64,000 bases of DNA from positions 907,686 to 971,685 of the forward strand of contig CP129478.1 in assembly GCA_030583845.1 (NCBI GenBank). The letters are read 5' to 3'. Under the pieces are notes generated by a model. The model did not search any database. It was not told the DNA's origin and saw only the letters and a program-made list of their open reading frames with translations. The position numbers and the translations under genes are program-made. Source of the stretch: Candidatus Dojkabacteria bacterium. Its GTDB lineage: Bacteria; Patescibacteriota; Dojkabacteria; SC72; JAHDCA01. How positions within the stretch are numbered: position 1 is the first letter of the stretch; each line of letters opens with the position of its first letter. This document shows positions 1 through 64,000 of this stretch, piece after piece.

Positions 1-52
1 TTCATTGTCGATTATAGCAAATTGTATAGAAATAAAGCCTACCAATTGCCTC

Positions 53-451
53 CTAAGCCTCGGTCGTCACACCATCAAACTCCTCTTCCATAGCTGCTGC
101 CTCTTCTTTTGTGGCCGCGACGACACCATCCTTGTGGTGTGCAGGGGAATAGATAGTGTACAGCTTGAGGTCTTCGCTTTCAGATGTGTTAATTACGTTG
201 TGTTCAGCACCTGCCGGTACGACGAGTGCAACACCATCATGAAGAGGATACTCATTCCCATCGATAAGGCACTTTCCTTCACCGGACTCGATTCTGAAAA
301 ACTGGTCGTTCTGGTGAATCTCCATACCGATCTCTTCCTTTGGCTTCAACGACATAAGTACTAGCTGGCTGTTTTTGGCAGTGTAAAGTACCCGCCTGAA
401 GTTGGAGTTGCTCTTCGTCTCCTCCTCAATATTACTGTGAAAACCCTTCAT
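53..451 (-). CDS. cupin domain protein
   Basis: 132 aa; a small beta-barrel cupin-like core (…GNEYPLHDGVALVVPAGAEHNV…) with an acidic C-terminal tail. The overlapping + strand ORF 5..364 is judged antisense noise. Confidence 0.55.
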   Translation of the reverse strand: MKGFHSNIEEETKSNSNFRRVLYTAKNSQLVLMSLKPKEEIGMEIHQNDQFFRIESGEGKCLIDGNEYPLHDGVALVVPAGAEHNVINTSESEDLKLYTIYSPAHHKDGVVAATKEEAAAMEEEFDGVTTEA

Positions 452-574
452 AAAATGACCTTTAATAATTTAGGTATTCATGAAGAATCAACTTGTATGA
501 AGTTGGTTCTGGATGCACTCCAATATAGCACAGATATGGGGGATCTGATTCAATTGAATGGCTATTGTCAGATG

Positions 575-1030
575 TTAATTGCTTTCAGCCATTTCTTTCA
601 GCTTTTGAAGCCCTTTTGGCCACATATCGTTAAACATCTCAGCATGTTCCTCTAAGCTATCCATCTCTACGTTTACAGTTGTGACGCCTTCCTGTTCAGT
701 GAAAGTGTAGTTCTCGTAAGCAGGTGCCCATTTCTTCGCTTCCTCACTGGTAGTATCTTCAACACCACCTTTAACTAGACCAAGATGCTCAATTGAGATA
801 AATTCGTTTGGACGGTTATCAGCAATCCTGCTCACCATTCCACCTTCTTCGCCGCCCATAGGATCTGGTCCAAGAAATAGCATTTTCGCGCCTTTATCCC
901 AACTCCCTTGATAATATGACCCTGGATTGAATGCAGCTGTCCATTGCCTATAAGTTGCATCCTGCAGCATGGTGTCCCAGACTTTCTGAACTGGGGCGTT
1001 GATAGAAATAGAGTAATGCAGCTTTTGCAT
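575..1030 (-). CDS. SRPBCC / AHSA1-like (activator of Hsp90 ATPase homolog) domain protein
   Basis: 151 aa; the N-terminus 'ISINAPVQKVWDTMLQDATYRQW' is typical of the SRPBCC ligand-binding fold family. Confidence 0.5.
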   Translation of the reverse strand: MQKLHYSISINAPVQKVWDTMLQDATYRQWTAAFNPGSYYQGSWDKGAKMLFLGPDPMGGEEGGMVSRIADNRPNEFISIEHLGLVKGGVEDTTSEEAKKWAPAYENYTFTEQEGVTTVNVEMDSLEEHAEMFNDMWPKGLQKLKEMAESN

Positions 1031-1115
1031 TTACCTTTAAGTGAAAACTTAAATAGAGCTAATTCATTTTAGCATAAGAGGGGATGTGGGAATTTACCTG
1101 CGGCGAATTTACTAA

Positions 1116-1189
1116 TGGAGCGGGATACGGGAATCGAACCCATATCTCTACCTTGGGAAGGTGGCGTTTTACCACTAAACTAATCCCGC
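1116..1189 (-). tRNA. tRNA-Gly (anticodon CCC)
   Basis: The reverse complement reads GCGGGAT..ATCCCGC acceptor stem, TTCGATT T-loop, anticodon loop TTCCCAA and an encoded CCA end. There is one C-A mismatch at the top of the anticodon stem. Confidence 0.8.
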
Positions 1190-1215
1190 CCGATCTAACC
1201 GATTATACACATTAT

Positions 1216-1286
1216 ACACAAAAAACCGACCACTTGGCGGCGATAGTCTGGTAATCCCAGTACTAAATATCGCTAAGTGGTCGGTT
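1216..1286 (-). terminator. Putative intrinsic terminator downstream of the ytxH-like gene
   Basis: Inverted repeat aaccgaccactt (1224-1235) pairs with aagtggtcggtt (1275-1286). A TTTTT run follows on the minus strand. Confidence 0.45.
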
Positions 1287-1302
1287 TAAATACACAACAA
1301 CC

Positions 1303-1671
1303 TTAAGCCTTCAATGCCTTTTGGAGCTTTGTCCAGTCAGCGCCAAGCTGCTGTCCAACCTCTGAAGCTACTTTAGGATCAATAGTCTTGTTCTTCTTAA
1401 GCTCTGCCATTACCTCTTCTACGAGAGCCATATACTTCTCCTTATCGATGCTCTTTCCAAGCTTCTCAAGTGCTTTCATCTTCTTCTCAAGCATGGTTCT
1501 AGCATTTACATAAAACTCTTGAGCCTCTTTGCTCAGCTTTGCAGCTGCCTTTTTAATATCTTCACGTGTCTCTTTACCTGATTTAGGGGCAAAGAGTATT
1601 CCGGCTGTTGCGCCAGCTACTGCACCTACGAGTGCACCTTTTAGAAATGTCGCTCCTGCATTCTTTCCCAT
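1303..1671 (-). CDS. YtxH-like (DUF948) general-stress-type protein
   Basis: 122 aa; an N-terminal Gly/Ala-rich hydrophobic segment followed by a Lys/Glu-rich helical region, as in YtxH family proteins. Confidence 0.55.
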   Translation of the reverse strand: MGKNAGATFLKGALVGAVAGATAGILFAPKSGKETREDIKKAAAKLSKEAQEFYVNARTMLEKKMKALEKLGKSIDKEKYMALVEEVMAELKKNKTIDPKVASEVGQQLGADWTKLQKALKA

Positions 1672-1777
1672 TATTAATATTGTGATATATTAGCTACGCT
1701 TATATATATCATAGGAGAGACTCTTTTGGCAAACAGGGACGCCGTTTCATTAACTATGTCTTTAGGTGGGAACGATG

Positions 1778-2341
1778 CTAAAGTTTGAACCTTGTGATCA
1801 GGTAGTAGCCAATTGCAACGAGGAGAATCGGCGCCACCAAGGAGGCGATTAGTACGAATGGTGAGATCTCGGGTTGAGCCGCGTCGTCGTCAGCTGAATC
1901 CTCAGCAGTTTCTTCCACTGGGATATCGTTATTTTGATCATCTTCGTTGTTCTCATCTTGAACTGGCGGAGTATTCTCAGCAGAGAGGGCTCTTAGCGCC
2001 TCAATTACTGCTGTGTCACCAACGATACACTCGTCATTTTGAGATAGCATAGGGACTGGCTGTCCTGTAAGAGTACATGCTGCCGCCGCTTCTGCGTATT
2101 GGTCATCAGCTCCGGCATTCTCTAGGTAAACAATCTCAACGCTCGTAAGATCTAGCTCTTCCATCTCTGCTAGCACATCTTCACACTGCGGGCATTCCTG
2201 GCTCAGGAAAAGTGTTGCCTCTGCTGTTCCCTCGTCTGCGGAGATTGCAGCAGGAGCAAGCCATGCCAAGATGGTTATTAAAAATGTAAGGCAGATAGTG
2301 TATGAATTGGTTAAAAGATTTGACCGAATTCTCATGGGCAT
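1778..2341 (-). CDS. Secreted thioredoxin/glutaredoxin-like protein with C-terminal membrane anchor
   Basis: 187 aa; N-terminal signal-like segment, a CPQC motif followed by '…VPMLSQNDECIVGDTAVIEAL' (glutaredoxin-like), an acidic linker and a C-terminal TM helix. Confidence 0.4.
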   Translation of the reverse strand: MPMRIRSNLLTNSYTICLTFLITILAWLAPAAISADEGTAEATLFLSQECPQCEDVLAEMEELDLTSVEIVYLENAGADDQYAEAAAACTLTGQPVPMLSQNDECIVGDTAVIEALRALSAENTPPVQDENNEDDQNNDIPVEETAEDSADDDAAQPEISPFVLIASLVAPILLVAIGYYLITRFKL

Positions 2342-2379
2342 AGTATAAGCATTTTAGGCAATAATTTACAGTCTTAAGC

Positions 2380-3018
2380 ATGCGAGGCGCCATCCAATAC
2401 CCAGATACAGAATTAGAACGTAGGCTATGGAGCTCAGGCTTCAAAACTGTCGTTGGCCTTGATGAGGCGGGTCGTGGTCCTTGGGCTGGGCCAGTCACTG
2501 CAGGGGCGGTGATAATTGGCGATGACACCCAGATTGTAAGTAGTGTAAGAGATAGCAAGAAGATGAGCTTCAAGCAGAGAGAGGAGGCTTTCGAGGAGAT
2601 AAAGGAGAGCTGTGTCGGGTGGGGGATTGGCGAAATATCCTCAACAGAGATAGATAGGGTTGGCATACAGAAAGCAGTGCTTATGGCTATGTTCTCGGCA
2701 ATCAAGCAGGCAGAAGAGATGGTTGGAGTGCGTGCCGATTACTTAATTGTCGATGGTAAGAATGTGCTGCTTCTAGCCGGATATAAGATGGAAAAGATGA
2801 ATAAAGGCGATGCAAACCATTACTCGATTGCCGCAGCCTCAGTACTGGCTAAGGTACATAGAGATCGAGTAATGAAGCAGTATGCCGAAAAATATCCGCT
2901 GTATGGCTTTGACTCACATATGGGATATGGCACTGCTGCACATCGGGCAGCCTTGCAAGCATATGGCCCAACTGAAATTCACCGCAAAACTTATAAGCCT
3001 GTAGCAGCGCTAATTTAA
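2380..3018 (+). CDS. rnhB: Ribonuclease HII
   Basis: 212 aa; 'GLDEAGRGPWAGPV' is the RNase HII active-site motif. Confidence 0.9.
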   Translation: MRGAIQYPDTELERRLWSSGFKTVVGLDEAGRGPWAGPVTAGAVIIGDDTQIVSSVRDSKKMSFKQREEAFEEIKESCVGWGIGEISSTEIDRVGIQKAVLMAMFSAIKQAEEMVGVRADYLIVDGKNVLLLAGYKMEKMNKGDANHYSIAAASVLAKVHRDRVMKQYAEKYPLYGFDSHMGYGTAAHRAALQAYGPTEIHRKTYKPVAALI

Positions 3019-3377
3019 TGAAGTCGGTAGGGGATCGCTATGAGGATTTCGCAGTTCAATATCTGACAGAACGTGAGGTAAAAATTCTGGATAGAAATTT
3101 CCGCACTAGATCTGGTGAAATCGATATCATAGGCGAGAAAAAGGGACGAGTATATTTTTTCGAAGTGCGATATAGATCAAGAAATTCCATTCAAAGTGCC
3201 ACAGAATCAATCAGCGGCTTAAAGCTGTCGAGGCTATGGAGTACCATATCGGTATGGCTCAACCAGAGTAAATATGATGAGTCATCTGTGGGTGGTGTGT
3301 ATGCTTTCCTGATAGATGGGGTAGGCGGTTCCCAGCAGTCAAAAAATATTGTAAAAATAGTAGAAATCGGAGTATAA
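3018..3377 (+). CDS. YraN-family (UPF0102) endonuclease
   Basis: 119 aa; 'GEIDIIGEK…YFFEVRYR' is characteristic of YraN. The ATG overlaps the rnhB stop, a conserved rnhB-yraN pairing. Confidence 0.8.
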   Translation: MKSVGDRYEDFAVQYLTEREVKILDRNFRTRSGEIDIIGEKKGRVYFFEVRYRSRNSIQSATESISGLKLSRLWSTISVWLNQSKYDESSVGGVYAFLIDGVGGSQQSKNIVKIVEIGV

Positions 3378-3424
3378 TGCCCTGTTTGATTTTCCCTTTG
3401 GCTTAGGCATAAGCGGGGGTATGT

Positions 3425-3499
3425 GGGTCGCTAGCTCAATGGTAGAGCAAATGGCTTTTAACCATTAGGTTCAGGGTTCGAGTCCCTGGCGACTCACCA
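3425..3499 (+). tRNA. tRNA-Lys (anticodon TTT)
   Basis: GGGTCGC/GCGACTC acceptor stem with a G2-T71 wobble, anticodon stem AATGG/CCATT, loop CTTTTAA, T-loop TTCGAGT and an encoded CCA. Confidence 0.85.
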
Positions 3500-3610
3500 A
3501 GATCGGTCGCAACCAAGGGTGCTATGGATCTTGGTATGTATCTTGTGAAGAGAACCGTCGGTTCGTGAGGACACATCAATTCGATTTTACAATTTCAGTA
3601 CATAGGCAAA

Positions 3611-4513
3611 ATGAACCGCATCAACAAATATTTCCGCACAATGCTGCTCCTAATTGTCCTCACCCTTTTCGTTCTCTATGTAGGTGATAGACTGGCAGGA
3701 GTTACCGGCGCTGCATTTATATTCACAATGATGGCGCTGCTGAACTTCCTCGCCTACTACCATAGCGATAAGCTTGCTGTGAAGATGGTTAAGGCCAAGC
3801 CACTCCCGAGAAGGAAATATGAAAACGTCTATCAAGACGTGGAGGAGATGTGTCGCAAAATGGAACTACCAATGCCCGAGCTATTTCATTACAAGGAGAA
3901 GTCTCCAAATGCATTCGCAACCGGTCGAAATCCAGAGAATGCAATTATCGTCCTAACAGATGGCCTGCTCAAAGTACTCACAAGACAAGAGGTGAAAGCT
4001 GTTATATCTCACGAGCTTGGACATGTGAAAAATCGCGATGTAATTATCTCAATAACGGCAGCACTACTAGTCTTTGCCGTGACAATTGTAACGAGGCTCA
4101 CACTATTTTTCGGGATTCTTGGGTCGATTCGAAATCCCGTAGAGCAGGCTTTTAGGGCAATTCTCATGCTGCTGCTGGCTCCAATTGTGGCAATAGTAAT
4201 CCAGATGGCAATCTCAAGGACACGCGAGTTCTCTGCAGATGCTACTGCTGCTCGCTACATGGGCACAGGCAAGCCACTGATCAGCGCATTGCAGAAGCTT
4301 GAAAAGATCGTCGAGCAGGAGAAAAAGAAAAAGGCTAGGGAAAAAGCCAAAAAATCAGCAGCGCAGAAGCAGGTAGATCTCACGCTTAATCACATGTATG
4401 CTGTATCTACAGCCGAAGAGGGGTTCTGGACGAAAGTTATGTCCACACATCCGCCACTGTCTGAGAGGATCGAGAATCTAGAAGCGCTTACTAAGAAGCT
4501 GGAAAATCAATAG
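3611..4513 (+). CDS. htpX: HtpX-like M48 zinc metalloprotease
   Basis: 300 aa; two N-terminal TM helices, an HELGH zinc-binding motif and two more TM helices. Confidence 0.85.
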   Translation: MNRINKYFRTMLLLIVLTLFVLYVGDRLAGVTGAAFIFTMMALLNFLAYYHSDKLAVKMVKAKPLPRRKYENVYQDVEEMCRKMELPMPELFHYKEKSPNAFATGRNPENAIIVLTDGLLKVLTRQEVKAVISHELGHVKNRDVIISITAALLVFAVTIVTRLTLFFGILGSIRNPVEQAFRAILMLLLAPIVAIVIQMAISRTREFSADATAARYMGTGKPLISALQKLEKIVEQEKKKKAREKAKKSAAQKQVDLTLNHMYAVSTAEEGFWTKVMSTHPPLSERIENLEALTKKLENQ

Positions 4514-4558
4514 ATATCCTCTTTTCCCGAGCCACATGCTAAAATCACACCGAAACAT

Positions 4559-5563
4559 ATGGCCAACGAGAAACCGTCCAAATTCAACTCAAAGAAAATC
4601 CTGTTTAAGAGCTTAGAGCTAGCAATATATGCTCTGGTTATCTGGTTTATCTACGATAAGCTTGGTGGAAGTCTCGCTAGAATCGATGTGTGGTCAGAGA
4701 TCAATTACGGCCTGCTCATTCTGGCAGTCTTTGTCTATATGGGGCATACATTCTGGAATGCCCTCAACTGGCACTATATGATCAAGGCATCCGGTGAAGA
4801 TGTAACTGTGATAAGCCAAGTCGAGGTATATTTGAAGTCATACCTATTGCGCTATGTGCCGGGAAATATCGTGGGTATACTGGCAAGGGCGATCTATAAC
4901 AAGCAGTACAATGTCCCGATGGCCAAGTCGCTTTGGGGCTGGTTCTGGGAAAATATTGTGTATCTGGCATTGGGCTTACTGCTTGGGTCAATAGCGCTTT
5001 TCTCAGTTGGGCAAGATATTTTTGATCGCCTCGAGATTGGTAGCGAGCCAGACCTGCTTTTCCAAGGATTGATAGTAGCAGTATTTGTACTAACACTCTT
5101 CGTAATCCTAGATAACCGTGTCTTGAAGTCACTCTTTAATAAATTTCTATTACCAAAACTATCTGAGAAAAGTAGGCGAGAGTTTCAGCTGCTTGATATA
5201 TCTATGAAAGATCGATTGATTCTGCTGCTTAGATATGCGATTGCATGGGGTATCTATTCTATCAGCTTCTACTTCATCTTGAAGGCAGTTGGTGTTGAAA
5301 GTAACTACGTTGCAGCTATTTCGGCTAATGCGATGGCGTGGGCACTCGGATATATGTCAGTAATTACACCGAGTGGGGCAGGTGTTAGAGAGACTGTGAT
5401 GATATTTCTACTGACAGCATCAGTTGGACTCTCGGGATCAGCCTCTGTTATAATCGCCGTACTTGCAAGGATAGTTTTCATATCTGGAGAAGTATTAGGA
5501 TTCCTTGCATTCTTTGTAACTAAGTTTCTGGTAGAAAGGCTACCAAATGGCAGAGCAAAATAA
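4559..5563 (+). CDS. Flippase-like polytopic membrane protein (UPF0104 / LPG-synthase TM domain family)
   Basis: 334 aa with about 8 TM helices. It lies immediately upstream of a GtrB-like GT2 and overlaps it by a few codons. Confidence 0.55.
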   Translation: MANEKPSKFNSKKILFKSLELAIYALVIWFIYDKLGGSLARIDVWSEINYGLLILAVFVYMGHTFWNALNWHYMIKASGEDVTVISQVEVYLKSYLLRYVPGNIVGILARAIYNKQYNVPMAKSLWGWFWENIVYLALGLLLGSIALFSVGQDIFDRLEIGSEPDLLFQGLIVAVFVLTLFVILDNRVLKSLFNKFLLPKLSEKSRREFQLLDISMKDRLILLLRYAIAWGIYSISFYFILKAVGVESNYVAAISANAMAWALGYMSVITPSGAGVRETVMIFLLTASVGLSGSASVIIAVLARIVFISGEVLGFLAFFVTKFLVERLPNGRAK

Positions 5564-6536
5564 TCGAGTAGATATATCGTTTATATTCCCTACAAGAAAT
5601 GAAGGCGCTAGTGTCGCCAAAGTTCTCGACGAGATAGTGCAGGTAATGGAGCAGATAGGTAAGAGCTACGAGGTTATCATGATCGACTCACCATCTGGCA
5701 ACCCATCATTCGCTACATTGAAGGAGTATGCCGACCGCTACCCAAATTTCTATGCACTAGAGCTAACCTACAATCGTCCAGCAGGTAGTGACAAATCAGC
5801 CAAGTATATGGTCGGGTTTGAGTTGGCGAGAGGTGAAATAATTGTGCAGATTGATTCGGATGGTCAAGATAATCCAGCAGACTTGCCAAAGTTCCTCGAG
5901 AAGCTAGACGAGGGATATGAGATGGTAACCGGCTTCAAGCAGAAGCGCAAAGATGGAAAGATTTACATGCTTACCTCGAAGATAAGCAACACCCTTACCC
6001 GAATGTTGACCGGTGTCACTGTGCACGACATGAACTGCGGATTTAAGGCATATCGAGGGTATGTTGCGAAAGAGCTCAATCTAAAAGGTCGATCATATAG
6101 ATTTATACCTGCTCTGCTTGGTGCCAAGGGATATAAAATAGCCGAGGTCCCAATTGAGAATCGAAAACGTAGCACTGGCAAAAGCAATTTCAGCTTCGTT
6201 AATAGATTGCAGGGTGGTGTGTTTGATATGACGACTGTTGTAATGCTTAACAAGATGGGGGAGACTCCTATCTATGTGTATGGCTGGCTATCACTGATAT
6301 TCTTGTCGGTGATGGCTGTATCGCTAATCTCTAGCATCGTGCTGAAAGTTACAGATAAGATAGATCTCTACTGGGGGGTGGTTCTGATCGCAATAGCGGC
6401 ATCGATGGGGATGTTGACAGTGATTACATATCTGATCGGGCTTACAGTTGAGTATCAACGACAAAACAACGTTGAGCCTCTCGAAAGGTATGGGATAAAG
6501 CAGGCATACCCAGAGATTCCATACAGGCAGAAGTAA
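5547..6536 (+). CDS. GT2 polyprenyl-phosphate sugar transferase (GtrB/ArnC/DPM1-like)
   Basis: 329 aa; N-terminus 'SFIFPTRNEGASV', a DxD-type motif 'QIDSDGQDNP' and two C-terminal TM helices typical of GtrB-type enzymes. Confidence 0.8.
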   Translation: MAEQNNRVDISFIFPTRNEGASVAKVLDEIVQVMEQIGKSYEVIMIDSPSGNPSFATLKEYADRYPNFYALELTYNRPAGSDKSAKYMVGFELARGEIIVQIDSDGQDNPADLPKFLEKLDEGYEMVTGFKQKRKDGKIYMLTSKISNTLTRMLTGVTVHDMNCGFKAYRGYVAKELNLKGRSYRFIPALLGAKGYKIAEVPIENRKRSTGKSNFSFVNRLQGGVFDMTTVVMLNKMGETPIYVYGWLSLIFLSVMAVSLISSIVLKVTDKIDLYWGVVLIAIAASMGMLTVITYLIGLTVEYQRQNNVEPLERYGIKQAYPEIPYRQK

Positions 6537-6541
6537 AATTC

Positions 6542-8395
6542 TTACTGTGCAGCTGAAAGCTTGTCCGCTTCCCAGATCTGCATCTTCGGTATTAGCGAGT
6601 CAATCTCAAATGAGTCTACTTCAAACACAATAAGTGTGTCACCAACCTCTTTATATGTCTCAAGCTCCCCATTCTCATAAAGCATCCTTAGTACCTTCAA
6701 TCTATTGGATTCAATCAGGTTATAGTTCTTGAAGAAGTTTACCTTGCGTTGCACCAATAGACCCTCGCCATCTATATCTTCGGCTTTTAGAAAGATCTTC
6801 CTGTCGTGGATAGTATCGATATACTCCTGCTGTACGATCAGGTCCTGCTCCCAGTCGTAGCTACTGCTCCTGAGGTAAAGATAGCCATCGCTTCTGCTTG
6901 GGATGCTCTCGTTAAAATATGATATATAGTTCGGGTAGGCTAGAAGTACTGAAATGAAGGAGATCGCCATCATAGCAGTTAGCAGATATTTAATTCGCAC
7001 TCTTTTAGCGACTTCATACAGCATTGCACCAATAAGTAAGAATAGGAATGGATAGATAGGAAGTAGATGCCTTATGCCTAGGTTGAGTGAGCTGCTGACC
7101 GACAAAGCGAATAAAAGCGCTGGAACCATTATCAGAACGAATGACTGGGTCTTAATGCCTTTGCCCAATTTCCACTGCGCAAATAGAAAATATGTAGCAA
7201 GCGCAAAAGCTACGATTGTCAGGAACAGTGTTGGCAAAGTCTCCTTAATTGCGAAAGATATTGGAAAATAGTACCACCAACCAAAGTTGCTGGATTCACC
7301 AAGAAGGTATGCATCGTGTCCAACCTCATTGTGGAAGATCACATTATCAAGGAATCCATGAACATATTGTGGGAACGGGAACTTGATTTTAAGATATACG
7401 AGCTCCTTGATATCTTGAACGATCGGTGGATCTTCAGGAGATATCTCAGCAAGGATTTGCTGCTCACTGGTGACTCGGCCATACGCCATGTCATATATAG
7501 TTGCAAACTGCAGCTTGTAAGCAAAGGTAAGCGCTACTGCCCATACTATGCATACTAGTAGTACCTTACCTGCAGCAATCATGAGGCGCTTCAGCTCCAG
7601 TCGCTTTGCAGCATCAGGTTTTGCATAGAAACCGATGAGTAGAAATGCAGCCCAGATTGGCCCCAGCATGACGGCATTATATTTAGTCAGTAGTGCCACA
7701 AATGCGAATACGACAAACGCGATGAGATAATCTTTTCTGGAGTACTTGATCCAAAGGTATAGATACCAACTCGACAGGAATATTGTAATCATCGCTGGGG
7801 CGTCAGTTGTGACTAACGGGCCGTGTGCAAGCAAGGTTGGGCTGAATGCAAGCAGAAACGTCGCTGTAGCCGCTATAAATACCCCAAGCTCCCTGCGCAA
7901 GAGCCAGTAGAAAGCGATAAGAAAAAATCCGGTAATTATCGTGGCAAGTAAACGAGGACCCGCCAACACATTTTTAGTGTATTCGATCACCCCTCCGTTT
8001 AGCTCGACGTGTTCGAATGCCAATTCATCTTTCAAAGCCTGATCCCACAATTCAGAGTCGGTTGGAGGGTTCACAATATCTTTGTCGAGGAGTGTTGGCA
8101 ACGCATGTATCAGGTTGAAAAGGTATGGGTGGTGCTGATTTATTCGGAGATCACCTGTCTCAAGAAGCATCACACCGCGAACTAGGTGGAATTTCTCATC
8201 GACCGTGGCAGATTTTGTCTGAACAGCGGAAAACGCTATTGAAACGAAGGCAATTGCGATAATAATAGGGTAGATGTAAACCCAAAATTTTTGTGACCAG
8301 CCTGTTGGGAGTATTCTATTTAATTTCTTACTGATTTTGTAGTTCATGAATTCGTAAGAATTATGCACAATCGTGGCTGTGGGTGCAACTATCAC
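6542..8395 (-). CDS. GT-C fold glycosyltransferase (ArnT / PMT, GT39/83-like)
   Basis: 617 aa polytopic membrane protein; first periplasmic loop has 'DEKFHL…' as in ArnT/PMT enzymes; large C-terminal soluble domain. Confidence 0.65.
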   Translation of the reverse strand: MIVAPTATIVHNSYEFMNYKISKKLNRILPTGWSQKFWVYIYPIIIAIAFVSIAFSAVQTKSATVDEKFHLVRGVMLLETGDLRINQHHPYLFNLIHALPTLLDKDIVNPPTDSELWDQALKDELAFEHVELNGGVIEYTKNVLAGPRLLATIITGFFLIAFYWLLRRELGVFIAATATFLLAFSPTLLAHGPLVTTDAPAMITIFLSSWYLYLWIKYSRKDYLIAFVVFAFVALLTKYNAVMLGPIWAAFLLIGFYAKPDAAKRLELKRLMIAAGKVLLVCIVWAVALTFAYKLQFATIYDMAYGRVTSEQQILAEISPEDPPIVQDIKELVYLKIKFPFPQYVHGFLDNVIFHNEVGHDAYLLGESSNFGWWYYFPISFAIKETLPTLFLTIVAFALATYFLFAQWKLGKGIKTQSFVLIMVPALLFALSVSSSLNLGIRHLLPIYPFLFLLIGAMLYEVAKRVRIKYLLTAMMAISFISVLLAYPNYISYFNESIPSRSDGYLYLRSSSYDWEQDLIVQQEYIDTIHDRKIFLKAEDIDGEGLLVQRKVNFFKNYNLIESNRLKVLRMLYENGELETYKEVGDTLIVFEVDSFEIDSLIPKMQIWEADKLSAAQ

Positions 8396-8561
8396 GAAAG
8401 TGTGCCCAAAAGGCTTTGCAAATTTGAGCAGTCGTTATATGATATATGCTGGCTGGCGTGCGTATGGAGCCGTTACTGCAGCTTGCGGAAGGCAGGGGGA
8501 TGCTTTCATTATAGAAAGAGCCACTTGCTCCATGGATAATAATTTGATCACTTTTCGAACT

Positions 8562-9236
8562 ATGAAGATAGCTGTGCTAGATTTTGACTATACACTTTTT
8601 GAAGGGTATGCCAGATATGAATTGGGCTATCTGATGGAAGAGGAGGGTATAATTAATCACGGTTTTTCCGACGAGGTCAAAGCACTGCAAACCGCATATG
8701 AGGATGGGCAGATAACCTACAACCAGAAATTCGCAGACGATAAGGCAATTTTCGCAAACTATTTTAACGGAATAAGGCGCGCTGATGTTACCAAATTTTT
8801 ACACGATCATTTCGATTGGGATAAATATTTCTACCCACACTCAAGCAAACTTATAACAACGCTAAAGGAGCATGGATATCTCACGGTAATCGTATCTGGC
8901 TGTTGGGATTTTATTCTTGAGGAGGCACAGGAAATGTTGGATTTCGATACATTTTTTTGTTCTGCGTTTAAAGAGAAAGAAGGAATGCTTACAAACGAAT
9001 TCGCAACAATACTTGATTACCAGAGTAAGCGTGAATTTTCAGGTCAGATATTGGCTGAGGCGACACACTCAATCGGTTTAGGCGATTCAGTTGCTGATTT
9101 TGAGTTTCTAAATCTAGTCAACCACCCATTCCTTTTCGAGCCAAGAAGCGATGCTATTGAGGCTTCAAAAGGGAAGAACTATATTGTTGTGAACCGTGGA
9201 GATGCATTGGAAAAGATAGGTGCTGTTCTGCAGTAG
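8562..9236 (+). CDS. HAD-superfamily hydrolase
   Basis: HAD motif I 'MKIAVLDFDYTLF' sits at the chosen start. The ORF track extends upstream to 8373, but the N-terminal extension overlaps the divergent gene and looks non-coding. Confidence 0.65.
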   Translation: MKIAVLDFDYTLFEGYARYELGYLMEEEGIINHGFSDEVKALQTAYEDGQITYNQKFADDKAIFANYFNGIRRADVTKFLHDHFDWDKYFYPHSSKLITTLKEHGYLTVIVSGCWDFILEEAQEMLDFDTFFCSAFKEKEGMLTNEFATILDYQSKREFSGQILAEATHSIGLGDSVADFEFLNLVNHPFLFEPRSDAIEASKGKNYIVVNRGDALEKIGAVLQ

Positions 9237-9237
9237 T

Positions 9238-11484
9238 CTAATCTGAAAGAAGCTCGGAAGTGTCGCCCTGTGGATGTATGATGTACAGTCTGTGAAGAGC
9301 TCTAGTAATTCCGACATAAAGTAGTCGCACATCTAGACCATTATCCTTGTAATGCTCATTTGATACATCGGCCAATATGACCGAATCAAACTCAAGCCCT
9401 TTTGCTTTCTCTATTGGGAGTACCAAGACTCCTGTATGGTAATCTTCCTCTTTATGGCTTACCAGGAGTGATTTCATCTTCTCTGCGTGAGGTAGCAGCG
9501 CGTTGTGGATACGGTCAGCGTGACCCTCGTTCTTGCAAATAATCGCCGTCGTGGCTGCACCCTTCTCAGTCTCGCCATTTAATATCTGGAGCAGCTCTTT
9601 GATATCTGACTCCTTCCCAGCCTCAAGTGGGCTTGAAGTCTCTATCTGCTTTACAGTATCGCCATGTCGAAGCACTGCTTCTGGCAGCTTGTAGCTATCC
9701 GGGAAGTACTTCTTGAAAATGCGGTTTGCATAATCGATAACTTCAACGGTAGTTCGGTAGCAGCGGAAAAGCTGGAAGTAGTCGGGCTGTGCGAACTCAG
9801 GAATCTGCTCTTTAAATAGTGCGATCACCTTATCCCAGTCATCGATATGAAACGGTGGGACGATTGATTGAGCTAAATCACCTGCGATAGTAATATTTCC
9901 GCGCTCAGCAATACGGGCGAGGGTTAATAGCTGGAATGGGCTAAGATCCTGTGCCTCATCTACGATAATGTAGCTACGCTGGCTATCCTTAAAACCGTGA
10001 ATCTTGAAATATAGCCACACCATGGGGGCAAGATCCTCGAGCTTATATCCGATCGAGTTGCCTGGAGTGCCTTTGAGGTAAGCATTTGTGTGTGCAGCTA
10101 CCTCTTTCCAGCTGATTGAGTCAGTGCTGACAGTTATCTCTGACCGCTTAAACAGACCCTGATACGCTTTGTAAATATCTGTAGATTTTCTAATGTAATC
10201 AAGAATCTTTTTGCGCTTCTCTTTCTGTACTTCGAGATTGCCCATGAAGTCCCCGATCATTTTCTTCTTGAATTGCACCTGGGCGAAGGCATAGTCTACC
10301 GAGAGCTCAAGTTTCTCAATCATAGTCATCTGTGGGTGCTGCTGTGAGAGCTCTCGATACCTATATTCGATATCGTAGCCCGTTGTTCCTGTGAGCCCTT
10401 CGAAAATATCAGCCTCCAGCTTTTCAAAGTATCTGTTAATCAACTCTACGAAATCTTTGCTCCCCTTTAGCTTCATTATTTCTAGGTTGTCCTTGTCGAC
10501 ATTTTGCATATATTTGTCGTTGAATCCAAGTATGCTTCTAGCCCAGAAGAGATATACATTCTGCTCAAGGTAGGAAACACCAAGGCTTGGTAACACATCC
10601 GATATATAGTCTAGGAACATTCTGTTTGGCGCAATTATCAAGGAGCGCTCTGGCCTGATCTTCTCGGCGTAGGTATAAAACAGGTAGGCCATCCGATGGA
10701 GGATAATTGTAGTCTTTCCCGAGCCCGCGACACCCTGGATCAAAGTAGGCTTATCGATTCCTGCGCGGATTATGTCGTTTTGCTGCTCCTGGATTGTGGC
10801 GACAATATCTTTCAGCTTTTGGCCTATGCGCTTGGTTAATTGAGAGAGCAAGAATTCATCGGCAGCAGCATTACCGCTCTTGGCGTCATAAATATGTGTG
10901 ATTCTTCCCTCGGCGATCTCAAACTGCCTTTTCTGAAGCAGATCACCGCTTTGCACACCTGTTGGAGCCACAAATGACACGTCATCGGTTGGCCCTGTGT
11001 TCATGTAGTAAAGGTTGGCAATAGGTGCTCTCCAGTCGGTAATCAACGGCAGATGCGAATCTTTGTCCATGTAGGCAAATTTGCCCAGATACATTTGAAG
11101 TGTTGTCTCTGGATAGCGCTCATTCTTCTTGCGGTGGAAGCTGATTTTGCCGAAGTAAGGCGAATAGATCATATCGAGGATGCGATTCATCCTCTCTAGC
11201 AGATCGTGCATCATATCCTGCAGCTTCTTATACTCTGTCAATGCTTCGTTCTTGTCGTCTCCTGTCTCGTTATCGATGACAGTGATCCAGTGTTCGATCT
11301 GCTCTTCTAGATCTTCCATGACCTTAAGCTCTCGGTGAATGTCGGAAATAAGCATTTTAACCACCTTCTCAAGGTATGGCTGCTCTTCTTTCTGGGTCTC
11401 TGAGGTTATCTCTGCATTACTAAAATCGGAAATCGTGTCCAGCTTGGTCACGATGGGGTTGAGGTATTTCTTATACTTCTGCAT
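9238..11484 (-). CDS. UvrD/PcrA-superfamily DNA helicase, HelD-like
   Basis: 748 aa; Walker A 'GVAGSGKTT', 'DEAQDLSP' and a C-terminal UvrD_C-like region. A roughly 220 aa N-terminal domain precedes the motor, as in helicase IV/HelD. Confidence 0.8.
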   Translation of the reverse strand: MQKYKKYLNPIVTKLDTISDFSNAEITSETQKEEQPYLEKVVKMLISDIHRELKVMEDLEEQIEHWITVIDNETGDDKNEALTEYKKLQDMMHDLLERMNRILDMIYSPYFGKISFHRKKNERYPETTLQMYLGKFAYMDKDSHLPLITDWRAPIANLYYMNTGPTDDVSFVAPTGVQSGDLLQKRQFEIAEGRITHIYDAKSGNAAADEFLLSQLTKRIGQKLKDIVATIQEQQNDIIRAGIDKPTLIQGVAGSGKTTIILHRMAYLFYTYAEKIRPERSLIIAPNRMFLDYISDVLPSLGVSYLEQNVYLFWARSILGFNDKYMQNVDKDNLEIMKLKGSKDFVELINRYFEKLEADIFEGLTGTTGYDIEYRYRELSQQHPQMTMIEKLELSVDYAFAQVQFKKKMIGDFMGNLEVQKEKRKKILDYIRKSTDIYKAYQGLFKRSEITVSTDSISWKEVAAHTNAYLKGTPGNSIGYKLEDLAPMVWLYFKIHGFKDSQRSYIIVDEAQDLSPFQLLTLARIAERGNITIAGDLAQSIVPPFHIDDWDKVIALFKEQIPEFAQPDYFQLFRCYRTTVEVIDYANRIFKKYFPDSYKLPEAVLRHGDTVKQIETSSPLEAGKESDIKELLQILNGETEKGAATTAIICKNEGHADRIHNALLPHAEKMKSLLVSHKEEDYHTGVLVLPIEKAKGLEFDSVILADVSNEHYKDNGLDVRLLYVGITRALHRLYIIHPQGDTSELLSD

Positions 11485-11569
11485 TTGCGCTCTTTTATCT
11501 AGAAATCCGGACGTAATAGTATCAGTTATTTGGCGTTGCTGTCAATGAAAAACAATGAAGTTGCTGTGT

Positions 11570-11601
11570 AAAATAAATGCGACCCGCCAAAGGCGGGTCG
11601 C
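11570..11601 (-). terminator. Intrinsic terminator
   Basis: GC hairpin gcgacccgcc-aaa-ggcgggtcgc followed on the minus strand by ATTTATTTT. It lies downstream of the 11772..13664 gene. Confidence 0.55.
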
Positions 11602-11771
11602 ATTGCAGGAAGCACTACTTTATACGCACTTCCCCTTGCCGAATAACAAGCAGGTTAAGAAAGCTTAACTTTTTATTTAATTAGTATGCTACGTCTACAG
11701 GAATCTGCTCACCGTCACCACTACTATCATACATACTGCTTGCCTCGATTAACCCCTGCAAGTAAGCAAAG

Positions 11772-13664
11772 TCACCAGTTAGATGAATATGTCTTGAAAG
11801 ACTTGCTCTCAACCGCTGGCTGGTCTGAGCCACCAACACTCAGTGTGTACACATTATCCTGGTACTCAAATATGTAGTAAACGCTGTAATACTCCTCTAC
11901 CGGCTCTACGGGCATAATGTCACGGTCGCTTGATCCACTACCCGAGCTCGCAGCACTGCCACCACTCTTGCTTACTTCACTATATTGTCCATATTCAACC
12001 TGTACAGCACCAACTGTCTCACCGTTAATTGTCAGAGATACGTTGTTCACGGGAGAGTCGCCGCGATTTTGCCTGATAAGCTCTTCAAGTGATGTGCCAT
12101 CATGATAGATAGATGCACTATAGCTGGTAGAGCCTGCTGTTACGCCGTACTCAACCTCTGGGAATAGCGTATCGAGATTTGCATAAGAGGTATACTCCTG
12201 ATACATTTTCTCTCCTAGCTCACCTGGGGCATAGAAGTCGCGATCTGCCATATACTCGCTAAGCGGGTCGTTAAGATCTTCTTCGGTTGTTACATTTACA
12301 TAATTAAGTGTGAATCCATCCTCTATCGGGGTAACCAGGGTGTATTCCTCGGACTGTAACCTACTGTAAAGCTCCTCTTTCTCAGCCTCTGGGCTATAAT
12401 CGTCATCCGGATACTCAACTGTCACAACGTCAACATCCAAGTCAAACTTGAAAGTGGATGCTACCTGCTCGTAAGGCAGCTCTTCAGAGGAGTAGCTGCT
12501 GCTATGTGTATACATCAGGTTGTCATCTGATTCAGTGCCAAAGTAGCTCTCACTCTGGATGTAGCTGTAGTCAGACTTGTCATACCATGTGAGTAGCACA
12601 ATAGTTTCAGCATTTTCAGGTGACTGTTCTACAGCTCCGACTCGTACTGAGCCAACACTTTCTAAATCACAACCTGTTTCATAGCTTGTCTTTACAACAT
12701 ATGCTTCGCGGCCATCAATCATGACAATATCTACAATCTCGCCATCTATCTGTGCCACTGGCTCGTCGACTGAATCGTCGATCGGATCCGGGGTAGGCTC
12801 TGGTACACCAACACCAGGGTCTACTACTGTGGTCTCTCCACCCGCACTCCCAGGGTCATCAACGTCTGGCTCACTTGTTGGTGGACTCGCAGCTGTATCT
12901 TCAGCAGCGTCTACTGTATCGCTGTCCGCAGCAATGTCCTCTACTGCCATAAATGCGGTAGGCGAGCCTTTTATGAAAATCGCAAAGTCACCACCATAAT
13001 ATGTGTAGGAGCCTGTCTGATCAGTTAGATAATATCCAATAACATTCCCATTCGAATCGGTTGTTACATTTTTGTTGTAGTAGGCATAATTACTGTCTGT
13101 GGTGTCGTAATAGCTGTAGCTTTCTGATGTAATTGCCTCATTGGTATAGTAACCCCAAGGCGATACAGCAAGACACTTATCTCTTGCTGGACCAGCTGTA
13201 TATTTATCGATAGCTTCTGTGTACGACTTTTGATCCATCATTCTAGGAGCGAGAAGATCAGAAGCAGAATCCGCTTCGGCTGTTATTCCGTTTGCCGCAT
13301 AGCTGCTAAGCCTTGTAGCAATGGATTCGCCCCCTGTCGATGCATATCCTTGCAATTTGCCAAGTACTGATGCCTGGTCGAGTGTCCACAATTCATATCG
13401 AGACTTGATCCAGAACTGATTGGCATAGATTAAATAGCCGCCAACCAACATTGCTAGCACAGCAACGGGTATGGCTACTTTGAGAGCTTTTCTCATGGCA
13501 GAGATGAATAAAAAATTATTCTTTCCGGGCTGGCCAGCACTCTGGTCACCATTTAAGAGTAGCAATTTCTCCTCAAGCTGAGAAGCGAACTGCTCATCCG
13601 GCACAGCGTCGCTGAATTTCCCGGTGAAACTATTTAATTTTTGCTCTATTGGATCTTTACCCAT
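11772..13664 (-). CDS. Anti-sigma-factor-like membrane protein with large acidic, Ser/Thr/Tyr-rich ectodomain
   Basis: 630 aa; about 60 aa N-terminal cytoplasmic segment, a single TM helix (ALKVAIPVAVLAMLVGGYLIY) and a roughly 550 aa extracytoplasmic low-complexity region. It lies directly downstream of the ECF sigma gene. Confidence 0.45.
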   Translation of the reverse strand: MGKDPIEQKLNSFTGKFSDAVPDEQFASQLEEKLLLLNGDQSAGQPGKNNFLFISAMRKALKVAIPVAVLAMLVGGYLIYANQFWIKSRYELWTLDQASVLGKLQGYASTGGESIATRLSSYAANGITAEADSASDLLAPRMMDQKSYTEAIDKYTAGPARDKCLAVSPWGYYTNEAITSESYSYYDTTDSNYAYYNKNVTTDSNGNVIGYYLTDQTGSYTYYGGDFAIFIKGSPTAFMAVEDIAADSDTVDAAEDTAASPPTSEPDVDDPGSAGGETTVVDPGVGVPEPTPDPIDDSVDEPVAQIDGEIVDIVMIDGREAYVVKTSYETGCDLESVGSVRVGAVEQSPENAETIVLLTWYDKSDYSYIQSESYFGTESDDNLMYTHSSSYSSEELPYEQVASTFKFDLDVDVVTVEYPDDDYSPEAEKEELYSRLQSEEYTLVTPIEDGFTLNYVNVTTEEDLNDPLSEYMADRDFYAPGELGEKMYQEYTSYANLDTLFPEVEYGVTAGSTSYSASIYHDGTSLEELIRQNRGDSPVNNVSLTINGETVGAVQVEYGQYSEVSKSGGSAASSGSGSSDRDIMPVEPVEEYYSVYYIFEYQDNVYTLSVGGSDQPAVESKSFKTYSSNW

Positions 13665-13698
13665 ATGAACAAATTTCTTAGTTATAATATTAAGTCGG

Positions 13699-14196
13699 CT
13701 ACGGTGTACATGCTACTAGCTCTTTTAGCTTCCGTATTGCGCGTTTTTGAGTTGTTTTTACATAGTTCATGTCTTTATTGAGGATAAGGCAGATGTCGGA
13801 TAAAGAATTTTTCTCAATTAGTCTAAGCGTAGCGATCTCTTTCTGTTTTTGCGGCAATTTAGCAATAAATGGCAGAATTCTTTCTTCTAATGTAGTGGCT
13901 GATTCGCGCTCTTCAATATACTGATTCGCATACTCATCGAAGATCTCTTCATCAAACTGCACAAGCACCGATTCATATTTCTGGCGGAGGAAATCTTGGA
14001 AAACATTGTAGGCGACGCCCCATATATACTTATCTTTGTCTTGGATATCTGCCGCTTTTGTTTTTTCGAGAAATCTGACGAATGTATCGCTGGTCATGTC
14101 CTCGCTGCGGGTTCGCGACAATGTTTTGTAGTAGAAGAATTTGTATATCCGTGGCATCTGCTCGCGGTAGAAACTCCTCAGCTCATCATTGGTCAT
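13699..14196 (-). CDS. RNA polymerase sigma-70 family (ECF-type) sigma factor
   Basis: 165 aa; sigma region 2 plus a region-4 HTH 'LSDICLILNKDMNYVKTTQKRAIRKLKEL'. Confidence 0.8.
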   Translation of the reverse strand: MTNDELRSFYREQMPRIYKFFYYKTLSRTRSEDMTSDTFVRFLEKTKAADIQDKDKYIWGVAYNVFQDFLRQKYESVLVQFDEEIFDEYANQYIEERESATTLEERILPFIAKLPQKQKEIATLRLIEKNSLSDICLILNKDMNYVKTTQKRAIRKLKELVACTP

Positions 14197-14287
14197 ACGG
14201 CTTTATAAAGTCATCATATTCATAGTCGAGTATGGTGTACATTTTGTCAATAAATGTAATGCTATAAAGCCATATACGAGTGTCGGA

Positions 14288-15349
14288 CTACAGTGTAACT
14301 GCTGGTTCCCACTCAGTAATAATGCCTCGTCCTAGACATTTCTCGCCTCTGTAGACCACAAGGCTCTGACCCTTTGATGGCGCCCAAAGCGGCTTCTTAA
14401 ATACAAATTTACCATCCTGGAATTTCACTGCTGTTGGCTCGCTTCGATATCGTATCTGTGCTGTTAGTTCGCCTTCCAGCTTTTCGTCTTGATTGATAAA
14501 CTGAAATGGCTCGGTACTGATTGTATTGCTCCAAAGCTGCGGATGCTTTTTGCCGTTTGCGACATACAACCTGTTATTTTCCACATCCTTACACGCCACA
14601 AAATATGGCTGCTCAAGCCCACCAATTTGCAAACCCTTTCTCTGTCCATTGGTGTAAAACCAAACTCCATTGTGCTCTCCGACTACTTCATCTGTATCAA
14701 CATCTACGATTTCGCCATATATCTCCTTCAGTCGCAGGCTTAGGAAATCTTGAATATCGACCTTGCCGACAAAGCAGATTCCCTGGCTGTCCTTGCGTGT
14801 GGCATTTGGTAACCCTAATTCAGCTGCTAGCTTGCGCACCTCTGACTTCTTCATTGAGTGTAGTGGGAAGTATGCTTTGGATAGCTGCTCTTCTGTAAGT
14901 CCAGATAGAAAATATGTCTGATCTTTGCTCCTGTCCGTAGCTTTAAATAGCGACCCGTCTTCAGTGCGTGCATAATGGCCGGTGGCAATTAGATCTGCAC
15001 CATCCTCTATTGCTCGTTTCATGAAAACATCAAATTTAATGAAGCTATTGCACAAAATATCTGGGTTTGGTGTGTTGCCACGCTCATACTCTTCATAGAA
15101 ATTCGAAATAACCGACTCGCGATACTCTTTCTCGAAATTGTAAGAGATGAAAGGGATATTAAGCTTCTCGCAAGCTTTCTGTGCATAATCCATGTCTTCC
15201 TGCCATGGGCATTGATCATCGATCCCAAGATCGTCGCCTGACCAATTTTTCATGAATACTCCGGTAACATCATGGCCGTCACGTAACAGTATCGCCGCAG
15301 AAACAGCGCTATCTACACCTCCAGACATACCGACAAATATTTTGCTCAT
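14288..15349 (-). CDS. mnmA: tRNA-specific 2-thiouridylase MnmA
   Basis: 353 aa; PP-loop 'VGMSGGVDSAVSA' and conserved catalytic cysteines. Confidence 0.9.
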   Translation of the reverse strand: MSKIFVGMSGGVDSAVSAAILLRDGHDVTGVFMKNWSGDDLGIDDQCPWQEDMDYAQKACEKLNIPFISYNFEKEYRESVISNFYEEYERGNTPNPDILCNSFIKFDVFMKRAIEDGADLIATGHYARTEDGSLFKATDRSKDQTYFLSGLTEEQLSKAYFPLHSMKKSEVRKLAAELGLPNATRKDSQGICFVGKVDIQDFLSLRLKEIYGEIVDVDTDEVVGEHNGVWFYTNGQRKGLQIGGLEQPYFVACKDVENNRLYVANGKKHPQLWSNTISTEPFQFINQDEKLEGELTAQIRYRSEPTAVKFQDGKFVFKKPLWAPSKGQSLVVYRGEKCLGRGIITEWEPAVTL

Positions 15350-15405
15350 CTCAATATGATAGGCTAAAATGGTACTGATTAATAAGATAGAGAGTATTAT
15401 ATCGT

Positions 15406-15924
15406 ATGTTAGCGAGAAATCTACTTGGTCCCACGGTTATTTTCTGCACAGTCATACTGTTTGCCGTGCTGATTTTGACTATGATTTACAGCACTGATAA
15501 CTCAGTCACCGACCCAAGGATTGTAAACTCTGGCTTAGATGATAGCTGGGGGAGATTCACAAATGCTGATGGTGAAGAGGTTGAGCTACTCCTAGAGATA
15601 GCAGACACGGAGCAGAAACAGAGAATCGGACTGATGAATCGCCTAGACCTACACTATGATCAAGGGATGCTATTTGCATTTGAGTCGCCAAGAATGGGCG
15701 GATTCTGGATGAAGAATACACTAATCTACCTGGATATGATCTATATTGATAGTAAGTTTCAAGTGGTCGACATTGTCCATTATGCTGCTCCTTGTCGTAT
15801 TGAGCAGTGTAGGGCATATCACCCTTCGTCGAGCTATCAGTATGTGGTAGAGGTAAATGGCGGCTGGGCTAATGAAAACCAGGTGACAGAGGGTTCAACA
15901 TTTGAGATTAATTACAGTTTTTAG
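15406..15924 (+). CDS. DUF192 domain protein
   Basis: 172 aa; N-terminal TM and a 'GLMNR…GMLFAF…MKNTLIYLDMIYID' DUF192-type core. Confidence 0.6.
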   Translation: MLARNLLGPTVIFCTVILFAVLILTMIYSTDNSVTDPRIVNSGLDDSWGRFTNADGEEVELLLEIADTEQKQRIGLMNRLDLHYDQGMLFAFESPRMGGFWMKNTLIYLDMIYIDSKFQVVDIVHYAAPCRIEQCRAYHPSSSYQYVVEVNGGWANENQVTEGSTFEINYSF

Positions 15925-15935
15925 GAAGCGGGAAG

Positions 15936-16556
15936 CTACTGCCTATCAATCTCGTTCATGACGCCCTGCACTTTATATCCCCAGGTAGGACATTGGTAAC
16001 AGTAGTAGCGACCAATTTCATGTGGAGTGTCGGCACCTTTGTCGAAATAACCAAATCTAAGTATCTGGGCATGCTTCTCGATTGCCTGCTCATAGCTTGT
16101 GAAGCTCAGTGCACCGCCCTGACCACCCATACCTGCATAATTGTAAGGTCGATAGTTATGTCGACCTGCACCTGATTCTATTACCGCGATGGCAGGCATC
16201 AGGTTGTAAGGGAGGCCATACTTCACAGCCATCTTTTCAAAGGTCTTTGCCTGAGAGGCCATAGGTGAGCCACGCTTGCTTAGGTAGCTTTCGAGCTTTC
16301 GAATATTCTCCTGGCTATACTTCAGATCTTCTACCCGCTGGTCGACTATTGCCTGCTTTGCGGCATCTTGCGTAAAATCGTACTGAACTGGTACTACGAA
16401 TTCCTTACGGTACTCTGAAGCGGCAAATGCAGAATGCTCGGTTATGATATTGTCGTCAATTTGAAGCTGGCTGAATACGTTCACAAAGTTGCCTGAAAGA
16501 AGTATCATGACAACGAGTACGAGGGCTTTTCTCTTGTAATTCAATGGGACTTGCAT
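15936..16556 (-). CDS. Secreted glucosaminidase (GH73/FlgJ-like) domain protein, putative peptidoglycan hydrolase
   Basis: 206 aa; signal/TM start. 'AIAVIESGAGRH…' resembles the 'ESgwG' glucosaminidase motif. Confidence 0.4.
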   Translation of the reverse strand: MQVPLNYKRKALVLVVMILLSGNFVNVFSQLQIDDNIITEHSAFAASEYRKEFVVPVQYDFTQDAAKQAIVDQRVEDLKYSQENIRKLESYLSKRGSPMASQAKTFEKMAVKYGLPYNLMPAIAVIESGAGRHNYRPYNYAGMGGQGGALSFTSYEQAIEKHAQILRFGYFDKGADTPHEIGRYYCYQCPTWGYKVQGVMNEIDRQ

Positions 16557-16594
16557 TTCTTACGATGCAAAAGTTACTAATTGCATAAGTCTGC

Positions 16595-17626
16595 GTGACC
16601 TATAATATATTATATCATGTTTTGACGGCGATTTCATCCGTCAAGAAAGCTACTATTATGAAGGAATATCTCTTGAAAATTGAGATTAGGAAGAGTATTA
16701 AGTACACCCTCTTTGGTTTCCTTATGGGCTGTGCCGAGATCGTCCCAGGAGTGAGCGGGTCTGCCATCGCTTTGATGGGTGGTATATACGAAGGAATTGT
16801 TGAGGCACTCTTTAGAACTACCCAGATAGCGAAAACGGTTCTTGCCTTCTTGATGCGCAAGGCTACATTTAAGGATGTTCGCGACCAGATATTGAAAATG
16901 GACTCTAAATTTGTAGTTCCACTAGGTTTTGGAGTGCTGTTCGCTCTTGTAACGATGACCTCGGCAGTGCTGTGGATGCTTGATAACTACCCGTACTACC
17001 TATTTGCAATACTTTTGGCGCTACTACTTGCGGCCTCGGTAGTGCCATATATGGAAATGAAAAGAAAAGGGTGGAGAGAGCTTCTGCTTTTTGCCGTTAC
17101 ATTTATAGTTTTCTCTTGGATTGTGTTCCAAGATGAGTCGTCGATGATAACAGATCCATCATATCTGCTGCTCCTGGTGGCAGGATTCTTCGGTATTTCT
17201 GGAATGATCTTGCCTGGTGTGAGTGGTGGAGTAATACTTCTTGTTATGGGGGTCTACTACTACATTATTGATACAGTACATTCGTTAATTACCCTCACTG
17301 TGACTCCAGAGCAGCTTATAGGGCTAATGTTTTTTGGAGTAGGTGCTGCGGCAGGTTTCTTCACGATATCGATACTTATGAGGAAGCTTTTGATCAGTGC
17401 GAGAAGTCTGTTTATGGCTTTCGTCATGGCGCTCGTACTATCTTCGGCTCCTACTTTATGGCCATTTGTGGATGTGACTGGCTACTCAGAGAGTGGGAAA
17501 CCGATTATTGAGCAGGTTGGTGTAGAGAATTTCACTGACAGGCAGATATTAACCATGGTACTGCTGTTTGCTCTGGTTTTCGGCACAACATTCTACCTGA
17601 ACTGGCGGAGCTACAAGAAGGCGTAG
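16595..17626 (+). CDS. DUF368 family membrane protein (putative undecaprenyl-phosphate translocase)
   Basis: 343 aa; two internal repeats each carrying 'PGVSGS/PGVSGG', matching the DUF368 duplicated 'PGxSRSG' signature. The true start may be the internal MKEYLL. Confidence 0.65.
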   Translation: MTYNILYHVLTAISSVKKATIMKEYLLKIEIRKSIKYTLFGFLMGCAEIVPGVSGSAIALMGGIYEGIVEALFRTTQIAKTVLAFLMRKATFKDVRDQILKMDSKFVVPLGFGVLFALVTMTSAVLWMLDNYPYYLFAILLALLLAASVVPYMEMKRKGWRELLLFAVTFIVFSWIVFQDESSMITDPSYLLLLVAGFFGISGMILPGVSGGVILLVMGVYYYIIDTVHSLITLTVTPEQLIGLMFFGVGAAAGFFTISILMRKLLISARSLFMAFVMALVLSSAPTLWPFVDVTGYSESGKPIIEQVGVENFTDRQILTMVLLFALVFGTTFYLNWRSYKKA

Positions 17627-17627
17627 G

Positions 17628-19185
17628 CTATTTATTAAGCAGGCTTTGGCCACGCATCTCGTCTGGCTTGCTGATACCCATCAGATGCAGTACAGTCGGC
17701 GCAATATCGGATAGCTTGCCGAATCGCATATTTACCTTTGGTAAATTCTTGTCTACAACAATAAATGGAACAGGGTTTAACGAGTGCTCAGTATCTACTA
17801 CATCCTCGGTACCAAATTTGATTACCTCTTCTACATTTCCGTGATCTGCGGTTAATATTACTGTGCCGCCCATTGCTGTAAATCTATCTACCAAGCGGTT
17901 TACACAGTAATCAGTCGCTTGAATAGCCTTGATACAGGCCTCCATATTACCTGTGTGCCCGACCATGTCTGGATTGGCCAGATTAAGCAGGATAAAGTCA
18001 TATGTTCCAGTCTTAATCCTTGCCTCCAAGGCCTCGGTCACTTGCAAAGCACTCATTTCTGGCTTCAAATCGTAAGTTGGCACGTTGGGTGACTGGATCT
18101 CAATACGATCTTCGCCTGGGTATTTCACATCTAGGCCTCCATTAAAGAAATATGTCACGTGTGGGAATTTCTCAGATTCGGCAATCCTAAGTTGGCGTAG
18201 GTTGCTTTCAGAGAGCATGCGTCCAAGTGACAGATTCACATACTCTTTGGGCATAATAACCTTATTAGGGAAATCTTTCTTGTATGCCACCATGCCAGCG
18301 TAGTAGAGATTCTGGAATGCCACTGTCTGGAAATGCATAAAATCTGACTGGATGAAAGCCTCAGATAGCTGTGTCGCTCGGTCAGATCGGAAATTTAGAA
18401 AGAGCACCACATCGTTTTCAACAATCATCGGGATATCGCTCCCGTCAGGGATAATCGTGGGCTCGATAAACTCATCGGTCTTGCCGGCAGTATACGAGGC
18501 ATTTAACCCGCTCTGCCAATCTGCTACCTTTGTTCCTGCTCCCTTGGTAAGCATCGAGTAAGCCTGCTCGGTTCGCTCCCACTTCTCATTTCTATCCATT
18601 GCAAGAGATCTTCCTACTAAGTGACGCGATATGCCCAAGCCCTGTATTCGTGATCTGGGTCTGGAGGGTATTTAGGTATTGCGCTGCTGATTGTGGGCCT
18701 GTGTCTCGACCGTCGGTAAAAGCATGGAAATATAGCTTGCCCTTATAGCCCTTGTTGAGGAAAAACTGCTGGGTTGCTATGAAGTGGTCAATATGGGCGT
18801 GGACAGATCCGGTGCTTGCACACCCCATTATATGGATCTTAGAGCCGTAGCTTTGCGCATGGTTGAGCGCTTCGGTAAGTGTCTGGTTGGTAAAAAAGGC
18901 TCCAGTTGATATGCTTTTATTGATCTTTGGGAGATTTTGCAAGATTATCTTGCCGGCACCAATATTTAAGTGTCCAACTTCACTGTTGCCATATGTGTCC
19001 TCGGGCAAGCCCACAGCCTCGCCAGAGGCATCTAGATATGTGTGCGGATATCCATCCCAAAGCGAGATAAGATTTTTCGGGTGTGCGAGAGAGACAGCGT
19101 TCCCTTTGCCGTCTGGTGCTGCGCCAAGCCCATCCATGATTATTAACATCACCTTCTTCTTTTGGAGTTGGCCGTCGGGGTGCAT
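17628..19185 (-). pseudogene. gpmI: 2,3-bisphosphoglycerate-independent phosphoglycerate mutase split by a +1 frameshift near 18615-18640
   Basis: The N-terminal fragment ORF 18592..19185 carries 'IIMDGLG…GNSEVGHLNIGAGKII' and ends '…GLGHIASL|SRKISCNG*'. The C-terminal fragment ORF 17628..18638 begins '…HLVGRSLAMDRNEKWER…'. Skipping one nucleotide reconstitutes the conserved junction 'G.IASL-VGRSLAMDR', so the sequence has one extra base. Confidence 0.75.
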
Positions 19186-19270
19186 TTGGGACAGTGCAAT
19201 ATATATTTCAATGGATATTCTGGCATAAAATCCATTTTTATTCTATAATCCTTCAGGATTTCACGGCTGC

Positions 19271-19299
19271 TTGAGAAATATTTCGACTCCCAGTATAAT
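19271..19299 (+). promoter_or_regulatory. Sigma-70-like promoter for rplS (TTGAGA-N17-TATAAT)
   Basis: -35 ttgaga at 19271-19276, a 17 nt spacer and -10 tataat at 19294-19299, about 47 nt upstream of the rplS ATG. Confidence 0.5.
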
Positions 19300-19346
19300 C
19301 ACCCGTGCGAATTTAAAACAGAGTAATAATCTAATTAAGTAAGAGA

Positions 19347-19895
19347 ATGAACCCCGAGATACTAAAGAAAATTGAAGCTGACCAGTACAAGAACAGACCA
19401 GATGTCCAGGTTGGTGATCGCGTAAGACTTCACATGTGGATTAAAGAGGGTGGTAAGCAGAGAATCCAGGTGTTCGAGGGTAACGTAATCGCAATCAGCG
19501 GTACTGGCCTAAGCAAGACATTGACAGTCCGCAAGATCTCTTACGGAGTAGGCGTTGAGCGAATCATCCCATTGCACTCACCAAATCTTGAGAAGATCGA
19601 GATCACAAAGCGAGGTAAAGCACGAAGCTCGAAGCTTTACTTCATCCGCGAGCGAGTTGGCCGTATGGCTATGCGTGTCGCAGGTCATAAGGATGTATAT
19701 ATGACCGATGAAGAGGTGAAAGAGGCTGAGAGCGAAGATAGCGCAACCGCAGCAGAAGGTGCAGAGGTGGCTGAGGCTCCAGTCGAGGCAGAAGCTACTG
19801 AGGAGAAGGCTGAAGAGAAGAGCGAAGCCGTTGAGGAAAAAACAGAAGAAAAGTCAGCAGAAGTAAAAGAAGAAGCCAAAGCCGATAAGGAATAG
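19347..19895 (+). CDS. rplS: 50S ribosomal protein L19 with 65-aa acidic Glu/Lys/Ala-rich C-terminal extension
   Basis: Residues 1-115 are canonical L19 (…RIQVFEGNVIAISG…); the tail is low-complexity EEK/AEV. Confidence 0.9.
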   Translation: MNPEILKKIEADQYKNRPDVQVGDRVRLHMWIKEGGKQRIQVFEGNVIAISGTGLSKTLTVRKISYGVGVERIIPLHSPNLEKIEITKRGKARSSKLYFIRERVGRMAMRVAGHKDVYMTDEEVKEAESEDSATAAEGAEVAEAPVEAEATEEKAEEKSEAVEEKTEEKSAEVKEEAKADKE

Positions 19896-19966
19896 TAAGG
19901 AGTAGAATAATAGAGTAGTTTTGCAATTAGCCCATTTGATTTAGAATAGTAAGTAGCGTCTGGTGC

Positions 19967-20040
19967 GCGGGAGTAGTTCAATTGGCTAGAATACCTCCCT
20001 TCCAAGGAGAAGGTTGCGGGTTCGACCCCCGTCTCCCGCT
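19967..20040 (+). tRNA. tRNA-Gly (anticodon TCC)
   Basis: GCGGGAG/CTCCCGC acceptor stem, anticodon loop CTTCCAA, T-loop TTCGACC, discriminator T. CCA is not encoded. Confidence 0.85.
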
Positions 20041-20125
20041 TGTCTACGAACGGAGAGAGTAGCTACAAGCTTAGATACAACTGTACGAGCGCAGCGAGTA
20101 TACTGTTGACTCCCGCTCAAATACA

Positions 20126-20929
20126 CTACGACGACAAAAACCCTCCATCTACCGGCACAATCGCCCCGGTCATATAGCTCGAAATATCACTCACCAACAT
20201 AAGCGCCACCTTCGCAACATCATCGGGCTCACCAATCCTCCCTAGCGGCAACCGCTGCTGGAAATTATAAGCATCCTGCAGCAACCCAAGCTTCAATTTG
20301 AAAAGATCTTTCGCTATCTCACTTGTCCCACCAGTCTTAATTCCACCAGGCAATATCGCATTGACACGAATATGCTTCTCTCCGAAATCCCTTGCCAGCC
20401 CACGTGTAAGTGCAATAACTCCAGCCTTCGAGATCGAATAATGAATCAAACCATCTTGAAGCGGCATCACAGCCTCGATCGAGCCAATATTCACAATATT
20501 TCCTGGCAGGTCTGCTTCGGTCAGCTTTTTAATGAAATTAAAGCACATCCAGTAACTGGAATTCAGGTTCACATCCATCACTTTTTGATACAGCCCCTGA
20601 TCTGTCTCCAAGAAATGTCCAAATGGATAGATACCCGCATTATTGACCAAAATATTTGGTGTCTGCTCAGCAATCTTCTGCCAAAAATCATCAATCTTCT
20701 CTTTTACACCCACGTCTAGGGCAAAAGTCTGGATATTTACCCCGTAGTGAGCAAACTCTTCTGCTGTCGTCTTAAGGTCTGCTTCTGTTCGGCTGATAAG
20801 TATGAGATCAGCCCCGGCCTCGGCAAGCCTGTTGGCGATCCCTTTCCCAATTCCTGAGGTAGCCCCAGTGACGATCGCAAGCTTACCTTTGAGGTTTATA
20901 AGCTCTGAGAGAGGTGTGAGTGGATCCAA
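20126..20929 (-). CDS. SDR-family oxidoreductase (FabG-like)
   Basis: 267 aa; 'AIVTGATSGIGKGIA' Rossmann motif and a YxxxK catalytic region. Confidence 0.8.
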   Translation of the reverse strand: MDPLTPLSELINLKGKLAIVTGATSGIGKGIANRLAEAGADLILISRTEADLKTTAEEFAHYGVNIQTFALDVGVKEKIDDFWQKIAEQTPNILVNNAGIYPFGHFLETDQGLYQKVMDVNLNSSYWMCFNFIKKLTEADLPGNIVNIGSIEAVMPLQDGLIHYSISKAGVIALTRGLARDFGEKHIRVNAILPGGIKTGGTSEIAKDLFKLKLGLLQDAYNFQQRLPLGRIGEPDDVAKVALMLVSDISSYMTGAIVPVDGGFLSS

Positions 20930-21001
20930 TTTACTAAATACTTAATCTTATTATTCTATATTCACAGAATTGGGATCAGAATTCAATCTTGAATTAAAGT
21001 G

Positions 21002-21030
21002 TTGGCGAAATGCGCCGGTAGGTATATAAT
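21002..21030 (+). promoter_or_regulatory. Promoter TTGGCG-N17-TATAAT; the predicted transcription start coincides with the ATG at 21037 (leaderless)
   Basis: -35 at 21002-21007 and -10 at 21025-21030. The ATG lies 7 nt after the -10 element. Confidence 0.4.
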
Positions 21031-21036
21031 CCGGAC

Positions 21037-21660
21037 ATGGCAAAAGTATTTGGTATAGAGATCAAAGCCCCGGATACTTCTAAAGTACCAGACAAAGTGA
21101 AGGTTGGTGTTCCTTTCGCTATAGGTACAATTCTATTACTGTTCTTACTCTGGAGAAATGGTCAGTCAGGTAACGCATCTGCTGGCACAGAGACGATGCC
21201 GACTGGAGTACCAGCACTAGGACTTGTTGATCCCGCTATGGCTGAAGCAATTGAGCAGGTAATGCCGATGGATTCAGTAATGTTTGCAACAGTAGATATT
21301 CATCGTAATCCACAATTTCTTGCATATGTACAACGGCTACGAGCAAATATTGGGCATAGCCCTGAACTGCAACAAACATCAATGGTAGGTGTTGTACCTG
21401 AAAGTGCTCTCCTCTTTGTAGAAACAGCAGATGGTTTTTATGCTAGCGGTCAATACGTAGTGGCAGATAGGATGAGACAGGGCCAAACTAGTTTTACTGG
21501 AAGATATTTTCAAGATCCGACGACAGATGAAAATGGTGAAGAAGCTGATCTTTTCGGGATGGAGATTGTAACAAGAGGTGCTTCAGAAGAGACCAATTGG
21601 GTTATTGGATACATCAAGGGACTTGATCCAGCAACATTTGATCAACTTTACGGCGAATGA
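21037..21660 (+). CDS. Hypothetical membrane-anchored protein
   Basis: 207 aa; one N-terminal TM helix and no recognised domain. Confidence 0.45.
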   Translation: MAKVFGIEIKAPDTSKVPDKVKVGVPFAIGTILLLFLLWRNGQSGNASAGTETMPTGVPALGLVDPAMAEAIEQVMPMDSVMFATVDIHRNPQFLAYVQRLRANIGHSPELQQTSMVGVVPESALLFVETADGFYASGQYVVADRMRQGQTSFTGRYFQDPTTDENGEEADLFGMEIVTRGASEETNWVIGYIKGLDPATFDQLYGE

Positions 21661-21696
21661 GTTGAAACCCCATAGTGTTGGTAGTATAATAATTGT

Positions 21697-22287
21697 ATGC
21701 AAACAGAACGGGGTAAACGTCTCGCATACAAAATAACGCTCACAGCACTTCTCTTTCTCGCCATCATCACTCTGGCTCGACCAGCACACTCTCGTGAGCA
21801 GATCGATAACCTCGTTGACCAGGGAATCGAGCAAGGCAAAGAAGCTGTCAGCGACCTCAAAGAACGACTCCAGAGAGTAAACAACTACTTCCTCATAGGT
21901 CGTGATCTCGAAATTAATACAGACGTTAACGGAAACCTCATAGTCTTCTCAAATAGCGTTGATTTTGAAGGCAATATCAATGGAGGTATGCTTATCTTTG
22001 CAAAAGAGGTGACGATTAAGGGTAAAGTGAGCGACAATTTGTGGCTGTTTGCCAGGGAGGTCGATCTTGATGGAGATATTGATGGTACCGCAAGGATTTT
22101 TACCACTAGCTTAAACCTAAAAGGGAATATAGCTGGCAATCTATTCGCAATTACCTCTGAATCAACCTTTGATGGCAATGTCACGGGCAGGGTGATTGTG
22201 ATCGGTAAAAATGTTGGAGTCGATTCGGAAGATCTGAAAGGAAGATTCTACATACTCTATAAGCGTCCAAAATCAGGAGATAATTAA
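21697..22287 (+). CDS. Bactofilin-like (polymer-forming cytoskeletal, beta-helical repeat) protein with N-terminal hydrophobic segment
   Basis: 196 aa; repeated 'G.I.G.L…V.L.G.I.G' units (…FEGNINGGMLIFAKEVTIKGKVSDNLWLFAREVDLDGDIDGTARIF…) typical of the bactofilin/DUF583 beta-helix. Confidence 0.5.
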   Translation: MQTERGKRLAYKITLTALLFLAIITLARPAHSREQIDNLVDQGIEQGKEAVSDLKERLQRVNNYFLIGRDLEINTDVNGNLIVFSNSVDFEGNINGGMLIFAKEVTIKGKVSDNLWLFAREVDLDGDIDGTARIFTTSLNLKGNIAGNLFAITSESTFDGNVTGRVIVIGKNVGVDSEDLKGRFYILYKRPKSGDN

Positions 22288-22304
22288 TTTTTAATGATAT
22301 TTTC

Positions 22305-22781
22305 ATGAATACAGACCTATTAATTGCAAGAACGATAATAGTATTGACCTCAACAGTGGGCTATCTATTTATTGCGGCACTGCTTTGGAAATTTGCACCG
22401 GTAAAGCTGAAGGTGATGTCGGATAAGCTCGGGGGATTAAGCGAGGCTGTAAGTAGCCTAATTGTTGGCTTGATCGCCATCCCTGTAGCTATTGTCGCGG
22501 CGATCATGTTCCTGTTTACCTTTGTAGGATGGCCAGTTGTACTGATTATGCTCGGATTCTTCATTGTTTTCACGCAGATCTGTTTCCCTGTGGTTGGATA
22601 CTCGTTGGGCAGGAGGGTTGTGCCTAAAGCACAGATATTCTGGCAGATGGCTGCTGGAATTCTACTCCTTGAATTAATTGCATTGATCCCTGCAGTCGGC
22701 GAGTTCATCTGGTTTGTCGTATTCTGCCTTACGATCGGTGCTGCTTTCAGGATGAAGGGGCAGTTTATGAGCGCGAAGTAA
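22305..22781 (+). CDS. Small polytopic membrane protein
   Basis: 158 aa with 4 predicted TM helices, directly downstream of the bactofilin-like gene. Confidence 0.4.
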   Translation: MNTDLLIARTIIVLTSTVGYLFIAALLWKFAPVKLKVMSDKLGGLSEAVSSLIVGLIAIPVAIVAAIMFLFTFVGWPVVLIMLGFFIVFTQICFPVVGYSLGRRVVPKAQIFWQMAAGILLLELIALIPAVGEFIWFVVFCLTIGAAFRMKGQFMSAK

Positions 22782-22820
22782 CGATTGCCGCTTCTGCTTC
22801 GCTGAGTCTATAATCTTGGA

Positions 22821-23750
22821 ATGGAAATCCCCGACAGGCTGAAAGGTCTCTATAAGCATTGGAGTAAGCACACTTTGGCGCAGGTCAAATATGACGAAAA
22901 GGTACTTATTGATTTAGAAGTGCTCGAGTCGATTCGCCAATTTGCAATTGAGAGAATGCTTGTGTGGGAGCGAAAAGAGAGCGGTAAGTCAGCACCTTTT
23001 ACGAAAGACCCGATACTACACAAGCAGCGTTTCTGTAATATCTACCGCGAGCTTGATCGCCAAACTATTGAAACTCATTTACTTCTCGAGTCCTTGCTCA
23101 GCACCCCAAGTGTGTGGCTTCTCAACTTGATGTATTGCAGGCTTGCGTGCAACCCAATAACAGTTAAAAATACTGGGCTGTTAAATTTTAATGAAAATGA
23201 AAATCTTAAAGTTTATCAGCGGCTTATAGAGCATCCACGACCAAAATATGGGACAGCATACGTCTTTCCGATTAATGCAATCGCCAAAACAGGGTTTCCA
23301 ACAAGAGAAGAGTTTTTCTGTCTCTATCTACCCAAGTTAGCCAGAAAGTTATGGGCAGAAATCGAGCAATTTAATGAAACCAGTGTAAACACGGCTTTAG
23401 AACGAATACTCCCACTGCTTGGAGTTAATCTCAAGTTTCATATGACCGAAGTGCTGATTGATGTTGCATATCAATTCCCTGAGAAAATTAATCTGCATAA
23501 AGATTTTCATATTGGACCTGGTGCAATTCCAACTCTGAAATTGCTCTCACACTCTGCTGATCCAGACGCTCTGCTTAATTACCTAGCCACGATCGAGTTA
23601 GAGGATTTCCCATATTTAACTTATAATGGGGTAGGAGTAGCTCTTTCGGCTGAGAACTGGGAAGGGATTGCATGCGAATATAGAAAATATTGCAACTATA
23701 AAGCCGGAAGGGGTAGAAGTAGGCTATACATACAGCCGCAACAGGGCTAA
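22821..23750 (+). CDS. Conserved-looking hypothetical protein (unrecognised family)
   Basis: 309 aa soluble protein, not low-complexity, with clear coding periodicity; motif 'HKQRFCNIYRELDRQTIETH'. I cannot assign a family. Confidence 0.5.
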   Translation: MEIPDRLKGLYKHWSKHTLAQVKYDEKVLIDLEVLESIRQFAIERMLVWERKESGKSAPFTKDPILHKQRFCNIYRELDRQTIETHLLLESLLSTPSVWLLNLMYCRLACNPITVKNTGLLNFNENENLKVYQRLIEHPRPKYGTAYVFPINAIAKTGFPTREEFFCLYLPKLARKLWAEIEQFNETSVNTALERILPLLGVNLKFHMTEVLIDVAYQFPEKINLHKDFHIGPGAIPTLKLLSHSADPDALLNYLATIELEDFPYLTYNGVGVALSAENWEGIACEYRKYCNYKAGRGRSRLYIQPQQG

Positions 23751-23766
23751 TTTTAATGAACTTTTC

Positions 23767-24429
23767 ATGAAAACGGCACTAATTACTGGAGGAAGCAGAG
23801 GGATAGGAAAGGCCCTAGTTGAGAAGTTTCTTAACGAGGGCTATATGGTGATTTCTACTTCAACCTCAGGCTCATTCGATTATTCTAATGAGAACTTAAT
23901 TACGAAGAGGCTTGAACTTGAAGCCCATTATCAGGTAGTCACATTCGCAGAGTGGGCTGGAAAAGAGGGTGCTAAAGTCGATGTGCTGATAAATAATGCG
24001 GCAGTTGCCATCGATAAAGATGCTGAAATTGTGAATATCGCTCTGCTCAGACGCACACTTAATGTGAATTTAATGGGTACTATCCAGCTGACCGAAGAGT
24101 TGCTTCTTCGTGAAGTGATGAAAGACGATTCTATCATCGTGAATATTTCATCGGGCTTTGGCTCGATTACTGAGGATATGGGTAGTGAGTGGCCGGCATA
24201 CAGCATCTCGAAGGCAGCTATAAACAAATACACAAGGCTACTTGCTTCGAGGCTTGAAGACAGGAATATCCGGGTATACAGCTTCGATCCTGGTTGGGTT
24301 AAGACCGATATGGGTGGAGATAATGCTCCAAGAGATCCGAAAGAGCCTGCTGCAGAGATTTTCGAGCTGGTAAAATCTAAAAGTGAGAGTGGATATTTCT
24401 ACCTCGGTACGAAGAAGAGAGATTGGTGA
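23767..24429 (+). CDS. SDR-family oxidoreductase
   Basis: 'MKTALITGGSRGIGKAL' Rossmann motif and 'YSISKAA' catalytic Y-x3-K. The ORF-track start at 23668 overlaps the upstream gene, so the internal ATG at 23767 is preferred. Confidence 0.75.
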   Translation: MKTALITGGSRGIGKALVEKFLNEGYMVISTSTSGSFDYSNENLITKRLELEAHYQVVTFAEWAGKEGAKVDVLINNAAVAIDKDAEIVNIALLRRTLNVNLMGTIQLTEELLLREVMKDDSIIVNISSGFGSITEDMGSEWPAYSISKAAINKYTRLLASRLEDRNIRVYSFDPGWVKTDMGGDNAPRDPKEPAAEIFELVKSKSESGYFYLGTKKRDW

Positions 24430-24496
24430 GGATTTTAGCTGAATTTAATCTTTATGCTGTATCCTATTTACGGGTAATATTGAAATTATTACAAAT

Positions 24497-25219
24497 ATGA
24501 AAAAGATAGTTCTATCAGGCAAAGGTGGCGCAGGCAAAACAACAGTTGCTGCAGAGCTGACCAAGCTGCTTGCGAAGAAAGATAACAAACACCGTGTGCT
24601 CGTGGTCGATGCCGATGCAGCGATGACGCTCCCATTCGCACTGGGCATCAAGTCAAAGTGGGATGATCTAAAGCCACTTGGCGAATTTGAAACCGAAGAT
24701 GGTGAAGACACGGAGCGGGTGTTAGCCCAAATCCAGAAGGATTATGTGAAAAAGGTTGATCAAGATGGACTCCAGTTTGATTTCGCTTATATGGGTCATC
24801 ATAAGATGAATTCCTGTCTCTGTGGCTATAATTCGGCTTTAAACCTATTCTTAGACCTTGCGCGCGAGCATGACCTGTACGATTTTGCGATTGTAGATCG
24901 TGAAGCTGGGATAGAGCATCTTACGAGGAGTGTGTATGGCAAAGAAGACGACTACCTGATGCTTGTGAGCTGGCTCTCTCCGGATTATCTATCGGTGATA
25001 GAGCGAATTAATGACGTCGCCGATGTTATAGGCTCTACAGAAAAGCGGTTAATTATTGTAAACGATATTCTAGGTAGTGCAGACGATGATAGCTCGTCAG
25101 AAGCCATTGAGAAAGTTGGTCTTTCACGCTATCCATATACTATAATGAAGCGAAATAGTGATAAATCAGTGGATTCAAGGCTAATTAACGACATCGCACG
25201 CTTTATCGATATCGAATAG
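24497..25219 (+). CDS. CooC / MinD / ParA-family P-loop ATPase with CxC metal-binding motif
   Basis: 240 aa; deviant Walker A 'GKGGAGKTT' and 'NSCLCGYN' (a CxC, as in the nickel-binding CooC maturation ATPases). Confidence 0.7.
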   Translation: MKKIVLSGKGGAGKTTVAAELTKLLAKKDNKHRVLVVDADAAMTLPFALGIKSKWDDLKPLGEFETEDGEDTERVLAQIQKDYVKKVDQDGLQFDFAYMGHHKMNSCLCGYNSALNLFLDLAREHDLYDFAIVDREAGIEHLTRSVYGKEDDYLMLVSWLSPDYLSVIERINDVADVIGSTEKRLIIVNDILGSADDDSSSEAIEKVGLSRYPYTIMKRNSDKSVDSRLINDIARFIDIE

Positions 25220-25951
25220 GTGGACAAATACAAAAATCATGACAACTGGTCGCAGATTGCTAACAAGCTAACTGCTAAATCCTCGGCTGCTAGCTCGATT
25301 GCAATAAAGTCGAACCTTCTTGGCTCAGCTGATTATCCTTTCACTACGTCTGTGGAGCTGCACGAACTTATTATTGAAACGATACGATCTGTAAGTGAGG
25401 CTGAACTACTGCTGATAGAAAGCGAATTTAATGACGCAAGCTGGAGCCAGCTTCTTGCTGATAAGCCAGAAGTGATTTCATACTTGAAAAAGCACTCTGT
25501 GAAGTTGGTAAGAGCCAACAAAGAAGTCAAAATAGTAGTTGATGAGAGCTTGATAGCACCGCTTTATATCCCAAAAAGTTGGTATGATGCTCAGTTGCGA
25601 ATCAATATCAGCAATGTTGTGGTAAATAAGCACCACTCAGAGAGAAGCCTGCACAGCTCACTCTTAAATCTGGCTACAATTCTATATCGAAAAGATAATG
25701 ACTTTAGCAATTTCTCAAAGAAGGATTATCTTGCAGCTGCGCTGTTTGATCTGAAGAACCTTGATTCAGACGCGCAGGAGCTGCAAAAAAGCTTGCCTAT
25801 CCTCACAATTGTTGATGGGGTAGAGGTAGGTTACACAGACGAGCATTCGCCGTATACTCATGTTGAAAAGCTGGGCAGTTTGCTGGCAGGAGAGGATTTT
25901 AACGCCATTGATAGCGAGCTTCGCAGCCTGCTGAATATCAAAAAAAGATGA
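25220..25951 (+). CDS. Hypothetical protein, translationally coupled to the CooC-like ATPase
   Basis: 243 aa; the GTG start immediately follows the TAG of the upstream gene; no recognised domain. Confidence 0.4.
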   Translation: MDKYKNHDNWSQIANKLTAKSSAASSIAIKSNLLGSADYPFTTSVELHELIIETIRSVSEAELLLIESEFNDASWSQLLADKPEVISYLKKHSVKLVRANKEVKIVVDESLIAPLYIPKSWYDAQLRINISNVVVNKHHSERSLHSSLLNLATILYRKDNDFSNFSKKDYLAAALFDLKNLDSDAQELQKSLPILTIVDGVEVGYTDEHSPYTHVEKLGSLLAGEDFNAIDSELRSLLNIKKR

Positions 25952-27417
25952 AGAAAATCTTACTAATTACAATTCTCACATTGGTAATAGCGGCGCTACC
26001 GTTACTTTTGCCATCTAACAAAGCTGAGGCGCACCCTGTAGATGTCTCTTTTGCCATCATCAATGTCGCAGATGATAACCTGGGCAAAAGATTGCCGCTA
26101 AATGAGGCATACGGCTACGTGAGCATGAACTGGGTTACGGCAGCAGGCTTACTCGGTTTTACAGAAAATCCTGACGGTGCAGTTGAAGTCCTTGGCGAGA
26201 AAGAGCAATTTTTCAACGATTATTTCGCCGAAAAGCTCCAATTATCGAATAACGAGAAACAGTGCACACTATCTTCAGAGATGATCCCGGTGGAAGATTT
26301 TCAACTCTTCTACCTGAATGGCTTAGAATTCCATGTGAGGTTTGTTTGTGAGGATGATCTCGAGAATGTGCATATTAAAAACCGCATCCTGCTAGATGAA
26401 TTTCCAAATCAGACCAATGTTATGAGTGTATACGACCATGCCGGTGAGCTCCTTTACAGTGAAACGCTTGATTCTGAAAAAGACGAATTAGACATTAAGG
26501 TCGAGCGCGAGACAGAACAGGTCGAGGAAGCTGAGGAGGAACAGGAAGAGACAGCAACCGATTCGGCAGCACCTGGTGGATTCACACTTTATGGCAACAA
26601 CTTCATCGCAAATAAGCTAAAGAGCGCTGGTGATCGGACGATGGCTGGCTTTGCGAGCCTGCTTGATTCTGACAACCCATGGTCAAGGATCGGAATACTT
26701 CTGATCGTTGTAGTTCTAGGTGCTTTGCACAGCTTTGAGGGTGGACACAACAAGGTGATTCTTGCAACGATGATGATGAATAATGAAGTAAATCTAAGAG
26801 GAAGCATGATCTATGTCTTCATCTTCACACTGACACATATGTCAGACATCATTATCCTTGCCGTTGGATTGATAATCTTCAATCAGTACATCAACCTATA
26901 CGCTGCACTCCCATATGTTCAGCAATTCTCCATCGTAGCACTGCTAGTACTGTCGCTTTACATTACTGTGAAAGAGCTGATTGTGCTGGTGAAGAAGAAA
27001 AAGTCGGAGGGCAGGGTAAATGAAGTCGTGAGCGATACCGATGAGATTAGCGATCTATTCAAGACAGATAATGAGGTGGAATTAGCATTGGAATCGGCAA
27101 AGCCACATGCGAAGTCAAGAAGTAAGAAGCCTACAACATTTAAAGAGCAGTTTATGGTTGCGTTTGTAGCTGGATTGGCGCCATGTTTGACCGGCTGGAC
27201 GATATTTATCCTCATAGTAAGTTCTGGCTACATATGGCTGCTTCTGCCTGCAACGGTGGCGTTTGGTATAGGCGTCTTCATAGTATTGGCACTATTTGCG
27301 TTCCTAGTGGATAGATTTAAGGGAAAGTTGCTTAATCGTTACAGCTCATTCGCAGATTATGCACCGCTTGCGTCGGGAATTTTGCTACTGATTGTAACCC
27401 TGGTTTCGGTAGTATAG
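25948..27417 (+). CDS. Fusion of DUF1007-like periplasmic domain with NicO/RcnA-type nickel/cobalt permease
   Basis: 489 aa; signal peptide, then 'AEAHPVDVSF' (matching the DUF1007 'AHPHV' start), a roughly 230 aa soluble domain, then 6 TM helices carrying 'HSFEGGHNKV' (NicO 'HxxxPGHGK'-like) and 'GLAPCLTGW'. Confidence 0.55.
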   Translation: MKKILLITILTLVIAALPLLLPSNKAEAHPVDVSFAIINVADDNLGKRLPLNEAYGYVSMNWVTAAGLLGFTENPDGAVEVLGEKEQFFNDYFAEKLQLSNNEKQCTLSSEMIPVEDFQLFYLNGLEFHVRFVCEDDLENVHIKNRILLDEFPNQTNVMSVYDHAGELLYSETLDSEKDELDIKVERETEQVEEAEEEQEETATDSAAPGGFTLYGNNFIANKLKSAGDRTMAGFASLLDSDNPWSRIGILLIVVVLGALHSFEGGHNKVILATMMMNNEVNLRGSMIYVFIFTLTHMSDIIILAVGLIIFNQYINLYAALPYVQQFSIVALLVLSLYITVKELIVLVKKKKSEGRVNEVVSDTDEISDLFKTDNEVELALESAKPHAKSRSKKPTTFKEQFMVAFVAGLAPCLTGWTIFILIVSSGYIWLLLPATVAFGIGVFIVLALFAFLVDRFKGKLLNRYSSFADYAPLASGILLLIVTLVSVV

Positions 27418-27519
27418 AGCTGTAAGAAATGTTGTGGTAGAGCTTACAAATTGTGTAACTAAATGGTAAAATAGGGCGTATAGAATAAGGAAGTTGTAAT
27501 TTTAATTAATGGGGTTAAA

Positions 27520-28026
27520 GTGATGCAAAATACACAACTAAAAGTTCCATATCTCGGTCTATTTTTAATGCTGACCTTGGTGTTTACATTTGGAATAATA
27601 CTTCTGCTCGGCAGTAATAGCGCAGAGGGCAGCAAATCTGTAGATCCAGCCACTGTTCAAGGAACTGATGATGAACTAACTTTAGGAGAGGATGTTGAAG
27701 AAATGGTAATCGAGACATTACAAGAAGGCAGCGGTGACGGTGCAAAAGCAGGAGACTTCATCGAGGTTAACTACGAAGGTAGATTGCTGGATGGGACAAA
27801 ATTTGATAGCTCATATGATCGTGGTCAGACATTTCAATTCACACTTGGTGCTGGAGAAGTGATCGATGGTTGGGACCAGGGGATTGAGGGCATGAAAGTC
27901 GGTGAGAAGCGAAAGCTTACAATCCCATCAGAGCTGGGCTACGGTGAATATGGCAACCCTCCAACAATTCCAGGAGGTGCAGCATTAGTTTTTGAGGTTG
28001 AGTTAGTAAATATCGCACGAAGCTAA
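27520..28026 (+). CDS. FKBP-type peptidyl-prolyl cis-trans isomerase, membrane-anchored/secreted
   Basis: 168 aa; N-terminal TM/signal and an FKBP core '…[48 protein letters not shown]'. Confidence 0.85.
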
Positions 28027-28031
28027 ACAAA

Positions 28032-29432
28032 ATGCCGGATTTCAAAGTACCACAAGTGGGGCCGGTCAGAGACGATCCGCAACCGGGTGGCACAATGAAC
28101 GTCGGACAGACCACTTCAAACAGCGCACCACAGCCTGACATCAAGCAGCCTGCACCGGCAACAGTCCAACCCTCAATGCAGCAGTCACAAGCTGCTCAAC
28201 CAATTGCAAACTCCCTTACAAGCTCACAGCCGCAAAGCAACTCTGTAGCGAGCCAGCCAGCAGCAGATAGCACTGGGGGAGATTTCCAAGATGACTTTGA
28301 TTGGGGTGCTGACCCATTTTCGGCACCACAGCCCATGGCTAGCACTCAGCAGCCAGTAAATAACAGCCAGCCTGCACCAATGGGTGGCGGTGGCTCGTTT
28401 GGAGGTGGTTGGGGATCACCGTGGGGAGGTGGCTCAGCTGGAGGCTGGGGAGATCCGTGGGGTGCACCAGCAGGCGGTCAGCAACCAGGACAGCAGAAGC
28501 GACTTACTCCACAGGAACGCGTCGAAATGATTGAGAGGGTGTATCAGCAGGTTTTGGTAAGAAAACCTGACACAAGAGATATCAACTATTATAAATACAG
28601 CACTCTCGGAGAGGAAGAAATTAAAAAGCAGCTGATCGACGGGAAAGAGCATAAGCAGCTAATCGAGGATGGGAGAAATTACAAGAAGTCTGAGGAGAGG
28701 GCAGAGCAGGCAGAGGCACGAGTCCGGATGCTTGAAGGGCAGGTTAAAGACCAGCTCGAAGAGTTTAGACATCTGACTGAGCTACTTGAAGAGAAGAACC
28801 GATTCATTCAGCGGCTTAGAAGCGAGAATGATGTCCAGTACGGATTCAAATCACCCACTTCAAACTCAATGGGCAACCCGAATCAATCTTACAATCTGAT
28901 GTCCACACCTTCTCAACCTGCGCCTGTACAGCAGCCGTCTCAGCCACAGGTAGCCGCGCCAATCACACAGCCCGCACCACAGATAGAGCCTCAGCCAATC
29001 GCACAGCCAGCGCCTCAGATAGAGCCACAGCAAATTCAACAGCCACAGGCGCAGTTCGAGCCTCAACAAATTCCGCAGCCAACTCCAGATTATGCAGCAG
29101 ATACTGCTCCTATTTCTCAAACAGTCCCAACTACTCAGACATCCCTTGAGCAATCAACACCATATGCTACACAAGGGGCAGTCCCTACAGCAGCCCCAGT
29201 AGCAGCTGGCCAGCACTTTTCAGCACCAGGATCAATTGAATCCGTTGATAGTGGGAATGCAGGAGCCTCATTTCCACAGGAAGAGGTGGACGAGCAGCTC
29301 CCTTTGGGTGCAAACCAGCCTGGGGTCGAGAGTGAAGATGATAATAGCGGTTGGGCCAGCAATGAGCCATCATCTGGTGCTTTGAAGCGTGTATTCGGCA
29401 AGCTTGCTTCGATTGTCTCCCCGGATCAATAG
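28032..29432 (+). CDS. Low-complexity Pro/Gln-rich protein with central DUF4214-like domain and Gly/Trp repeat
   Basis: 466 aa; 'GGGGSFGGGWGSPWGGGSAGGWGDPWG'; a DUF4214-like segment 'ERVYQQVLVRKPDTRDINYYKY'; a coiled-coil; and tandem 'QPAPQIEPQ' repeats. Confidence 0.5.
   Translation: MPDFKVPQVGPVRDDPQPGGTMNVGQTTSNSAPQPDIKQPAPATVQPSMQQSQAAQPIANSLTSSQPQSNSVASQPAADSTGGDFQDDFDWGADPFSAPQPMASTQQPVNNSQPAPMGGGGSFGGGWGSPWGGGSAGGWGDPWGAPAGGQQPGQQKRLTPQERVEMIERVYQQVLVRKPDTRDINYYKYSTLGEEEIKKQLIDGKEHKQLIEDGRNYKKSEERAEQAEARVRMLEGQVKDQLEEFRHLTELLEEKNRFIQRLRSENDVQYGFKSPTSNSMGNPNQSYNLMSTPSQPAPVQQPSQPQVAAPITQPAPQIEPQPIAQPAPQIEPQQIQQPQAQFEPQQIPQPTPDYAADTAPISQTVPTTQTSLEQSTPYATQGAVPTAAPVAAGQHFSAPGSIESVDSGNAGASFPQEEVDEQLPLGANQPGVESEDDNSGWASNEPSSGALKRVFGKLASIVSPDQ
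28968..29075 (+). repeat. Three imperfect 36-nt tandem repeats inside the PQ-rich CDS
   Basis: Units at 28968-29003, 29004-29039 and 29040-29075 encode QPAPQIEPQPIA, QPAPQIEPQQIQ and QPQAQFEPQQIP. Confidence 0.7.
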
Positions 29433-29525
29433 GGATCCAGTAACCATCTCTTGACCTGTTGTCACTATATGCTATGGGATAACTTATTAATTTAGAGTTG
29501 AGTCTATTTCTGTTATAATCCGTCG

Positions 29526-29822
29526 ATGATGAATAATGTAGGTCAAAAAATTAAGGACTTCAGAGAAGAGGCTGGGATATCCCAAAAGAAACTTGGTCTC
29601 GCTCTAGGCCTTTCTGACAAAGCTGTGAGCGCTTATGAAAGCGGTCGCACATTGCCCCCACTTGAGACCTTACACAGAATCTCGCAAGAGCTAAATAAGC
29701 CGCTGAAATTTTTCTTAGCGGAAGATGGCGAGGAGAGCGTACTCGAGGAACGTCTCGATACAATCCAAAGAAGCCTCGAAGCTATGCTTGTAGAGATAAA
29801 GGAAATCAAGAAGAGCCTTTAA
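29526..29822 (+). CDS. XRE-family helix-turn-helix transcriptional regulator
   Basis: 98 aa; 'IKDFREEAGISQKKLGLALGLSDKAVSAYESGRTLP' is an HTH_3 motif; C-terminal coiled-coil. Confidence 0.75.
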   Translation: MMNNVGQKIKDFREEAGISQKKLGLALGLSDKAVSAYESGRTLPPLETLHRISQELNKPLKFFLAEDGEESVLEERLDTIQRSLEAMLVEIKEIKKSL

Positions 29823-29852
29823 TAAGAAGAACGATTATTACCCGTCAGAAAA

Positions 29853-30704
29853 CTACTGAAGCTCAGCTTCAAGTGCCGAGATCGTACTTATTCGGTTGCT
29901 CAACACCTTTTCAATTTCTGTGACAGATTTAGCAGAATACTCCTTAACCTTTTCGCCTTGGGCATCTTGAGTGGTGCGCAGAGTTGTAGCCTGCTCTCTT
30001 TGCTCTTGAGCTAGGGCATCATAAAGCTGGCGGGTTGTATCCCAGTATTGCGAAGTTTGCTTAATGTACTCGATTGTATTGGGAAATTGGGATCCAAGCG
30101 CCATTGATTTGCCAGTGGTGATATGTAGATCTTGCATGCATTCAGTTATTTTTGTGCTAATCTCCTCGTTTGATTGTGAGAAATCGATTCCATTAAGACA
30201 GTTATTGCTTGTAGCTAGTGCGATATTGTAATCTGTGACGTTCAGCTCAGTTTGGAGTGTTTCTAAATAGTAGCCGTACAGATCCGCATACATAATATCG
30301 ACCCTCTGGATCTCCTCAATCTCGGCCCGCTCTTCTGCGGTTAGGTTAAGCTTGAGCAACTCGTCGTCAATCTCCTTTACCTCCTCAATAAGGTCTATCT
30401 GCGAGCTGACTGCTTCAATCGATTGAGTCAGGAGTGACATTCGTGTCGAGAGATCGGCCTCGTTGTTTATCTCCTCCTGTGCCTTGGTAAAATCCACGGC
30501 ATTCTGCTCAAACTCCGAGATCAATTTCTCGCGCGACATTGAGCTCGATGCATATGCGTCGCGATTGTTAATTAAATTGTTATATTCACCAATATATTGA
30601 TACAGGAGGTAGGAGAGTGCAAAAAGCAGAGTAAACAAAGCTATCGCATAAAGAAATACTGCGATCCTGCTCCTCTTCTTTTTTATTGGGGCGGCTGTAA
30701 CCAT
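29853..30704 (-). CDS. Hypothetical N-terminally membrane-anchored coiled-coil protein (operon gene 5)
   Basis: 283 aa; one N-terminal TM helix followed by a long helical, Glu/Gln-rich region. Confidence 0.45.
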   Translation of the reverse strand: MVTAAPIKKKRSRIAVFLYAIALFTLLFALSYLLYQYIGEYNNLINNRDAYASSSMSREKLISEFEQNAVDFTKAQEEINNEADLSTRMSLLTQSIEAVSSQIDLIEEVKEIDDELLKLNLTAEERAEIEEIQRVDIMYADLYGYYLETLQTELNVTDYNIALATSNNCLNGIDFSQSNEEISTKITECMQDLHITTGKSMALGSQFPNTIEYIKQTSQYWDTTRQLYDALAQEQREQATTLRTTQDAQGEKVKEYSAKSVTEIEKVLSNRISTISALEAELQ

Positions 30705-31291
30705 TGTTTTAGGAATTTTAATAATCTCTTACCTCCAAAGAATGCAGCTACTCCTAGCAGAACTAGCAGCGAGAGATTGATAATGTATCGGAGTATATTC
30801 ATATTGTCATAATTAGCAGTCTTTGGCTCAGTTACAAGATCTTCGCCGAAAGTAATCTTGAAATTTTGTGAGCTGCTTCGATTCGTGCTGTAGCCCCAAT
30901 CGACTACATTGACGGTGACAGTGTAAGTGCCTGGATTTTCGGGGTATAGAGTTATTGTTTTTTCGTAAACCTGCCCTTCTTTAACCGCAAAATAGTCGTT
31001 GAAGTTCTTCTTATACCCAAGTCCGAGAGGCGCATCTAGTGCTACCTCTGTCCTGGTAGAGTCTACGTTTGGCTTAATTTTAACGATCAATGGCAGCTTC
31101 TTTGTCCAAGGTGACTGAGTTCCGAAGCTTAGGTCGATCTCATACGGCTCAGTTGGCTCTGCGCTTCCCGTTTGGGCTGATTCATCTACAGTCTCCTCGG
31201 GTGGCATAGGTCCAGTCGCATAAGCAGGTGAGGCTACTCCTACAATAAGCAGGGCAAGTAGAAATAATGTGATTAATCTGCCTCGGTTCAT
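30683..31291 (-). CDS. Hypothetical secreted protein with C-terminal TM anchor (operon gene 4)
   Basis: 202 aa; signal peptide, a beta-rich body and a C-terminal hydrophobic helix plus basic tail. Confidence 0.45.
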   Translation of the reverse strand: MNRGRLITLFLLALLIVGVASPAYATGPMPPEETVDESAQTGSAEPTEPYEIDLSFGTQSPWTKKLPLIVKIKPNVDSTRTEVALDAPLGLGYKKNFNDYFAVKEGQVYEKTITLYPENPGTYTVTVNVVDWGYSTNRSSSQNFKITFGEDLVTEPKTANYDNMNILRYIINLSLLVLLGVAAFFGGKRLLKFLKQWLQPPQ

Positions 31292-31296
31292 CTTCG

Positions 31297-31713
31297 CTAT
31301 CCAAGCAACTTATATATTACAGCTACAAAACTCTTCACAGCCTGGTCAAATTCTCGATCATTTGGTGTAGCTCCATCGTGCACGATGTCATTTCGGAGCT
31401 TGTGTGCTTTCCAGATCGCATCATATGAGCTCTTATTAAAGAGTGATTTTGCCTTTTTCAGGTTATCTCCACATGAATCACTGTTATACAACTTTAGCTG
31501 TAAAGATTTAGAGAGTAAAGAGTCAAACTGGACAATTATATCTCTCATCTCACTGTCTGTAATAGGCTGATCTGCAAGCTTTCGCAGCTGTTCTGCTTTG
31601 CCAAGAAGTGCATCTTTCTTTGAATTATCCCTATTAGTCGAAGTAGCAGCATAAAGGATCAAACCAACCATGATGATTGCTACTATTATAACGATTGTTA
31701 AATTTGTGCTCAT
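31297..31713 (-). CDS. Hypothetical N-terminally anchored protein (operon gene 3)
   Basis: 138 aa; N-terminal TM helix followed by a helical domain. The start overlaps the stop of the upstream gene (ATGA). Confidence 0.45.
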   Translation of the reverse strand: MSTNLTIVIIVAIIMVGLILYAATSTNRDNSKKDALLGKAEQLRKLADQPITDSEMRDIIVQFDSLLSKSLQLKLYNSDSCGDNLKKAKSLFNKSSYDAIWKAHKLRNDIVHDGATPNDREFDQAVKSFVAVIYKLLG

Positions 31714-33644
31714 TTCTCTTTGTAGATTACTTTCTTAATTGCTTTGGCAACATTTACAGCTAACAGGGCCAGCATTAGGAATATGAATAGCGAGATCAGT
31801 TTAACAAATGTATCCCACCACCAGTAGTGCCTAATATTTACACTGTCCTCAAGAATATATGTACGCTCAGTGCCGTACAGAGAAACAATATTGAGGTCAC
31901 CTCTAAGTGCCGCAGAGCGATTCTTTGCAGCCAAATTTTCTTCTTCAATAACCAAGCTACCGGTTATCTCAATTTCTTGTCCAGGGAATATAAGAATACT
32001 TTTATCCTCTTCAAAGCTATTCTCTTTGAAATTATCCTCGAAGTCAAAACTCACACTACTGATGATGCTATTTCCATCATTATGAATCGTAAACTTTGCA
32101 CTAGATGCAGGGTTTAGTATAGAAGCCCCATCGATAATCTGGCTGCTGCTCGCCGAGAGAATTTCAGTAAAATTTCTATCTGTAAGACTCACCTCAATAT
32201 CTTCATTCAAGAAGAAACCAAGCTGTGGCTTAAATGGGTTGTAGCTCCTCGTAACGAAAGCAACGTGATCTTTAAACAGCGGGTCATACATTTGAATACC
32301 AGTGATCACCTCAATCACAGGATCCAGTACGATCCAGCCCTTCAGATTATCCCACACCTCAACCCAGCTATGGATAAATCCAGACTCGTATACTCCCGAG
32401 CTGTCTGAGATATAGCCCTGTGTCAGCCTGCTTGGGATTGAATAGGCTCTTAGAACTGCAATCAGGAAATCATTGTAGTCGGCAGCTGAAGCAATCGCTG
32501 GATTCTCTAGCACGCGCTTCCCTTGGCGGTAGTTGGTGGCTGTATCTAATTCATTTTGAGATCCGAGACGGTCGAGTACATATCGATACAAGATGTTCGC
32601 AAGCTTTGCTTGCTCTTCTGTTGACAATTTTCTAGCATCTCGCTCAAATGATTGAACAATGCCACCGTTTTGTATGTACAAATCGATGCGCTTTAGCTCT
32701 GTCTCGTCAGAGAGGTCCCAGTAATCCGCTTTTTTCGTGCTGTTTTCAAACTGCTCAAACTGAAGTGTACCACCCGTTCCCTCTTCAAATTTGATCAAGC
32801 CCTCAATCTTTACCTTTAGCTCGCTCTCTGCCGGAACTGTATAGCGGAGTGAGAGATTGCCCTCTGGATCCATAAGTACCTTTGAAGGTGGCTCAGTTAC
32901 CTCATCGATCAGCAGCTTCTGCCCATTGCCTATCTTAGGTATATTTACTTCAAATGTTTTCTGGATCTCATCTGTATTTACGAATTGCTTATTGATGCTA
33001 AATTCATAAACAAACTGGTCGGAACCGGAAATCAGTAGCGAGTCGTTCTCTGGTGAGGCGAAGTTAATTATCTTCTGGTTGTTCTGCTCAATGATTGTCA
33101 TCCCCTTAAGCACAGGAATGAGTAGGTCATCAAAAGGTGAGTTAAGTGTAATCTTCACGTGCTCGGAAGTCGTAGAGCTTATGTGGAGAGGTAATTCACT
33201 GCTCTCGCCCTCCTGCATAAACTTTCCTTTGCTAAACGTTATCCTAAACTGTGCTCCTCTGGTTCGATCAATAGTGAGGTTGTTTAGGTCGACGACAAGC
33301 CGTGTTCCTTCTGATACATCGTTGTGACTTACTGTATACGCACGGTCACCCTTTTTCACACCGACATTATCGATCTGCTTAAATGGGAGGGTAATGGTGA
33401 AAAATTTAACAACATTTGCTGCCCCTTCCTCTGGTATGACATGTAGCTGAATCTCTGTAGAAAGTGTTCCCTCGCTGTTGATCGTATAGATGATTGAAGT
33501 AGTTTGTGTAAAGCCTGCAGCACTATCTTCAGAGGAAGCATATAAGTGAGTGGGGAGGAGAGATGTGAATAGGGCGAGTGCAAGTAAAATCGCTGAGCTA
33601 CACTTTGATAGAATTTTCTTTAAATAGCCAGTCGAACTTGTCAT
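31710..33644 (-). CDS. Secreted transglutaminase-like (papain-fold) domain protein lacking the nucleophile Cys, with C-terminal TM anchor (operon gene 2)
   Basis: 644 aa; signal peptide and an N-terminal beta-rich domain. Core '…AADYNDFLIAVLRAYSIPSRLTQGY…GFIHSWVEVWDNLKGWIVLDP' matches the TGase-core 'G.C.dfA…lRa.GIPAR…HaWvEv…GW…DP', but there is no Cys in the nucleophile segment. A C-terminal TM helix follows. Confidence 0.55.
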   Translation of the reverse strand: MTSSTGYLKKILSKCSSAILLALALFTSLLPTHLYASSEDSAAGFTQTTSIIYTINSEGTLSTEIQLHVIPEEGAANVVKFFTITLPFKQIDNVGVKKGDRAYTVSHNDVSEGTRLVVDLNNLTIDRTRGAQFRITFSKGKFMQEGESSELPLHISSTTSEHVKITLNSPFDDLLIPVLKGMTIIEQNNQKIINFASPENDSLLISGSDQFVYEFSINKQFVNTDEIQKTFEVNIPKIGNGQKLLIDEVTEPPSKVLMDPEGNLSLRYTVPAESELKVKIEGLIKFEEGTGGTLQFEQFENSTKKADYWDLSDETELKRIDLYIQNGGIVQSFERDARKLSTEEQAKLANILYRYVLDRLGSQNELDTATNYRQGKRVLENPAIASAADYNDFLIAVLRAYSIPSRLTQGYISDSSGVYESGFIHSWVEVWDNLKGWIVLDPVIEVITGIQMYDPLFKDHVAFVTRSYNPFKPQLGFFLNEDIEVSLTDRNFTEILSASSSQIIDGASILNPASSAKFTIHNDGNSIISSVSFDFEDNFKENSFEEDKSILIFPGQEIEITGSLVIEEENLAAKNRSAALRGDLNIVSLYGTERTYILEDSVNIRHYWWWDTFVKLISLFIFLMLALLAVNVAKAIKKVIYKEK

Positions 33645-34326
33645 ATTTGCGGAGTATCTGTTTTACGATCGGTGTCTTAAGGGTAATGTTATTCTTCACC
33701 ACAACCTCATCCCATCTAATCTTCCTAACCTTCGTTATGTCTCTATAGCGTGGATTCTGAACGACTTCCTGCTTTGCATTTTTTCTAATAACATAATATG
33801 CCATACCCTGCATGGAGTCTAGCTGTGATACATGTTTTGTGACTGAACTATAAGCCTCTACGACAATCATTGCAGTATTACGAGTATTGACTAGGGTAAC
33901 ATCGTAGCCTGGAGGGACGATAAACTTCTGCTCTCTCTTAATTTTTGAATAGATAATATCTGAATCATCTTGATGGAACTTCTGCATAATGACACTTCCA
34001 GTCCCGTAAATGACTTCCATGATTTTGGGATGTGTGGGGAGACGTGTGGCTCTTGTTTTTACAAACTCGATGCCTGCAAAATTGGCTGGGATCACATAGA
34101 TATTTACCTTGAGACCCTTAGTTTTGAAGATATTGTCGTGATCAAGCCCCATGTACTTGTAATAAAAGACCTCTGGGGATGTAAGCTCCTCGTTTAAGAG
34201 TTGTGGGCGAATCTGGTCAATTTCTACTTTGCCAACCTCCTCAAACTGCATATCTTGTGTTGTAAGTTGGTAATCGTCTAGATACAACGAGAACCCGGCA
34301 GATTTTCTCAGGTCTACTTTCGCCAT
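33598..34326 (-). CDS. Cupin protein with similarity to archaeal-type glucose-6-phosphate isomerase (cPGI); metal ligands not conserved (operon gene 1)
   Basis: 242 aa; 'PEVFYYKY…NIYVIPANFAGIEF…FIVPPGYDVTLVNT…VVQNPRYRD' parallels Pyrococcus cPGI 'PVVYEVYAV…TVLYPGKVGKEF…VYVPPYWAHRTVN…VVDNPRWK'. The GHFH/His ligand positions read TRATRL / TL here. I am recalling the cPGI comparison from memory rather than from an alignment. Confidence 0.4.
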   Translation of the reverse strand: MAKVDLRKSAGFSLYLDDYQLTTQDMQFEEVGKVEIDQIRPQLLNEELTSPEVFYYKYMGLDHDNIFKTKGLKVNIYVIPANFAGIEFVKTRATRLPTHPKIMEVIYGTGSVIMQKFHQDDSDIIYSKIKREQKFIVPPGYDVTLVNTRNTAMIVVEAYSSVTKHVSQLDSMQGMAYYVIRKNAKQEVVQNPRYRDITKVRKIRWDEVVVKNNITLKTPIVKQILRKYDKFDWLFKENSIKV

Positions 34327-34349
34327 GGGTCATTATACCACACGACATT

Positions 34350-34416
34350 TTTGTGAAACTGCGCTGCGTTTCACGAACTCCGCCTTCGTGAAGTCGCACT
34401 TGCAAAGTGCGACTTC
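34350..34416. repeat. Array of three adjacent hairpins, the last a perfect 12-bp palindrome
   Basis: Hairpin 1: gtgaaac-t-gcgctgc-gtttcac (34353-34374). Hairpin 2: cacgaa-ctccgcc-ttcgtg (34371-34389). Hairpin 3: gaagtcgcactt-gca-aagtgcgacttc (34390-34416). It shares 'aactccgccttc' plus the 'aagtcgcactt' unit with the nrdD 3' tail at 44725-44782. Confidence 0.5.
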
Positions 34417-34418
34417 AT

Positions 34419-35183
34419 TTATAGGTCTTCGAGGTAGTAGTTTAGCTCAACCATATAGTTGTTGACGCCATTTGCCCATTCATGACGCGGATTCTGTGCA
34501 CAAGGTGGGCAGTAGGTTGCCTCAATTTGGAACGGGGTTAGATCTGTGCCATATCCCTTGGCAAGCCTCTCAGTCACTACCGATATTCCGTCTGACCAGG
34601 TTGCGAATCTGCTCCATGTGCTTCTGCCGTTTATTCTCCCTCCTCGCCATCCCCAAGCGTTATTCGATCCGGCAGGAGTAATATTTCCGAATGCAGACTC
34701 CACGCCGGAAATTGATGCCACCAGCCTCCAATCGAGCCCATGCTCGTCTGCCTCTTCTACAAATACTTCAGCGTACGGATACATTGGGGAGCTGTGGTCT
34801 TCAAGAAACTGCCTCATTGCGATATTTCTTGGATCAGTAGTGATAAAGTTACTGCCAACATTTCGTGGATTGGATATATCTGTTGGTGCCTTATTGAGAT
34901 TTAGGGCAAGAGCAGAGTCAAAGATCTTTATATCGCTATTTTCAACTTCAGTGAGTATCTTACTTTGCTCTGCAGACACATTTTCAGAATTATATTCTAT
35001 CAACCTTGATTCAATTTGCGGCGTAGCGATTGGGTCGAATGCAAAAACAAATAGGAGACACATTGAGATAATAAATATTATTCGCTTCTTTCCTGTGCGT
35101 TCTGTAGTACGCCTAATAATGCTAGATGTACCCCTACCTAAACTGGATAGCTTTTTCTTACTAACTATGTCTCTTTTCATCAC
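34419..35183 (-). CDS. Secreted glucosaminidase (GH73-like) domain protein, putative peptidoglycan hydrolase
   Basis: 254 aa; N-terminal TM; 'LVASISGVESAFGNITPAGSNNAWGW' resembles the FlgJ/GH73 'ESgwG' motif. Confidence 0.4.
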   Translation of the reverse strand: MMKRDIVSKKKLSSLGRGTSSIIRRTTERTGKKRIIFIISMCLLFVFAFDPIATPQIESRLIEYNSENVSAEQSKILTEVENSDIKIFDSALALNLNKAPTDISNPRNVGSNFITTDPRNIAMRQFLEDHSSPMYPYAEVFVEEADEHGLDWRLVASISGVESAFGNITPAGSNNAWGWRGGRINGRSTWSRFATWSDGISVVTERLAKGYGTDLTPFQIEATYCPPCAQNPRHEWANGVNNYMVELNYYLEDL

Positions 35184-35258
35184 AAATCAGTATATCAGAT
35201 ATACTATCGCACATATCTTAAAAAATTCTGAAATCAGATTCATATATATTAAAGATAT

Positions 35259-38200
35259 ATGAGCAAGTTCACGCACTTACACCTACATACCGAGTACTCG
35301 CTGCTCGACGGAACGATAAAGATCGCCAATCTTGTCGAGAAGCTTAAAGAGCTCGGCATGGATTCATGCGCCATTACAGACCATGGTGTGATGTACGGTG
35401 CCTACAAATTTTATAAGAGCCTGAAGGAGGCGGGGATCAAGCCGATAATCGGGTGTGAGGTATATGTCGCCCCGCGCGACCACAACCTGAAAGAAGCCGG
35501 AATAGACAATAAATATGCACATATGATCCTCCTGGCGCAAAACAAAACAGGATATATCAATTTAATGAAACTGGTGTCTGCAGGTCATATGGAGGGATAC
35601 TACTATAAGCCAAGAGTCGACATCGAGACATTAAAGAAATATTCAGAGGGATTGGTAGCAACATCGGCCTGTCTTGGCGGAGTTGTGGCAAGACATCTAA
35701 TGAACGGCGAAGATAAGAAAGCCGAGGAGATGGCCAAAATATTTGCTGAAATATATCCAGGCAGATTCTATATTGAAATCCAGCGAAATGGGATCACAGA
35801 GCAAGACGAGGTAAACCCGAAGCTGATTGAGATCGCGCGCAAGCTGGACCTCCCACTCGTGGCCACCTGCGATGCCCACTACCTGAACCAGGACGATGCA
35901 CTTGTGCAAGAAGTACTTTGGTGCATCGCCGACGGGAAAACTTTGGAAGATCCCACGCGACGCACATATATGTCGCAGGAATTGTATGTCAAAAGCAGCG
36001 AGCAGATAGCTCAGCTATTTGAAGATCTCCCGGAAGCTGTCGAAAACACGCAAAAAATTGCAGACAGCATCGAAGAGTACTCACTTAGCTTCGATCGTGT
36101 TGAGCCACGCTTTCTCGGCCTTCCGAAAGGAGAGACATCCGCATCCTATCTTAGGAAGCTTGCATATGAGGGTGCAGAAAAGAAATACGGCAAGATCGAC
36201 GAAGAGCTGCAGAAAAGAATCGATTATGAGTTAGAGGTAATTAATGAGAAAGGTTATAACGACTACTTCCTAGTTACGAGAGAATTCGTCATTTTTTGCC
36301 GCGAAAATGGGATTGTCGTAGGTATGCGAGGGTCAGGCTGTGGCTCGGTTGTAGCATACACAACTGACATTACCCATCTCGAGCCGATATCGTGGGAGCT
36401 CTATTTCGAGCGATTCCTCAATCCAGAGAGAAACTCACCACCCGATTTCGACATTGATATTGCTGACCGCAGGAGAGATGAGGTAATTCAATTTGCAATC
36501 GATCGGTACGGAATTGATAGTGTGAAACAGATCGGAACCTTCAGCAAGCTGCAAACGAGGCAGGCGATCAGGGACGTTTCGAGAGTGCTCGGAGTAGATC
36601 TAGCCGTCGCTGATCAGCTCTCGAAGATGGTTGAGATAGTATTCGGAAAGGCGAAAGATATTGACTATATGATCGAAAATAATAAAGAGTTCGCGCAGAT
36701 CGTCGAGTCTGATCCATTGAATAAGCGGATGGCCGACATCGTGAGGCGAATTGCAGGTCTCTGTCGTGGAGTATCTACACACGCATGTGGAATCATCATT
36801 ACCCCTGACGAGGTTTCAAACTATGTACCACTCCAGCGTGACTCGAAAGGCGAGGGTATTGGTATGACGCAATTTGAGATGTTTGATCTTGAGGAGGTTG
36901 GGGTAATGAAGTTCGACTTCCTGGGGTTGCGAAATCTGGGTGTGATAGGAGATTCAGTGGAGAAGATTAAAGGCTCTACTGGTGAAGAACTCGACCTTAT
37001 GTCAGTTGATGCGAACGATCCAGATACATACAAGCTTATTCAAAGCGGCCACACAGTTGGTATCTTCCAGCTAGAGAGCGAGGGGATGCGCAAGACTATT
37101 CGCGGATTGAAGCCAGAGACACAGGAAGAGATCTGCTACCTGCTGGCTGCCTATCGTCCTGGCCCTATGCAGTTCATTCCGGAGTATGTAGAGGTGAAGG
37201 AGGGCAAGAAGGAGGCCGAGTATCTTATGCCCGAGCTGGAGCCGATCTTGTCGATCACCAATGGCGTTATCACCTATCAGGAGCAGGTTATCAGGATTGC
37301 TGTGGATATCGCTGGCTACACGATGGGTGGTGCAGATATGCTCCGAAAAGCGATGGGTAAGAAGAAGATGGATGTGATGGAGCAGGAGAAACCAAAGTTT
37401 ATAGGTGGTGCAGTCGAGAAGGGCTTCAAACAGGAGAGCGTTGACCAGCTGTGGGAGAGGCTGCTTCAGTTCGCAAACTACGGCTTCAACAAGGCTCACT
37501 CTGCATCTTATGCGCTTGTGTCTTACTGGACCGCATACTTGAAGGCCCACTATCCGCTTGAATTTATGGCAGCACTCCTTGAGGGTGATCTGGATACATT
37601 TGATAGGGTTGTGATCGACCTGCAAGAGTGTGAACGGCTTGGGATTCAGGTGCTACCACCAGATGTAAATAAGAGTGATCATAAGTTTACGATTGATGGG
37701 AAAAATATCCGTTTTGGGATGGCGGCAATCAAAAATGTGGGCGAGGATGTGGTAAAGGTTATCGTTGAAGAGCGTGCCAAGAATGGCGAATACAGAAATT
37801 TCGATGACTTCGTTTACAGAAATATAGACAATAAAGTACAGAAGAGAGTTGTCGAGTACATGATCATGGCTGGAGCATTGGATTCACTTGGTGACAGGCA
37901 GCAGCTTATCGCTGCCCTACCTCTTGTTTACGATCGATATAAGCATGAGAAAACATCACAGAAATTAGGGCAGATAGATATTTTCTCAAGCGGACCGGCA
38001 GAGGTGCAGATGGTGCATATCGATCATCCAATGCAATTGCCTGAGGGCGAGCCTACTCCGGTATACCAGAAGCTAGAGTGGGAGAAAGAGCTGCTTGGAA
38101 TCTATGTCTCAAGCCATCCGCTTGATGATCTGCATGAGTTCTTTGCAAGCAAAGGCGCTATACCTATCAGTGAGTTACTGCAGAAAGAGGCTGGACGTAA

Positions 38201-38663
38201 AATATATGTTGTTGGTGGAATTGCTAGCAATGTGAAGCGCATCACAACAAAGAAAGGAGATCCGATGGCCTTCGTGACAGTGGAAGATAAGAGCGCGAGT
38301 ATCGAGATGGTGGTGTTTCCATCAGCGTTTGAAGAGGTTAAAGATGAGCTACTACCAAATAAGCCAATGCTATTTGCGGGTCGGCTCAATGACCGTGATG
38401 GCGATAAGAGCTTCATGCTCGAGAAAGCAAAGGTGGTTAATGCCGCAGCCCATGGCACAAACTTTAGCGGCGTTACATTTAAAATTAATGGTGTCCACAC
38501 AGAAGATGACGTGGTTGAGCTTAAGAAATTTATCAAAGATCACCCAGGAAATGTCCCTGTGAGAATTATAATGGTGAACGATGGTGAGAGTCATGTCATG
38601 AACCTCGAGAACAAGATTGCGGTCAACGATGAGGCGAAGCAGCTCATTTCCCGCTTCAGCTAG
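35259..38663 (+). CDS. dnaE: DNA polymerase III alpha subunit
   Basis: 1134 aa; the PHP domain starts 'HLHLHTEYSLLDG', followed by a polymerase core and a C-terminal OB domain. Confidence 0.95.
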   Translation: MSKFTHLHLHTEYSLLDGTIKIANLVEKLKELGMDSCAITDHGVMYGAYKFYKSLKEAGIKPIIGCEVYVAPRDHNLKEAGIDNKYAHMILLAQNKTGYINLMKLVSAGHMEGYYYKPRVDIETLKKYSEGLVATSACLGGVVARHLMNGEDKKAEEMAKIFAEIYPGRFYIEIQRNGITEQDEVNPKLIEIARKLDLPLVATCDAHYLNQDDALVQEVLWCIADGKTLEDPTRRTYMSQELYVKSSEQIAQLFEDLPEAVENTQKIADSIEEYSLSFDRVEPRFLGLPKGETSASYLRKLAYEGAEKKYGKIDEELQKRIDYELEVINEKGYNDYFLVTREFVIFCRENGIVVGMRGSGCGSVVAYTTDITHLEPISWELYFERFLNPERNSPPDFDIDIADRRRDEVIQFAIDRYGIDSVKQIGTFSKLQTRQAIRDVSRVLGVDLAVADQLSKMVEIVFGKAKDIDYMIENNKEFAQIVESDPLNKRMADIVRRIAGLCRGVSTHACGIIITPDEVSNYVPLQRDSKGEGIGMTQFEMFDLEEVGVMKFDFLGLRNLGVIGDSVEKIKGSTGEELDLMSVDANDPDTYKLIQSGHTVGIFQLESEGMRKTIRGLKPETQEEICYLLAAYRPGPMQFIPEYVEVKEGKKEAEYLMPELEPILSITNGVITYQEQVIRIAVDIAGYTMGGADMLRKAMGKKKMDVMEQEKPKFIGGAVEKGFKQESVDQLWERLLQFANYGFNKAHSASYALVSYWTAYLKAHYPLEFMAALLEGDLDTFDRVVIDLQECERLGIQVLPPDVNKSDHKFTIDGKNIRFGMAAIKNVGEDVVKVIVEERAKNGEYRNFDDFVYRNIDNKVQKRVVEYMIMAGALDSLGDRQQLIAALPLVYDRYKHEKTSQKLGQIDIFSSGPAEVQMVHIDHPMQLPEGEPTPVYQKLEWEKELLGIYVSSHPLDDLHEFFASKGAIPISELLQKEAGRKIYVVGGIASNVKRITTKKGDPMAFVTVEDKSASIEMVVFPSAFEEVKDELLPNKPMLFAGRLNDRDGDKSFMLEKAKVVNAAAHGTNFSGVTFKINGVHTEDDVVELKKFIKDHPGNVPVRIIMVNDGESHVMNLENKIAVNDEAKQLISRFS

Positions 38664-38707
38664 GGATAATTGCTATAATAGTGCTGTTAACCTGAGCAGC
38701 AGATACT

Positions 38708-40207
38708 TTGCAGCCCGATATCGAACTTAAAAAACAGCTCGATCTTCTCCCAAACCGTGTTGGTGTGTATAAGTTTTACGACTCTGAAGATACGCTTCTA
38801 TATGTGGGCAAAGCGGTCAACCTTTACGCTAGAGTTTCCTCATATTTCCGTGACGACCATTTTGACCGTCCACACATCATCCCGATGATCCCCAAAATCA
38901 TCAGGATTGATTATATTGAGACAGAAAATGAGATTGAGGCGCTTGTTCTTGAGTCTGCGCTGATCAAAAACAACCAGCCTAGGTATAACGTCTTGCAGAA
39001 AGATGATAAGTCATATGCATGGCTTTACATCACAACACAAGAAGAGATACCGAAGATCTATATCGTGCGGTCAACTTCTATTGAAAGCCTGAAGAAGGGG
39101 AAGCTTTTCGGCCCATATCCAAGTGGTCGTGCAGTGCGGCAGGTTTATAGATATATCAGAAAGCTTCACCCATTCTGTACATGTAATTCTCCGACTAAGC
39201 CCTGCCTCTACTATCACCTCGGCATGTGTATTAATCCAGCATTTGGCGAGCACACGGTAGAGGAGTATCGAAATAATATTGATGAAATAATCAAATTTCT
39301 CGACGGGAGGAAGAAGAGGCATGTCACTGATCTGGAGAGGCAGATGCGAGAGTTTTCTAGCAATCGTGAATTTGAGAAGGCTGCACTACTGAGAGATAAG
39401 ATCGAAGACTTAAAGCATCTGGGTAATAAGATAGATGTAGGCTATAGCGGAGCCGAGGAGGAGTATATCGAAAACCGTAATAAAATGCTCAGAAATGAGC
39501 TCGACGGCATCTCAAAGCAGCTCGGTCTTGCCCAGGTATCTCGCGTTGAATGCTACGATATCTCCAATATCCAGGGAACCTTCTCTTACGGCTCTATGGT
39601 TGTCTCCGAGGAGGGCGTAACAGATCCTAAGCAATATCGCGTATTTAAAGTGAAAAGTGTTGAGGGTAGTGATGACTTCGCAAGCCTCCGCGAGGTGCTT
39701 ACAAGAAGGCTTAAGCATATCGACACCAATGTAGAGGATGAAAGTCTCTCTACGAAGCCTGACATTATTATGATCGACGGTGGAAAAGGGCAGCTTTCAG
39801 CTGTGATCGACCTGATACCAGACGATATCTTTCTGTTGGGAATCAGCAAGGGACGCAAATATAAGCGCAAGGGTGGCAGGAAGGTAGACGAGTTCTGGGT
39901 GGTACGAAACAGAGTTACCCTACAGATCCCGCTAAAGAAGCCAAGAATTCTTGTTACATTGCGAGACGAGGCTCACAGATTTGCATTGAAGCATCATCGA
40001 AAAGCGAGGAAAGCATATATGGAAAAATCATTGCTCGACTCGGTCAAAGGAATTGGTCCGAAAAAGAAAAAGCTACTTATGAAAGAGTATGGCTCGGTCA
40101 AAACGATGTGGGAAGCTGGCCCCGACAGTGTGAGATCGGTGCTCAAGGATCAGAAGCTTGTAGATGCGCTGTTCATCGAGCTAAAGAAGCGGTATGGATC
40201 AAACTAA
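38708..40207 (+). CDS. uvrC: Excinuclease ABC subunit C
   Basis: 499 aa; GIY-YIG 'GVYKFYDSEDTLLYVGKAVNLYARV', UVR motif 'EFEKAALLRDKIEDLK' and a C-terminal RNaseH-like/HhH region. Apparent TTG start. Confidence 0.9.
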   Translation: MQPDIELKKQLDLLPNRVGVYKFYDSEDTLLYVGKAVNLYARVSSYFRDDHFDRPHIIPMIPKIIRIDYIETENEIEALVLESALIKNNQPRYNVLQKDDKSYAWLYITTQEEIPKIYIVRSTSIESLKKGKLFGPYPSGRAVRQVYRYIRKLHPFCTCNSPTKPCLYYHLGMCINPAFGEHTVEEYRNNIDEIIKFLDGRKKRHVTDLERQMREFSSNREFEKAALLRDKIEDLKHLGNKIDVGYSGAEEEYIENRNKMLRNELDGISKQLGLAQVSRVECYDISNIQGTFSYGSMVVSEEGVTDPKQYRVFKVKSVEGSDDFASLREVLTRRLKHIDTNVEDESLSTKPDIIMIDGGKGQLSAVIDLIPDDIFLLGISKGRKYKRKGGRKVDEFWVVRNRVTLQIPLKKPRILVTLRDEAHRFALKHHRKARKAYMEKSLLDSVKGIGPKKKKLLMKEYGSVKTMWEAGPDSVRSVLKDQKLVDALFIELKKRYGSN

Positions 40208-41526
40208 AATTCGAAGTCATCTTTCGTATAGCCGCTCCTCTTATCTTGTAAATTCTTCAGCATATAGTCAATCATCTGATTTTCGGTACTGAAAGATGTC
40301 AGCACAAACATCTGGCCACTGCGATAGTTTTCAAATACATACGCTGTGCCTCCCATTCCAGGAGCAGCAATTTGTGCTTCAAGCACACTTCTCCCTTCAT
40401 ACTCAATATAGGTCGAACTAACAACCTTCCATCCAGACCCTGAAAATTCTTCTTCTCTGTTTTCAGCCTCTCGCGAATCTGTTGTGTCGGAAAGTAGCCC
40501 ATCTGAGTTCGATCCTGATTCTGTGTCAGGCTTTGAGATATATGCATCATTGCTGTTTACCCTCTCGATAAATTCTACCAACATCACATCTGGAGGAAGC
40601 GAGCCCGCGCGACCAAGTGGCTCGAGGAAGACTTTTTCATCTTTGCCAATCTTTTTTAGCTCAACCCCTTGTGAATTTTCAATCTCAGTATCGTAGTAGC
40701 GGATCAGATACTCATTGGGAACTTTGAGATTCCATGGAAAGTGGGGGAGAAATTCGTTGCCTTCAGTCGAAGAGATAATAAGCTCTCGCTCATTTTCCAA
40801 GCGTACCTGGGCAGCAAGGCCCGATTTTGCTTCTTCAACTGAGATTTTCTGATACCAGATATCATTAAGCTTGTTATAGATTCTTAAGGCATTTTCTCCA
40901 TCTTTTTTGATCCAATACTCTCCATACATCATCTCGTTGGAGGTTCTTGGTACGGACAAGATATGCTCCCATCCTGATGATGGCAGGATAGCGTTGTAAT
41001 AATCTGCTACCTCCTTGAAGACTATATCCGGAGGGAGCCTGTAAACAGACTCGCCGTTAGAAAGGAATTTTTTGACGCTCTCCTCTTCAATATAATCCTT
41101 ATACACAAACTGTGAGCCAGGGTAAATCGGAAGCTCCTTGAAGCCAACAACCTTTTCTTTGGCGACAGCGACACCATTTACAGATTCAACCTTGCTAGCA
41201 CGGATAGAGACAACTTGGAGGATCCCTTGGTAGGCACCATAGATCACGAATAATGGGAGAATCATTATAGCTGCAACCTTAGCTACATTTCCAGCTGCTT
41301 TGCGAGCCTTGCCATATCCTTGGCGCTTCATTTTGGCCTTATTGCTGCTTTTGCGTGAGCTCAGGGCTCGCTTTATGCGACTAGGCTTCCTTCTGGCTAC
41401 AGGTTTTCTCTGGCGCTTGGCGTTTTTCTTAAAGCTCGAGGACATATATGTCTTTGCACCTTGTTGGCTGGTGCTACTGGCTTTCTTGGCGGCTTTTCGT
41501 TTAATCTTTTGAGGCTTCCTGGGCAT
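40204..41526 (-). CDS. Hypothetical membrane protein with about 75-aa Lys/Arg-rich cytoplasmic N-terminus and large extracytoplasmic domain
   Basis: 440 aa; N-terminus 'MPRKPQKIKRKAAKK…KMKRQGYGKARKAAG', one TM helix, then a roughly 340 aa ectodomain. Confidence 0.45.
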   Translation of the reverse strand: MPRKPQKIKRKAAKKASSTSQQGAKTYMSSSFKKNAKRQRKPVARRKPSRIKRALSSRKSSNKAKMKRQGYGKARKAAGNVAKVAAIMILPLFVIYGAYQGILQVVSIRASKVESVNGVAVAKEKVVGFKELPIYPGSQFVYKDYIEEESVKKFLSNGESVYRLPPDIVFKEVADYYNAILPSSGWEHILSVPRTSNEMMYGEYWIKKDGENALRIYNKLNDIWYQKISVEEAKSGLAAQVRLENERELIISSTEGNEFLPHFPWNLKVPNEYLIRYYDTEIENSQGVELKKIGKDEKVFLEPLGRAGSLPPDVMLVEFIERVNSNDAYISKPDTESGSNSDGLLSDTTDSREAENREEEFSGSGWKVVSSTYIEYEGRSVLEAQIAAPGMGGTAYVFENYRSGQMFVLTSFSTENQMIDYMLKNLQDKRSGYTKDDFEF

Positions 41527-41667
41527 AGTATAAATATATTACCATAAGTCTGGTAAATTATAGGACAATATTTTGCTTTATGACTTTGATCTTGGTCTGG
41601 ATTGCTAAAAGCGCGAAAGGATATTAAAATTGGTTGCCGTGATGGGTTTAGTGCGGCATGTTGATGC

Positions 41668-41738
41668 TGCGGGATCGTCTAATGGTAGGACACCGGCCTT
41701 TGAAGCCGAGAATCGGGGTTCAAATCCCTGTCCCGCAA
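41668..41738 (+). tRNA. tRNA-Gln (anticodon TTG)
   Basis: U1-A72 acceptor pair (TGCGGGA/TCCCGCA) typical of bacterial tRNA-Gln, anticodon loop CTTTGAA, T-loop TTCAAAT. CCA is not encoded. Confidence 0.8.
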
Positions 41739-41935
41739 CGTCCCGAGAGCGTAGCGATCGGTTGACGTGCGTGGATGCCACGTAGTGGCGCCCGCATCCA
41801 AGAACGAAGTGATTGGCAAGCACTCGTGGGTGTCGCGAAGCGACGCCCGCATCCGAGAGCGAAGCGATCGGCTGGTACTGGTGGATGCCGCGAAGTGAAA
41901 CGAAGCGGCGCCCGTATCCAAGAACGAACAATTAC
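41739..41935 (+). repeat. GC-rich tandem duplicated structured element between tRNA-Gln and nrdR
   Basis: Copy 1 spans about 41741-41809 and copy 2 about 41851-41929, sharing (t/a)tccgagagcg(t/a)agcgatcgg…tggatgcc(a/g)c…g(t/c)ggcgcccg(c/t)atccaagaacgaa. A third 'gacgcccgcatcc' lies at 41842-41853. Each copy folds as tggat-GCCRC-loop-GYGGC-gcccgy-atcca, with compensatory A-T to G-C changes. Local GC content is much higher than in the flanking DNA. Confidence 0.6.
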
Positions 41936-41939
41936 AACT

Positions 41940-42398
41940 ATGAAATGTCCGTACTGTGCTTCTACCAACTCAAAGGTAGTTGACAAAAGAAATAAAGAAG
42001 AAGGAATAATACGAAGGCGTAGAGAGTGTCTTAAATGCTCAAAGCGCTTCACCACATATGAACGCGTCGAAAATGTCGATCTCACCGTGGTCAAGAAAGA
42101 TGGGACACACGAGCAGTATAGCCGCGAGAAATTAACCAAAGGAGTGCGGAAAGCAGTCACAAATGCAGAGCTAAATATGGATCAGATCTCAAGCATGGTT
42201 GATGATATTGAGATGCATCTTCTAAGCATGGAGAGTACCGAGATCAACTCAAGTGAGATCGGCATGCTTGTACTCGAGAGGCTGAAAAAGCTTGACCCAC
42301 TTGGCTATATGCGTTTTGCATCAGTGTATAAAGATTTTCAATCTCTTGAGCAATTTAGAGATGAGCTGGACGAGCTGCTCAAAGAGTCAAAGAAGTAA
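41940..42398 (+). CDS. nrdR: Transcriptional repressor NrdR
   Basis: 152 aa; 'MKCPYCAST…CLKC' zinc ribbon plus an ATP-cone. The ORF-track entry 41775..42398 includes non-coding upstream repeat sequence. Confidence 0.9.
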   Translation: MKCPYCASTNSKVVDKRNKEEGIIRRRRECLKCSKRFTTYERVENVDLTVVKKDGTHEQYSREKLTKGVRKAVTNAELNMDQISSMVDDIEMHLLSMESTEINSSEIGMLVLERLKKLDPLGYMRFASVYKDFQSLEQFRDELDELLKESKK

Positions 42399-42450
42399 AT
42401 CTTCTCTGATTGATTTCATCACCTGTTACGATAGTGTTCGGCTTATAACC

Positions 42451-42467
42451 CCACATACAATTTGTGG
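42451..42467 (+). promoter_or_regulatory. NrdR-box-like palindrome upstream of nrdD
   Basis: ccACATAcAATtTGTGg is an imperfect 16-17 bp palindrome resembling the AT-rich NrdR-box consensus (acaCwAtATaTwGtgt). Confidence 0.35.
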
Positions 42468-42562
42468 AACATACCAATCCCACAACATTTCGGCTAAATA
42501 ATAATATAGGCCTAGCTCTTTGCTTGACTGGCACAACCTGTTGCGGTAGCTTGGTTGCAGAT

Positions 42563-42578
42563 GGCAATATATTGTGTA
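42563..42578 (+). promoter_or_regulatory. Second NrdR-box-like site upstream of nrdD
   Basis: ggcAATATATTGTGTa; the 3' half matches ATaTwGtgt exactly. Confidence 0.3.
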
Positions 42579-42686
42579 TGCTAAGCATTGTGAAGTGTGC
42601 ATTATTTTATCTGACTCCGCTAACCTATCATTCAGCCCAAGGCATAGAATGACAGGCTAACGGGATTAAATTAAATCGCACCAGCA

Positions 42687-44786
42687 ATGAAAGAGAGTCG
42701 TGGCTTCGCAAAGGTGATCAAGCGTGATGGACGCAAAGTTTCATTTTCCAAGCAGAGGTTGACCAATTCTATCTATAAGGCTGCCGAAGTAATCGGAGGC
42801 AGTGACAAACAGAGGGCGGAAGAGGTAGCGTCAGAAGTTATTAGCAAATTAAAAAAATCAAACGACGGTTCAGCCGTAAGCTCCACAGAAATATATCAGC
42901 AAGTTATTAGCACGCTTAAAGAGATGGGGCACGGCAAGACAGCGCACTCGTATGCTCTTTTCAGGGATATAAATAACAAGGCCAGAAATATCAAATCGCT
43001 AATTGATGCGGAAGAGCTAGTGCGGGATTACATAGGTGAATCGGATTGGCGGGTCAATGAGAATAGCAATATGGCTTACTCATGGCAGGGGCTAAACAAT
43101 CATATCTCATCCTCTGTACAGGCAAACTACTGGTTGCACACAATATACCCCAAAGAGATTGCAAATGCCCATATAGAAGCGGATATGCATATTCACGATC
43201 TGGGAATGCTGGCTATCTACTGCTGTGGATGGAGCCTGCAGGATCTACTATTGAGAGGATTTACTGGTGTTCCTGGGAAGGTATCGTGTGCCCCTCCAAA
43301 GCACTTCTCGACCGCACTTGGTCAGGTTGTTAACTTCCTCTATACATTGCAGCATGAAGCAGCAGGAGCACAGGCATTCTCAAGCTTCGATACATATCTT
43401 GCTCCATTCATCAGGTATGACAATCTTGACTACGGCAGAGTAAAGCAGGAAATTCAAGAATTTGTCTTCAATATGAATGTCCCAACACGGGTGGGATGCC
43501 AGACACCATTTACCAATATCACGATGGATATACTCCCTAGCGGTGCTTTGGCTGAGGAAAGCGTGATAATAGGGGGCAAACTGATGCCAGAAAAGTACAA
43601 AGACTTTGAACCAGAGATGCTGATGATTAATAAGGCCTTCGCAGAGGTAATGATGGAGGGCGATGCGAGTGGTAGAGTTTTTACATTCCCAATACCGACA
43701 TACAACATAACCAAAGATTTCGATTGGAACAACCCTGAGCTAACAGCTATCTGGGAAATGACAGCAAAGTATGGAATCCCATATTTCTCAAATTTCATTA
43801 ACTCAGACATGAACCCGGATGATGCGCGTTCTATGTGCTGCAGGCTAAGGCTGGATAACAGAGAGCTAAGAAAGCGTGGAGGAGGGCTGTTTGGCTCTAA
43901 CCCGCTTACAGGGAGTATCGGGGTTGTGACGATAAATATGCCCAGAATAGGCCACACGGCTAAGAGTAAGAAGCAGTTCTTTGAGAAGCTAGAGTCGATG
44001 ATGGAGCTAGCTAAAGAGAGTTTGATCATAAAGCGTAATGTGCTTGAGGATCTCTCTGAGAAGGGGCTCTATCCATACTCTCGCTACTATCTTTCAAGCG
44101 TGAAAGAAAGATTTGGTAAATATTGGAAGAATCACTTCAATACAATCGGAATTAATGGTATGAACGAGGCGTTGCTCAACTTTTTGGGCGAAGATATAAC
44201 TAGCGAGAAGGGTCATGCATTTGCTCTCGAGGTTATGGATTTTATGAGAGAGAAAATAGGTGGTTATCAAGAAGAAACAGGCGACATTTTCAACCTTGAA
44301 GCGACTCCAGCAGAATCGACAGCATATAGATTCGCGAAATCAGATGTTAAAAAGTATCCAGGGATTGTAGTAGCAAATAAGGAGGCTGACCTGGCTGACC
44401 CATACTACACCAACTCCTCACAGCTACCGGTGGGATTTACCGAGGATCTATTTGAAGCTCTCGACCTCCAAGATAGTTTGCAGTGCAAATATACTGGAGG
44501 GACTGTATTTCACGCTTTCCTTGGAGAGAGAATCCCGAATCTTGAGGCAACAAAGAAACTTGTAAAGCGAATGTGTGAGAAGTACAGTATGCCCTATTTC
44601 TCAATCACTCCAACATTTAGCATCTGTCCAAAGCATGGCTATCTTGAAGGAGAGCATGAGTATTGTCCGAGGTGTGACGAGGAGATCGGTTATGCACCTG
44701 ATGAGGAGGTTGTTGATGACTTGGCAAAGTCGCACTTATTAAGTCGGACTTATCAAGTCGCACTTCGTGAAGGCGGAGTTATATAG
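42687..44786 (+). CDS. nrdD: Anaerobic ribonucleoside-triphosphate reductase (class III), ending before the glycyl-radical motif
   Basis: 699 aa; N-terminal ATP-cone, class III RNR core and a C-terminal Zn site '…SICPKHGYLEGEHEYCPRC…'. The ORF ends '…DDLAKSHLLSRTYQVALREGGVI*' at TAG 44784-44786, with a second in-frame TAA at 44790-44792. No RVxGY motif is present. Confidence 0.9.
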   Translation: MKESRGFAKVIKRDGRKVSFSKQRLTNSIYKAAEVIGGSDKQRAEEVASEVISKLKKSNDGSAVSSTEIYQQVISTLKEMGHGKTAHSYALFRDINNKARNIKSLIDAEELVRDYIGESDWRVNENSNMAYSWQGLNNHISSSVQANYWLHTIYPKEIANAHIEADMHIHDLGMLAIYCCGWSLQDLLLRGFTGVPGKVSCAPPKHFSTALGQVVNFLYTLQHEAAGAQAFSSFDTYLAPFIRYDNLDYGRVKQEIQEFVFNMNVPTRVGCQTPFTNITMDILPSGALAEESVIIGGKLMPEKYKDFEPEMLMINKAFAEVMMEGDASGRVFTFPIPTYNITKDFDWNNPELTAIWEMTAKYGIPYFSNFINSDMNPDDARSMCCRLRLDNRELRKRGGGLFGSNPLTGSIGVVTINMPRIGHTAKSKKQFFEKLESMMELAKESLIIKRNVLEDLSEKGLYPYSRYYLSSVKERFGKYWKNHFNTIGINGMNEALLNFLGEDITSEKGHAFALEVMDFMREKIGGYQEETGDIFNLEATPAESTAYRFAKSDVKKYPGIVVANKEADLADPYYTNSSQLPVGFTEDLFEALDLQDSLQCKYTGGTVFHAFLGERIPNLEATKKLVKRMCEKYSMPYFSITPTFSICPKHGYLEGEHEYCPRCDEEIGYAPDEEVVDDLAKSHLLSRTYQVALREGGVI
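44725..44782 (+). repeat. 14-nt x3 tandem repeat plus shared 12-mer forming the nrdD 3' tail
   Basis: aagtcgcacttatt / aagtcggacttatc / aagtcgcacttcgt, followed by gaaggcggagtt. The latter is the reverse complement of 'aactccgccttc' at 34376-34387, and the aagtcgcactt unit equals the arm of the 34390-34416 palindrome. Confidence 0.5.
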
Positions 44787-44810
44787 AATTAAATTTATTA
44801 TATTAGTATT

Positions 44811-44942
44811 ATGGCAATCAAGCCAAAAAGACAGAAGTGTGAAGTATATTCGAGAGTGGTCGGCTATCTTAGGCCTGTCTCTCAGTGGAACAAAGGAAAG
44901 AAGTCTGAGTGGGTAGACAGAGTAGAGTATCGCAAGAAGTAG
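44811..44942 (+). CDS. Stand-alone 43-aa ORF encoding the class III RNR glycyl-radical motif
   Basis: Manual translation gives MAIKPKRQKCEVYSRVVGYLRPVSQWNKGKKSEWVDRVEYRKK*. 'EVYSRVVGYLRPV…NKGK' is the canonical NrdD C-terminal glycyl-radical segment. It is in the same frame as nrdD and separated from it by TAG and TAA. The six-frame track omits it because it is short. Confidence 0.6.
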   Translation: MAIKPKRQKCEVYSRVVGYLRPVSQWNKGKKSEWVDRVEYRKK

Positions 44943-44964
44943 AAGAATTTATTCTAGAACAGAT

Positions 44965-45660
44965 ATGGTTATCGCTGGCTTAGAGAAGCTTACACTTCTC
45001 GATTATCCTGGGCGGCTTTCCGCAATAATATTCACCTATGGGTGCAATATGGTCTGCTCATATTGTCACAACCCTGAGCTTGTTGTCGGAAAGCTAAATC
45101 GTAAGGCAATATATAGTGAAGACGAAGTGCTAAAGTTTCTTGAAACTCGCGTCGGAAAGCTAGATGCCGTCACTATAACAGGTGGTGAGCCCACAATGCA
45201 TAAAGACCTTCCCCAATTCATTAAAAAAGTTAAGGAGCTCGGCTTTGAATTAAAACTAGACACAAATGGGAGCTTTCCAAAGATAGTTGCTGCGATTGCA
45301 GAAACGGGGCTGGTGGATTACTGGGCGATGGACGTGAAGTATGCCGAAGAGCTTTATAGTCAAGGATTGAATGGCGGCCAGATGATTACCGGGATAAATG
45401 AGTCTATTCAGACTATAATGAATTGTGGCGCAGAGTATGAATTTCGTACAACATATATAAGGAGTCTACATAATGATGAAAGCGTAGAGAAGATTGGACA
45501 GATGGTTAATGGGGCGAAGTCATACTACATACAAAACTTCCGTCCTGGCAAGACAATAGACCCAAGCCTTACAGGCAAAGAGAGCTTTAAACCGAATGAG
45601 CTTGAGCATTTCGCACAAATAATGAGAAATTATGTGGATCGAGTAGAGATTCGGGCATGA
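44965..45660 (+). CDS. nrdG: Anaerobic ribonucleotide reductase activating protein (radical SAM)
   Basis: 231 aa; 'YGCNMVCSYCHNPE' CxxxCxxC cluster motif and a SAM-binding 'ITGGEP' motif. Confidence 0.9.
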   Translation: MVIAGLEKLTLLDYPGRLSAIIFTYGCNMVCSYCHNPELVVGKLNRKAIYSEDEVLKFLETRVGKLDAVTITGGEPTMHKDLPQFIKKVKELGFELKLDTNGSFPKIVAAIAETGLVDYWAMDVKYAEELYSQGLNGGQMITGINESIQTIMNCGAEYEFRTTYIRSLHNDESVEKIGQMVNGAKSYYIQNFRPGKTIDPSLTGKESFKPNELEHFAQIMRNYVDRVEIRA

Positions 45661-45669
45661 CTCTCGGGC

Positions 45670-46551
45670 TTATACAGTGCGCAATTTTTCTCTTAATGAA
45701 AAGAGTGAGGAGTTGACCATTGCAGGTATCCATCCACGCTTCATTCTTTTCCACATTGCCTTGAGCGAGTACCCATCAGCGAAGAACGGTCTAAACAGCC
45801 ACTCTAAGCCAAGCTTGCTGACCCATGCCGGCGGCGCCTTCTTTACTCCTGATATGTAGTCCAGAGTACCCCCCAGCCCTATTCCGACCTTTATACCTGT
45901 ATGTTTAAGGTTATCGTGCAGCCAGATCTCCTCGCGCTTTGGCGTGTAGCAGCAGAAAAGCACATCGGCACCGCTACTCTTCAAAATGTCGATCACAACC
46001 TGCCCCTCCTCTTCTTTGCGCTCGCCTGGGTAAATCTCGACAATCTCGAGACTGGGGTAAAGCTCCTGAAGTTTTTTTGCCGCTAAGATTCCAGTGTTGC
46101 CTGAACCAAAATCAAATCCACCAAGTATGGCAAGCTTATAATTTCGTTCTGCACATATCTTGGCGAGATCATATGCAACCTGAGAACCAGGTATTCGTTC
46201 TGGAACAATTTTTGTTAGCGAAGTCTTGTTGAAAATAATTGAGGCACCAGTTCCAATATATTGGCCGAGAACCTGTAACTTCCCAATCATGCCCCTGCTT
46301 TTGACCGGTCGTGACATAAATGTGGTGGCCCACAATATATATATCCCATCCGCAATTGATAGATCTGCGCCATTTAGGGCAGCTTTGAATTGCTCGTCAC
46401 TTTGTGCATTTACAATATATTCAGAGTAAGGAGTAACAATATACTTTCCTGGCGCACCGCTCTCAGCCAGTTCAGTGAACTCAGTGAGAAACTGCTCCCT
46501 TGTCAATGGGTTTATTTTGACTCCGTGTAATTCGACTATGGGTAATCTCAT
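45670..46551 (-). CDS. WecG/TagA/CpsF-family (GT26) glycosyltransferase
   Basis: 293 aa; '…GADLSIADGIYILWA…' and a C-terminal '…GIGLGGTLDYISGVKKAPPAWVSKLGLEWLFR' typical of UDP-ManNAc(A) transferases. Confidence 0.65.
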   Translation of the reverse strand: MRLPIVELHGVKINPLTREQFLTEFTELAESGAPGKYIVTPYSEYIVNAQSDEQFKAALNGADLSIADGIYILWATTFMSRPVKSRGMIGKLQVLGQYIGTGASIIFNKTSLTKIVPERIPGSQVAYDLAKICAERNYKLAILGGFDFGSGNTGILAAKKLQELYPSLEIVEIYPGERKEEEGQVVIDILKSSGADVLFCCYTPKREEIWLHDNLKHTGIKVGIGLGGTLDYISGVKKAPPAWVSKLGLEWLFRPFFADGYSLKAMWKRMKRGWIPAMVNSSLFSLREKLRTV

Positions 46552-46689
46552 AGTGTATTAAGATATCTGAAATTTCTACATTTTACATTTTAGGTTCGAA
46601 CTTGTATATTGTATTCAAGTGACCTGTAACAGTTCACATGAGTGACTGATATGGATCATGGTTCGACATAAAATTTTTATTTATATTTC

Positions 46690-47325
46690 ATGAAAACAGC
46701 CCAGAAATCATTTGCATTCGCTTTTATCGCAGTTTTGCTACTTTTTACTTTTGTTCCATCATCATACGCAATCGACACAAACTTGCCACCAAGTCCTACT
46801 CAGGAGCAGATAGAGGCTGAGAAAGCTCGATTGAAGGCATTAAAGCAGAAGATGCTGGAGGAAAAAAACAATATAGCAATCTCGAATGAGAAGTGCGCAG
46901 CAGTCCAGGAGAAAGTTCAAAGCAAACTAAATGGCTACTCGAAGACAGAGGGTAAGTATACAGATAGGTATAGTAATATTGTGTCAAAGCTTGAGGAAGT
47001 AAATACGAGCCTTAAAGAGAGTGGTTACGATACATCAGAGCTTGAAGCAAATATTGAGACTTTGAAAGGCTTGGTCACGGTTTTCCAAGAGGATTATGAA
47101 GACTTTAAAACTGAGCTTCAGTCGGTAGATGAAGCCGCCTGCGAGCAAGGAGAAGCTGCTTTCTTGGAGAAGATGGAGGAAGTCAGAGCAAAGATGAAGA
47201 AGGTTCGGGATGATGCATCTGAGATTAGAGTATTCATAAAGGGCACATTACGCCAAAGCCTTATGGATCTGAAGGAGCAGGTAAAGCAGGATCAGCAGGA
47301 TAATAAGGAGAAAGATAATGAGTAA
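46690..47325 (+). CDS. Hypothetical secreted coiled-coil protein
   Basis: 211 aa; signal peptide, then a charged helical region rich in E/K/Q. Confidence 0.4.
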   Translation: MKTAQKSFAFAFIAVLLLFTFVPSSYAIDTNLPPSPTQEQIEAEKARLKALKQKMLEEKNNIAISNEKCAAVQEKVQSKLNGYSKTEGKYTDRYSNIVSKLEEVNTSLKESGYDTSELEANIETLKGLVTVFQEDYEDFKTELQSVDEAACEQGEAAFLEKMEEVRAKMKKVRDDASEIRVFIKGTLRQSLMDLKEQVKQDQQDNKEKDNE

Positions 47326-47638
47326 GCAGAGGAGATCTATTGTAGTTGCAGCGGTATTTATAGGCCTACTGGCGATAGCTTTTGGGGGTGTAATGGTATA
47401 CGGCACTATGAGTGAGAAAGGACCACTATCGCTTTCAGAAGTACTTGCCGATCTTGACAGTGACATTGGGGAATTGGACGCAGATAGCGATATGAGTGAT
47501 CTTACGGCAGATCAGCTTGGTATGGAGTATGTATCTGAGAGCATTGATCAAACCGTAGAGGAAAATGAAGGATCTGTGGACGAGCTCGACGAGGCTCTTG
47601 ACCTTTCCGACCTAGATGCCGACGATTTCGGCTACTAA
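47318..47638 (+). CDS. Small membrane-anchored highly acidic protein
   Basis: 106 aa; one TM helix, then an Asp/Glu/Ser-rich tail. It overlaps the upstream gene by 8 nt. Confidence 0.35.
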   Translation: MSKQRRSIVVAAVFIGLLAIAFGGVMVYGTMSEKGPLSLSEVLADLDSDIGELDADSDMSDLTADQLGMEYVSESIDQTVEENEGSVDELDEALDLSDLDADDFGY

Positions 47639-47649
47639 TGTATCTTTCT

Positions 47650-49626
47650 TTATCCCACCGCATTTTTTAGATCCTTGATCTGGTCTCGTATTTCAGCGGC
47701 CTTCTCAAACTGTAGGTTTTCAGCAGCGATAAACATCTTATCTTCAAGGTCTTTGATAAGGCTCTTTACCTTGCTTTTCGGAGGCTTGCTCTCTTCTATC
47801 CATGCAGCATAATCAAGCGGAGTATCGTCTATCTCGTCTTTCTTCAGAGATTCACGTATCCCTTTCTGGATGGTGGTTGGGGTAATGCCATGCTTCGTAT
47901 TATATTCTTCCTGGAACTTTCTCCTTCTTCTCGTCTCTGTGATCGCATATTTCATGCTATCAGTTTCCTTGTCAGCATAAAGAAGAACTCTTCCTTCTTG
48001 ATGTCTTGCAGCTCGACCAATAGTTTGTACTAGGCTGGTTCGTGACCTTAAGTAACCCTCTTTGTCTGCATCCAAGATAATTACGAGGGATACCTCGGGT
48101 AGGTCGATACCCTCACGTAGTAGATTGATTCCCACCAATACATCAAATTCGCCCAGCCGTAATTTTCTTAGGACATCGACTCTTTCAACAGTATCTTGGT
48201 CAGAGTGTAAGTAATGAACTCTAATATCCATATCCTCGAGATAGGCAGATAGATCTTCTGCCATACGTTTCGTAAGAGTTGTGATAAGGACTCGTTGACG
48301 CTTTTTAATGTTTGCGTTTACCTCAGCAATGACATCATCGATCTGATTCATAGTTGGGCGTACATCGATAATTGGATCAAGTAGGCCCGTTGGCCTTGTA
48401 AGCAGCTCGACAACATTCTCATCGCTATCTTTTATCTCCCACTGTGTTGGAGTTGCTGAGACATATGTTGTTACCCCTTGGCGCTGCCTAAATTCTTCAA
48501 AGTTGAGCGGTCGATTATCTCGTGCTGTAGGTAGCCGGAAGCCGTACTCAATCAAAGTCTCCTTGCGGGCTGCATCACCCTTTGACATCCCACCAATCTG
48601 AGGAACAGTTATGTGGGATTCGTCTATAAATAGAAGGTAGTCGTCTGGGAAGTAATCCATCAATGTATATGGAGGGTCACCGACCTGACGATCTTCGAAG
48701 TAGATCGAGTAGTTCTCCATCCCTTTGCAATAGCCAACCTGAAGCAGCATCTCAATATCATAGGTAGTTCTTTGCTTCAATCTTTGCGCCTCGACGATCT
48801 TGCCCATCTTGTTGAGCGCCTCAACCTGGATCTCCATATCTTTTCTTATCTCTTCTGCAGCCTTATTTACAACATCGTAGTCGAAGATAAATGTCCTAGA
48901 AGGGAAGATTTCGATCTTATTGATCTGGGCTAATTTCTGGCCTGTAAGGGCATCAATGTAGTTTATCTCTTCAAGCTCGTCTCCGAAGAACTTTAATCTG
49001 ATTGGGAGCTCATGGTATGGAGTAAATATATCTACGATATCCCCTTTTATCCTAAATGAGCTTGGAGTAAAGTCGGTCAAATCTCTTTGATACTGCATTA
49101 ATACCAGATCTCTGCTTAGCTTTGAGATTGGGAAGGAATCACCAACCTTCATTGTGATCGAGTGGCCTTGATAATTTTCAGGATTGCCTATGTTGTATAT
49201 ACATGAGACTGAAGCGACAATTATTACATCCTTCCTCGTAAGCGCAGCATACATGGCCGAGTGTCGCATCCGCTCAATCTCATTGTTAATATCGGACTCT
49301 TTCTCAATATAGAGATCTTTGCCTGGGATGTAGGCTTCAGGTTGATAGTAATCGTAGTATGAAACGAAATATCTAACCGCATTGTCAGGGAAGAACTCGA
49401 CAAACTCCTCGTATAGCTGTGCTGCCAAGGTTTTGTTGTGGGATAGTACAAGGGTAGGGCGGTTGGTTCGTGCAATCGCGTTTGCCATCACAAATGTCTT
49501 TCCAGAGCCTGTTACGCCAAGTAGAGTCTGCTTATTGACCTTATTATCAATATTGCTGACGATCTGCTGTATGGCTTTTTCCTGGTCGGGGGAAGGAGTA
49601 AGTTGTGTGCTTAAAGTGAAACTCAC
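47650..49626 (-). CDS. uvrB: Excinuclease ABC subunit B
   Basis: 658 aa; 'GVTGSGKTF' Walker A, a helicase C domain and a C-terminal UVR motif 'LQFEKAAEIRDQIKDL'. Confidence 0.95.
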   Translation of the reverse strand: MSFTLSTQLTPSPDQEKAIQQIVSNIDNKVNKQTLLGVTGSGKTFVMANAIARTNRPTLVLSHNKTLAAQLYEEFVEFFPDNAVRYFVSYYDYYQPEAYIPGKDLYIEKESDINNEIERMRHSAMYAALTRKDVIIVASVSCIYNIGNPENYQGHSITMKVGDSFPISKLSRDLVLMQYQRDLTDFTPSSFRIKGDIVDIFTPYHELPIRLKFFGDELEEINYIDALTGQKLAQINKIEIFPSRTFIFDYDVVNKAAEEIRKDMEIQVEALNKMGKIVEAQRLKQRTTYDIEMLLQVGYCKGMENYSIYFEDRQVGDPPYTLMDYFPDDYLLFIDESHITVPQIGGMSKGDAARKETLIEYGFRLPTARDNRPLNFEEFRQRQGVTTYVSATPTQWEIKDSDENVVELLTRPTGLLDPIIDVRPTMNQIDDVIAEVNANIKKRQRVLITTLTKRMAEDLSAYLEDMDIRVHYLHSDQDTVERVDVLRKLRLGEFDVLVGINLLREGIDLPEVSLVIILDADKEGYLRSRTSLVQTIGRAARHQEGRVLLYADKETDSMKYAITETRRRRKFQEEYNTKHGITPTTIQKGIRESLKKDEIDDTPLDYAAWIEESKPPKSKVKSLIKDLEDKMFIAAENLQFEKAAEIRDQIKDLKNAVG

Positions 49627-49692
49627 ATCGCAATTTTATCACGTAGCGATAATTTCGAGAAACAAACAGGTGAATAATGGACAAAGGTGGTC

Positions 49693-50649
49693 TTATTTGC
49701 TCGTCCAGTTCCACACCCCATCCCAATCATCCTTTGGTGCGAGGCTCAGTTTCTTGATTCGCTGTGACATAAGCTTTGAAGGATTGTCGTCGTACAGTAT
49801 CTGGAACTTGTGCATTGCGTGGTAGAACTTGCCAGAAAGGTAAAGCTTCAATGCCTGCTCGTAAACTTCTCGCTTGGCTAGATTTTCATTGGAGCGGCGC
49901 ATTGGCTCGTATATATGCAGGACTGTTGAAGAGCCTTTAACCTGGACGATATCCACCTTTCTAAAGATGAAGTCATGTGTGTCACGTGCGTACTGAGACG
50001 GGAATGATAAAAGAGCTTCGACCCCATACTTTCTGGTCAAGCCCTCTAATCTCGATGCTATATTTACATTTTTGCCTATAAGGGTTTTGGTCTTGCTGTT
50101 TGATTGCGAACTACTCCCAAGATATCCAATTGTTGCAGGGCCTTCGTGAACACCAACACCTATAGTGAAATCTACATTTGTTGCCGTCGAGTACTCATTG
50201 GATAATTCTCTAAGTTTTTCTTGAGTATTTAGGACTAGCTTATAAGTTACATCCTTGTCCTGAATATTCCAATATGCAAGAATCCCGTCACCGAGGTATT
50301 TATCTATTTTCCCGTCATTCTGCTTAATGATCAAACTGGCTTTGGTAAGGAAGTTGTCGAGCATTATGAAAAGGTCGTGTGATGAAAATTTCTCTGACAT
50401 CTGTGTAAAGCCTTTAATATCAGAAAAAAGAATCATCAGATTCTCCCGTACAGGGTGCTTATACTTTTCCTCAAAGAATCCTCGCTGATAGAAGTTTAAA
50501 AGCTTCTTGTTAAACATTTTCCCCACACCGGCAAATGATGAAGCTGTCGGATAAGCTGTATTTAGATTCAAGTAGATCATAACATCATATAATCTATTAT
50601 ATTCATCATGGCGGTCAAGTGGCGTCGCTATAATCACTGATAGTGGCAA
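49693..50649 (-). CDS. Class III adenylate/guanylate (nucleotidyl) cyclase domain protein
   Basis: 318 aa; 'LMILFSDIKGFTQMSE…DKYLGDGILAYW' matches the CYC/PF00211 catalytic core. It is flanked by N- and C-terminal regions of about 70 aa each with no TM helix. Confidence 0.65.
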   Translation of the reverse strand: MPLSVIIATPLDRHDEYNRLYDVMIYLNLNTAYPTASSFAGVGKMFNKKLLNFYQRGFFEEKYKHPVRENLMILFSDIKGFTQMSEKFSSHDLFIMLDNFLTKASLIIKQNDGKIDKYLGDGILAYWNIQDKDVTYKLVLNTQEKLRELSNEYSTATNVDFTIGVGVHEGPATIGYLGSSSQSNSKTKTLIGKNVNIASRLEGLTRKYGVEALLSFPSQYARDTHDFIFRKVDIVQVKGSSTVLHIYEPMRRSNENLAKREVYEQALKLYLSGKFYHAMHKFQILYDDNPSKLMSQRIKKLSLAPKDDWDGVWNWTSK

Positions 50650-50853
50650 ATGGCCATACCTGAGCAGGAAAATGTGGCGCTATTTATTGCTGACAAGCGA
50701 TAGGAAAATTTAATAAGTCATTTTTGCAGTGTGTTGTGCAGACTATCGATAGTAGGCACCGCCGTTCGGTTGTGCATCCTTGAGACTTTGAATTGCGTAG
50801 AGGGAAAGAATTTAATGAAATCTTCATGAAAAATTTCCAATTCACGTATATAA

Positions 50854-52710
50854 TTGTCACCGATGGCAGACATTAAGAAACTCCCACAAGAATTAATAAA
50901 CCAGATTGCAGCAGGCGAAGTGATTGAACGACCAGCTTCGGTGGTCAAAGAGCTCATAGATAACAGCATTGACGCTGGTGCCGACATAATAAAGATACGC
51001 ATCAATAAAGGGGGGCTTGAATTAATCGAGGTTTCAGATAATGGGATAGGCATCTCTAGTGACATGCTAGGATTGGCGTTCGAGGCACATTCAACCAGCA
51101 AGATAGACTCCTTAGAGGATCTAAACAACCTTCTTACCATGGGTTTTAGAGGAGAGGCTCTCTCGACAATAGTGGCGATTGCAGATGTAACTGCAATATC
51201 AAAGCACTCAGAAGAGTTAGCATATAAGATCGCCTTTGAGGGCATTACTCCAACAGGTATTGAGCCAGCAGCTCGAGACGTCGGAACTACAGTAATGGTG
51301 AAGAATCTTTTCGGGAAAATCCCAGCGCGCAGAAAATACCTAAGAAGTGCAGAGACTGAGTATCGCAAAGTGATGCAGATAATTTTGCCATACCTGATCA
51401 TATATCCAAATGTTGCTTTCAATATCGAGAAAGATGGAAGAACTATCTATAACTTGCCGAAGATACAGGGTGTAACATCGAGGACTCTGCACCCAGGTCG
51501 TTTCAGGGAAGTTGTAAGGGCAGACTTTGCCGAGGAGATGGTGGATATATTTTATGAGGGAGAGGGGATGAAAATCGGTGGGTTAGTCGCTCACCCGAAA
51601 TTTCACCAGTCGAAGGTCAATCACATATATACATTTGTAAATGGGCGTCCAGTTAGTGAGAGAGGGCTTGTTAAGAGTGTTATTCAGGGGTTCGATCGAT
51701 TCATACCACACGGAGATAAAGTCCCACTGGTACTGATGGTGGAAATTAAGCCAGACCTTGTGGATGTAAACGTCCATCCACGCAAGGAGGAAGTTCGCTT
51801 CATCAACCCATACCGTGTTTACTCTGCCGTGGAGCAGGCCGTGGCCTCAGCCCTCAGTCAGCAGATCAAGAGCGAGTACTCTTCAAATATTTCATACGAC
51901 GGCGTCGCACATGAAGATAATGCTTACAGCAGGCTAAGATCGATAGTAAGCTCGTCGCAGGGTGACGGATATAGTAGCTCGGGCACAGCCGTCCTTGATT
52001 TTTCGAGGCAGAATCGATCTGTTGATGAGAGTATCCGATTCTCTGAGAATCTGTTGCGAGATCAGAGTGAGTCACTTCCTGTATTTGATAGCGAAAATGG
52101 CGAGGTTAAATTGGGCGAGATACTGAACGTCGCGCAATTTTTCAAGAAATATATTTTTGTGCAGTTTGAAAGCGAGCTATGGGTGGTAGACCAGCATGCC
52201 GCAGCAGAGCGAATCACTTTTGAGAAGCTTCTGAGTAACTATAATCAGAGTGGAAGTGGCGGAGCAACACTGGATGTTCAAAATCTGCTTGTGCCAGAGC
52301 ATATACAGCTTGAGGAGACAGAACTAATCTTTATGAAAGAAAATACTTACTTCCTTGAATCGCTTGGATTCTCTGTTGAGGTTGATAATACGGGGCTAAA
52401 AGTTACTGCAGTTCCTGTTGAATTTCATGAAGCAGATTTAACCAAGCTTATAAAAGAGGTTGTAGATCTTGGTGAGTATGAAGAAGGGGAGATGCTGTTT
52501 GACCTAAATAAGCAGCGGGAAAATGTGCTCGCGACAATTGCTTGTCACAATAGCATTCGGACCAATCAGAAGCTTCACTATTCTGAGGGTAGATCTTTAG
52601 TCGAGCAATTAATGAAATGTGACAACCCTTATAGCTGCCCGCACGGCCGCCCAATAGTGTGGCGAATATCTCTCACCGAGTTGGATAAGAACTTCGATAG
52701 AACCTATTAA
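50854..52710 (+). CDS. mutL: DNA mismatch repair protein MutL
   Basis: 618 aa; GHKL ATPase region '…AGEVIERPASVVKELIDNSIDAG…' and a C-terminal dimerisation domain. The antisense ORF 50718..51422 is rejected. Confidence 0.9.
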   Translation: MSPMADIKKLPQELINQIAAGEVIERPASVVKELIDNSIDAGADIIKIRINKGGLELIEVSDNGIGISSDMLGLAFEAHSTSKIDSLEDLNNLLTMGFRGEALSTIVAIADVTAISKHSEELAYKIAFEGITPTGIEPAARDVGTTVMVKNLFGKIPARRKYLRSAETEYRKVMQIILPYLIIYPNVAFNIEKDGRTIYNLPKIQGVTSRTLHPGRFREVVRADFAEEMVDIFYEGEGMKIGGLVAHPKFHQSKVNHIYTFVNGRPVSERGLVKSVIQGFDRFIPHGDKVPLVLMVEIKPDLVDVNVHPRKEEVRFINPYRVYSAVEQAVASALSQQIKSEYSSNISYDGVAHEDNAYSRLRSIVSSSQGDGYSSSGTAVLDFSRQNRSVDESIRFSENLLRDQSESLPVFDSENGEVKLGEILNVAQFFKKYIFVQFESELWVVDQHAAAERITFEKLLSNYNQSGSGGATLDVQNLLVPEHIQLEETELIFMKENTYFLESLGFSVEVDNTGLKVTAVPVEFHEADLTKLIKEVVDLGEYEEGEMLFDLNKQRENVLATIACHNSIRTNQKLHYSEGRSLVEQLMKCDNPYSCPHGRPIVWRISLTELDKNFDRTY

Positions 52711-52784
52711 GTACAGCCCGAAGACAAGCTGTACTGCTTTGTGATACGATATACACTGGTAAATTAAGTTCTCACTGAGGTTAT

Positions 52785-53561
52785 ATGTCAAAGAAAGAGA
52801 AGAAGAAAGAGGTAGTAATAAGCGTGAAGAATCTGGTAAAGAAGTATGGTGATTTCACAGCAGTAGACGGAATCAGCTTTGATGTATATGAGTCAGAGAT
52901 TTTCGGCCTTTTAGGTCCTAATGGAGCTGGCAAGACGACGACTTTGGAGATAATTGAGACTTTGAGGGATGAGACTGAGGGAACAGTTGAAGTACTGGGT
53001 CTTTCGATCAATAAAGATGCAAAGAAAATCAAGCAGCTTATTGGAGTGCAGCTTCAGCAAGCAGGGTTCTACCCAAACTTGAACCTTCTCGAGCTCATTA
53101 ACCTGTTTGCAGGGCTTTACGATGTTAAGGTAGATGCTATGAGTCTACTTGAGAAGGTAAACCTTACCGATAAGGCCAAGGTGCAGGTGAAAGCGCTATC
53201 TGGAGGTCAGAAGCAGAGGTTCTCAATCGCAACAACACTTGTAAATAGGCCGAAGGTCATATTCTTAGATGAACCAACAACCGGCTTGGACCCGCAGGCT
53301 CGTAGAAACCTTTGGGATCTGATTAGAGAGATTCGCGAGAATGGTACAACAGTAGTAATTACAACACACTACATGGATGAGGCCGAATTTCTGTGCGACA
53401 GGGTTGGAATTATAGATGATGGTCAGATTATTACAATTGCACCACCAGGCAAGTTGGTAGATGAGCTACTTGAGAGAGGATTTAAGAGGAAAGAGAAGGT
53501 AAAGGATGCCAACCTCGAAGATGTGTTCCTCGATCTAACCGGGCATGCCCTAAGAGAATAA
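52785..53561 (+). CDS. ABC transporter ATP-binding protein
   Basis: 258 aa; Walker A 'GPNGAGKTT', signature 'LSGGQKQR' and Walker B 'IFLDEPTTGLD'. Confidence 0.85.
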   Translation: MSKKEKKKEVVISVKNLVKKYGDFTAVDGISFDVYESEIFGLLGPNGAGKTTTLEIIETLRDETEGTVEVLGLSINKDAKKIKQLIGVQLQQAGFYPNLNLLELINLFAGLYDVKVDAMSLLEKVNLTDKAKVQVKALSGGQKQRFSIATTLVNRPKVIFLDEPTTGLDPQARRNLWDLIREIRENGTTVVITTHYMDEAEFLCDRVGIIDDGQIITIAPPGKLVDELLERGFKRKEKVKDANLEDVFLDLTGHALRE

Positions 53562-53582
53562 GCTAACCTATATAGAACCAAT

Positions 53583-54677
53583 ATGAAATTCATTAAATCT
53601 TTCCTAGCGATGCTAAAAGCGGATCTCATCTCTACAATGAGAAATCCGTCCAGCATTGTTTTCGGTCTCCTATTTCCTCTGATCTTCATTGTAGTATTTG
53701 GGTTTATCGGTCAAGGCGGGCAAACCTATACAATAGCTGTCAAAGAGGGCTCGGATACAGATAACCCGATCTATGAGGCGCTTGAGGAGATCGACTATAT
53801 TAAGCTAGATACAGAGATGAGTAATGAAGAGGTAGAGGAGAAGCTAAAAGCAGGTAGAATCAGCGCGCAGATGAATATCGTTGAGAGAGCGAATGAGAAT
53901 CAGATGCCAAGCTACCTAGTAGACCTGAGGCTTAGCGGTGCAGAACCAGAGGGATCGCAGGTTGTGCTTTCAACAATTCAGGGTATCGTCTCACCGATGA
54001 ATCTGCAGATTGCAGGAGTTACCGAGCCTCCAATAACTGTTGAAACAGAAAACGTTGAAGGTCGGCAGTATAAGCAGATCGACTTTATCTTGCCTGGCCA
54101 GCTCGGCTTCGCCTTGATGAGTACAGGTATTTTTGGAACAGCTTTTCTATTTGTGAGCCTGAGGGCAACTTTGGTACTTAAGAGATTTGCCGCAACACCT
54201 GTAAAGAAGAGCTCAATCCTCACCGGCCTAGCAGGCAGCAAGCTAATGTTTGCTATCATGCAAGCGGTGGTAATCATTGGCGTTGGCTACTTCTTCTTAG
54301 AATTTACTCTGGTAAATGGATGGGTGACTTTCGTAGAAATGCTGCTTCTCTCAATGCTTGGCTTGATCATATTCTTAGGGATGGGTCTGATCGTCAGCAG
54401 CATTGCGAAAGATGAAAATTCAGTACCACCATTGGCGAACATTATCACATTGCCGCAGTTCCTATTGGCAGGCACTTTCTTCCCAATCGAGGTTTTCCCG
54501 GAGTGGCTGCAGCCAGTAAGCAAGATCTTGCCTCTGACCTACCTTAACAACGCCCTTCGTGCTGTATCTTTTGAGGGCGCAGGCTTTTCAGAGATTGCCT
54601 CAGATGTAGGAATACTTTTGCTTATGACTGTTGTTGTATACGCAGCGGCAATCAAGCTGTTCAAGTGGAAAGAGTAA
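53583..54677 (+). CDS. ABC-2 type transporter permease
   Basis: 364 aa; N-terminal TM, a periplasmic loop and 5 C-terminal TM helices, immediately downstream of the ABC ATPase. Confidence 0.7.
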   Translation: MKFIKSFLAMLKADLISTMRNPSSIVFGLLFPLIFIVVFGFIGQGGQTYTIAVKEGSDTDNPIYEALEEIDYIKLDTEMSNEEVEEKLKAGRISAQMNIVERANENQMPSYLVDLRLSGAEPEGSQVVLSTIQGIVSPMNLQIAGVTEPPITVETENVEGRQYKQIDFILPGQLGFALMSTGIFGTAFLFVSLRATLVLKRFAATPVKKSSILTGLAGSKLMFAIMQAVVIIGVGYFFLEFTLVNGWVTFVEMLLLSMLGLIIFLGMGLIVSSIAKDENSVPPLANIITLPQFLLAGTFFPIEVFPEWLQPVSKILPLTYLNNALRAVSFEGAGFSEIASDVGILLLMTVVVYAAAIKLFKWKE

Positions 54678-54685
54678 TCGATAAT

Positions 54686-54747
54686 CCGACCACCCCGACT
54701 CACTTGCGAAGACTAAGTGGGTCGGGCAAGTGAGTCGGGGTGGTCGG
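54686..54747. terminator. 22-bp perfect inverted repeat between convergent genes (bidirectional terminator or protein-binding palindrome)
   Basis: ccgaccaccccgactcacttgc (54686-54707) is the exact reverse complement of gcaagtgagtcggggtggtcgg (54726-54747). Nested sub-palindromes lie in the 18-nt loop. There are no flanking T-tracts. Confidence 0.45.
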
Positions 54748-54755
54748 GTAGACAG

Positions 54756-55376
54756 TTAGTCGCCGATTACGCGCATCTCTACATCTTCCCAGTTCACGAT
54801 CTTCCAGAATGCATCAACATATGCGCCTCGATCATTCTTATAGTCGAGGTAGTAGGCATGCTCCCATACATCGAGTACCAGTACTGGGTCAAATGTTACC
54901 AAAGACAGCAGATTGTGCTTCTCGAATGTCATTACAACTAGGTCGTTGGTGGCGTTTGCGCAAAGTGCTACCCATCCTGAGCCTTCCACAGCTTTCCCTG
55001 CTGCTGCAAACTCTGCCTTAAATGCTTCGTATGACCCAAACTGCTCTGCTAGCAAGCTTTGCAATCTATCAGAAGCCTCATTTTCCTCTTCTGCTGCCCG
55101 CATATTTGCCCAGAAGATCGAGTGCATCAGGTGGCCATTGAGGTTAAAGCTAAGGTCGCGCATAACAGCCTTCACATTGATCTCCTTGCCCTGTCGGCCT
55201 TCTTCAAGCGTCTTCAGCGCAGCATTTGCTCCGTTTACATATGCAGCATGGTGCTTATCATGGTGAAGCTGCATAATCTCTCGGGAAATTACAGGCTCTA
55301 ATGCTTCATATGCATAAGGTAGATCTGGCAAAGTGTACTGTTTGACCATCAAATTCATCTCTAAAAGTTTATCCAA
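54756..55376 (-). CDS. Fe/Mn-family superoxide dismutase
   Basis: 206 aa; 'YTLPDLPYAYEALEP…HHDKHH' and C-terminal 'DVWEHAYYLDY'. Confidence 0.9.
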   Translation of the reverse strand: MDKLLEMNLMVKQYTLPDLPYAYEALEPVISREIMQLHHDKHHAAYVNGANAALKTLEEGRQGKEINVKAVMRDLSFNLNGHLMHSIFWANMRAAEEENEASDRLQSLLAEQFGSYEAFKAEFAAAGKAVEGSGWVALCANATNDLVVMTFEKHNLLSLVTFDPVLVLDVWEHAYYLDYKNDRGAYVDAFWKIVNWEDVEMRVIGD

Positions 55377-55477
55377 TTAATTTTACCCCGAATGTTGGCG
55401 TGAGTCTAATTGATAGCACAATATGTAGACAGCAATCGGGTCATTAGTTACTATTAGAGAGTTAACAAATAGCTGCC

Positions 55478-56032
55478 ATGACACCTCAAGAATCAAAAAA
55501 CATTCAAATAATTTTCGCTTCCGCCTCTGGCAATGTTGCAGCAGTGTGTGAAAAGGTAGCCGAAATTCTCAATGCAAACGGCTTTGTCGCTCAACTTCAT
55601 CGGGCAGAATCAACAAAGTTTGAACTAATTGCAGCAAACCAGCTTTTTATCTTTGCCACTTCTACATGGGAGCATGGTGTAATTAGCCCATATTTCGAGC
55701 CACTTCTAAAAGAGATATCGAAAAATAGTGTGGAAGGTAAGTATGCTGGGTTTATTGGATTAGGTGATACAAGGTATGAGCCTGTTCTTTTCTGTGGTGG
55801 AATGATTACGCTGCAAGAGACATTTGAAAAACAGGGTGGAACTTCGATCTCAGTACCGCTGAAGATCAACGGGGACCCATACTCACTGCTTGATAATATG
55901 GTGACTGATTGGACCAAGAAATTTATTAGTGACCTAAGCAATTTTAATTACCGCAAGGCCGAAAATGATGCCAAAAGTGTTGTAAATAATATCGAAGAGA
56001 AGGAAGAGGCGCCGAAAGACATTTCAATATGA
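55478..56032 (+). CDS. Flavodoxin-like protein
   Basis: 184 aa; 'IQIIFASASGNVAAVCEKVAE' FMN-binding N-terminus and a flavodoxin fold length. Its stop overlaps the start of the OFOR gene. Confidence 0.6.
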   Translation: MTPQESKNIQIIFASASGNVAAVCEKVAEILNANGFVAQLHRAESTKFELIAANQLFIFATSTWEHGVISPYFEPLLKEISKNSVEGKYAGFIGLGDTRYEPVLFCGGMITLQETFEKQGGTSISVPLKINGDPYSLLDNMVTDWTKKFISDLSNFNYRKAENDAKSVVNNIEEKEEAPKDISI

Positions 56033-57803
56033 GCAAGTATCGACGTACAGTTGTAAAAGTAGGAGGTGAGTCAGGCCAAGGGATCAACTCGGTTGGTGAG
56101 ATTTTGAGTGATGCTTTAAAGGGAGTCGGGTATAAAGTCTTTGCATATCGCGAGTATCCCTCACTTATTAAAGGTGGCGTCGCAGCATTTCAGATTGAAT
56201 GGTCAGATTTGCCGATAAGTAGCCCAAGCGCGAAGTGTGACCTACTTGTATGTATAAGCCGAGCTACGATATATGAGTATCTTCAAACCCTTAACAGTGA
56301 CGGCCTCTTGATTCACTCACTCCCCAAAGTTCACTTCAATAAGGAGGAGGAGAAATTCATCCAGGAAAACAGTATCAAAGTACACTACGTCAAAGCCGAT
56401 GAATTAGCGCTTCTTGAGGGCGGCAATAAGATAATGGCTAATGTTGTACTGATCGGACTTATATGGAAGCTAATTGGTGAGAGCTATGAGAGCATCGAAG
56501 GCTCAGTACTAGAGGTATTTGGTAAGAAAGAGCAGTTTATTGAAGGAAACAAAAAATCGCTAGCTGCAGGGTACAATTATGAAGACGCGGAGATGAAGAT
56601 GTCGGTAGATGGCTATGCTAAGGATGCAGCTTGGGCAGAGAGCTATGTGCTAACAGGAAGTCATGCATTCTCTTTGGGGACGCTCTCCGCAGGCATGAAA
56701 GCATACTATTCCTATCCGATGACCCCATCATCACCAGTTCTGAGCTATCTTGCTGAGGTTGCTAATAAGAAAGATCTGATAGTGAAGCAGGTAGAGGATG
56801 AGATATCGGCTGTGCAGATGGCTATAGGCAGTATGTTTATGGGTGCGCGAGCGATGACTGGCACCTCTGGTGGGGGTTTTGACCTGATGACGGAGACAAT
56901 CTCAAATGCAGGCATAGCAGAGATCCCACTGGTAATCTTGCTGGCTCAGAGGCATGGTGCCGCAACCGGATTGCCAACATGGACCGGCTCATCTGACTCT
57001 GAACCTGGCTCTGTATGCTGGCCACGGCGAATTTCCCCGCTGTGTTGTGGCCGTTAGTGATCCAATCTCTGCCTATACCAGAATCCAGGAGGCATTCAAC
57101 ATAGCTGAAAAGTATCAGCTTCCAGTGATAATTATGACCGATAAGAGCATCGCCGAATCGCTCTATAATATTGATAAACTGCCACCAGCCGATTGAGATT
57201 GAACGAGGATTAGTCGGAAAAGATGAGCTGTCGCAGCTTGATTCTGGGAGCAGGTATAAGATTACTGATAGCGGCATATCACCAAGATGGCTGCCTGGAC
57301 AATCAGGGCCGACCTATAACGCAAACAGCGATGAGCACGATGTAGATGGCGATAGCACAGAGGCGGCTGATGTCACAAAGTCTATGGTAGATAAGCGACT
57401 TCGCAAGCTAGATCAACTAGCACAAGAGATACCAGATCCGGAGCTGTATGGCACAGCGGAAGCTGACATCTCGTTTATCGGATGGGGGAGTGTGAAAACA
57501 AATATTGTTGACCTGATGCAGCTAATAAACAATGGCCAGAACAGCTTCACAGCAAATTATCTGCACTACGAGTATCTATGGCCATTTAAAACCGAAACGT
57601 TAATGCAATTTATAGATAAGGCAAAGAAGGTGGTAATTGTCGAAAATAACGCAACTGCCCAGCTTGCCGGCCTGATAGCCAAAGAGGCTCATGTGAGCAT
57701 CTCCAATAAGCTGCTTAAGTATGATGGTAGACCATTCTTCTTGGAAGAGCTGGTACAATTTGTAGAAAAAGAGCTAGGTAAAAAAGTAATTATTAATAAA
57801 TAA
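56029..57803 (+). pseudogene. 2-oxoacid (pyruvate):ferredoxin oxidoreductase fused gamma-alpha subunit, interrupted by two +1 frameshifts (near 56995-57005 and 57185-57195)
   Basis: Frame A (56029..57057) has the gamma domain '…VKVGGESGQGINSVG…' and the start of alpha '…GSHAFSLGTLSAGMKAYYSYPMTPSS…AQRHGAATGLPTWTGSSD'. Frame B (56954..57196) continues 'LNLALYAGHGEFPRCVVAVSDP…QLPVIIMTDKSIAE'. Frame C (57171..57803) continues '…IEIERGLVGKD…'. Each junction needs one base skipped. Confidence 0.75.
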
Positions 57804-57805
57804 GT

Positions 57806-58660
57806 ATGGGACACGTCTGCTCAGTCACACATAAAGACTACAACTCGGACAACATTTACACCTGGTGCACCAATTGTGGTAATTACGGCATCCATGGTGC
57901 ATTGAAAAATGCCCTGGTCGAAGAGTGTATAAAGCCTACCGACATAGTGCTTTGCTTCGATATCGGCTGTAATGGCAATGGGTCAGATAAGATTGGGGGA
58001 TACCGTGCGCACACATTGCACGGTCGTGTTATTCCCTTTGCGATGGGTGCGGCAATTGCAAATCCAAATGTGCATGTTGTTGCCTCTGCCGGGGATGGCG
58101 CTACGCTTGGTGAGGGAATTAATCATTTGATCCATGCTATCCGCTCCGATGTAAATATCACATTTATCCTGCATAACAACTGTAACTACGGACTGACGAC
58201 TGGCCAAGCCTCCCCCACAACTCCGATGGGAGTCGAGATGAATAGCACACCAGGAGTTGTTGAGATCCCTCCGATTAATGTAGCCCAGCTGGCTCTCTCT
58301 TTGAACCCATCTTTCTACGCGAGGAGCTTCTCAGGAAATGTGAAGCAGCTTACACAGCTAATACGGCTTGGGATTCATCACAACGGGTTCAGCCTGGTCG
58401 AGGTGCTTCAAGATTGCCCAACTTATAATGAGGCAACGCCACACAACTGGTATCTCGAGAGAATCTATGATATTACCTCAGTTAACGATTACAGTATAAA
58501 TAACCTCGAGATGGCGCGTGAAGCTACGGCTGACCTTTCTGGGCATATTGCTACCGGATTGCTCTATAAGAACGGACTAGACCAAGGATTTAGAAAGAGT
58601 GTTGCCACATTGGATCATGCGCCGATAGAGATCAAAGATCTACTTGATGAGTTTAAATAG
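57806..58660 (+). CDS. 2-oxoacid:ferredoxin oxidoreductase beta (TPP-binding) subunit
   Basis: 284 aa; 'CTNCGNYGIHGAL', 'GCNGNG' and the TPP motif 'ASAGDGATLGEGINHLIHAIR…NNCNYGLTTGQ'. Confidence 0.85.
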   Translation: MGHVCSVTHKDYNSDNIYTWCTNCGNYGIHGALKNALVEECIKPTDIVLCFDIGCNGNGSDKIGGYRAHTLHGRVIPFAMGAAIANPNVHVVASAGDGATLGEGINHLIHAIRSDVNITFILHNNCNYGLTTGQASPTTPMGVEMNSTPGVVEIPPINVAQLALSLNPSFYARSFSGNVKQLTQLIRLGIHHNGFSLVEVLQDCPTYNEATPHNWYLERIYDITSVNDYSINNLEMAREATADLSGHIATGLLYKNGLDQGFRKSVATLDHAPIEIKDLLDEFK

Positions 58661-58662
58661 CC

Positions 58663-59256
58663 ATGAAGCGTACAGCAGCAATTTTCACACTTTTTGTTCT
58701 TGCCTCAATATTTGTAGTGATAGCCAATACCTACATTATCTATAGCTATGGTGATGAGAAGATATATGAGAAAGTTGAGCATGTAGAACAATACGAGTAT
58801 GGAATCTTATTCGGCGCAGGGGTAAATAGTGATGGTACAGCTGAAGATCCATTGGCAGACAGATTGAAATTAACTGCTGAGCTGTATAACGAAGGTAAAA
58901 TTGAAAAGATATTAGTCTCTGGCGACAATAGTGACAGCCATAATAATGAAACTGATGCAATGATTGAGATATTAACTGAAAAGTTTGGTGTGTCCGAAGA
59001 GGATATAATTGAAGATGAGAAGGGTGTAAGAACCTTTGAGACATGCAAAAGAGCAGGTGAGCAATATGACATCGAAGAAGCTCTCTTAATTACCCAAGGC
59101 TTCCACCTACGACGAGCAATCTACACATGCGACAAGCTAGGGGTTGAAAGCGCAGGAATATCGGCTACAAGCAGGACATATGAAGGGCATTGGTATTACG
59201 AGATGAGAGAATTTTTCGCAATAAACCGAGCCTGGATTGATCTACAGCTGGACTAG
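58663..59256 (+). CDS. DUF218 (SanA/YdcF/ElyC-like) domain protein
   Basis: 197 aa; N-terminal TM and 'ILVSGDNSDSHNNETDAM' / 'LLITQGFHLRRAIYTC' DUF218 motifs. Confidence 0.65.
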   Translation: MKRTAAIFTLFVLASIFVVIANTYIIYSYGDEKIYEKVEHVEQYEYGILFGAGVNSDGTAEDPLADRLKLTAELYNEGKIEKILVSGDNSDSHNNETDAMIEILTEKFGVSEEDIIEDEKGVRTFETCKRAGEQYDIEEALLITQGFHLRRAIYTCDKLGVESAGISATSRTYEGHWYYEMREFFAINRAWIDLQLD

Positions 59257-59266
59257 CTAAAGAGAA

Positions 59267-61372
59267 TTAGCGCTTCTTTACAAAAAGCTTCACATCGACT
59301 GCGACTGCGCGATCCTCAGTTACGATCAATGGGTTAATGTCTAGCGATGATATGTCAGGGTAAAAATTCACCATCCGCTGTACCTTCATTATCAACTCCT
59401 CAACCTTATCGACAGCCAATTTCTTCTGACCGCGGTAGCCTGTGAGGATTTTGTGAACCTTTGTTTCGGCTAGCATCTCACTCGCATCATCCTTGGTGAT
59501 ATTCAATACACGGAGGGCAGTGTCTTTGTACAGCTCGGTGTATATACCACCAGTACCGATTAGCAAGGTATGACCAAAGCCAGATGTAGTAGTGCTTCCT
59601 TCCCGGTCAACCCCAACAATCAACTCTACACCGCCCATAATCATCTCCTGGGCAAGCAGTCGGGGCTTGGCAGGGGATACGAGCGAAGATACCTTTTTGT
59701 ACAGTGTCTTAAAGGCCTTCTCGACATCTTTCTCGCTGTCCAGATTGAGGTAGATATATTTCTCGTCGATCTTGTGGACGACATCCTCACTGACAGCCTT
59801 AAGGACTATTGGAGTTCCCGCTTTCTTACGAAAATCTAGTGCCTGTTCAAGTGTACTTACGAGTGCCTCACGAGGAAGATCCATCCTAACCTCTTTGCAG
59901 ATATCTTTGGTTATCTCTTCCTTAAGCACCTCCTCATTTTCGCTTGCAAACGATCTGACCTGTCGGCTGGATCTTCCAGGGGTAGTAGAGATTGTGCTTC
60001 GTCGCCCCTGTTTCTCAGTAAATTCTTTATAGGCAACCATCTGCTTTAAGGAAAATACGGCCTCCTCAATATATTGGTATGCGGCTATCTGATTGCTCCA
60101 CAATCTGTCTAAGCCCTGCATTACATATTTTTCACCGATGAATACGGGAATGATTGGAGTCTCTGTCCTCCGATCGTAGTTAATAATAAGCTTGGCGGTA
60201 TCTTCAATCTGCGTGGTCAGCTGTGGAGTGAGTAGGATAATGATCGCATCGACATTTTTATCTTTGTCCAATGTATCCAACACAGCTTTATAACGGTCAG
60301 ACATCGCATCTCCCAGTACGTCAATCGGGTTATGAATGCTAGCTGCTGGCGGGAGAGATTTTTTGATTATTGATGAAGTCTCGGCGGTAAGCTTTGCAAG
60401 CTCCAATCCATTCTTCTCTAGGTGGTCGGTAAGTATAATTCCTGGTCCGCCTGCATTGGTTATAACTGCAACTTTGTTTGAATCAGGTATCTCAGATCTG
60501 GAGAACATCATTAAAGCACTTAGCATCTTCTCCTCGCTATCAACCTGGATTACCCCATACTGCCTCAGAGCAGCCCTGATCACGTTCGCACTACCAGCTA
60601 GCGACCCTGTATGAGAGGCTACAGCCCTCTTTCCTGCCTCGCTTTCGCCTGAGTGGAGCAATACGATCGGCTTCTTCTTATTGTTTGCTATTATGTCCAA
60701 GAAACGACGTCCGTCGCTAAACTGCTCGATGTATGCACCGATAACTTTTATAGAATCGTCTTGAAGCCACTCAGTTAGAAGGTCGAGCTCGTTAATATCA
60801 ACCTTGTTGCCCAGAGATACGAAATATTTAAAGCCAAGCTTTCTGTTGTCAGCCAGATCAAGCAGTGCGGTATTAAATGCGCCGGACTGCGACATAAATG
60901 CTACATTCCCAGGCATTGGAGCCTGTACAGCAAACGATGCGTTAAGCTTGCTATCTGTGAATGTCACTCCAAGGCAGTTCGGACCAATAATTCTAACGCC
61001 GTGCTCTCTTGCAAAAGCGGCAATCTGCTCCTCAAGCTTTCGTCCTTCGAAGCCGGTTTCGCTGAATCCTGCGCTGATAATGACAGCATATGGCACTTTC
61101 TTGCGAGCGCAATCTTTTATTACATCAAAAACAAATATTGAGGGTACAACTATGATAACGAGATCTACTTTGCCCGGAATTTTGGAGACTTTAGAGAAGC
61201 ACTTCTTGCCATATATTTCACGGTACTTTGGGTTTACTGGGTAAAGGTCACCGTCGAAGCCACTTTTCTCTATGTTGTCGTAGACAACCGTGCCTAGCTT
61301 GGTTGGGTCGGCGGAAACACCAACAACTGCCACCTTGCTTGGGTTGAAAAGTCTTTCTAATGATGTGGTCAT
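59267..61372 (-). CDS. Acetate--CoA ligase (ADP-forming), fused alpha/beta
   Basis: 701 aa; N-terminal CoA-binding 'KVAVVGVSADPTKLG', a succinyl-CoA-synthetase-like flavodoxin domain and a C-terminal ATP-grasp domain. Confidence 0.85.
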   Translation of the reverse strand: MTTSLERLFNPSKVAVVGVSADPTKLGTVVYDNIEKSGFDGDLYPVNPKYREIYGKKCFSKVSKIPGKVDLVIIVVPSIFVFDVIKDCARKKVPYAVIISAGFSETGFEGRKLEEQIAAFAREHGVRIIGPNCLGVTFTDSKLNASFAVQAPMPGNVAFMSQSGAFNTALLDLADNRKLGFKYFVSLGNKVDINELDLLTEWLQDDSIKVIGAYIEQFSDGRRFLDIIANNKKKPIVLLHSGESEAGKRAVASHTGSLAGSANVIRAALRQYGVIQVDSEEKMLSALMMFSRSEIPDSNKVAVITNAGGPGIILTDHLEKNGLELAKLTAETSSIIKKSLPPAASIHNPIDVLGDAMSDRYKAVLDTLDKDKNVDAIIILLTPQLTTQIEDTAKLIINYDRRTETPIIPVFIGEKYVMQGLDRLWSNQIAAYQYIEEAVFSLKQMVAYKEFTEKQGRRSTISTTPGRSSRQVRSFASENEEVLKEEITKDICKEVRMDLPREALVSTLEQALDFRKKAGTPIVLKAVSEDVVHKIDEKYIYLNLDSEKDVEKAFKTLYKKVSSLVSPAKPRLLAQEMIMGGVELIVGVDREGSTTTSGFGHTLLIGTGGIYTELYKDTALRVLNITKDDASEMLAETKVHKILTGYRGQKKLAVDKVEELIMKVQRMVNFYPDISSLDINPLIVTEDRAVAVDVKLFVKKR

Positions 61373-61488
61373 TAAGTGGGCAGCGTAATTTAATCTTTCT
61401 AATCAGCTATGGTAATTGTCGACGTTGACGCTGATGATATAATCCTTTTACAACATAGCATATAAATAGTGGTAAGTTAATTTTCGGC

Positions 61489-62799
61489 ATGACTCATAGA
61501 TTGAAGATCGAAAAATTGAATGAGAAAGGATACGGCGTTGCTCATCTGGATGGGGTGAGGTACTTTGTTGCTGGTGTGCTGCCTGGTGAGCTGGTTGATG
61601 CTGAGGTTGTAACAAAGAAAAAGGGGACAAGGTATACCAAGGCTGTGCTGATTGTTGAGAAAAACAAAAATCGTGTATTGCCAAAAGATCAGGAAAGCTA
61701 TCTTTCAACCTCACCCTATCAAATTATGGCACAAGGTTATGAAAACGAAATTAAAAAAGAGCTAATCCAAAATCTCTTCACTGAGATTGCAGATACACAG
61801 CTACCCGATTCTGATGTAATTGCCTCGGACAAAGAGTATAAGTATCGCAATAAGTTCGAGTTCTCATTCTACATAGATGCAGAGGAGGCAATATCCCTAG
61901 CCTTTCATAAACGCGATAGCCATAGAGGCAAGCAACCAGTAGATACAGTCGCGCTAGCGCCAGATAGAGTGAATGATTTCATGAAGCAGTTCATTAAAGA
62001 GGTAAACCAACTCCACAAGGCAGGCAAGTTGCAATTTGCGGATCTAAAGTCGCTTGTCGTACGATACTCATTTCATGAAGACAAAATCGTATATGCACTC
62101 TATCTTAAGAATGAGATCAAGGCCCTAGAATTTAATGAAACAGATACCGAGCAGTACGTTAAAGGGTCAATTCAGCTCTATTCAGATCCTCGAAGCCCAG
62201 CCTCCGTTGCCTCGGGAGAGATCAGCAGAAGCGGAGAGCTAGAGCTTATTGAAAAAGTAGGGGATTACAGCTTCGTGTATGGATATGATTCGTTCTTCCA
62301 AGTAAACCCACAACTTTTTGCTCAAACAGTTTCTGATATCAAAGAGTATCTTGCGAAGCAATCTAATAGAAACCATCTTTATGATCTCTACTCTGGCGTT
62401 GGTACAATCGGCATATCGCTCGCCGATATGTATGACACAGTTAGTCTGCTTGAGCTCTCCGAAGACTCTCCAATTTATGCCAAAAAATCAGCCGAATTAA
62501 ATGACATCAGCAATGTCACAGCCGTCGCAGGCAAGGTTGAAGCGAATCTAGATTCAATTGACCGAGGAAAATCGCACGTTGTTGTTGACCCGCCTAGGTC
62601 TGGTTTACACCTGAAATTGGTTGAGAAATTGCTCGAGCTAAAGCCACAATTGTTGATCTATCTCTCCTGCAATCCGAAAACTCAGGCAGAAGACTATAGG
62701 AAGCTTAGCCAGATTTATGATATAAAATTTAACAGGGCGTACAACTATTATCCAAAAACGCCGCATGTAGAAAATCTGTTAATACTTGAACCAAGATGA
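61489..62799 (+). CDS. TRAM-domain RNA (uracil-5)-methyltransferase (RlmD/TrmA family)
   Basis: 436 aa; N-terminal TRAM OB-fold and C-terminal SAM-MTase motifs 'LYSGVGTIGISLA' and 'VVVDPPRSGL'. No Fe-S Cys cluster is obvious. Confidence 0.75.
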   Translation: MTHRLKIEKLNEKGYGVAHLDGVRYFVAGVLPGELVDAEVVTKKKGTRYTKAVLIVEKNKNRVLPKDQESYLSTSPYQIMAQGYENEIKKELIQNLFTEIADTQLPDSDVIASDKEYKYRNKFEFSFYIDAEEAISLAFHKRDSHRGKQPVDTVALAPDRVNDFMKQFIKEVNQLHKAGKLQFADLKSLVVRYSFHEDKIVYALYLKNEIKALEFNETDTEQYVKGSIQLYSDPRSPASVASGEISRSGELELIEKVGDYSFVYGYDSFFQVNPQLFAQTVSDIKEYLAKQSNRNHLYDLYSGVGTIGISLADMYDTVSLLELSEDSPIYAKKSAELNDISNVTAVAGKVEANLDSIDRGKSHVVVDPPRSGLHLKLVEKLLELKPQLLIYLSCNPKTQAEDYRKLSQIYDIKFNRAYNYYPKTPHVENLLILEPR

Positions 62800-63551
62800 A
62801 GCTTCTTACATTCAACGTAAAGCTAAGTACGTATGTAGACGAGATAATCGCCACGATCGACTCAGTCATGAACGGCGATCAGCCCGATTATATCTGCTTG
62901 CAGGAATATCAGCCGAACAAGCAGCTTGAGAAATATCTCACCGAGAAAGGTTATAGATATTCAACATTCGAGTATCTATTTAAAGAGCGGAAGCAGTGGC
63001 ATCAAAATCTTCTCACCGCTTATCGCAAAGATATCGACCTCCTAAACACATATACAACAATATTAAATGAATCAAAATTACTCGGAGAAACCAAAGGGGT
63101 AATGATAATGGAGGTAAATAGAGATGGTCAGAAAGAGTTTGTTGTTAATGTCCACCTGCCGATATTGCGCAAAGACACTGTCAAATTTGAAGACCTGATA
63201 GGCTTTGTTAATGAGAATACTGGCTCACTTAACTACCCGGTTTATATCTGCGGTGATTTCAATAGCGTACGCAAGAAATCTCACGATATGCTGGTAAAAC
63301 TGATGGAGGACAGTGGCTTCAAAAATGTTTGCCCGAGCAAGGAGACATTTAGCTATCTTACAAATAGCGAGATCCGAACAGAACGAAAGCACATAGACCC
63401 AATTCTAGACAAGATTAAGTTCAAGAACGACTGGATATTTGCGAACCTTAAAGCCCTTGAAAACATGAGCGTCTACTCGCAGATATTGCACAATGCTTTG
63501 GGATCAGACCATGACCCAGTTTACCTCGAGCTTGAGAAGCAGGCGGCCTAG
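62796..63551 (+). CDS. Endonuclease/exonuclease/phosphatase (EEP) family protein
   Basis: 251 aa; 'YICLQEY', 'ICGDFNS' and 'GSDHDPVYLEL' catalytic motifs. Confidence 0.7.
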   Translation: MKLLTFNVKLSTYVDEIIATIDSVMNGDQPDYICLQEYQPNKQLEKYLTEKGYRYSTFEYLFKERKQWHQNLLTAYRKDIDLLNTYTTILNESKLLGETKGVMIMEVNRDGQKEFVVNVHLPILRKDTVKFEDLIGFVNENTGSLNYPVYICGDFNSVRKKSHDMLVKLMEDSGFKNVCPSKETFSYLTNSEIRTERKHIDPILDKIKFKNDWIFANLKALENMSVYSQILHNALGSDHDPVYLELEKQAA

Positions 63552-63599
63552 GAGTATTATCAGCCTGGGATTGGCAATTACTAACCCCATTGCTAACTT

Positions 63600-64000
63600 A
63601 TGATTCTTTCACAGATGTTTGGAACATCACTCGCCGACACGATTTATCAAAGATTTTACAAGCCTCATCTTTTTAGGCAGGATCCAGAGACGGTACACGA
63701 TAAGCACTTGCATTCCGGTACTATACTTGGGAAATCAGCTGTTACTCGCGGCCTTACCTCGTTTGCTTTCAGTTATAGTAATCCGGCGCTTCAGTGCGAA
63801 TTTGATGGCGTAAAATATCTGAATCCTGTGGGGCTCTCCGCCGGCTTTGATAAAGATGCAAACCTGATGAGCATAATGCCTTCGGTAGGATTTGGCTTTA
63901 TGGATGTAGGCTCTGTGACATATAAGCCGTATGAGGGTAATCCACAGCCCAGGCTATACAGGCTGCCTAAGTCAGAAGCCTTGGTTGTCTATTACGGCCT
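63600..64000 (+). CDS. pyrD: Dihydroorotate dehydrogenase, N-terminal part (continues beyond window)
   Basis: Manual translation from ATG 63600 gives '…IYQRFYKPHLFRQDPETVHDKHL…NPVGLSAGFDKDANLMSIMPSVGFGFMDVGSVTYKPYEGNPQPRLYRLP…', the DHOD N-terminus. The open frame runs to the window edge. The track ORF 63619..63813 is in a different frame and is rejected. Confidence 0.75.
   Translation, partial: MILSQMFGTSLADTIYQRFYKPHLFRQDPETVHDKHLHSGTILGKSAVTRGLTSFAFSYSNPALQCEFDGVKYLNPVGLSAGFDKDANLMSIMPSVGFGFMDVGSVTYKPYEGNPQPRLYRLPKSEALVVYYG

What the first reader, a model, noticed from the sequence alone, without database searches (positions are those of the whole stretch)
24497..27417. Putative metal (Ni/Co?) trafficking module: CooC-type CxC ATPase + unknown protein + fused DUF1007/NicO permease
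Three co-directional genes are tightly linked; the second starts with GTG directly after the stop of the first. The first is a MinD/ParA-fold ATPase with deviant Walker A 'GKGGAGKTT' and a 'CLC' motif, as in nickel-inserting CooC. The third is a fused periplasmic DUF1007-like domain ('AHPVDV…') joined to a NicO/RcnA-like 6-TM permease with 'HSFEGGHNK'. No CODH, hydrogenase or urease lies in the window. The cargo metal and the client enzyme are therefore unknown. The fused DUF1007-NicO architecture and the 243-aa middle protein have no assigned function.
Basis: partly seen in the sequence, partly recalled or inferred. Interest (0 to 1): 0.6.

Follow-up and report, generated by a model that had tools for sequence, protein, structure and literature searches.

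The report
Nickel-type uptake and delivery gene trio
A tiny-genome (CPR) bacterium carries a tight three-gene unit: a metal-catching membrane importer, a CooC-type metal-inserting ATPase, and a histidine-rich protein with the fold of nickel-dependent lactate racemase. That third protein, not a distant enzyme, is probably where the metal ends up, which gives a first functional clue for the uncharacterised DUF362 family.

Summary
Three co-directional, translationally coupled genes lie at 24497-27417 in a Candidatus Dojkabacteria genome.

- **Gene A (240 aa)** is a CooC-type ATPase. CooC1 is by far its best solved relative, over nearly the full length, and the CxC and switch motifs are invariant.
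- **Gene C (489 aa)** has a signal peptide that should leave an invariant histidine as the first residue of the mature protein. This sits on a DUF6702 ("anglerase"-like) outer domain, not DUF1007. That domain is fused to a 6-TM permease homologous to E. coli RcnA (hhalign 95.7%), although Pfam NicO is not matched.
Its AlphaFold model is confident (pLDDT 95), and its only solved structural neighbours are LarA nickel-pincer enzymes. It has no cysteine and an invariant His/Asp/Glu cluster.

Across nine lineages B is always present, with A in seven and with C in five. More distant CooC homologues sit beside CODH/ACS.

My best reading (about 0.45) is that C imports nickel or a similar metal, A inserts it using ATP, and B is the acceptor. 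The metal, the transport direction and B's chemistry are all inferred. This would be a new variant of known metallocentre-assembly systems. Interest is moderate to high.

The parts
24497..25219 (+). Gene A: CooC-type (MinD/ParA-fold, SIMIBI class) metal-inserting ATPase, 240 aa
   Evidence: Pfam CbiA matches at 1e-12. The best PDB relative is CooC1 3kje (E 6e-10 for the single sequence; E 3.6e-15 for the subfamily profile over residues 3-214). G8-K9-G10-G11-x-G13-K14-x-T16, C107-x-C109 and D134-x-E136-A137-G138-x-E140-...-R144 are invariant across the subfamily and generic CooCs.
24518..24544 (+). Deviant Walker A motif GKGGAGKTT (A residues 8-16)
   Evidence: Read directly from the sequence. 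The glycines, lysines and T16 are invariant in alignment A3.
24797..24823 (+). Putative metal site of A: subfamily-specific H101-H102, then C107-L-C109 (HHKMNSCLC)
   Evidence: The CxC aligns with the metal-binding CxC of CooC1. The HH pair is invariant in the 8-member subfamily and absent from generic CooC homologues.
25220..25951 (+). Gene B: divergent DUF362 protein with a LarA-like fold, 243 aa, cytoplasmic and cysteine-free. Proposed metal acceptor.
   Evidence: Pfam DUF362 matches at 3.5e-10 (40.7 bits against a cut-off of 24, profile positions 1-196 of 200), and 11 of 17 family members match. The AF2 model has pLDDT 95.4. The top 18 Foldseek PDB hits are all LarA-family enzymes. The family is rare: 18 hits among 1.84 billion representatives, one of them spurious.
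25625..25636 (+). B His cluster H136-K-H138-H139, at the end of a beta strand and its hairpin turn
   Evidence: H138 and H139 are invariant and H136 is at least 90% conserved in 17 sequences. Secondary structure is from the model.
25814..25846 (+). B residues D199 to E208-H209, in the second hairpin
   Evidence: D199 and H209 are invariant and E208 is at least 90% conserved. E208-H209 lie in the turn between strands 195-207 and 210-224.
25948..26031 (+). C signal peptide (residues 1-28). Predicted cleavage after AEA exposes His29 as the first mature residue.
   Evidence: The sequence shows MKK, a hydrophobic core and A-E-A|H. His29 is invariant and sits directly after the hydrophobic leader in all 9 family members.
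26032..26502 (+). C extracytoplasmic DUF6702 / anglerase-like metal-capture domain (residues 29 to about 185)
   Evidence: Pfam DUF6702 matches at 5.9e-6 (26.8 bits against a cut-off of 24), and 4 of 9 members match. The model of this domain has pLDDT 75-88. The best PDB fold hits are the Ang-1 domain of HupE/UreJ-2 (9gce) and then the zinc-binding protein ZrgA. A characterised DUF6702 binds Ni2+ with Kd 5.6 pM (PMC12537917). C106 and C134 are invariant and may form a disulfide.
26503..26640 (+). Acidic, low-complexity linker between the outer domain and the permease (residues about 186-231)
   Evidence: pLDDT is below 50 for residues 189-230. Length and sequence vary among homologues.
26641..27417 (+). 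C permease domain: 6-TM RcnA/NicO-superfamily transporter (residues 232-489, plus the stop codon)
   Evidence: NCBIfam NF007454 (RcnA) matches at 4.8e-9 over residues 232-485, and 9 of 9 members match. hhalign against E. coli RcnA gives 95.7% probability and E 8e-9. The model shows six long helices.
26728..26754 (+). TM1 motif HSFEGGHNK (C residues 261-269)
   Evidence: It aligns with RcnA HGLEPGHSK. H261, S262, E264, G265, G266, H267, N268 and K269 are invariant.
27178..27186 (+). TM4 motif A411-P412-C413
   Evidence: It aligns with the RcnA I-P-C motif and is invariant.

Best explanation
The three genes form one operon for acquiring a transition metal, most likely Ni2+, and delivering it to a dedicated protein.

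1. **Capture and import (C).** After signal-peptide cleavage, gene C exposes an N-terminal histidine on a DUF6702/'anglerase'-type outer domain. That domain captures the ion and hands it to the fused RcnA-type 6-TM channel (HxxEGGHNK in TM1, THMSD in TM2, APC in TM4), which carries it into the cytoplasm.
2. **Binding by the ATPase (A).** Gene A is a CooC-type ATPase. It binds the ion at its CxC motif, supplemented here by a subfamily-specific HH pair. By analogy with CooC1, this happens at an ATP-dependent dimer interface.
3. **Insertion into B.** ATP hydrolysis releases the ion into gene B. B is a cysteine-free DUF362 protein with a LarA-like fold. Its invariant H136/H138/H139, D199 and E208/H209 would form an all-N/O metal site.
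4. **Role of B.** B is the end-user: a metalloenzyme of unknown chemistry.

Shown here: the homology assignments, the fold of B, the invariant residues, and the gene linkage with B as the constant partner.

Inferred: the identity of the metal, import rather than export, physical A-B and B-C contacts, and B being an enzyme rather than a carrier.
For: **Linkage**
- The genes are translationally coupled: 0-nt A/B spacing and a 4-nt B/C overlap.
- The arrangement is conserved across nine lineages with different flanks. A-B-C occurs three times (window; L002-6/L009-11; L020/21). B-C occurs twice (L001, L014). A-B occurs four times (L007, L008, L015, L022/23).
- B is present in 9 of 9 lineages, and A, where present, always lies directly upstream of it.

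**A is CooC-type**.

**A's usual neighbour is its client.** More distant CooC homologues lie next to their known clients, CODH and ACS. The constant neighbour of this subfamily is therefore the natural client candidate.

**B**
- It meets the DUF362 threshold.
- Its model is confident, and its only significant solved-structure neighbours are LarA nickel-pincer enzymes.
- DUF362 and the LarA N-terminal domain share Pfam clan CL0471 (PMC11770544).
- It has invariant His/Asp/Glu plus K30, R127 and W121, and no cysteine.
- One homologue carries a C-terminal HHHHEHHHEHYHE tail.

**C**
- It is homologous to RcnA.
- Its outer domain is DUF6702-like with an invariant His1 and an Ang-1-like fold.
- A characterised DUF6702 prefers Ni2+ (Kd 5.6 pM, against nM for Co and Cu). 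N-terminal-His domains fused to permeases have been proposed as metal-uptake devices (PMC12537917).
- C lacks the His-rich cytoplasmic loop of the exporter RcnA.
Against: - No metal has been measured. Each nickel link is by homology to families that also handle Co, Zn or Cu. The Ang-1 structure has Cu bound, ZrgA binds Zn, and the M. maripaludis preprint calls the CooC CxC a zinc-binding motif.
- RcnA, the closest characterised permease, is an exporter.
- Two lineages have B-C without an adjacent A, and four have A-B without an adjacent C. No single pairing is obligatory.
- His-rich tails are typical of metallochaperones rather than client enzymes.
- I could not map B's conserved residues onto the LarA active site, because hhalign was not significant and model coordinates cannot be superposed with these tools.
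- The model of C is low-confidence overall (pLDDT 58).
- The rest of the roughly 1 Mb genome could not be searched, so a classical nickel enzyme may exist elsewhere.
Confidence: 0.45

Rival explanations
1. This is the same trafficking chain, but B is not the end-user. B would be a cytoplasmic metallochaperone or metal store that receives the ion from the permease. With or without the ATPase, it would pass the ion to one or more client enzymes encoded elsewhere in the genome, for example a group 3 [NiFe] hydrogenase, glyoxalase I or a cupin-type enzyme.
For: - B is the hub between C and A.
- One B homologue has a His-rich C-terminal tail like UreE, HypB or CooJ.
- B-C pairs exist without A.
- A metal-dependent cupin-type phosphoglucose isomerase lies 6 kb downstream, in both the window and the syntenic locus L001.
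Against: - B has an enzyme-type alpha/beta fold (LarA-like). Its many invariant non-ligand residues (K30, N32, P40, W121, R127, N150) look like a substrate pocket rather than a simple metal-binding patch.
- Known nickel chaperones are small or are NTPase-fused proteins of other folds.
- No candidate client is linked in any of the nine contexts.
Confidence: 0.25
2. This is a metal efflux or detoxification unit. C would be an RcnA-like exporter whose fused outer domain plays the role of periplasmic RcnB. A and B would feed cytoplasmic excess metal to it. One version of this is an ArsA/ArsB/ArsD-like arrangement, in which the MinD-fold ATPase energises a secondary carrier and B acts as the chaperone.
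For: - The closest characterised permease, E. coli RcnA, exports Ni and Co and works with a periplasmic partner, RcnB.
- ArsA belongs to the same ATPase superfamily and appears among the weaker hits.
- In L015 the A-B pair lies 3-7 kb from genes for a CopA-like P-type ATPase, DUF305 and an HMA-domain protein.
Against: - The outer domain is not RcnB-like. It is a high-affinity N-terminal-His capture domain of a type linked to uptake.
- RcnA's cytoplasmic His-rich loop is missing.
- A matches CooC over its full length but ArsA only at the P-loop.
- A-B pairs occur without any adjacent permease in four lineages.
- Genome-reduced symbiont-like CPR bacteria are more likely to scavenge trace metals than to need to expel them (inference).
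Confidence: 0.12
3. The architecture is the same but the cargo is a different metal (Zn2+, Co2+ or Cu2+). B would be a zinc or cobalt N/O-ligand hydrolase-type protein, and nickel would not be involved.
For: - B's ligand set is entirely His/Asp/Glu with no cysteine, which is typical of Zn, Co, Mn or Fe hydrolases.
- Fold neighbours of the outer domain bind Cu (9gce) and Zn (ZrgA).
- The characterised DUF6702 also binds Co and Cu at nM affinity.
- The M. maripaludis preprint calls the CooC CxC a zinc-binding motif.
Against: Four independent homology links point first to nickel: CooC (Ni insertase), LarA (Ni-pincer enzyme), RcnA (Ni/Co) and DUF6702 (pM affinity for Ni). No Zur, B12 or NiCo riboswitch or other regulatory clue was found either way.
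Confidence: 0.13
4. The adjacency has no shared function. These would be three unrelated genes packed together in a compact genome.
For: CPR genomes are gene-dense and many neighbouring genes are functionally unrelated. Flanking genes such as the SDR, FKBP and RNase HII differ between lineages.
Against: The same order, with start/stop overlaps, persists at 35-45% protein identity while the flanks change completely. A and B belong to rare subfamilies found almost only next to each other.
Confidence: 0.05

Closest known systems
CooC / AcsF nickel-insertion ATPases of CODH and acetyl-CoA synthase (CooC1 of Carboxydothermus hydrogenoformans, PDB 3kje)
   Same: A has the same MinD-type fold and deviant Walker A. 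The CxC metal motif and the D-x-E-A-G-x-E-H-L-x-R switch II region align over nearly the whole protein. Like CooC, A is encoded directly next to a putative client.
   Different: The neighbour is a DUF362 protein, not CODH or ACS, which the outgroup homologues do have as neighbours. No CODH is in the window. This subfamily adds an invariant HH pair five residues before the CxC, and a WLS.DY motif.
LarA lactate racemase superfamily (nickel-pincer nucleotide enzymes; Pfam DUF2088, clan CL0471)
   Same: LarA-family enzymes are the only significant solved-structure neighbours of B (top 18 Foldseek hits, TM about 0.45-0.59 normalised to B). DUF362 is in the same Pfam clan. The conserved histidines sit at strand ends.
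   Different: B is about half the size (243 aa against about 420-450). No family member hits DUF2088. No sequence-level alignment to LarA was obtained. No LarB, LarC or LarE cofactor-synthesis genes are nearby. The metal is presumably bound directly by protein side chains rather than through the NPN cofactor.
DUF362 (PF04015), an uncharacterised family often fused to 4Fe-4S domains
   Same: B scores above the Pfam gathering threshold over the full profile length, and 11 of 17 relatives also match.
   Different: This is a very small, divergent branch: 18 hits among 1.84 billion representatives, one of them spurious. It has no Fe-S domain and no cysteine, and it is specifically linked to a CooC-type ATPase and a metal permease. 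No function for DUF362 appears in the searchable literature.
'Anglerase'-permease fusions (Ang-1 or Ang-2 fused to HupE/UreJ-2) and stand-alone DUF6702 nickel binders (Nat Commun 2025, PMC12537917)
   Same: C has a signal peptide that exposes an invariant N-terminal histidine on a beta-rich outer domain, a flexible linker, and then a metal permease in one polypeptide. It matches Pfam DUF6702.
   Different: The permease is RcnA/NicO-type, not HupE/UreJ-2. That paper does not mention NicO or RcnA. The DUF6702 match is partial (profile positions 59-130 of 141) and is seen in only 4 of 9 members.
E. coli RcnA (Ni/Co exporter) and the NicO/COG2215 permeases
   Same: Six TM helices. hhalign gives 95.7% probability over 234 columns, with the HxxE.GH.K (TM1) and PC (TM4) motifs aligned.
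   Different: C scores far below the NF007454 cut-off (35.8 against 195 bits). Pfam NicO is not hit. The His-rich cytoplasmic loop is replaced by a K/E/D-rich loop with an invariant KTDN motif. The likely direction is import.
Urease UreG/UreE/UreF/UreD and hydrogenase HypA/HypB nickel-delivery systems
   Same: The logic is the same: a SIMIBI-class NTPase couples nucleotide hydrolysis to nickel insertion into a client, often encoded next to a nickel transporter. This rests on established knowledge of those pathways.
   Different: The NTPase subfamily is different (CooC-type ATPase, not a G3E GTPase), the client fold is different, and no scaffold proteins were recognised.

Membership tests
CooC-type ATPase | MinD/ParA-fold with deviant Walker A (GKGGxGK[ST]) including the signature lysine | tested here: met
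   GKGGAGKTT is at residues 8-16 and is invariant in alignment A3. Pfam CbiA matches at 1e-12.
CooC-type ATPase | Conserved CxC metal-binding motif aligned with that of CooC1 | tested here: met
   C107-L-C109 aligns with the CooC1 C-Y-C motif in the phmmer and hmmsearch alignments. It is invariant in 15 of 15 sequences.
CooC-type ATPase | Closer to CooC than to MinD, Mrp, ArsA or Get3 over the full length | tested here: met
   The subfamily profile hits CooC1 at E 3.6e-15 over residues 3-214. MinD hits at 4e-9 over residues 5-54 only.
CooC-type ATPase | Encoded with, and acting on, CODH or ACS | tested here: not met
   No CODH or ACS is in the window or in any of the nine A/B/C contexts. Outgroup CooCs do sit beside Prismane and CdhC genes.
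CooC-type ATPase | ATP-dependent nickel binding and release | not testable with these tools
   Needs biochemistry.
DUF362 (PF04015) | Pfam profile match above the gathering score over most of the profile | tested here: met
   40.7 bits against a cut-off of 24, covering profile positions 1-196 of 200. 11 of 17 relatives match.
LarA superfamily (DUF2088) | Sequence-profile membership (PF09861) and the two-domain, roughly 420-aa architecture | tested here: not met
   No DUF2088 hit in any of 17 members at E<=1. B is 243 aa. hhalign against LarA gives 0.2% probability.
LarA superfamily (DUF2088) | Shared fold | tested here: met
   The top 18 Foldseek PDB hits are all LarA-family, with E from 3e-5 to 3e-3 and probability 0.97-1.00. 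The model has pLDDT 95.4.
LarA superfamily (DUF2088) | NPN-tethering Lys184, Ni-ligand His200 and catalytic His108/His174 equivalents | tested here: inconclusive
   The LarA sequence and numbering were verified, but no reliable residue alignment was obtained. B has invariant H138/H139/H209 and K30 in a different spacing.
LarA superfamily (DUF2088) | Accompanied by the LarB/LarC/LarE cofactor-synthesis genes | tested here: inconclusive
   None is in the 64-kb window or in the related loci. The rest of the genome could not be searched.
RcnA / NicO permease | Profile similarity to RcnA or NicO | tested here: inconclusive
   NF007454 is hit by 9 of 9 members over its full length, but at 35.8 bits against a cut-off of 195. 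hhalign against E. coli RcnA gives 95.7%. Pfam NicO PF03824 is not hit at E<=1, and DsbD_2 from the same superfamily is hit instead. The result is homologous to RcnA, but not a member at subfamily level.
RcnA / NicO permease | Signature H-x2-E-x-G-H-x-K in TM1 and P-C in TM4 | tested here: met
   HSFEGGHNK aligns with HGLEPGHSK, and APC aligns with IPC. Both are invariant.
RcnA / NicO permease | His-rich cytoplasmic loop between TM3 and TM4, as in RcnA | tested here: not met
   The loop has no His run. It is K/E/D-rich with an invariant KTDN motif.
DUF1007 (PF06226) periplasmic partner of NicO | Pfam profile match | tested here: not met
   No hit in any of the 9 family members at E<=1.
DUF6702 / anglerase-type N-terminal-His metal binder | Pfam DUF6702 match | tested here: met
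   26.8 bits against a cut-off of 24, E 5.9e-6, partial coverage (profile positions 59-130 of 141). 4 of 9 members match, best 9e-8.
DUF6702 / anglerase-type N-terminal-His metal binder | Histidine as the first residue after signal-peptide cleavage | tested here: met
   His29 follows an A-E-A cleavage motif and is invariant in 9 of 9 members. The cleavage site itself is predicted by eye, not by a dedicated tool.
DUF6702 / anglerase-type N-terminal-His metal binder | Beta-sandwich fold like Ang-1, fused by a flexible linker to a permease | tested here: met
   The top Foldseek hit is 9gce, the Ang-1 domain (E 1.4e-4). The domain has pLDDT 75-88 and a disordered linker. The permease class differs: RcnA-type, not HupE/UreJ-2.
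DUF6702 / anglerase-type N-terminal-His metal binder | Measured high-affinity Ni, Cu or Co binding | not testable with these tools
   This is known only for PaDUF6702, RbAng-1a and MmAng-2a (PMC12537917).

The most novel reading that the evidence does not exclude
B and its relatives would be a new class of metalloenzyme, probably nickel-dependent, in the LarA/DUF362 clan. The metal would be bound directly by a His/Asp/Glu cluster rather than through the nickel-pincer nucleotide. It would be installed by a dedicated CooC-type ATPase. That would make B the first client of the CooC family outside CODH and ACS, and the first functional handle on DUF362. It would be supplied by a previously undescribed fusion of an anglerase-type domain to an RcnA-type importer, in genome-reduced CPR bacteria that keep few cofactor pathways.
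Probability: 0.3. Interest if true: 0.8.

Novelty: new variant of a known kind. Interest (0 to 1): 0.62.

Why it matters
- **DUF362.** This is a large family with no known function. It shares a Pfam clan with the nickel-pincer enzyme LarA. A branch of it that is locked to a CooC-type insertase and a nickel-type importer is a concrete, testable clue that DUF362 proteins are metalloproteins whose metal centre needs active assembly.
- **CooC.** The CooC family is so far known only as the maturase of CODH and ACS. A non-CODH client would widen the scope of ATP-driven nickel insertion.
- **CPR bacteria.** These bacteria have minimal genomes, so keeping a three-gene metal module implies an important but unrecognised metal-dependent reaction in their metabolism.
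- **Anglerases.** The fusion of an N-terminal-His capture domain to an RcnA-type permease extends the recently proposed 'anglerase' uptake principle to a second transporter class.

Tried and rejected
- **Word-indexed homologue search with B** found only B itself. The exhaustive representative search was needed.
I used the A-subfamily alignment instead. It found only one species-representative genome and three close metagenome loci.
- **PDB sequence search with the B profile** returned only His-tag artefacts.
- **hhalign of the B family against the verified LarA sequence** was not significant. The hoped-for mapping of the His cluster onto LarA H108/H174/K184/H200 failed.
- **ZrgA and DUF1007.** I initially recalled ZrgA as a DUF1007 protein partnered with a NicO-type permease. 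In the ZrgA paper a term search found no mention of DUF1007, and the paper describes a MacB-like ABC partner. I dropped that link and kept ZrgA only as a fold neighbour.
- **P0026**, a 1373-aa hit to B with 10 matched stretches, is a repetitive surface protein and not a homologue.
- **AF2 of full-length C** was poor (pLDDT 58), so I drew no inference about how the outer domain docks on the channel.
- **Promoter and terminator scan** gave nothing above shuffled expectation.
- **Rfam search** found no riboswitch in the window or in seven related loci that could name the metal.
- **SDR and 5-hmdU-kinase-like genes upstream, and the FKBP gene downstream,** were considered as module members and rejected. 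They are syntenic only in the closest relative, L001, and absent in the other lineages.

Full report
**Source and observation**

The window comes from a Candidatus Dojkabacteria (CPR/WS6) metagenome-assembled genome, on a contig of 1,036,382 bp. The three ORFs are where the finding puts them. A is 24497-25219 (240 aa). B is 25220-25951 (243 aa), and its GTG start is the base right after A's TAG stop. C is 25948-27417 (489 aa), and its ATG overlaps B's TGA stop as ATGA. The quoted motifs are all present. I surveyed with Pfam every window ORF of 196 aa or more that is not a shadow of a longer opposite-strand gene, plus several shorter ones. The survey shows ordinary CPR housekeeping and fermentative genes: DnaE, UvrB and UvrC, MutL, NrdD and NrdG, 2-oxoacid:ferredoxin oxidoreductase subunits, ADP-forming acetyl-CoA synthetase, and Fe/Mn SOD. 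There is no CODH, hydrogenase or urease.

**Gene A**

The best solved relative of A is the nickel-insertion ATPase CooC1 (3kje). It matches at E 6e-10 for the single sequence. A profile of the eight-member subfamily matches it at E 3.6e-15 over residues 3-214. MinD, ArsA, Get3 and Mrp-type proteins match only the first 50 or so residues, the P-loop region. The deviant Walker A, C107-x-C109 and the D-x-E-A-G-x-E...R switch region are invariant, both in the close subfamily and in generic CooC homologues. The subfamily adds an invariant H101-H102 pair five residues before the CxC. Its nearest outgroup homologues (about 30% identity) lie beside CODH (Prismane) and ACS (CdhC) genes. That is the classical arrangement, in which the ATPase is encoded next to its client.

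**Gene B**

It in fact scores above the Pfam threshold for DUF362 over the whole profile (40.7 against 24 bits), and 11 of 17 relatives do as well. The family branch is rare. An exhaustive HMMER scan of 1.84 billion cluster representatives returned 18 hits at E<=1e-3. One of these is a spurious repetitive surface protein.

The alignment of 17 members shows invariant P40, W121, R127, H138, H139, D199 and H209, and near-invariant P118, H136 and E208. Among the closer members, K30, N32, E67, E69 and N150 are also invariant. B contains no cysteine at all. One homologue ends in HHHHEHHHEHYHE.

An AlphaFold2 model built on this alignment is very confident (pLDDT 95.4, pTM 0.92). Its top 18 Foldseek PDB matches are all lactate racemase (LarA) family enzymes, which use the nickel-pincer nucleotide cofactor (E 3e-5 to 3e-3). 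This fits with DUF362 and the LarA N-terminal domain sharing Pfam clan CL0471 (PMC11770544).

B is nonetheless not a LarA family member. It is half the size, it does not hit DUF2088, and it does not align to the verified LarA sequence at sequence-profile level. No function for DUF362 turned up in the literature library.

**Gene C**

The C-terminal 250 or so residues form six long helices. All nine family members match the NCBIfam RcnA model over its full length, though far below the curated cut-off. hhalign against E. coli RcnA (b2106, fetched) gives 95.7% probability over 234 columns. In that alignment HSFEGGHNK aligns with HGLEPGHSK, and APC with IPC. RcnA's cytoplasmic His-rich loop is replaced by a K/E/D-rich loop with an invariant KTDN motif. 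Pfam NicO is not hit, and DsbD_2 from the same superfamily is hit instead.

The N-terminal part is not DUF1007, which gets no hit in any member. It matches DUF6702. In all nine members a histidine directly follows the signal peptide. Only the outer domain of the C model is usable (pLDDT 75-88). Its best solved neighbours are the Cu-bound Ang-1 'anglerase' domain of a HupE/UreJ-2 permease (9gce) and the zinc-binding protein ZrgA.

A 2025 paper (PMC12537917) showed that a DUF6702 protein binds Ni2+ through its N-terminal histidine with Kd 5.6 pM, against nM affinities for Co and Cu. The same paper proposed that N-terminal-His domains fused to permeases 'fish' for metal ions and feed them to the channel. 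Gene C has that architecture, but with an RcnA-type rather than a HupE/UreJ-type channel. That combination is not mentioned in the paper.

**Co-occurrence**

I searched all fetched loci with family HMMs. Nine distinct lineages give the following arrangements.

| Arrangement | Lineages | Loci |
|---|---|---|
| A-B-C | 3 | window; L002-6/L009-11 (flanked by DnaE and RNase HII; one MAG labelled Saccharibacteria); L020/21 |
| B-C, no adjacent A | 2 | L001 (67% identical C, otherwise syntenic with the window); L014 |
| A-B, no adjacent C | 4 | L007, L008, L015, L022/23 |

The gene gaps range from a 19-nt overlap to a 20-nt spacer. B is therefore the constant member, and A, where present, is always immediately upstream of it. 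Only one of 185,579 species-representative genomes carries the A subfamily. The module is rare. The lineages that carry a taxon label are CPR bacteria; the others are unlabelled metagenome contigs.

**Interpretation**

Four independent homology links point to nickel-type chemistry: CooC, the LarA fold, RcnA and DUF6702. In addition, CooC-family genes normally sit beside their client. Together these make the following the most economical reading. C captures and imports the ion, A binds it at the CxC/HH site and releases it on ATP hydrolysis, and B receives it in its all-N/O His/Asp/Glu site. I put about 0.45 on B being the end-user metalloenzyme. I put about 0.25 on B being a chaperone or store for an unlinked client, which the His-rich tail of one homologue favours. 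I give smaller weights to an efflux or ArsAB-like pump, which RcnA's exporter role favours. The high-affinity capture domain, the missing His-rich loop and the A-B pairs without a permease argue against that reading. A different cargo metal (Zn, Co or Cu) remains quite possible whichever mechanism holds. Chance adjacency is very unlikely. The homology, the fold, the conservation and the linkage are shown. The metal, the direction of transport, the protein contacts and B's chemistry are inferred.

**Novelty**

Each part belongs to a known superfamily, and the overall logic (transporter, NTPase insertase, acceptor) is that of the known nickel-delivery systems. I therefore rate it a new variant of a known kind. 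What is new is the pairing of a CooC-type ATPase with a DUF362/LarA-fold protein, and the fusion of an anglerase-type domain to an RcnA-type permease. I found neither in the literature library.

**Limits**

- The rest of the genome could not be searched for classical nickel enzymes.
- Two fold libraries were unavailable.
- Model coordinates could not be superposed on LarA.
- No regulatory element naming the metal was found.

Noticed in passing
window 17628-19185 (- strand): The cofactor-independent phosphoglycerate mutase (iPGM) is split into two overlapping ORFs. ORF 18592-19185 carries the start of the Metalloenzyme domain and the first half of iPGM_N. ORF 17628-18638 carries the second half of iPGM_N and the rest of the Metalloenzyme domain. 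This could be a frameshift, a pseudogene or an assembly error in a glycolytic gene.
   Followed up: no
window 22821-23750 (+); also L001 3503-4417: A 309-aa protein matches the helical domain of 5-hydroxymethyl-dU DNA kinase (PF18723, E 4e-18). That domain is known from phage DNA hypermodification. Here it is in a CPR chromosome and is conserved in the syntenic relative.
   Followed up: no
P0017 (B homologue, 247 aa), C-terminus: One B-family member ends in a histidine-rich tail, GHHHHEHHHEHYHE, like those of nickel chaperones such as UreE, HypB and CooJ.
   Followed up: partly
L015 215-4479: In one lineage, three metal-homeostasis genes lie 3-7 kb upstream of the A-B pair: a DUF305 protein, an HMA-domain P-type ATPase (CopA-like), and a fusion of an HMA domain to a DsbD_2-type membrane protein.
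   Followed up: no
L002 12917-13846; L005 10529-11458; L006 12823-13752: A 309-aa FmdE-domain protein (PF02663) is conserved about 3.5 kb downstream of the A-B-C cluster in the second lineage. Whether it has any link to the module is unknown.
   Followed up: no
window 33598-34326 (-); L001 13521-14252: A cupin-type glucose-6-phosphate isomerase (PF06560), which belongs to a metal-dependent enzyme family, lies about 6 kb downstream of the cluster, in both the window and the syntenic relative.
   Followed up: no
window 28032-29432 (+): A 466-aa protein is rich in Q, P and S and has low-complexity regions. It lies in the only stretch of the window with raised GC (0.497 against about 0.44) and has no convincing Pfam match.
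   Followed up: no
window 21697-22287 and 22305-22781 (+): A weak bactofilin-like protein (PF04519, E 5e-4, below threshold) is followed by a 158-aa multi-TM protein. The pair is conserved in L001.
   Followed up: no
C residues about 345-400 (window 26980-27147): The cytoplasmic loop that replaces RcnA's His-rich loop carries an invariant K372-T373-x-N375 motif (within F/L-K-T-D/E-N) and an invariant E400-Q401 pair. It could be a docking site for B or A.
   Followed up: no
window 56029-57803 (+): The 2-oxoacid:ferredoxin oxidoreductase alpha-type subunit appears as two ORFs separated by about 110 nt. ORF 56029-57057 carries POR and POR_N, and ORF 57171-57803 carries PFOR_II. This may be a natural split or a frameshift.
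   Followed up: no

Follow-up and report, generated by a model that had tools for sequence, protein, structure and literature searches.

Five packed open reading frames, all on the minus strand, occupy positions 29853-34326 of a 64,000-nucleotide stretch (the window) from a Candidatus Dojkabacteria (WS6, Patescibacteria) genome, and they raise the question of whether their products work together and, if so, on which side of the membrane. An initial annotation had read them as a five-gene operon of secreted or membrane-anchored proteins, possibly for adhesion, and had correctly suspected that the organism was a patescibacterium. The features needed for the argument are listed below, with g0 denoting the glycosidase gene and g1 to g5 the five frames that follow it.

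34419..35183, minus strand: g0, glycosidase, 254 aa, upstream of g1
33598-34326, minus strand: g1, cupin, 242 aa
33598..33644, minus strand: g1/g2 dual-coding overlap, 47 nt in nearly all orthologous loci
31710-33644, minus strand: g2, transglutaminase-like protein, 644 aa
32319..32615, minus strand: Transglut_core of g2, aa 344-442 by Pfam limits
31297-31713, minus strand: g3, predicted membrane-tethered HEPN protein, 138 aa
31378..31395, minus strand: HEPN R-x4-H motif of g3 (R107-N-D-I-V-H112), from two family alignments
30683-31291, minus strand: g4, BatD/DUF11-like Ig protein, 202 aa
30689..30703, minus strand: W-L-x-P-P motif at the C terminus of g4, cytoplasmic
29853-30704, minus strand: g5, predicted coiled-coil-like protein, 283 aa
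29856..29872, minus strand: weak terminator-like hairpin at the g5 stop codon, a consensus match only
29526-29822, plus strand: XRE-family HTH gene, convergent

In the window, g1 and g2 overlap by 47 nt, g2 and g3 by 4 nt, and g4 and g5 by 22 nt; g3 and g4 are separated by a 5-nt gap, and in most orthologous loci this junction is a 4-nt overlap. Because 11 of the 38 same-strand junctions within the window overlap, tight packing by itself is not exceptional. The standout feature is instead that these junctions are kept exactly throughout the class (-47, -8 or -4, and -4 nt). The g2 ATG sits inside the K-Y-E/D codons of the g1 cupin, with a purine-rich, SD-like AGA/AGG-AAA stretch upstream, and this internal start context is conserved, as is the translational coupling of the two genes. 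Gene order and junctions are kept across ~60-80 species-level genomes, and practically all Dojkabacteria loci that extend far enough contain g0 through g4. Conserved gene order in related genomes, which had been named as a test of the operon, was therefore found, but the operon has different limits from those first drawn. Its conserved core is g0-(yggT)-g1-g2-g3-g4: g1 to g4 remain members, g5 belongs to one subclade, and g0, one gene upstream, is probably where the operon begins.

The g1 product had been described as a cPGI-like cupin, and this was borne out. It matches PF06560 (cupin-type GPI) at 44.4 bits (Pfam cutoff 20.7), the best 12 Foldseek matches of its AF2 model (pLDDT 91.6) are all cPGI (E~1e-11, TM 0.73-0.78), and it has in common with the cPGIs of P. 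furiosus and T. litoralis a C-terminal beta-hairpin motif, ...V.NPRY/W. Its modelled fold is the cPGI-specific cupin. Three of the four cPGI metal ligands (H88, H90, and H136), however, are replaced by variable residues in the family alignment and in a HMMER alignment to PfPGI, and conservation is likewise absent at the substrate-contacting residues Y152, H158, and Y160; more distant relatives keep HHEH. It is very unlikely that g1 is an isomerase. Also unlike cPGI, it has a C-terminal addition of ~50 aa, modelled as an extra three-helix module at aa ~205-235.

The second product matches PF01841 (Transglut_core) at 42.8 bits (cutoff 23) and is predicted to be a type I membrane protein composed of a signal peptide, a beta-rich N-terminal region, the transglutaminase-like core, an Ig-like domain, a TM helix, and a short K/R tail. 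The catalytic Cys is missing in 60/60 orthologues, being Ala in the window and variably P, S, A, or T across the orthologues, while the triad His and Asp are mostly kept. The alignment and the topology prediction bear out the earlier call of a C-terminally anchored pseudoenzyme that carries a signal peptide, and the nucleophile is lost family-wide. Outgroup homologues of the same architecture from outside the class retain Cys-His-Asp (SVCMEF...GHQW...VDPT). TgpA, an inner-membrane transglutaminase-like protein of P. aeruginosa, likewise has an intact Cys-His-Asp triad; it is polytopic and includes DUF3488 and DUF4129. The g2 core is closest to the TgpA periplasmic domain (6g49, E=1e-5), but g2 is without the nucleophile that TgpA has.

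For g3, the label of an N-anchored helical protein was right as to the N-terminal TM anchor; more exactly, the protein is predicted to hold a four-helix HEPN domain with an intact R-x4-H motif on the cytoplasmic face of the membrane, behind an N-out TM helix. The statement that none of the five products has an assignable function was accordingly too strong. In 60/60 sequences the charge bias is consistent with this orientation (K+R average 0.2 before the TM helix and 5.5 after it), and the motif falls within an invariant block, W101..H104-K105-x-R107-N108..V111-H112. The best Foldseek matches of the AF2 model (pLDDT 94) are HepT HEPN toxins and other HEPN domains at probabilities of 0.97-1.0, with weak E-values (0.07). 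Across the family, weak matches are scattered over at least six HEPN Pfam families (HepT, Apea, Csm6, Swt1, RiboL-PSP, and pEK499_p136), none of which reaches threshold singly; the best of them is HepT-like (E=4e-4). Weak PADLOC matches were to Csx1, CARF_HEPN, and 2TM effector models, some homologues are named 'YutE/DUF86' by JGI, and a g3 profile search of PDB sequences returned designed helical proteins only. RNA cutting by g3 is probable.

A HepT protein is soluble and has as its partner an MNT antitoxin, by which it is AMPylated. The HepT/DUF86 toxins of HEPN-MNT systems (8xdj, 7ae6, and 5yep) are the best structural matches to g3 (probability <=1.0, TM ~0.53) and have the R-x4-H motif in common with it, but g3 is tethered to the membrane, no MNT gene lies next to it, and it belongs to the fixed gene core, not to a mobile toxin-antitoxin pair. 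Another likeness is to Csx28, a type VI-B2 CRISPR accessory protein that is activated by Cas13b and acts as a regulated, membrane-resident effector (bioRxiv 10.1101/2021.11.02.466367). Both are small proteins built alike, with one TM helix at the N terminus followed by a four-helix HEPN domain in the cytoplasm. The Csx28 motif is divergent and serves a face-to-back octamer interface (bioRxiv 10.1101/2021.11.02.466367), whereas that of g3 is a canonical, invariant R-N-x3-H, and Csx28 goes with Cas13b while g3 has no Cas13 neighbour. No Csx28–g3 sequence match was detectable, and Csx28 was not among the best 50 Foldseek matches. A class of 'bacterial membrane-associated HEPN domains' has been predicted to degrade RNA in response to stimuli, with proposed cleavage at the inner membrane face likened to Ire1 and C6orf70 (Anantharaman et al. 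2013, PMC3710099). As in that class, g3 combines one TM helix with a HEPN domain that is cytoplasmic and catalytically intact. The groups described (DUF4145 with a WP-signature TM, the Abi2/Swt1 STY4199 type, and the 2TM-Zn-ribbon type; PMC3710099) have other TM signatures and domain partners; g3 lacks the WP signature, and the candidate sensors for it are polypeptides of their own.

The remaining products are g4 and g5. From its N terminus, g4 is made up of a signal peptide, an acidic linker, a BatD/DUF11-like Ig ectodomain, a TM helix, and a K/R-rich cytoplasmic tail, and PF13584 (BatD) is weakly matched by 13 of the 32 family members. In BatD, a beta-sandwich lies between a signal peptide and a C-terminal TM helix. 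Besides the weak PF13584 match, g4 thus resembles the BatD of MoxR/vWA 'Bat' operons in overall layout, and BatD and TgpA are envelope proteins, as are g4 and g2; unlike Bat operons, this locus has no MoxR, DUF58, or vWA genes. In the g4 tail, W197, L198, P200, and P201 are invariant or nearly so in the alignment, which makes WLxPP a candidate docking motif. The g5 product is predicted to be a helical, coiled-coil-like ectoprotein with an N-terminal anchor (N-in, C-out), and equivalents of 261-280 aa were found only within the subclade of the window, in loci L001, L005, L007, L008, L010, and L013. The convergent XRE regulator proposed beyond g5 was confirmed (HTH_3 E=7e-14) and is syntenic in all Dojkabacteria loci; that it is part of the system is unproven.

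Charge bias places the bodies of g0, g2, g4, and g5 outside the membrane and the HEPN domain of g3 inside, and g1 is predicted to be cytoplasmic. The alternating N- and C-terminal anchors first described match these predictions except that the soluble domain of g3 is predicted to be cytoplasmic. Since the cupin and the HEPN protein, two of the five, are cytoplasmic, the locus does not simply encode secreted or surface proteins, as had been supposed.

We tentatively favour the explanation that the locus, inherited vertically throughout the class Dojkabacteria, is one operon for an envelope-spanning complex that would couple non-catalytic ectodomains to a juxtamembrane HEPN effector. Outside would be the g0 glycosidase, the g2 pseudoenzyme, and the g4 Ig protein, plus g5 in one subclade; inside, the N-terminal TM helix would hold the g3 HEPN domain at the membrane, together with the g1 cupin that is without its metal site. 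The non-catalytic ectodomains may bind a cell-wall or surface ligand, and their TM helices and conserved short cytoplasmic tails would control the oligomeric state of g3. In turn, g3 would either cut RNA at the inner face of the membrane or work as a membrane effector of the Csx28 kind, and the degenerate cupin may be a cytoplasmic ligand-binding or scaffolding subunit. The data establish what the domains are, which catalytic residues have gone, how the proteins are oriented, that the core is universally conserved, and that its translational coupling is conserved too; we infer that the products associate physically, and likewise the way in which signals would run and any activity as a nuclease or pore.

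The same genes could instead form a cell-wall remodelling or division module in which g2 and g4 control or position g0 and YggT, much as the catalytically dead LytM factors EnvC and NlpD control amidases, and in which the cupin and the HEPN protein are accessory or unrelated. From its sequence, g0 is predicted to be an N-anchored (N-in, C-out) peptidoglycan glycosidase of the lysozyme superfamily, with an invariant catalytic-Glu motif, SGVESAFGN. Its weak matches are split between GH73 Glucosaminidase (11/25 members) and SLT_2 (9/25), so the original "GH73-like" label is just approximately right. In ~57 other loci it lies 0-26 nt upstream of yggT or the cupin gene in the same orientation, and a YggT-family gene stands between g0 and the cupin in ~55/60 loci. 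A wall function is also consistent with the TGase/papain-like fold, which includes wall peptidases, and with the kinship of g2 to the periplasmic domain of TgpA. A paralogue of g0 lies elsewhere in the window and counts on the same side. We nevertheless consider this module unlikely. It offers no part to the cytoplasmic HEPN domain, which is strictly conserved and has its motif intact, or to the cupin, which is translationally coupled to g2; YggT is dispensable at the locus, because the window lacks it; and no peptidoglycan-binding domains (LysM, SPOR, or PG_binding) were detected in g2 or g4.

An adhesion or host-attachment assembly of alternating N- and C-anchored g2, g4, and g5, serving episymbiosis, retains part of its basis: the bodies of these proteins are predicted to lie outside the cell, Ig-like and BatD-like domains occur among them, and the organism is a patescibacterium. 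Exposed proteins often evolve faster, and by median pairwise identity the ectodomain proteins are indeed the fastest (g2 0.33, g4 0.38; g5 0.19) and the cytoplasmic proteins the slowest (g1 0.57, g3 0.47), a contrast that also counts for the envelope-spanning complex. This assembly is improbable, however, as two of the four universally conserved products (g1 and g3) are cytoplasmic and unaccounted for, coiled-coil g5 is confined to one subclade, and adhesin-type repeats, sortase signals, and pilin features were not found in the products. As a rule, surface proteins that contact a host differ in number of copies and in architecture; in this class, by contrast, both protein lengths and gene junctions are almost constant.

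The genes might also form no functional unit, being a frozen collinear block of independent lineage-specific genes whose overlaps entrench their order in a reduced genome; the cupin would then have a housekeeping role, like its counterpart downstream of dnaJ in other CPR. Synteny in Dojkabacteria also takes in dnaE, uvrC, XRE, and p466 and therefore reflects general class collinearity as much as operon selection. Outside the class, the degenerate cupin adjoins dnaJ among housekeeping genes (neighbours are DnaJ, rhomboid, adenylate kinase, Mur ligase, or SerRS), and the active g2-like gene is solitary, accompanied by neither a HEPN nor an Ig partner. No cupin–TGase-like linkage, no linkage of either with a HEPN gene, and no independent lineage supporting the g1–g4 linkage were found outside Dojkabacteria. 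Because synteny is wide inside the class and the genes are unlinked outside it, conserved order is weaker evidence for a unit than at first sight, and overlaps are frequent in the window. We still regard a frozen block as quite unlikely: four successive junctions are nucleotide-exact over roughly 25-57% protein identity, the dual-coding overlap keeps its internal start context, the lineage in which the two pseudoenzymes became neighbours is also the one in which both active sites were lost, and the membrane topologies are complementary.

Anti-phage abortive infection, with g3 as a Csx28- or HepT-like suicide effector and envelope sensors detecting phage adsorption, would fit the defence effector architecture of TM plus HEPN (Csx28, bioRxiv 10.1101/2021.11.02.466367; HEPN survey, PMC3710099), the weak PADLOC matches of g3, and the resemblance of the convergent XRE gene to defence-associated regulators, but it is highly improbable for a cluster that is universal, single-copy, and fixed beside dnaE class-wide, with no composition anomaly, the closest tRNA genes >7 kb away, no adjoining mobile-element gene, no PADLOC matches for g1, g2, g4, or g5, no relatives found in viral contigs or viral structures, and no antitoxin-like MNT or Cas13 partner at the locus.

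Returning to the envelope-spanning operon, the products of the Dojkabacteria cluster look like one membrane-spanning unit, and the finding would be a new combination of known parts.

The five minus-strand genes proposed in the initial annotation were all recovered in the window, at unchanged coordinates, and they are listed here with the gene upstream.

Features of the cluster (window coordinates)
g1, 33598-34326, minus strand, 242 aa: cPGI-like cupin
g2, 31710-33644, minus strand, 644 aa: transglutaminase-like protein, predicted pseudoenzyme
g3, 31297-31713, minus strand, 138 aa: membrane-tethered HEPN protein
g4, 30683-31291, minus strand, 202 aa: BatD-like Ig protein
g5, 29853-30704, minus strand, 283 aa: coiled-coil protein of the window's subclade
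g0, 34419-35183, upstream of g1: N-anchored lysozyme-superfamily glycosidase

Read from g1 to g5, the junctions are overlaps of 47 nt and 4 nt, a gap of 5 nt at g3/g4 and, at the far end, an overlap of 22 nt; the packing was first described as overlaps of 4-47 nt throughout. The earlier guess of a patescibacterial host was right, as g1 and g2 are 100% identical to Candidatus Dojkabacteria (WS6) MAG entries. None of g1 to g5 had a match in NCBIfam. A promoter scan returned 13 sites with 13.0 expected from shuffled sequence, which is no excess, and a terminator scan returned 7 with 4.6 expected, of which the one hairpin at the g5 stop is weak.

Our main new result is that the "hypothetical" 138-aa protein g3 is, by modeled fold and motif, a transmembrane HEPN protein (TM-HEPN). 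Its AlphaFold2 model is a four-helix up-down bundle (pLDDT 94), and HEPN structures account for 12 of its top 16 Foldseek matches, at probabilities of 0.77 to 1.0 and E-values of only 0.07 to 0.5. The best of these include HepT toxins (8xdj, 8xeh, 8yuf, 7ae6, 5yep, and 7bxo) and other HEPN domains (2hsb and sacsin), with probabilities of 0.9 to 1.0 but E-values no better than about 0.1; the four non-HEPN matches are to the unannotated Thermus protein 1wwp, to FKBP51 in complex with FRB, and to a pair of designed cytokine mimetics. The family shares an invariant block, W101..H104-K105-x-R107-N108-x-x-V111-H112, containing the canonical HEPN motif R-x4-H (R107-N-D-I-V-H112), and R107, N108, and H112 are unchanged in two alignments of 32 and 39 sequences. 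Family members gave sub-threshold Pfam matches to at least six HEPN families (best HepT-like, E=4e-4), none of them at gathering score, and PADLOC returned only matches at E>=0.007, including Csx1 and CARF-HEPN models. Several homologues have been named "YutE (UPF0331/DUF86)" by JGI, and a g3 profile searched against PDB sequences found designed helical bundles only, which is uninformative. Both the modeled fold and the motif are those of HEPN proteins, yet g3 matches no curated family. In 60/60 sequences, the mean K+R count rises from 0.2 ahead of the lone N-terminal TM helix to 5.5 behind it, a bias that places the HEPN domain, by prediction, on the cytoplasmic side, against the membrane.

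An N-terminal TM helix followed by a cytoplasmic HEPN domain is also the arrangement of Csx28, which acts as a regulated octameric pore (bioRxiv 10.1101/2021.11.02.466367). No Cas13-sized or CRISPR-associated neighbor, a trait of type VI-B2 Csx28, was found in the window or across roughly 80 loci, and PADLOC gave no match to Cas13 or Csx28.

The cPGI-like character first noted for the g1 cupin was confirmed by both Pfam and Foldseek. The protein scores 44.4 bits with PF06560, well above that model's gathering threshold of 20.7 (E=1.4e-11), and the best 12 PDB matches to its AlphaFold2 model (pLDDT 91.6) are all to P. furiosus or T. litoralis PGI (E~1e-11, TM 0.73-0.78), with generic cupins trailing by roughly five orders of magnitude at E of about 1e-6. 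A three-helix module has been added at the C terminus. While g1 shares the fold and Pfam family of cPGIs, it fails on the metal site (His88, His90, Glu97, and His136, hereafter HHEH), since the three His positions are occupied by T94, L96, and V143 in the window protein, V143 being the residue aligned with His136 of P. furiosus PGI by HMMER. The His88, His90, and His136 columns are variable across 20 orthologues, as are the equivalents of Tyr152, His158, and Tyr160 in the family alignment. An exhaustive profile search yielded 273 clusters at E<1e-10, from which 130 full-length representatives were compared. HHEH is intact in 59/130, the more distant ones, and gone in the approximately 70 closest to g1, which argues that g1 is a degenerate descendant of real cPGIs. 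Because neither metal ligands nor substrate-contact residues are conserved, we rule out a genuine PGI on sequence grounds, and the label "glucose-6-phosphate isomerase family protein" is misleading for a protein that is predicted not to be an isomerase. Genuine cupin PGIs are sporadic in CPR (Jaffe et al. 2020). The more distant homologues recovered here do resemble real cPGIs, and one of them (P0349/P0394, 1135-1140 aa; Candidatus Omnitrophica bacterium 4484_213, OQX53677.1) joins a phosphoglycerate kinase (PGK) domain to a cupin PGI with HHEH intact, apparently fusing two enzymes of glycolysis.

By topology prediction, g2 has a signal peptide and, at its C terminus, a TM helix with a K/R tail. 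Transglut_core (PF01841) is matched at aa 344-442 with 42.8 bits against a threshold of 23, as it is by 34/34 family members, and the nearest structure to this core is 6g49 (E=1e-5), the periplasmic TGase domain of TgpA from P. aeruginosa; the C-terminal region has weak Ig-like matches (DUF7507). The protein shares the core domain of TGases but fails on the catalytic Cys. The nucleophile column holds P, S, A, or T in 60/60 orthologues, as expected from the initial description of g2 as catalytically dead, and the His is not strictly kept (N in locus L012, S in L020 and L021, D in L008). Homologues with the same architecture on two non-Dojkabacteria metagenome contigs, L085 and L090 (E~1e-28), have the C, H, D triad intact (SVCMEF...GHQW...VDPT), suggesting that the Dojkabacteria g2 is a derived pseudoenzyme.

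In g4, a signal peptide and an acidic linker precede an Ig-like domain of about 110 aa, which is followed by a TM helix and a cytoplasmic tail with an invariant W-L-x-P-P at its end; the BatD DUF11-like domain is weakly matched by 13/32 members. Enlarged g4 forms of 314-318 aa in two Dojkabacteria lineages (L031, 12990-13946; L045, 6281-7225) have an N-terminal domain of about 100 aa inserted before the Ig-like domain. The helical protein g5 is N-anchored with, by prediction, an extracellular soluble part, and equivalents of 261-280 aa are confined to the subclade of the window (L001, L005, L007, L008, L010, and L013). At four loci lacking g5 (L046, L061, L079, and L081), an ORF of 61-84 aa lies downstream of g4 with the same 22-nt overlap, and may be a truncated g5 remnant or a short N-anchored peptide. 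In g0 the motif SGVESAFGN is invariant across the family. The "GH73-like" assignment made at first holds at the level of a lysozyme-superfamily glycosidase but not more narrowly, as weak matches are divided between GH73 and SLT_2; a g0 profile against the PDB found only goose-type lysozyme, at E=0.73. A 206-aa minus-strand ORF elsewhere in the window (15936-16556) is a g0-family paralogue (hmmsearch E=3.8e-12). In nearly all Dojkabacteria, represented by L001 (7673-7978) and about 55 other loci, a gene for a 95-aa YggT-family membrane protein (yggT) lies between g0 and the cupin. It is absent from the 92-nt gap at this position in the window (34327-34418), and the 64 kb hold no yggT match anywhere.

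A cupin scan using one genome per species identified 111 relatives. We retained 80 loci, and all of them, however labeled, come from Dojkabacteria-type MAGs. Where contigs are long enough, tblastn and ORF calling gave a class-wide order of dnaE(-), g0, yggT, g1, g2, g3, g4, XRE(-), p466(-). Conservation of gene order in related genomes, which the initial annotation had set as a check, is thus seen in the collinearity of g0 to g4 across Dojkabacteria loci. Overlaps are nearly invariant at 47 nt for g1/g2, 8 or 4 nt for g2/g3, and 4 nt for g3/g4. The g2 ATG sits within the cupin K-Y-E/D codons, preceded by AGA/AGG-AAA in every orthologue, and this dual-coding stretch accounts for the extreme conservation of the cupin C terminus and the g2 N terminus. 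By median pairwise identity, the ectodomain proteins evolve fastest (g2 0.33, g4 0.38, and g5 0.19) and the cytoplasmic ones slowest (g1 0.57 and g3 0.47). At L050, L054, L068, and L071, a single 244-aa cupin frame was not recovered, although residues 1-235 are still matched by tblastn; g2 is preceded there by a gap of about 520-645 nt (with a 40-aa ORF inside it in L071), and g2 and g3 overlap by 25 nt; the cupin there may have another start or frame arrangement or be disrupted. Beyond the g5 end of the window's operon lie p466 (28032-29432, plus strand; 466 aa, P/Q-rich, with a helical middle and a weak DUF4214 match) and the HTH gene XRE (29526-29822, plus strand), whose synteny across Dojkabacteria is as strict as the operon's own.

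For context outside the class, metagenomes were scanned with the profile of a 16-sequence subgroup of distant cupins, the full set of 40 sequences being too diverse. Degenerate cupins from outside Dojkabacteria were found in 48 loci, in many cases directly downstream of dnaJ and ahead of genes for rhomboid, adenylate kinase, a Mur ligase, or SerRS. An ancestral cupin-TGase linkage was ruled out, as g2, g3, and g4 are beside the cupin in 0/48 of these loci. Since the active g2-like gene also stands alone in L085 and L090, the cupin-g2-g3-g4 linkage is specific to Dojkabacteria, and no second lineage corroborates it. Within Dojkabacteria, the linkage coincides with the loss of catalysis in both g1 and g2. 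The same survey contained a large HHEH-less, cPGI-derived cupin family of a "Y-S-x-Y" type (L094-L129) with recurrent dnaJ-cupin pairing (for example, L124 8789-10780 and L129 8773-10786).

Both the function of the cluster and its status as a single complex we infer from these features. The best fit, which we hold tentatively, is a membrane-spanning complex through which something at the wall or cell surface would be coupled to a HEPN effector, a reading drawn from the ectodomain anchors, the conserved tails, the juxtamembrane HEPN domain, and the coupled cupin. Two C-anchored and putatively noncatalytic ectodomain proteins, g2 and g4, would contribute short conserved cytoplasmic tails; g3, with its motif intact, would be the juxtamembrane cytoplasmic effector; and g1, translationally coupled to g2, would serve as a cytoplasmic cupin of ligand-binding type. 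On the model of Ire1, membrane-associated HEPN proteins that degrade RNA in response to a stimulus have been predicted (Anantharaman et al. 2013, PMC3710099). A more specific version, which we regard as speculative and improbable as it stands, is an Ire1-like trans-envelope device built of separate polypeptides and fixed in Dojkabacteria as a core operon of the chromosome, in which g2 and g4 would sense a wall or host-surface ligand and gate oligomerization of the g3 HEPN RNase through TM helices and tails while g1, as a pseudo-isomerase, would read a cytoplasmic sugar-phosphate signal.

Somewhat less probable than the membrane-spanning complex is a wall-remodeling or division module built around g0 and YggT, in which the dead enzyme g2 would act as regulator. 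The adhesion or surface assembly suggested initially has the ectodomain proteins in its favor, but we consider it unlikely because it leaves the cytoplasmic members g1 and g3 and the fixed architecture unexplained. It is equally doubtful that the genes form no functional unit at all. In favor of that reading, and limiting the argument from synteny, the conserved block takes in the housekeeping genes dnaE and uvrC, so collinearity is general to the class, and overlapping same-strand junctions are common in the window (11/38). An abortive-infection system is very improbable given the universal fixed position of the genes, with no known-system match in PADLOC and no viral relatives. A known anti-phage defense system was rejected, as g0, g1, g2, g4, and g5 are without a PADLOC match and g3 has matches only at E>=0.007, and so was a phage or mobile origin, with no IMG/VR relatives by pattern plus tblastn search, no meaningful BFVD structural matches, ordinary base composition with no GC anomaly, and the closest tRNA genes more than 7 kb from the cluster.

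Each part of the cluster comes from a known superfamily; to judge by the literature that we searched, in which no earlier account of the cluster turned up, it is the combination of a TM-HEPN effector with TgpA-like and BatD-like envelope proteins that is new. Two adjacent predicted pseudoenzymes with active relatives in other uncultured lineages offer a clear case of enzyme-to-non-enzyme co-option, and the canonical HEPN motif occurs here in a membrane-tethered and apparently housekeeping setting, not in a mobile toxin or defense system. Should the proteins form no complex, the annotations of g1 (no isomerase) and g3 (TM-HEPN) would still be corrected. Few CPR lineages are as metabolically minimal as Dojkabacteria (Jaffe et al. 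2020), and since these genes are kept everywhere with frozen junctions, they are likely important to Dojkabacteria biology. If they do act as one complex, it would represent bacterial surface-to-RNA signaling via HEPN, which was predicted in 2013 and of which we found no demonstration in the literature searched, and would open the envelope biology of an uncultivated phylum to concrete tests. If the Ire1-like device is true, an episymbiont would be putting a HEPN effector to housekeeping use, with RNA turnover coupled to its cell surface.

What the first reader, a model, noticed from the sequence alone, without database searches (positions are those of the whole stretch)
42687..44942. Class III RNR (nrdD) ends before its glycyl-radical domain, which is encoded by a separate in-frame 43-codon ORF
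The main nrdD ORF has ATP-cone, core and Zn-ribbon but ends '…LAKSHLLSRTYQVALREGGVI*' at TAG 44784-44786. A second in-frame TAA follows at 44790-44792. Then ATG 44811 opens 'MAIKPKRQKCEVYSRVVGYLRPVSQWNKGKKSEWVDRVEYRKK*', the universally conserved NrdD glycyl-radical segment (RVxGY). This ORF sits immediately upstream of the activase gene nrdG. Two in-frame stops rule out a single indel. Two readings are possible. (a) A small repeat element inserted into nrdD, leaving a non-functional or two-piece enzyme. (b) The glycyl-radical module is a genuine stand-alone 'spare-part' peptide, analogous to GrcA/YfiD for pyruvate formate-lyase. Reading (b) would be unusual for NrdD. Class III RNR is presumably the only dNTP source for an anaerobe with this gene set, so the locus must somehow function.
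Basis: partly seen in the sequence, partly recalled or inferred. Interest (0 to 1): 0.8.

Follow-up and report, generated by a model that had tools for sequence, protein, structure and literature searches.

The report
Two-piece anaerobic ribonucleotide reductase (split NrdD)
In this candidate-phylum (Dojkabacteria-like) bacterium the anaerobic enzyme that makes DNA building blocks is encoded in two genes, a 699-residue body and a 43-residue peptide that carries the radical glycine; the same split is conserved in hundreds of lineages, including cultured anaerobes, yet I found no paper that describes it.

Summary
nrdD (42687-44786) ends after its zinc ribbon. A separate 43-codon ORF (44811-44942) encodes the glycyl-radical loop, and nrdG follows.

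It is neither an assembly error nor a recent disruption:
- Four independent assemblies have the identical junction.
- A sister species has the same split with a different tail.
- Both ORFs show the same strong purifying selection (pN/pS about 0.12-0.14).
- 118 of the 120 closest NrdD homologues also lack the Gly loop.

Stand-alone Gly-loop peptides of 41-75 aa number more than 1,100 clusters. They occur in Patescibacteria, DPANN archaea, Halanaerobiales (including the complete Halothermothrix orenii genome), Thermotogae, Synergistales and viral contigs. Among relatives the frame relation is random, other genes can sit between the halves, and SD-using taxa have strong SD sites. Together these rule out readthrough.

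The best reading is an obligate two-subunit class III RNR, not a GrcA-type spare. True spare-type loci (complete NrdD plus an extra 88-94-aa GRD) do exist elsewhere. The 14-nt x3 repeat only shaped this species' variable tail.

I found no paper on split NrdD, and reviews state that spare parts are known only for PFL. Function is inferred, not shown.

The parts
41940..42398 (+). nrdR (transcriptional repressor of RNR genes), probable true start at Met56 of the listed ORF 41775..42398
   Evidence: Pfam Zn_ribbon_NrdR matches residues 56-96 and ATP-cone matches 104-190. The same gene is called as 152 aa in L001/L002.
42687..44786 (+). nrdD large subunit (699 aa): ATP-cone, catalytic barrel and zinc ribbon, but no glycyl-radical loop
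   Evidence: Pfam NRDD profile positions 1-531 of 562 and ATP-cone. NCBIfam NF006126 scores 1029 bits against a cut-off of 548, covering positions 3-651 of 684. The finger-loop motif SMCCRLRLD is present.
42711..42977 (+). ATP-cone (residues 9-97)
44625..44675 (+). zinc-ribbon motif CPKH-x9-CPRC, the last conserved element of the large subunit
   Evidence: Read from the sequence. It aligns to the CxxC hairpin just before the Gly loop of T. maritima NrdD 4coi.
44682..44783 (+). variable acidic tail of the large subunit (residues 666-699), lying beyond the family profile
   Evidence: The tail differs completely between the window, L005 and P0123. Its net charge is -6.
44727..44768 (+). 14-nt x 3 tandem repeat (AAGTCGCACTTATT) that encodes part of the tail; specific to this species
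   Evidence: The 11-mer recurs as a perfect hairpin at 34389-34417 with the same flank, GAAGGCGGAGTT.
44784..44810 (+). stop TAG, a second in-frame TAA (44790-92) and a 24-nt AT-rich spacer, with no terminator or promoter on the + strand
44811..44942 (+). small subunit (43 aa): glycyl-radical loop RVVGY (Gly18 codon at 44862-44864) plus the C-terminal tail of NrdD
   Evidence: Pfam NRDD profile positions 530-562 of 562. pN 0.10 against pS 0.87 versus L005. The exact ORF is present in four assemblies.
44965..45660 (+). nrdG, the radical-SAM activase
   Evidence: TIGR02495 NrdG2 scores 181 bits against a cut-off of 131. Pfam Radical_SAM and Fer4_12 also match.

Best explanation
The locus encodes an obligate two-polypeptide class III ribonucleotide reductase.

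The 699-aa NrdD core carries the ATP-cone, the barrel with the thiyl-radical finger loop, and the zinc ribbon. The separately translated 43-aa peptide supplies the glycyl-radical loop (Gly18) and the C-terminal tail.

Proposed steps (all inferred):
1. nrdD, the peptide gene and nrdG are co-transcribed, probably under NrdR control.
2. NrdG and S-adenosylmethionine generate the radical on the peptide's glycine.
3. The peptide sits non-covalently in the barrel next to the finger-loop cysteine, as the covalently attached C-terminus does in ordinary NrdD.
4. The acidic tail of the core and the basic leader of the peptide may hold the two new ends together.

The break lies exactly between the surface-anchored zinc ribbon and the loop that must swing out for activation. 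A likely consequence, also inferred, is that after oxygen cleaves the backbone at the radical glycine, only a 43-residue peptide has to be replaced.

What is shown: the split is real, old, conserved and under selection. What is inferred: assembly, activation and the benefit.
For: - Clean split in register with the family profile.
- Identical junction in four assemblies.
- Same split in a sister species at 83-84% amino-acid identity, with saturated synonymous sites and pN/pS of 0.12 (small ORF) and 0.14 (large ORF).
- 118 of the 120 closest NrdD homologues end after CPxCDxExGY plus a short tail and lack RVxGY.
- More than 1,100 short PF13597 proteins found, and the best 120 are all 41-75 aa. 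In an exhaustive HMMER scan the best 150 cluster representatives are all 41-127 aa.
- 36 of the 80 best species-representative genome loci carry the motif in a short ORF. They span Patescibacteria, DPANN archaea, Halanaerobiales, Thermotogae and Synergistales.
- The complete genome of cultured Halothermothrix orenii has nrdD (676 aa), nrdG, then a 51-aa peptide gene. Halanaerobium saccharolyticum has the same order.
- The frame relation of the two ORFs is random: 8, 8 and 11 loci in the three frames. Some ORF pairs overlap. In SD-using taxa, strong SD sites precede the small ORF.
- An unrelated 482-aa gene, or nrdG, lies between the halves in other lineages.
- There is no terminator or promoter in the spacer. 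This taxon lacks SD sites in general (2 of 42 genes), so the AT-rich leader is normal.
- Core tails are acidic in 98% of cases and short-type peptide leaders are basic in 91%.
- Precedents: PFL activase installs the radical on a 7-mer peptide (PMC13450708). Activated YfiD docks into cleaved PFL (PMC8683613).
Against: - There is no transcript, protein or activity evidence for any split NrdD.
- Two AlphaFold2 runs on naturally fused relatives left the Gly-loop region at pLDDT about 30, because the alignment does not cover it. Docking is therefore not supported by modelling.
- This species' core tail is atypical and partly made of a tandem repeat.
- It is unknown how a non-tethered loop keeps a stable radical during the in-out movement needed for activation.
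- A second, complete nrdD elsewhere in this genome cannot be excluded from 64 kb (one search covers only the window).
Confidence: 0.8

Rival explanations
1. This is a strict GrcA/YfiD-type spare part. The peptide only rescues an oxygen-cleaved, originally full-length NrdD encoded elsewhere in the genome.
For: Loci with a complete NrdD plus an extra stand-alone GRD plus NrdG do exist (L051, L060). The GRD-only genes in viral contigs and in ANMV-1 also fit a spare-part logic.
Against: In the window the adjacent core has no Gly loop, and the same is true of 118 of 120 close homologues. No second nrdD or GRD is present in the 64 kb. The spare-type proteins belong to a different, larger class with their own zinc ribbon.
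Confidence: 0.08
2. This is a recent disruption of nrdD by a small repeat element, which left a decaying or non-functional gene.
For: The tail contains a 14-nt x3 repeat. Its unit and 3' flank recur at 34376-34417. The tail is unlike that of relatives.
Against: The split is shared by the sister species, which lacks the repeat, and by the whole clade. Both ORFs are under strong purifying selection. The peptide's start codon is conserved.
Confidence: 0.03
3. A single polypeptide is made by stop-codon readthrough or translational bypass across the 24-nt spacer.
For: The two ORFs are in frame, with the same 24-nt spacing, in both the window and L005.
Against: Two stops (TAG and TAA) would have to be passed. 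Among 27 split loci the frame is random (8, 8 and 11 loci in the three frames), and some ORF pairs overlap. nrdG or a 482-aa gene separates the halves in other lineages. There is no significant RNA structure at the junction (z = -1.7) and no Rfam match.
Confidence: 0.03
4. The stops are an assembly or sequencing artefact.
For: None found.
Against: The junction is identical in four independent assemblies from different runs. Homologous splits occur in hundreds of other assemblies, including a finished genome.
Confidence: 0.01

Closest known systems
[quoted passage not shown]
   Same: All domains are present and in the same order. The core passes NCBIfam NF006126 and Pfam NRDD. The operon includes nrdG, and nrdR lies upstream.
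   Different: The chain is broken between the zinc ribbon and the Gly loop. This corresponds to T. maritima residues around 609/611. The radical glycine is therefore on a separate 43-aa polypeptide. Reviews list the storage radical as 'glycine in enzyme' (PMC4390871).
GrcA/YfiD of E. coli and Y06I of phage T4 (autonomous glycyl-radical cofactors for pyruvate formate-lyase)
   Same: A small stand-alone protein that carries the RVxGY radical loop, presumably activated by the cognate radical-SAM activase and docked non-covalently into the barrel.
   Different: It derives from NrdD, not PFL: only PF13597 matches and PF01228 does not. It is 43 aa rather than about 127 aa. It is an obligate subunit, because the core lacks its own loop. 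As of 2021 and 2026, spare parts are reported only for formate lyases (PMC8683613; PMC13450708).
Split class II RNR NrdJa/NrdJb (Pseudomonas aeruginosa)
   Same: An RNR catalytic chain that is naturally divided into two adjacent genes whose products must associate (cited in PMC9669993).
   Different: It belongs to a different class and is split at a different site. [quoted passage not shown]
Genes-in-pieces RNRs created by mobile elements (for example the phage Aeh1 nrdA split by a homing-endonuclease gene; fractured genes with split inteins, PMC2677866)
   Same: The result is a two-piece RNR that still has to function.
   Different: In the window there is no endonuclease gene and no intein halves. 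The spacer is 24 nt, the tail is 34 aa and the leader is 9 aa. The Aeh1 case is recalled from my own knowledge and was not checked here.

Membership tests
Class III RNR catalytic subunit NrdD (PF13597 / NF006126 / TIGR02487) | Catalytic alpha/beta-barrel core matching the family profile above the curated cut-off | tested here: met
   Pfam gives 623 bits. NF006126 gives 1029 bits against a cut-off of 548.
Class III RNR catalytic subunit NrdD (PF13597 / NF006126 / TIGR02487) | Finger-loop cysteine(s) for the thiyl radical | tested here: met
   The SMCCRLRLD motif is present in the large ORF. These Cys columns are invariant or nearly invariant in the homologue alignments.
Class III RNR catalytic subunit NrdD (PF13597 / NF006126 / TIGR02487) | C-terminal zinc ribbon | tested here: met
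   CPKH...CPRC at 44625-44675 aligns to the CxxC hairpin of 4coi. Metal binding itself is not testable here.
Class III RNR catalytic subunit NrdD (PF13597 / NF006126 / TIGR02487) | Glycyl-radical loop RVxGY on the same polypeptide | tested here: not met
   The large ORF stops at profile position 531 of 562. The loop is on the separate 43-aa ORF, at profile positions 530-562.
Class III RNR catalytic subunit NrdD (PF13597 / NF006126 / TIGR02487) | Adjacent NrdG activase | tested here: met
   TIGR02495 scores 181 bits against a cut-off of 131.
GrcA/YfiD autonomous glycyl-radical cofactor (PF01228-type) | Small stand-alone protein with the radical-glycine motif | tested here: met
   43-aa ORF containing RVVGY.
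GrcA/YfiD autonomous glycyl-radical cofactor (PF01228-type) | Homology to the PFL C-terminal Gly_radical domain | tested here: not met
   PF13597 NRDD is the only Pfam match at E <= 0.01. All NCBIfam hits are NrdD models.
GrcA/YfiD autonomous glycyl-radical cofactor (PF01228-type) | Coexists with a parent enzyme that has its own intact radical domain (a spare, not a subunit) | tested here: not met
   The adjacent core lacks the loop and there is no second nrdD in the window. The whole genome was not available.
GrcA/YfiD autonomous glycyl-radical cofactor (PF01228-type) | Restores activity to the oxygen-cleaved enzyme | not testable with these tools
   Requires biochemistry.
Programmed recoding (readthrough or bypass) | Conserved in-frame arrangement and a recoding signal | tested here: not met
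   Frames are random across relatives: 8, 8 and 11 loci in the three frames. There is no significant RNA structure and no Rfam hit.
Mobile-element split (homing endonuclease or split intein) | An intervening endonuclease gene, or intein halves at the break | tested here: not met
   The spacer is 24 nt, the tail 34 aa and the leader 9 aa, which is too short. The intervening 482-aa ORF in the long-type relatives has a signal or transmembrane segment, is Thr/Gly-rich, and has no Pfam or NCBIfam match.

The most novel reading that the evidence does not exclude
The Gly-loop peptide may be a consumable, exchangeable radical cofactor. NrdG would activate it as a free or loosely bound peptide, it would dock into the NrdD core, and after oxygen damage it would be discarded and replaced. 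On this reading the loci seen here form an evolutionary series:
1. fused NrdD;
2. fused NrdD plus a spare full GRD;
3. truncated NrdD plus a full GRD;
4. truncated NrdD plus a minimal peptide.

Class III RNR would then have invented, and later become dependent on, its own spare part. This would also have spread through viruses, which carry GRD-only genes.
Probability: 0.3. Interest if true: 0.85.

Novelty: new variant of a known kind. Interest (0 to 1): 0.68.

Why it matters
Glycyl-radical enzymes are described as carrying their radical on the catalytic chain. The only known exception is the PFL spare part GrcA/YfiD. Workers in the field have asked explicitly whether other glycyl-radical enzymes have spare parts (PMC8683613). 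A June 2026 review still says that only formate lyases do (PMC13450708).

This locus, together with the hundreds like it, shows that class III RNR often has its radical loop on a separate 41-75-aa peptide. A second class of 86-94-aa stand-alone NrdD radical domains sits beside complete NrdDs.

This makes several questions directly testable in cultured organisms such as Halothermothrix and Halanaerobium:
- Can an activase work on a free natural peptide?
- How is an untethered radical loop held in place?
- Is replaceability an oxygen-tolerance strategy?

There are practical consequences too. RNR surveys that discard proteins under 400 aa (PMC9531940) miss the peptide and will score the cores as complete. 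Annotation pipelines label GRD-only fragments as 'nrdD'; ANMV-1 was read as encoding an RNR on that basis.

Tried and rejected
- **AlphaFold2, first run.** The naturally fused relative P0124 was modelled with alignment A4. The core was confident but the Gly-loop region had pLDDT 30-43, because only two alignment rows cover it. Uninformative for docking.
- **AlphaFold2, second run.** P0219 was modelled with alignment A6. Same outcome.
- **Deepening the alignment.** Adding small peptides and zinc-ribbon GRD proteins failed, because MAFFT placed them in the middle of the core (A3, A5).
- **RNA structure.** A fold of 44700-44830 gave z = -1.7, which is not significant. Rfam found only tRNA-Gln in 41400-45800.
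- **Promoter and terminator scan.** Nothing on the + strand at the junction, and overall counts were at the shuffle level.
- **NrdR-box consensus search.** One 3-mismatch site upstream of nrdD (42562-42577), but the window-wide count is not above chance.
- **Solved structures.** A search with the peptide gave only weak T. maritima NrdD hits, and no structure has a separate chain.
- **NCBIfam.** No dedicated model exists for the peptide.
- **Literature.** Searches for split NrdD, a separately encoded GRD, or GrcA together with NrdD found no description.
- **Considered and rejected.** Split intein (ends too short), group I/II intron (24-nt spacer), pseudogene (selection), and a dispersed MITE as the cause of the split (the motif occurs at only two sites in 64 kb, and the sister species lacks it).
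Full report
**Observation**

- The 699-codon ORF at 42687..44786 ends with TAG. A second in-frame stop, TAA, lies at 44790-44792.
- ATG 44811 opens a 43-codon ORF, MAIKPKRQKCEVYSRVVGYLRPVSQWNKGKKSEWVDRVEYRKK, which ends at 44942.
- nrdG follows at 44965..45660.

Pfam places the large ORF on NRDD profile positions 1-531 of 562, plus an N-terminal ATP-cone. It places the small ORF on positions 530-562 (E 2.5e-10, above the curated cut-off). The family profile is therefore cut cleanly in two, with nothing lost. NCBIfam agrees: NF006126 covers positions 3-651 and 649-683 of 684, and nrdG matches TIGR02495. nrdR lies upstream. The best-named homologues are from Candidatus Dojkabacteria (WS6), a Patescibacteria/CPR lineage.

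**Not an artefact and not recent damage**
- The exact 43-aa ORF and the 699-aa ORF occur on four contigs assembled independently from four sequencing runs. The 381-nt junction is identical in all of them.
- A sister species (L005-L007) has a 700-aa core at 83% identity and a 43-aa peptide at 84% identity. It shows the same 24-nt spacing but an unrelated core tail and no tandem repeat.
- Between the two species, synonymous sites are saturated (pS about 0.87). pN is 0.10 for the peptide gene and 0.125 for the core. Both are therefore under equally strong purifying selection.

**How general it is**
- Of the 120 closest homologues of the core (67-100% identity), 118 end shortly after CPxCDxExGY and lack RVxGY. 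Only P0124 and P0219 are fused. They still carry the CDEEIG/KEEHGY extension typical of split cores, which looks like a re-fusion.
- A search with the peptide returned 1,115 clusters. The best 120 are all 41-75 aa, and the 35 whose sequences I read mostly begin with Met (three with Val or Leu).
- An exhaustive HMMER scan of 1.84 billion cluster representatives gave 2,833 hits, and the best 150 are all 41-127 aa. HMMER favours short targets by a few bits, so this is a lower bound on diversity and not a ratio.
- Among the 80 best loci in species-representative genomes, 36 carry the motif in a short ORF and 42 in a full-length ORF.
- The split loci come from Dojkabacteria, Veblenbacteria, Falkowbacteria and other Patescibacteria; from Woese-, Pace- and Micrarchaeota; and from Halanaerobiaceae, Thermotogae and Synergistales.
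- The finished genome of cultured Halothermothrix orenii H168 has nrdD (676 aa), nrdG (231 aa), then a 51-aa peptide gene. Halanaerobium saccharolyticum has the same order.
- All 74 loci that could be classified among the 80 best IMG/VR viral contigs are also split, although that ranking is biased by the query.
- A rough neighbour-joining tree of 72 cores puts most minimal-peptide forms in one clade. A few fused members sit inside it and a few split ones outside it. This suggests one main origin, followed by transfer, re-fusions and some independent events (no support values).

**Separate translation, not recoding**
- The window and its sister are in frame. Across 27 non-redundant split loci, however, the frame relation is 8, 8 and 11 loci in the three frames.
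- Spacers range from an overlap of 68 nt to a gap of 179 nt.
- Taxa that use Shine-Dalgarno sites have strong ones before the small ORF.
- In Halanaerobiales nrdG lies between the halves. In the 'long-type' lineages an unrelated 482-aa signal- or TM-bearing ORF does.
- In the window only 2 of 42 long ORFs have an SD-like tetramer, so the AT-rich leader of the small ORF is the local norm.
- No + strand terminator or promoter, no significant RNA fold and no Rfam family marks the spacer.

**Where the cut falls**
- Aligned to T. maritima NrdD (4coi/4u3e), the break lies between the CxxC hairpin (…CPVCGK) and AKVDEYMRIVGY. The peptide corresponds to everything from just before the Gly loop to the C-terminus.
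- In P. copri NrdD the glycyl-radical domain comprises the zinc site, the buried Gly loop and a surface tail, and it is highly mobile (PMC11226230).
- The zinc ribbon (C, H, C, C) therefore stays on the core. The part that must leave the barrel to reach the activase is the free peptide.
- Core tails after the CxxC are acidic in 98% of cases (mean -3.4; window -6). Short-type peptide leaders are basic in 91% (mean +2.5; window +4). This hints at an electrostatic latch (correlation only).

**Mechanism (inferred)**
1. The three genes are co-transcribed.
2. NrdG installs the radical on Gly18 of the peptide.
3. The peptide occupies the barrel next to the CC finger loop.
4. Catalysis then proceeds as in ordinary NrdD.

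There are precedents. PFL activase acts on a 7-mer peptide (PMC13450708). Activated YfiD docks into cleaved PFL (PMC8683613). Because O2 cleaves glycyl-radical enzymes at the glycine, a split enzyme would lose only a 43-mer. This benefit is a hypothesis. Two AlphaFold2 runs on fused relatives could not place the loop, because the alignment lacks coverage there. Attempts to fix the alignment failed.

**The repeat**
- The 14-nt x3 repeat (44727-44768) encodes KSHLLSRTYQVALR within the variable tail.
- Its 11-mer, AAGTCGCACTT, forms a perfect 12-bp hairpin at 34389-34417. That hairpin lies directly after the stop of a minus-strand gene.
- Both sites are followed by …GAAGGCGGAGTT.
- So a small motif is shared by these two sites. 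It is absent from the sister species' junction, so it cannot have caused a split that the whole clade shares.

**Comparison and novelty**
- The locus is a member of the NrdD family in every respect except that the radical loop is on a separate chain.
- It works like GrcA/YfiD but is not a member of that family. Its homology is to NrdD only, it is an obligate partner, and it is 43 aa long.
- True spare-type arrangements do exist. L051 and L060 have a complete NrdD (profile 1-562), an 88- or 94-aa protein with its own zinc ribbon and Gly loop, and NrdG. That protein class has at least 700 clusters, mostly from Moranbacteria and Parcubacteria.
- L071 and L072 pair a truncated core with such a full GRD.
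- I found no paper that describes any of this.
- Large RNR phylogenies removed proteins under 400 aa (PMC9531940). Reviews state that spare parts are known only for formate lyases.
- The databases already hold these ORFs, named 'anaerobic ribonucleoside-triphosphate reductase' or 'hypothetical protein'.

**Verdict**

This is a real, conserved, apparently undescribed architectural variant of a well-known enzyme, and the window holds an ordinary member of it. Function is inferred from conservation only.

Noticed in passing
L051:2354-2620 and L060:3656-3940 (also L071, L072, L047, L073): Stand-alone 84-113-aa proteins carry their own CxxC...CxxC zinc ribbon plus the Gly loop. In L051 and L060 they sit between a complete, fused NrdD and NrdG, which is a true GrcA-like spare-part arrangement for class III RNR. 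The family has at least 700 clusters, mostly from Moranbacteria and Parcubacteria.
   Followed up: partly
L173:3186-3620 (ANMV-1 virus, KP703175.1): The gene annotated as nrdD in this published archaeal virus, and discussed as its oxygen-sensitive RNR, is only a 144-aa zinc-ribbon plus Gly-loop protein. No NrdD core is annotated in the 7-kb stretch examined. It may be a viral spare part analogous to T4 Y06I.
   Followed up: partly
L022:1955-3400; L090-L092:3513-4961: In the 'long-type' split (65-aa peptides starting MKELENGDL...), a conserved 481-482-aa ORF lies between the NrdD core and the peptide gene. It has an N-terminal signal or TM segment, is Thr/Gly-rich, and has no Pfam or NCBIfam match.
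   Followed up: partly
window 34376-34418: A perfect 12-bp hairpin, GAAGTCGCACTT-gca-AAGTGCGACTTC, lies directly after the stop of minus-strand ORF 34419..35183. It shares the 11-mer and the flank GAAGGCGGAGTT with the nrdD tail repeat at 44727-44780. The unit spacing is 14 nt at both sites. It could be a small REP-like or protein-binding motif, and it occurs at only these two sites in the window.
   Followed up: partly
window 41770-41895: A GC-rich 55-nt tandem repeat (2.3 copies, 77% matches) lies between tRNA-Gln (41668-41739) and nrdR. It creates a spurious 55-codon N-terminal extension of the nrdR ORF. Rfam finds nothing there.
   Followed up: no
window 42562-42577: TGGCAATATATTGTGT, about 110 nt upstream of nrdD, resembles an NrdR box (3 mismatches to the consensus I used). 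The window-wide count of such matches is not above chance.
   Followed up: partly
whole window: Only 2 of 42 ORFs of at least 200 aa have an SD-like tetramer upstream. Leaders are AT-rich, so this organism appears not to rely on Shine-Dalgarno initiation.
   Followed up: yes
P0124, P0219 (fused relatives); L020, L052: A few fused NrdDs nest among the split ones and keep the CDEEIG/KEEHGY extension typical of split cores. This suggests secondary re-fusion of the two genes.
   Followed up: partly
P0182, P0212; L016, L038, L020, L057, L080: Several NrdD cores are about 1,000-1,060 aa, roughly 330 aa longer than normal. They probably carry an intein or another insertion. I did not examine them.
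   Followed up: no
tails of P0121-P0240; leaders of P0001-P0120: Core tails after the zinc ribbon are net acidic in 98% of split cores. Leaders of short-type peptides are net basic in 91%. Long-type leaders are slightly acidic instead.
   Followed up: partly
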